IMG/VR virus record: IMGVR_UViG_2728369553_000001
DNA from: a virus
Taxonomy: Duplodnaviria; Heunggongvirae; Uroviricota; Caudoviricetes
Reading direction: 5' to 3' (one strand)
Length of the DNA: 4,409 nucleotides
Shown here: one piece after another, positions 1-4,409 of the stretch
How positions within the stretch are numbered: the first letter of the stretch is position 1
Layout: every line of letters starts with the position of its first letter
Program-made: the position numbers and the translations under genes
The notes under the pieces: generated by a model
Seen by the model: the letters and a program-made list of their open reading frames with translations, nothing else
Databases searched by the model: none
Told to the model about the DNA's origin: nothing

Positions 1-1188
1 CCCCCATCAGCGTCATGATGGATCAGATGGGGATGAACGGGGAGTCGGCAGGTAATGCCCTGCGAAAAGTTATCCAGTCCGGATTAAGTGTTAAGAAAAT
101 CAGGGACGTCAATAAAGTCATGGCCCGCCAGAAACTCGGGATACAGCTCGATTTTACTGACGGCAAAGGAAGTTTTGGCGGTCTTGATAACATGTTCAGG
201 CAACTGGCAAAGTTGCGAAAACTGACCGACGTTAAGCGAACAGGCGTACTTAAGGCAATATTTGGTGATGATGCTGAAACCCTTCAGGTGGTCAATGCTC
301 TGATCGATAAAGGAAAGGATGGTTACGATCAGATCCAGCAGAAGATGAATAAACAGGCCAGCCNNNNNNNNNNNNNNNNNNNNNNNNNNNNNNNNNNNNN
401 NNNNNNNNNNNNNNNNNNNNNNNNNNNNNNNNNNNNNNNNNNNNNNNNNNNNNNNNNNNNNNNNNNNNNNNNNNNNNNNNNNNNNNNNNNNCACGAAGTT
501 TGCGGATGAAAATCCCCGGGTTATTCGCGGCGTCGTCGGGCTTGCTGCCGGTCTTGCGATTCTGAAGCTGGGATTGATGGGCGTGGGCAGTGCCATCAGT
601 ATTGTCAGCAGGATCATGTCGATGACGCCGATTGGCATGATTGCGACGGTGATAGCCCTGGCTGCGGGATTAATTATCACTAACTGGGATGTTGTCGGAC
701 CTTATTTTAAGAAACTCTGGGAAACCATTGGTCCTTATTTTGAGACTGGCTGGGAACTTCTTAAGAAGGTTTTTGCCTGGTCGCCGCTGGGGATGGTGAT
801 CAATAACTGGGGACCGGTTGTTAAGTGGTTTCAGGATATGTGGGACAAGCTGAAGCCAATTATTGAGTGGTTTACCGACAGTTCCGGTGACACGGTCGAT
901 GCCATTAACTCTGCGCAGTGGGGCGCGGGTGCTTATGATGCTTATGGGACGGGAATACCGGCGCGGGGATACACACCTTATCCGGCGGTGGATCCGGCTC
1001 AGGCAAACAACGCCTCCGATGCCACAGGCTCGAATCCCTTCATGATTAACAAAGCTTCTGCGCCAAAAGTCGATGGTGAGATCAAGGTCTCTTTTGTGAA
1101 TTCGCCTCCGGGTATGCGGGTTATGGAAACGCGATCCAGCGGTTTTGATGTCAGCCATGATGTTGGCTATACGCGCTTTGGCAGGTAA
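1..1188 (+). CDS. phage tail tape measure protein, C-terminal portion (5' end lies upstream of the window; interrupted by the N-run at 364-491)
   Basis: Frame 0 is open from the first base of the window (no stop before the ATG at 15), so the gene starts upstream. The pre-gap translation (..GESAGNALRKVIQSGL..LDFTDGKGSFGGLDNMFRQLAKL..) looks like the conserved central region of tape measure proteins. After the gap the open frame (TKFADENPRVIRGVVGLAAGLAILKLGLMGVGSAISIV.., ending YTRFGR, stop TAA 1186-1188) is hydrophobic with regularly spaced Trp/Phe, typical of tape measure C-terminal regions. It sits directly upstream of Mu-like baseplate genes. The post-gap frame is +1 relative to the pre-gap frame given 128 Ns, so continuity as a single gene is inferred, not shown. 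Confidence 0.8.
364..491. other. run of 128 N (assembly gap or masked sequence) inside the tape measure gene
   Basis: Directly visible: 128 consecutive n characters. Content unknown. Confidence 0.99.
697..762 (+). repeat. two tandem imperfect 33-bp direct repeats (11-codon units) within the tape measure gene
   Basis: 697-729 GGACCTTATTTTAAGAAACTCTGGGAAACCATT (GPYFKKLWETI) is followed immediately by 730-762 GGTCCTTATTTTGAGACTGGCTGGGAACTTCTT (GPYFETGWELL), roughly 23 of 33 nt identical by eye. Trp residues recur at about 11-residue spacing through this segment (NW..LW..GW..AW..NW). Confidence 0.5.
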
Positions 1189-1210
1189 TGAAAAATTAAT
1201 CTGTTAATGA

Positions 1211-1233
1211 GTCCCACTCCGGTGGGATTTTTT
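1211..1233 (+). terminator. candidate intrinsic terminator or attenuator hairpin (short GC stem, UCCG tetraloop, T-tract) between the tape measure and gpN-like genes
   Basis: CCCAC (1213-1217), loop TCCG (1218-1221), GTGGG (1222-1226) form a perfect 5-bp stem that can extend by T1212-A1227, followed by TTTTTT (1228-1233). The stem is short, so if functional it is probably only a partial terminator. Confidence 0.3.
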
Positions 1234-1248
1234 ATGTACGGAGTTTAT

Positions 1249-2571
1249 ATGACGTGGAAAGACAGACTTCAGGACGCGTCATTTCGCGGTGTGCCGTTTA
1301 AGGTTGAAGAAGAAAGTGCGGGAACCGGTCGTCGTGTGGAAACGCACGAATACCCGAACCGCGACAAACCCTATACCGAAGACCTGGGGAAAATCACTTT
1401 CCGCCCGTCCATCACAGCTTATGTGGTGGGAGATGACTGCTTTGACCAGCGCGATCGCCTGATTGACGCGCTGAATAAACCCGGTCCCGGCACGCTTGTC
1501 CATCCGACATACGGTGAGCTGAAAGTCTGTGTTGACGGGGAAGTTCGGGTCAGCACATCGAAGAATGAAGGGCGTATTGTCCGCTTTGACCTGAAGTTTG
1601 TCGAAGCGGGAGAACTCTCTTACCCCACATCAGGTACGGCGACGGCGCAGACGCTGATGTCATCCTGTTCTGCACTGGATGACTGCATCCGTGACAGTTT
1701 CAGAGGTTTCAGTATCGATGGCGTGGCGGATTTTGTGCAGAACGACGTCGTCGGTAATGCCAGCACAATGCTGGGGTATGTTTCTGATGCGATGAAAGTG
1801 GTGGATTCTGCCGTATCGGATGCCGCCAGGCTGTTGCAGGGGGATATCTCGGTANNNNNNNNNNNNNNNNNNNNNNNNNNNNNNNNNNNNNNNNNNNNNN
1901 NNNNNNNNNNNNNNNNNNNNNNNNNNNNNNNNNNNNNNNNNNNNNNNNNNNNNNNNNNNNNNNNNNNCGGTGTCAGCCTTGGCAGCGATCTGCAACCGCG
2001 CGGCGTCTGGAAAACGGACAGTAAAACCACCGCCACGGCGACACAGCAGCGTAACGTGGTTGCCAGCATCCTTCGTACGACCGCAATCAGCGAAGTGGCG
2101 TATGCCGTCACCCGATTGCCTGCGCCAACAACTTCCGCGGTGATGCAGAATGCCGCAGTGGGGCAGGCAACAACACCCGCGCAGAGCACTGGCTGGCCTT
2201 CCGTCACGCATCCGGCACTGAACAATGCACCGGCGGTGAAAAGCACGGTTGACCTGCCAACGTGGGAAGAACTGACTGACATTCGCGACACACTGAATAC
2301 GGCAATTGATAAGGAGTTGTCCCGTACAACCAGTGATGCGCTGTTTCTGGCGCTGCGCCGGGTGAAAGCAGATCTGAATGCGGATATCAACACGCGCCTT
2401 GAACAGTCTGCACGGATCATTCAGCGCACGCCGGATGAGGTTTTACCCGCGCTGGTGCTGGCGGCGACCTGGTTTGATAACGCGGCGCGTGACGGGGACA
2501 TTATCCGGCGTAATGCCATTACGCATCCCGGCTTTGTGCCGGTGATCCCTCTGAAGGTGCCAGTGCAATGA
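1249..2571 (+). CDS. DNA circularization protein, phage Mu gpN (gp43)-like
   Basis: Long ORF with N-terminus MTWKDRLQDASFRGVPFKVEEESAGTGRRVETHEYPNRDKPYTEDLGKITF.., which matches my recollection of the conserved N-terminal domain of Mu N-type proteins. It lies between a tape measure gene and a Mu P-like gene, as in Mu. Start chosen at ATG 1249 (GGAG at 1241-1244 upstream, and downstream of the hairpin); in-frame ATGs at 1207 and 1234 are alternatives. Stop TGA 2569-2571 overlaps the next start. The frame is preserved across the N-run at 1855-1967. Confidence 0.85.
   Translation: MTWKDRLQDASFRGVPFKVEEESAGTGRRVETHEYPNRDKPYTEDLGKITFRPSITAYVVGDDCFDQRDRLIDALNKPGPGTLVHPTYGELKVCVDGEVRVSTSKNEGRIVRFDLKFVEAGELSYPTSGTATAQTLMSSCSALDDCIRDSFRGFSIDGVADFVQNDVVGNASTMLGYVSDAMKVVDSAVSDAARLLQGDISVXXXXXXXXXXXXXXXXXXXXXXXXXXXXXXXXXXXXXXGVSLGSDLQPRGVWKTDSKTTATATQQRNVVASILRTTAISEVAYAVTRLPAPTTSAVMQNAAVGQATTPAQSTGWPSVTHPALNNAPAVKSTVDLPTWEELTDIRDTLNTAIDKELSRTTSDALFLALRRVKADLNADINTRLEQSARIIQRTPDEVLPALVLAATWFDNAARDGDIIRRNAITHPGFVPVIPLKVPVQ
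1855..1967. other. run of 113 N (assembly gap or masked sequence) inside the gpN-like gene
   Basis: Directly visible: 113 consecutive n characters. The flanking reading frame of the 1207/1249..2571 ORF is continuous across it as written. Confidence 0.99.
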
Positions 2572-3648
2572 ACGATAACGTCACGCTACGGGTAAATGGC
2601 CGGGAGTGGAATGGCTGGACATCGGTGCGCATCGGTGCCGGTGTTGAACGACTGGCGCGGGATTTCAGTGTGGAGATCACTCGCCAGTGGCCGGGAGATG
2701 AGGGTATCACCACGCTTCAGCCGCGCATTAAAAACGGTTCAAAAGTGGAAGTGCTGATTGGTGATGAGCTGGTGATCACCGGCTGGGTGGAGGCGACGCC
2801 CGTTCGTTACGATGCCCGTTCGGTCAGCACCGGTATTGCCGGACGTAGTCTGACCGCTGACCTGATTGACTGTGCAGCCGAACCGACACAGTTTAACGGA
2901 CGCTCGCTGGTGCAGATTGCGCAGGCGCTTGCTGCGCCTTTCGGCATTGAGGTGGTGAACAGCGGTGCGCCGTCGGGTGTTATTCCTGATGTTCAGCCTG
3001 ATCACGGTGAAACGGTGATTGAGGTAATCAACAAAATACTCGGTCAGCAGCAGGCGCTGGCTTACGACGACCCGCACGGCAGGCTGGTGATTGGCGGTAT
3101 TGGCTCAACGCGGGCACATACCGCGCTGGTACTTGGGGAAAACATCCTTTCCTGTGATACGGAGAAGAGTATCCGGGAGCGGTTTTCTGTTTACCAGGTG
3201 GCGGGGCAGCGTGCCGGAAACGACGATGATTTCGGTGAGGCCACCACCACCGCGCTGCGGGCCCGCACAGAGGACGCATTTATTGCCCGTTACCGTCCGA
3301 TGTATATCAGGCAGACAGGGCAGGCCACGGGGGCAGGTTGTATTGCGCGTGCTGACTTTGAAGCCCGACAACGGGCGGCGCGGACGGATGAAACCACCTA
3401 TGTGGTGCAGGGCTGGCGACAGGGTAACGGTACGCTGTGGCAGCCCAACCAGCGGGGTGATTGTCTTCGATCCGGTCTGTGGTTTCGACAATACCGAACT
3501 GCTTGTCTCGGAAGTCACGTTTACTCAGGACCAGAACGGCACCCTGACGGAAATCCGTGTCGGCCCACCTGATGCTTATCTGCCTGAACCCGAAGCCCCC
3601 GGCGCGCGGAAAAAGAAAAAAGCCAGAGTACAGGAGGACCCGTTCTGA
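2568..3648 (+). CDS. Mu gp44 (P)-like baseplate hub protein; reading frame broken by one extra base in a GGGG run at 3454-3457 (pseudogene or homopolymer sequencing error)
   Basis: ATG 2568 overlaps the upstream stop (ATGA), with an AAGGTG Shine-Dalgarno-like motif at 2554-2559. Frame 0 reads MNDNVTLRVNGREWNGWTSVRIGAGVERLARDF.. through ..YVVQGWRQGNGTLWQPNQR, then runs into a non-conserved-looking tail (GDCLRSGLWFRQYRT..) and stops at 3572. The +1 frame from 3457 reads VIVFDPVCGFDNTELLVSEVTFTQDQNGTLTEIRVGPP.. and ends with TGA 3646-3648, precisely overlapping the gp45-like start. Removing one G from 3454-3457 joins the two frames as ..QPNQRVIVFDP... Confidence 0.8.
3633..3638 (+). promoter_or_regulatory. 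Shine-Dalgarno sequence (AGGAGG) for the gp45-like gene
   Basis: AGGAGG lies 9 nt upstream of ATG 3648. Confidence 0.6.
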
Positions 3649-4196
3649 TGAGGACGATTGAAGCCATGCAGCGACAACTTCTCGGCCTGATTGGGCGGGC
3701 AGTGGTGAAAAGCATCAGTGCCGCCACGAAATGTCAGACCGTGGATGTGTCCCTGATTGCCGGTGAACCCAAAGCCGGGGTTGAACATCTTGAACCCTAC
3801 GGTTTTACCGCAAGGGCAAACAGCGGTGCGGAAGCGGTGGTGTTGTTTCCGGATGGCGACCGTTCTCATGCGGTGGTTGTTACGGTGTCGGACCGGCGCT
3901 ACCGCCTGAAAGGGCTGCAGACGGGTGAGGTGGCTGTCTATGACGATCAGGGGCAGTCTGTGACGCTGACCCGGGAGGGGATCGTGGTGGACGGTGCAGG
4001 TAAAACGATCACGTTTCGCAATGCGCCCAGAGCACGTTTTGAAATGGACCTGGAAGTGACCGGACAGGTGAAAGACCTGTGCGACTCCGGCGGTACCACC
4101 ATGTCAGCGATGCGGCTTGCCTATAACGGGCATCGTCACAGAGAGAACGGTCAGGGCAGTAACACCGACAAACCTGATAAAGCGATGGAGGCATGA
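3648..4196 (+). CDS. phage baseplate assembly protein V / Mu gp45-like central spike protein
   Basis: 182-aa ORF with a strong Shine-Dalgarno site. The translation (MRTIEAMQRQLLGLIGRAVVKSISAA..VDVSLIAGEPKAGVEHLEPYGFTARANSGAEAVVLFPDGDRSHAVVV..GIVVDGAGKTITF..CDSGGTTMSAMRLAYNGHRHRENG) resembles P2 gpV / Mu gp45 type spike proteins. It sits in the expected position after the hub gene. Stop TGA 4194-4196 overlaps the next gene's start. Confidence 0.85.
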   Translation: MRTIEAMQRQLLGLIGRAVVKSISAATKCQTVDVSLIAGEPKAGVEHLEPYGFTARANSGAEAVVLFPDGDRSHAVVVTVSDRRYRLKGLQTGEVAVYDDQGQSVTLTREGIVVDGAGKTITFRNAPRARFEMDLEVTGQVKDLCDSGGTTMSAMRLAYNGHRHRENGQGSNTDKPDKAMEA

Positions 4197-4409
4197 TGGA
4201 ACTGTGGCTGACGGTGAACGGTAAACGCACCTGCGCCAGCGCACCGCTGGATCCGCTGACCCGCGCCGTGGTGATTTCCCTGTTTACCTGGCGGCGGGCG
4301 GAGCCTGATGACAACGCCGATGTCCCGATGGGATGGTGGGGGGATACCTGGCCTGCGGTACAGAATGACCGTTACGGCTCCCGACTGTGGCTGCTTCAGC
4401 GCAGCAAAC
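4196..4409 (+). CDS. phage GP46 family baseplate protein (Mu gp46-like), 3' end outside the window
   Basis: Open frame from tandem ATGs at 4193 and 4196 to the window end with no stop: MMELWLTVNGKRTCASAPLDPLTRAVVISLFTWRRAEPDDNADVPMGWWGDTWPAVQNDRYGSRLWLLQRSK. This matches my recollection of the GP46 family N-terminal region (..ISLFT..RA..DD....GWWGD..). GGAGG at 4187-4191 is 4 nt upstream of ATG 4196, so 4196 is favoured over 4193. This ORF is absent from the supplied ORF track, presumably because it has no stop in the window. Confidence 0.75.
   Translation, partial: MELWLTVNGKRTCASAPLDPLTRAVVISLFTWRRAEPDDNADVPMGWWGDTWPAVQNDRYGSRLWLLQRSK

Follow-up and report, generated by a model that had tools for sequence, protein, structure and literature searches.

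A Run of 128 Ns in a Prophage Tape Measure Gene Very Probably Stands for About 154 Nucleotides of Intact Coding Sequence

Introduction

The length of a phage tail is set by the length of its tape measure protein, as exemplified by gpH of phage lambda and gp29 of phage T4. The closest described systems to the locus considered here are the serotype-converting Shigella phages SfII, SfI, and SfV, to which the DNA is 97.5-98.1% identical over its whole length. Their tape measure proteins belong to a single family, which includes orf14 of SfV, gp16 of SfII (YP_008318494.1), the SfI version, and WP_016239930.1 from an E. coli prophage. The similarity is close: SfII gp16 and the tape measure protein of E. 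coli ECONIH5 share 603 of 611 residues (99%) and align without gaps. A sister phage, SfIV, has a different tape measure gene, reported to be <50% identical, and a contractile tail of ∼101 nm (PMC3851460); its tape measure also differs from the one described below.

The DNA analyzed, hereafter the window, is a stretch of 4409 nucleotides from the virus record IMGVR_UViG_2728369553_000001. It can be placed in a tail module by its own gene content, namely a tape measure gene followed by those for DNA circularization, the baseplate hub, baseplate assembly protein V, and a gp46 product. The same order is found in SfII (sheath, tube, assembly protein, tape measure, DNA circularization, hub, V, gp46), and both SfII and an identical locus of ECONIH5 include the sheath, tube, and assembly genes that lie upstream.

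In the window, the tape measure gene is interrupted by a run of 128 Ns, and the two halves, as written, do not share a reading frame. Is this break a property of the virus? Or, does it belong to the way in which the record was put together? Very probably the break is not biological, and the frameshift is only apparent, an artefact of assembly, because genomes with identical flanks hold 154 nt at this place and one intact 611-residue gene.

Results

A reference is provided by the closed chromosome of E. coli ECONIH5 (NZ_CP026202.1), in which the corresponding locus was fetched as L001; the part around the first gap is at 547,430-548,655 of this chromosome, on its minus strand. Outside the N-runs, the 4168 bases of the window align to it with 0 mismatches, in three exact blocks: window positions 1-363 correspond to L001 4001-4363, positions 492-1854 to L001 4518-5880, and positions 1968-4409 to L001 6000-8441. 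The tape measure gene falls in the first two of these blocks, and the genes and the hairpin described below lie on the + strand of the window.

The pre-gap part of the tape measure gene occupies positions 1-363. Within it, positions 3-362 are the codons for residues 209-328 of the 611-aa protein (ECONIH5 numbering), and base 363, a C, opens codon 329 (CTG, Leu). The 128-N run follows at 364-491, where genomes with identical flanks have 154 nt and residues 329-380. The post-gap part extends over 492-1188 (L001 4518-5214, with the match continuing beyond): base 492 closes codon 380 (TTC, Phe), positions 493-1185 encode residues 381-611, and the stop codon of the gene is at 1186-1188.

Read literally, the interval 363-492 has 130 bases, which is no multiple of 3 and puts the halves of the gene in different frames. 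The pre-gap frame, with codons ending at 362, runs across the Ns into a TGA at 507-509 (ORF 15..509), and the post-gap ORF 574..1188, in phase with position 493, reaches the tape measure stop. The first-pass annotation, made from the letters of the window, had pointed out precisely this discontinuity, with the frame ending at 362 and resuming at 493, and its account is accurate. It was also right in calling the gene a tape measure: the pre-gap fragment scores 40.8 bits against Pfam PF10145 (PhageMin_Tail; cut-off 33.2; E = 2.8e-10), the full 611-aa ECONIH5 protein scores 94.7 bits against the same family, and the gene is annotated accordingly in ECONIH5 and SfII. In statistical terms, the break is unremarkable, since an N-run of arbitrary length disrupts the frame two-thirds of the time.

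What lies under the Ns? In ECONIH5, the interval is L001 4364-4517, which has 154 nt (3 × 51 + 1) versus the 128 Ns, contains no stop codon, starts with TGAATAAACGTGTTCAGG, and ends with GGGGGAAAAATT. As 154 is of the form 3k+1, it is exactly the length that restores the tape measure frame. The ECONIH5 gene (L001 3379-5214; 1836 nt, 611 aa, WP_016239930.1) is a single ORF, and the 52 codons masked by Ns in the window encode, in ECONIH5, residues 329-380 with the sequence LNKRVQAQLGTLSNLWEAMTGTATNGLAAIGGAFSGDAKNITQWLGELGEKF. Two checks had been proposed with the first-pass annotation, and both can be answered from these data. A hidden length of 3k+1 without a stop, which was to signify one intact gene, is what is seen in ECONIH5 with its identical flanks (154 nt, one 611-aa ORF), and the comparison of the flanks with a full-length homologue assigns the hidden part to residues 329-380, colinear with SfII gp16 at 603/611 identities.

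The same length is found in other assemblies that share the flanks of the window. Logan assemblies were retrieved by an exact-product look-up of the truncated hub ORF, a rare frameshift allele common with the window (discussed below), and three of these hub-allele assemblies are long enough to take in the tape measure gene (L126-L128, from the unrelated read sets SRR6490560, ERR13265974, and SRR19433013). Each has the flanks of the window, 154 nt at the first gap, and a called tape measure gene of 611 aa. The spacing at this gap is also 154 nt in the loci L130, L123, and L124, and, over all loci fetched, the same anchors are separated by 154 nt in 129 of 130 related loci. Four assemblies whose flanks are the same as those of the window have an unbroken tape measure ORF of 611 aa, and the ORF is unbroken in 128 of the 130 related loci. 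A complementary view is given by the span of the match in 59 complete E. coli genomes with a multi-piece match, taken evenly down the ranking, in 57 of which the span in the record equals that in the query plus 26 nt. One of the possibilities raised at the outset, that the stated length of the gap is a mere approximation, is borne out by the 154 nt in ECONIH5 and in 129/130 loci.

The hidden segment is variable in its nucleotides and conserved in its product: 38 distinct nucleotide versions occur among 130 loci, and an identical 52-residue peptide is present in 115 of them. With 15 of 26 variable sites at third codon positions, the pattern is, as judged from sequence comparison, that of a coding sequence under purifying selection. 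The hidden part is an ordinary conserved coding stretch, located directly upstream of the hydrophobic central region of the tape measure.

A few relatives depart from the common arrangement and merit a separate description. The sole one with 152 nt in the hidden segment is IMGVR_UViG_2695420343_000006 (L011 10242-10423), in which the tape measure gene is frameshifted. Here, two homopolymers are each a base shorter (GGGGG → GGGG and AAAAA → AAAA), and this 2-base loss looks like a homopolymer sequencing error. As for the span comparison, the 2 exceptions out of 59 are E. coli 1332KP and E. coli RM13322, and neither was retained as natural variation of the hidden segment, given that the duplication in 1332KP lies elsewhere and RM13322 is an apparent artefact. 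In E. coli 1332KP (NZ_CM173849.1, L133 379-2334), the tape measure protein occurs as a natural variant of 651 aa, in which 40 residues are duplicated in tandem (SGDTVDAINSAQWGAGAYDAYGTGIP...); if expressed, this variant would be expected to give a longer tail. A PH-domain gene has also been inserted in this strain, after the tape measure gene and ahead of the DNA circularization gene. In RM13322 (NZ_CP050498.1, L134 ∼1196-1775), ∼580 nt of G-free, low-complexity sequence replaces nt 818-1325 of the tape measure gene, which is split into two annotated partial pseudogenes in a genome labeled complete. The G-free stretch has the look of an error in the assembly of that record.

The window contains a second N-run, and it offers an independent view of how such runs are to be read. 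It consists of 113 Ns at 1855-1967, within the DNA circularization (Mu gp43-like) gene at 1249..2571 (L001 CDS 5275-6603; Pfam PF07157, DNA_circ_N, E = 7.7e-35). At this site, ECONIH5 has 119 nt (L001 5881-5999) encoding ...LLPPPSSGKNFVEQVQKMWRTGKRLYGNASDLVTMIKTLS..., and the same 119 nt length is present in L126-L128. The frame of the DNA circularization gene is kept across the 113 Ns only by luck, because the error happens to be 6. Since this run is also mis-sized (113 versus 119), the lengths of the N-runs in this record are generally inexact and behave as estimates.

The remaining features of the window are those of the neighboring tail genes. Downstream of the tape measure gene and ahead of the DNA circularization gene, at 1209..1238, lies a terminator-like hairpin (GAGTCCCACTCCGGTGGGATTT and then a T-run); a terminator scan returned this 1 site versus 0.3 expected, and in the SfII record it is described as a “putative rho-independent terminator”. 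The hairpin sits inside a late structural operon. At the other end of the window, the baseplate assembly protein V gene (Mu gp45-like, 182 aa) is at 3648..4196 (L001 CDS 7680-8228), with PF06890 recorded for an identical product. Only the start of the last gene, for a GP46-family baseplate protein, is included, at 4196..4409, where the window ends; it corresponds to L001 CDS 8228-8653 (PF07409), annotated in ECONIH5 as “phage GP46 family protein”.

The baseplate hub gene (Mu gp44/gpP-like) deserves particular attention. It spans 2568..3648 as two overlapping ORFs, 2568..3572 and 3091..3648, and has a real +1 frameshift, with GGGG at 3454-3457 versus GGG in relatives. The GGG allele was counted in 63 loci, and GGGG is confined to loci sharing the sequence of the window, where it recurs in several assemblies from independent read sets; the ECONIH5 annotation calls the gene a pseudogene, “frameshifted”. 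The hub frameshift is a true mutation, because the allele is in the closed ECONIH5 chromosome as well as in independent assemblies. On sequence grounds, the tail of this prophage is probably defective through it.

Another question concerns why an assembly should break at these two places. The hidden segments have no 12-20-mers in common with any other part of the 9.2-kb ECONIH5 locus, and their GC content is 52-53% versus 56% for the locus. Among ∼100-130 relatives, the mismatch density is 0.025 in the first hidden segment, equal to that of its flanks, and 0.004 in the second, below that of its flanks. None of the three properties examined, repeats, GC content, or diversity, explains a break at the hidden segments. 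Searches for other records with the N-run gave none, neither with the flanks at the exact 128-base spacing in viral and metagenome contigs or at a spacing of 126-156 in genome contigs, nor with product look-ups of the X-containing DNA circularization protein, the pre-gap ORF, and the post-gap ORF. Some E. coli genomes have up to 3 matching places, and near-repeats of the tape measure segment could break short-read draft assemblies.

Two observations on individual loci were made along the way. L123 and L124 come from the same chromosome of Shigella flexneri SFBU0723 (CP182557.1), both with the 154-nt spacing, and are either separate copies or overlapping fetches. Both anchors are also found, exact and 154 nt apart, in L125, a 297-bp contig with a coverage of 0.7 (NZ_JAGEMM010000052.1) from Microvirga antarctica 3D7; this segment of an E. 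coli prophage in an alphaproteobacterial draft genome is almost certainly contamination.

Discussion

In all likelihood, to judge from the genomes that share its flanks, the tape measure gene is intact in the source of the window, where about 154 nt take the place of the 128 Ns in the record. The Ns would be a placeholder for sequence that was unassembled or masked, for instance the size estimate of a scaffolder. With the 154 nt that we infer for the source molecule, the two halves would join into one intact tape measure protein of 611 residues, and this protein would belong to a contractile-tail prophage of E. coli of the SfV/SfII/SfI type.

Could the lesion be real instead? The sequence under the Ns would then truly contain, in the source, an indel that shifts the frame (such as a 26-nt deletion were the Ns an exact-length mask) or a nonsense mutation, and the tape measure gene of the source would be a pseudogene in a decaying prophage. 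We regard this as improbable. Taken at face value, 128 Ns do disrupt the frame, and the adjoining hub gene is truly frameshifted in the same prophage lineage, so that selection on the tail genes may be relaxed there. Defects in the segment also exist in 2 of 130 relatives (∼1.5%), namely the 152 nt of L011 and one W-to-stop allele. However, as a base rate for the hidden segment, ∼1.5% speaks against a lesion, and in every available assembly that shares both the flanks and the hub allele, the segment has 154 nt and an open frame. The second N-run, off its true length by 6, weighs in the same direction: if the Ns are read as exact lengths, then two independent deletions are needed, lying exactly under both N-runs, in contrast to 0 other differences from ECONIH5 in 4168 nt. 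A frameshifted pseudogene is recognized by an indel of non-3n length in the base calls, and positions 364-491 are all Ns; such an indel is present in the hub gene, at 3454-3457. The suggestion of a frameshift or indel inside the hidden segment, made in the first-pass annotation, thus finds no support in the assemblies with identical flanks, which all have the in-frame 154 nt. Little credence can likewise be given to the related idea that the tape measure gene has suffered an out-of-frame deletion and, along with the frameshifted hub gene, marks a prophage with a tail module inactivated stepwise.

Much further down the scale is a natural in-frame length variant of the hidden segment, by insertion, deletion, or duplication, which would alter tail length. 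The family does have a precedent in the 651-aa version of E. coli 1332KP, but its 40-residue tandem duplication is near the C-terminus (residues ∼511-550), outside the hidden segment. Moreover, the 130 loci include no in-frame length variant of this segment, and an in-frame change would fail to explain the 128 Ns, which makes this reading extremely improbable.

It is just as hard to believe that the halves are two separate genes, with a stop and then a new start within the hidden segment, an option named in the first-pass annotation. The discontinuity of the frame as written is the one observation that fits, and nothing else does. The annotated relatives inspected, ECONIH5 and SfII, hold a single 611-aa CDS, the gene calls in L126-L128 are likewise of 611 aa, and the post-gap part, colinear with residues 381-611 of SfII gp16, has neither a Pfam domain of its own nor a separate upstream start context. 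Programmed frameshifting at the first gap was rejected, as no relative requires a frameshift there.

The reading of the Ns as a placeholder over an intact gene has value as a caution alone. Both N-runs of the window have the wrong length, with errors of 26 and 6 bases, and the N-run lengths of drafts are unfit for inferring reading frames, pseudogenes, or protein length. Tail-length control, for its part, is not at stake in the discrepancy at the first gap. The gene under the Ns is already known: it is a widespread tape measure gene of E. coli and Shigella prophages, and a query with the first 1200 bases of the window, which are mostly this gene, finds similar sequence in 920 of 5426 complete E. 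coli genomes (∼17%).

Comparison with Known Systems

Seen against the sized gaps of scaffolded drafts, the window is a familiar case: its gaps are likewise pure N, their flanks are colinear with closed genomes, and the number of Ns is near, and unequal to, the true length (128 versus 154, and 113 versus 119). Seen against phages, it has a clear position in its group. SfIV, with its different tape measure gene, matches the window from position 1261 onward only. SfII, SfI, and SfV carry a tape measure of the same family as the window's, in which 52 codons are masked, and they differ from its visible sequence by few substitutions only.

Follow-up and report, generated by a model that had tools for sequence, protein, structure and literature searches.

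A one-base frameshift in the baseplate hub gene of a probable SfV/e14-type prophage of Escherichia coli

The window, by which we mean the whole 4,409-base stretch of DNA analysed here, is filled with co-oriented phage tail genes, one of which, a baseplate hub gene of the Mu gp44/gpP type, changes reading frame at a run of four G residues. The question raised by this locus is whether the extra G is a true mutation carried by a prophage or a mistake introduced into a draft sequence that also contains two runs of N. The initial annotation had left the choice between genuine inactivation and a homopolymer indel error undecided. The features of the window are as follows (ECONIH5 is the complete E. 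coli genome NZ_CP026202.1; PGAP names are those given at the corresponding positions).

1..1188, + strand: 3' part of the tape measure gene; an N run lies at 364-491, and the rest matches ECONIH5 C2U48_RS02980 ('phage tail tape measure protein') at 100% identity
1209..1238, + strand: terminator-like hairpin (9-pair stem, then a run of T) that separates the tape measure and DNA-circularization genes
1249..2571, + strand: gene annotated by name as DNA circularization protein (Pfam DNA_circ_N, E=7.8e-35; PGAP CDS in ECONIH5), with an N run at 1855-1967
2568..3455, + strand: first 296 native residues, in frame 0, of the Mu gp44/gpP-like baseplate hub pseudogene (Pfam GpP-like_1st, Gp44-like_2nd, NMB1110_3rd and the first half of GpP_4th)
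3454..3457, + strand: GGGG run with one inserted G; the 12 phage records all have GGG, as do about 1,045 further complete E. coli genomes
3456..3572, + strand: out-of-frame tail of 38 unrelated codons and a TGA stop; the same DNA is read in the other frame in every relative
3457..3648, + strand: displaced native hub C-terminus in the +1 frame, 63 codons and a stop (GpP_4th profile positions 47-87; 63/63 identical to the SfII hub C-terminus)
3648..4196, + strand: intact Mu gp45-like baseplate assembly protein V (spike) gene (Pfam Phage_Mu_Gp45, E=1.5e-24; PGAP WP_001259084.1)
4196..4409, + strand: start of a GP46-family baseplate gene, cut by the window edge (ECONIH5 counterpart: PGAP WP_000424732.1, 'phage GP46 family protein')

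This order of tape measure, DNA circularization, hub, gp45-like and gp46-like genes is shared with the Sf phages, and the window very probably represents the tail and baseplate genes of an E. coli prophage, a temperate myovirus of the SfV/SfII/SfI/e14 type. The DNA circularization gene occupies a position which we take to be that of Mu gpN/gp43. The hairpin at 1209-1238 sits inside an apparent single late operon, and a 'putative rho-independent terminator' is annotated at the equivalent site of the SfII record.

Re-reading of the sequence established that the GGGG run at 3454-3457 does split the hub gene, at the coordinates first given for it. Frame 0 follows the hub up to ...LWQPNQR, through position 3455; the ORF (2568-3572) codes for 334 amino acids, of which the first 296 are hub residues and the last 38, starting GDCLRSGLWFRQ..., are unrelated to it, the non-hub tail ending as described in a premature stop at 3570-3572. 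The hub continues in the +1 frame from 3457, where it reads VIVFDPVCGFDNTELLVSEVTF..., and terminates at 3646-3648 within a TGATG shared with the start of the next gene. Removal of one G restores, as had been proposed, a single ORF of 1080 nt (359 codons and a stop). The open part of the +1 frame spans 3091-3648, and the codons at the shift site are CAG CGG GGU GAU. The frameshift is a direct fact of the sequence, to which a chance estimate does not apply.

The suggestion that homology switches frame at this point was upheld by a profile comparison, in which Pfam GpP_4th (PF21929, 87 positions) spans both frames: frame-0 residues 259-294 match profile positions 6-42 and the +1 piece matches positions 47-87. 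The orthologous locus gives the same answer, as relatives read the DNA of the out-of-frame tail in the other frame and carry GGG within a single 359-codon ORF. The repaired product is identical to the hub of phage SfII (YP_008318496.1) at 358 of 359 residues, the one difference being A120P, and all 63 codons of the +1 frame agree with SfII at the protein level. A single residue (V26I) likewise separates the repaired product from WP_000999510.1, the intact E. coli allele.

The assignment of the gene to the Mu gp44/P-like hubs also stood. The window hub carries the Pfam domains GpP-like_1st (5e-23), Gp44-like_2nd (6e-27) and GpP_4th, and the domain models of the hub family scored 93.8, 81.1 and 29.5 bits, above the cut-off of 27, with the third domain below it at 20.5 bits; the +1 piece reached 25 bits over GpP_4th positions 47-87. 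When repaired, the protein aligns with Mu gp44 (PDB 1WRU/9KI1) over residues 1-348 (E=2.6e-50) and with the 43-kDa tail protein of MuSo2 (PDB 3CDD) over residues 3-337 (E=5.4e-52). The displaced C-terminal piece aligns up to residue 344 of chain 3CDD and residue 348 of chain 1WRU, and therefore corresponds to part of those solved chains. Both proteins belong to the family of the window hub and share its Pfam domains but are distant from it in sequence. Mu gp44 folds like T4 gp27 and forms, as a trimer, the centrepiece of the baseplate (PMC3004832). Compared with it, the window hub is broken at the equivalent of about residue 297, and the last ~50 aligned residues are out of frame.

The gene order is that of the family, the hub gene lying between the DNA-circularization gene and the gp45-like spike gene. 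The domains, however, do not share a single uninterrupted frame, owing to the +1 G insertion at 3454-3457. Judged by its sequence, the window hub is thus a pseudogene of the Mu gp44/gpP family rather than a functional member. Among the proteins of the hub cluster, several have 363 rather than 359 amino acids (for example WP_223571428.1 and WP_005134763.1), so that some copies in E. coli and Shigella may have a different start or a variant C-terminus.

The closest relatives of the locus are unshifted. Hub genes of SfII, SfI, SfIV and SfV, together with that coding for WP_000999510.1, are 97.6-99.4% identical to the window at the DNA level. All of these hubs have GGG and a single 359-codon ORF, whereas the window has GGGG. 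The set of 12 phage records comprising SfII, SfI, SfIV, SfV and E. coli relatives is 97.6-98.5% identical to the window, and every one of the 12 carries the unshifted 1082-nt form; the equivalent DNA of SfI is 98.2% identical and likewise unshifted. Phage SfI is inducible and has been purified as a contractile-tailed particle, its morphogenesis genes are 97% identical to those of e14-type prophages, and the Sf phages with an unshifted hub are viable (PMC3636060).

The gene is also common in the host species, being found at 95% identity or more in about 1,090 of 5,426 complete E. coli genomes. The only genome among these 5,426 to match at 100% with a length of 1083 nt was ECONIH5. A 32-nt probe centred on GGGG, which cannot seed on the GGG allele, again matched one genome of the 5,426, the same ECONIH5, while a 76-nt probe placed the site in about 1,046 complete E. 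coli genomes. No exact match to a 35-nt string containing GGGG was found in the GTDB species representatives or in the JGI metagenome contigs. On this distribution the GGGG allele is both derived and rare.

If the extra G were a homopolymer sequencing or assembly error, the true genome would have GGG and an intact hub. The state of the window offers this explanation some support, as it is a gapped draft in which N runs of 128 and 113 stand for 154 and 119 real bases in gap-free relatives; the runs at 364-491 and 1855-1967 are size-estimated scaffold gaps and not length-preserving masks. The bases hidden by both runs are, in the gap-free relatives, ordinary coding sequence with no obvious repeat. 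The initial annotation took these gaps as making an assembly error plausible, which was not borne out, the same GGGG being present in ECONIH5 (NZ_CP026202.1), a complete genome that is free of gaps and 100% identical to the three non-N blocks of the window. Its locus C2U48_RS02970 (544976-546056), described by PGAP as 'phage baseplate assembly protein, frameshifted', is the same allele without any sequence difference, in a gap-free context as opposed to the gapped draft of the window.

The insertion is not confined to these two sequences. An exact-protein look-up found the 334-aa truncated product on record on 7 or 8 contigs, and GGGG was present in all six loci that were read (SRR6490560, ERR13265974, SRR28073261, ERZ28583718, ERR11457668 and SRR6515290), which come from isolate and metagenome runs of different projects, ERZ28583718 being a metagenome scaffold. 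Identity between the carriers is 99.9% or more over the whole window, and three of the six contigs have one private SNP each relative to it, at 4187, 3976 and 912. Two contigs, one of them from SRR6490560 (L004) and the other designated L005, show ~100 substitutions against ECONIH5, concentrated in a block of ~2.5 kb with head-tail connector genes, and 22 substitutions against each other. The block lies at about 2000-4500 of L004 and L005, upstream of the window, and their whole tail module is identical to that of ECONIH5. The pattern is that of a recombination mosaic, both versions of which carry the GGGG frameshift, and the insertion is thus present on at least three prophage haplotypes.

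The assemblies were judged independent by their separate accessions and flanking haplotypes and by their private SNPs. Two possible sources of non-independence were considered and rejected. The first was that the window is a masked copy of ECONIH5; the lengths of its N runs (128 and 113 in place of 154 and 119) speak against this, though every non-N base is identical, and the window is a gapped draft of the same prophage, probably from another assembly or isolate. The second was that SRR6490560 is the read set of ECONIH5, from which its contig differs by more than 120 substitutions.

An inherited mutation, and not a homopolymer error, is what one would expect to meet both in a complete genome free of gaps and in assemblies made independently, on three or more haplotypes that SNPs or a recombined block set apart. 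A run of four bases is in addition short for systematic errors of this kind. We therefore consider an error to be very improbable. Of the two outcomes first proposed, it is genuine inactivation that is favoured, the GGGG being common to ECONIH5 and six other contigs, and the suspicion of a homopolymer error that falls away. Agreement between independent assemblies thus indicates that the extra G is real and has been passed on in one prophage lineage.

A separate one-nucleotide loss in the same hub gene was observed in E. coli 23CRST027 (NZ_AP045789.1, 4834518-4835596), where GGGG has become GGG at the window equivalent of 3132-3135 and PGAP again flags the gene as 'frameshifted'. Short G runs may be recurrent sites of pseudogenisation in the hub, unless the deletion is a platform error in that assembly; a platform error there could count in favour of an error in the window also.

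A genuine insertion need not abolish the protein if the ribosome or the RNA polymerase corrects it. An efficient or programmed +1 recoding event at CGG-GGU, by ribosomal frameshifting or transcriptional slippage, would restore the full-length hub, and since the +1 frame is open from well upstream, a change of frame near 3454-3457 would be enough to produce the native protein. As a rare arginine codon in E. coli, CGG might also allow some spontaneous shifting at a low level. However, programmed shifts are conserved, and the shifted form is found in 1 of about 1,046 E. coli genomes and in 0 of 12 phages, with a single ORF in all the others. Inspection of the shift-site codons against motifs from the literature revealed neither a known +1 slippery motif nor a stimulator. 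Known cases of transcriptional slippage need a run longer than four Gs, and the site has no prfB-type +1 motif (CUU UGA). Recoding is the least credible of the explanations that we weighed.

A phase-variable homopolymer switch was likewise rejected, as the tract is never long, having only three or four Gs. All carriers of this haplotype have four Gs and essentially all other genomes have three, which excludes phase variation.

The truncated product could also have been kept for a function of its own. The 334-aa hub might poison the baseplates of superinfecting phages of the SfV/e14 type, or it might act as one half of a split protein together with a separately made C-terminal piece. The allele occurs on several haplotypes, including ones with a recombined connector block, and the first three hub domains are intact; ATG codons at 3388 and 3400 in the +1 frame could in principle start a C-terminal fragment. 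No convincing ribosome-binding site was found by inspection before these two ATGs, however, and the break falls in the middle of a domain (GpP_4th). There is no sequence sign of selection: with carriers so nearly identical across the window (99.9% or more), persistence of the allele is equally expected of a recent neutral mutation. The general decay of the prophage in ECONIH5 also argues against a retained function, which we hold to be highly unlikely. Its more specific form, a domesticated decoy in which the 334-aa product co-assembles with and poisons SfV/SfII/e14-type baseplates and so provides superinfection exclusion, is a little less likely again; if true, it would explain the presence of the allele on several recombinant prophage backgrounds.

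Neutral decay of the hub gene is in keeping with the state of the element that carries it, as known from the ECONIH5 copy. In that genome the hub is part of a ~37-kb prophage inserted at icd, the site of e14, with genes for terminase, portal, protease, capsid, connector, sheath, tube and baseplate. Its integrase lacks the C-terminus, an ISEc33 element is inserted in the lysis cassette between the lysozyme gene and an Rz-like lysis gene, mcrA contains an internal stop and another small ORF is frameshifted. The hub is present in a single copy in the ECONIH5 genome, and therefore no close paralogue is available to complement it.

The alternatives of a defective prophage or a tailocin remnant, both named at the outset, can be separated on this basis. 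The frameshifted hub, the truncated integrase and the ISEc33 insertion in the lysis cassette of the ECONIH5 copy all favour a defective prophage. The idea of a tailocin remnant found no support: in ECONIH5 the tail module directly follows genes for terminase, portal, prohead protease, major capsid and connector, and contigs L004 and L005 show the same set from the portal gene onward. Because head genes are present, the element is to be regarded as a prophage and not as a tailocin.

The relation to e14 of E. coli K-12 extends beyond the shared attachment locus at icd to the related genes named after e14 (ymfQ, tfaE, pinE, mcrA, xisE, ymfL and ymfR). Both elements are cases of prophage decay at icd. 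The e14 element of K-12 is a heavily deleted remnant of ~15 kb; unlike it, the ECONIH5 element, at ~37 kb, is nearly complete and has point lesions. The ECONIH5 region examined (530000-578000, L010) contains a partial duplicated icd fragment at the far end of the prophage, as at the e14 site, and the prophage also has two DNA methyltransferase genes and a DUF6236 gene. A segment beside pinE that carries the C-terminal part of the tail-fibre gene and a fibre-assembly gene lies in opposite orientations in L004 (13962-14672) and L010 (10212-10922), which fits a Pin-invertible fibre switch; such an inversion probably explains why PGAP labels the ECONIH5 fibre gene 'incomplete, missing C-terminus'.

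Taken as a whole, our reading is that the G insertion is real and inherited and inactivates the hub of a decaying SfV/e14-type prophage, and we assign to it a probability of roughly 0.9. The insertion is present in several independent assemblies, is derived and rare, and is accompanied in the ECONIH5 copy by further disabling lesions.

The consequences can be predicted from the position of the break. Addition of one G to a GGG run in the gene for the central baseplate hub would lead ribosomes that begin at the normal start to produce the 296 native residues, then the 38 nonsense residues up to the premature stop, with loss of the second half of the fourth and last hub domain. The truncated hub would most likely be unable to fold or to trimerise correctly, and loss of function is accordingly the most likely outcome for the gene. 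If no working hub is made, assembly of baseplate and tail should fail and no infectious tailed particles would be formed. Translation ending at 3572 would stop 75 nt before the start of the spike gene, so that coupling through TGATG would be lost and expression of the spike may fall. The lesion may be seen as neutral decay; the prophage that carries it, at least the copy in ECONIH5, probably cannot leave the chromosome. Apart from the inserted G, the tail module is identical at the protein level to those of functional relatives; the lesion is therefore recent, and some residual function is possible.

The frameshifted hub was already known, the same allele having been annotated as frameshifted in the RefSeq record of ECONIH5, and point-mutational decay of prophage structural genes is commonplace, this hub being one more example. 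The finding consequently has little importance beyond annotation and makes no open question testable. For curators, it means that the right label for the hub CDS is that of a true frameshifted pseudogene, and that the frame should not be tacitly corrected as if the G were a sequencing error. The insertion also provides a clean and datable lineage marker, one derived indel common to several isolates and metagenomes. For the biology of the host, our analysis suggests that functional tails can probably not be made by the SfV/e14-type prophage that the ECONIH5 lineage carries at icd.
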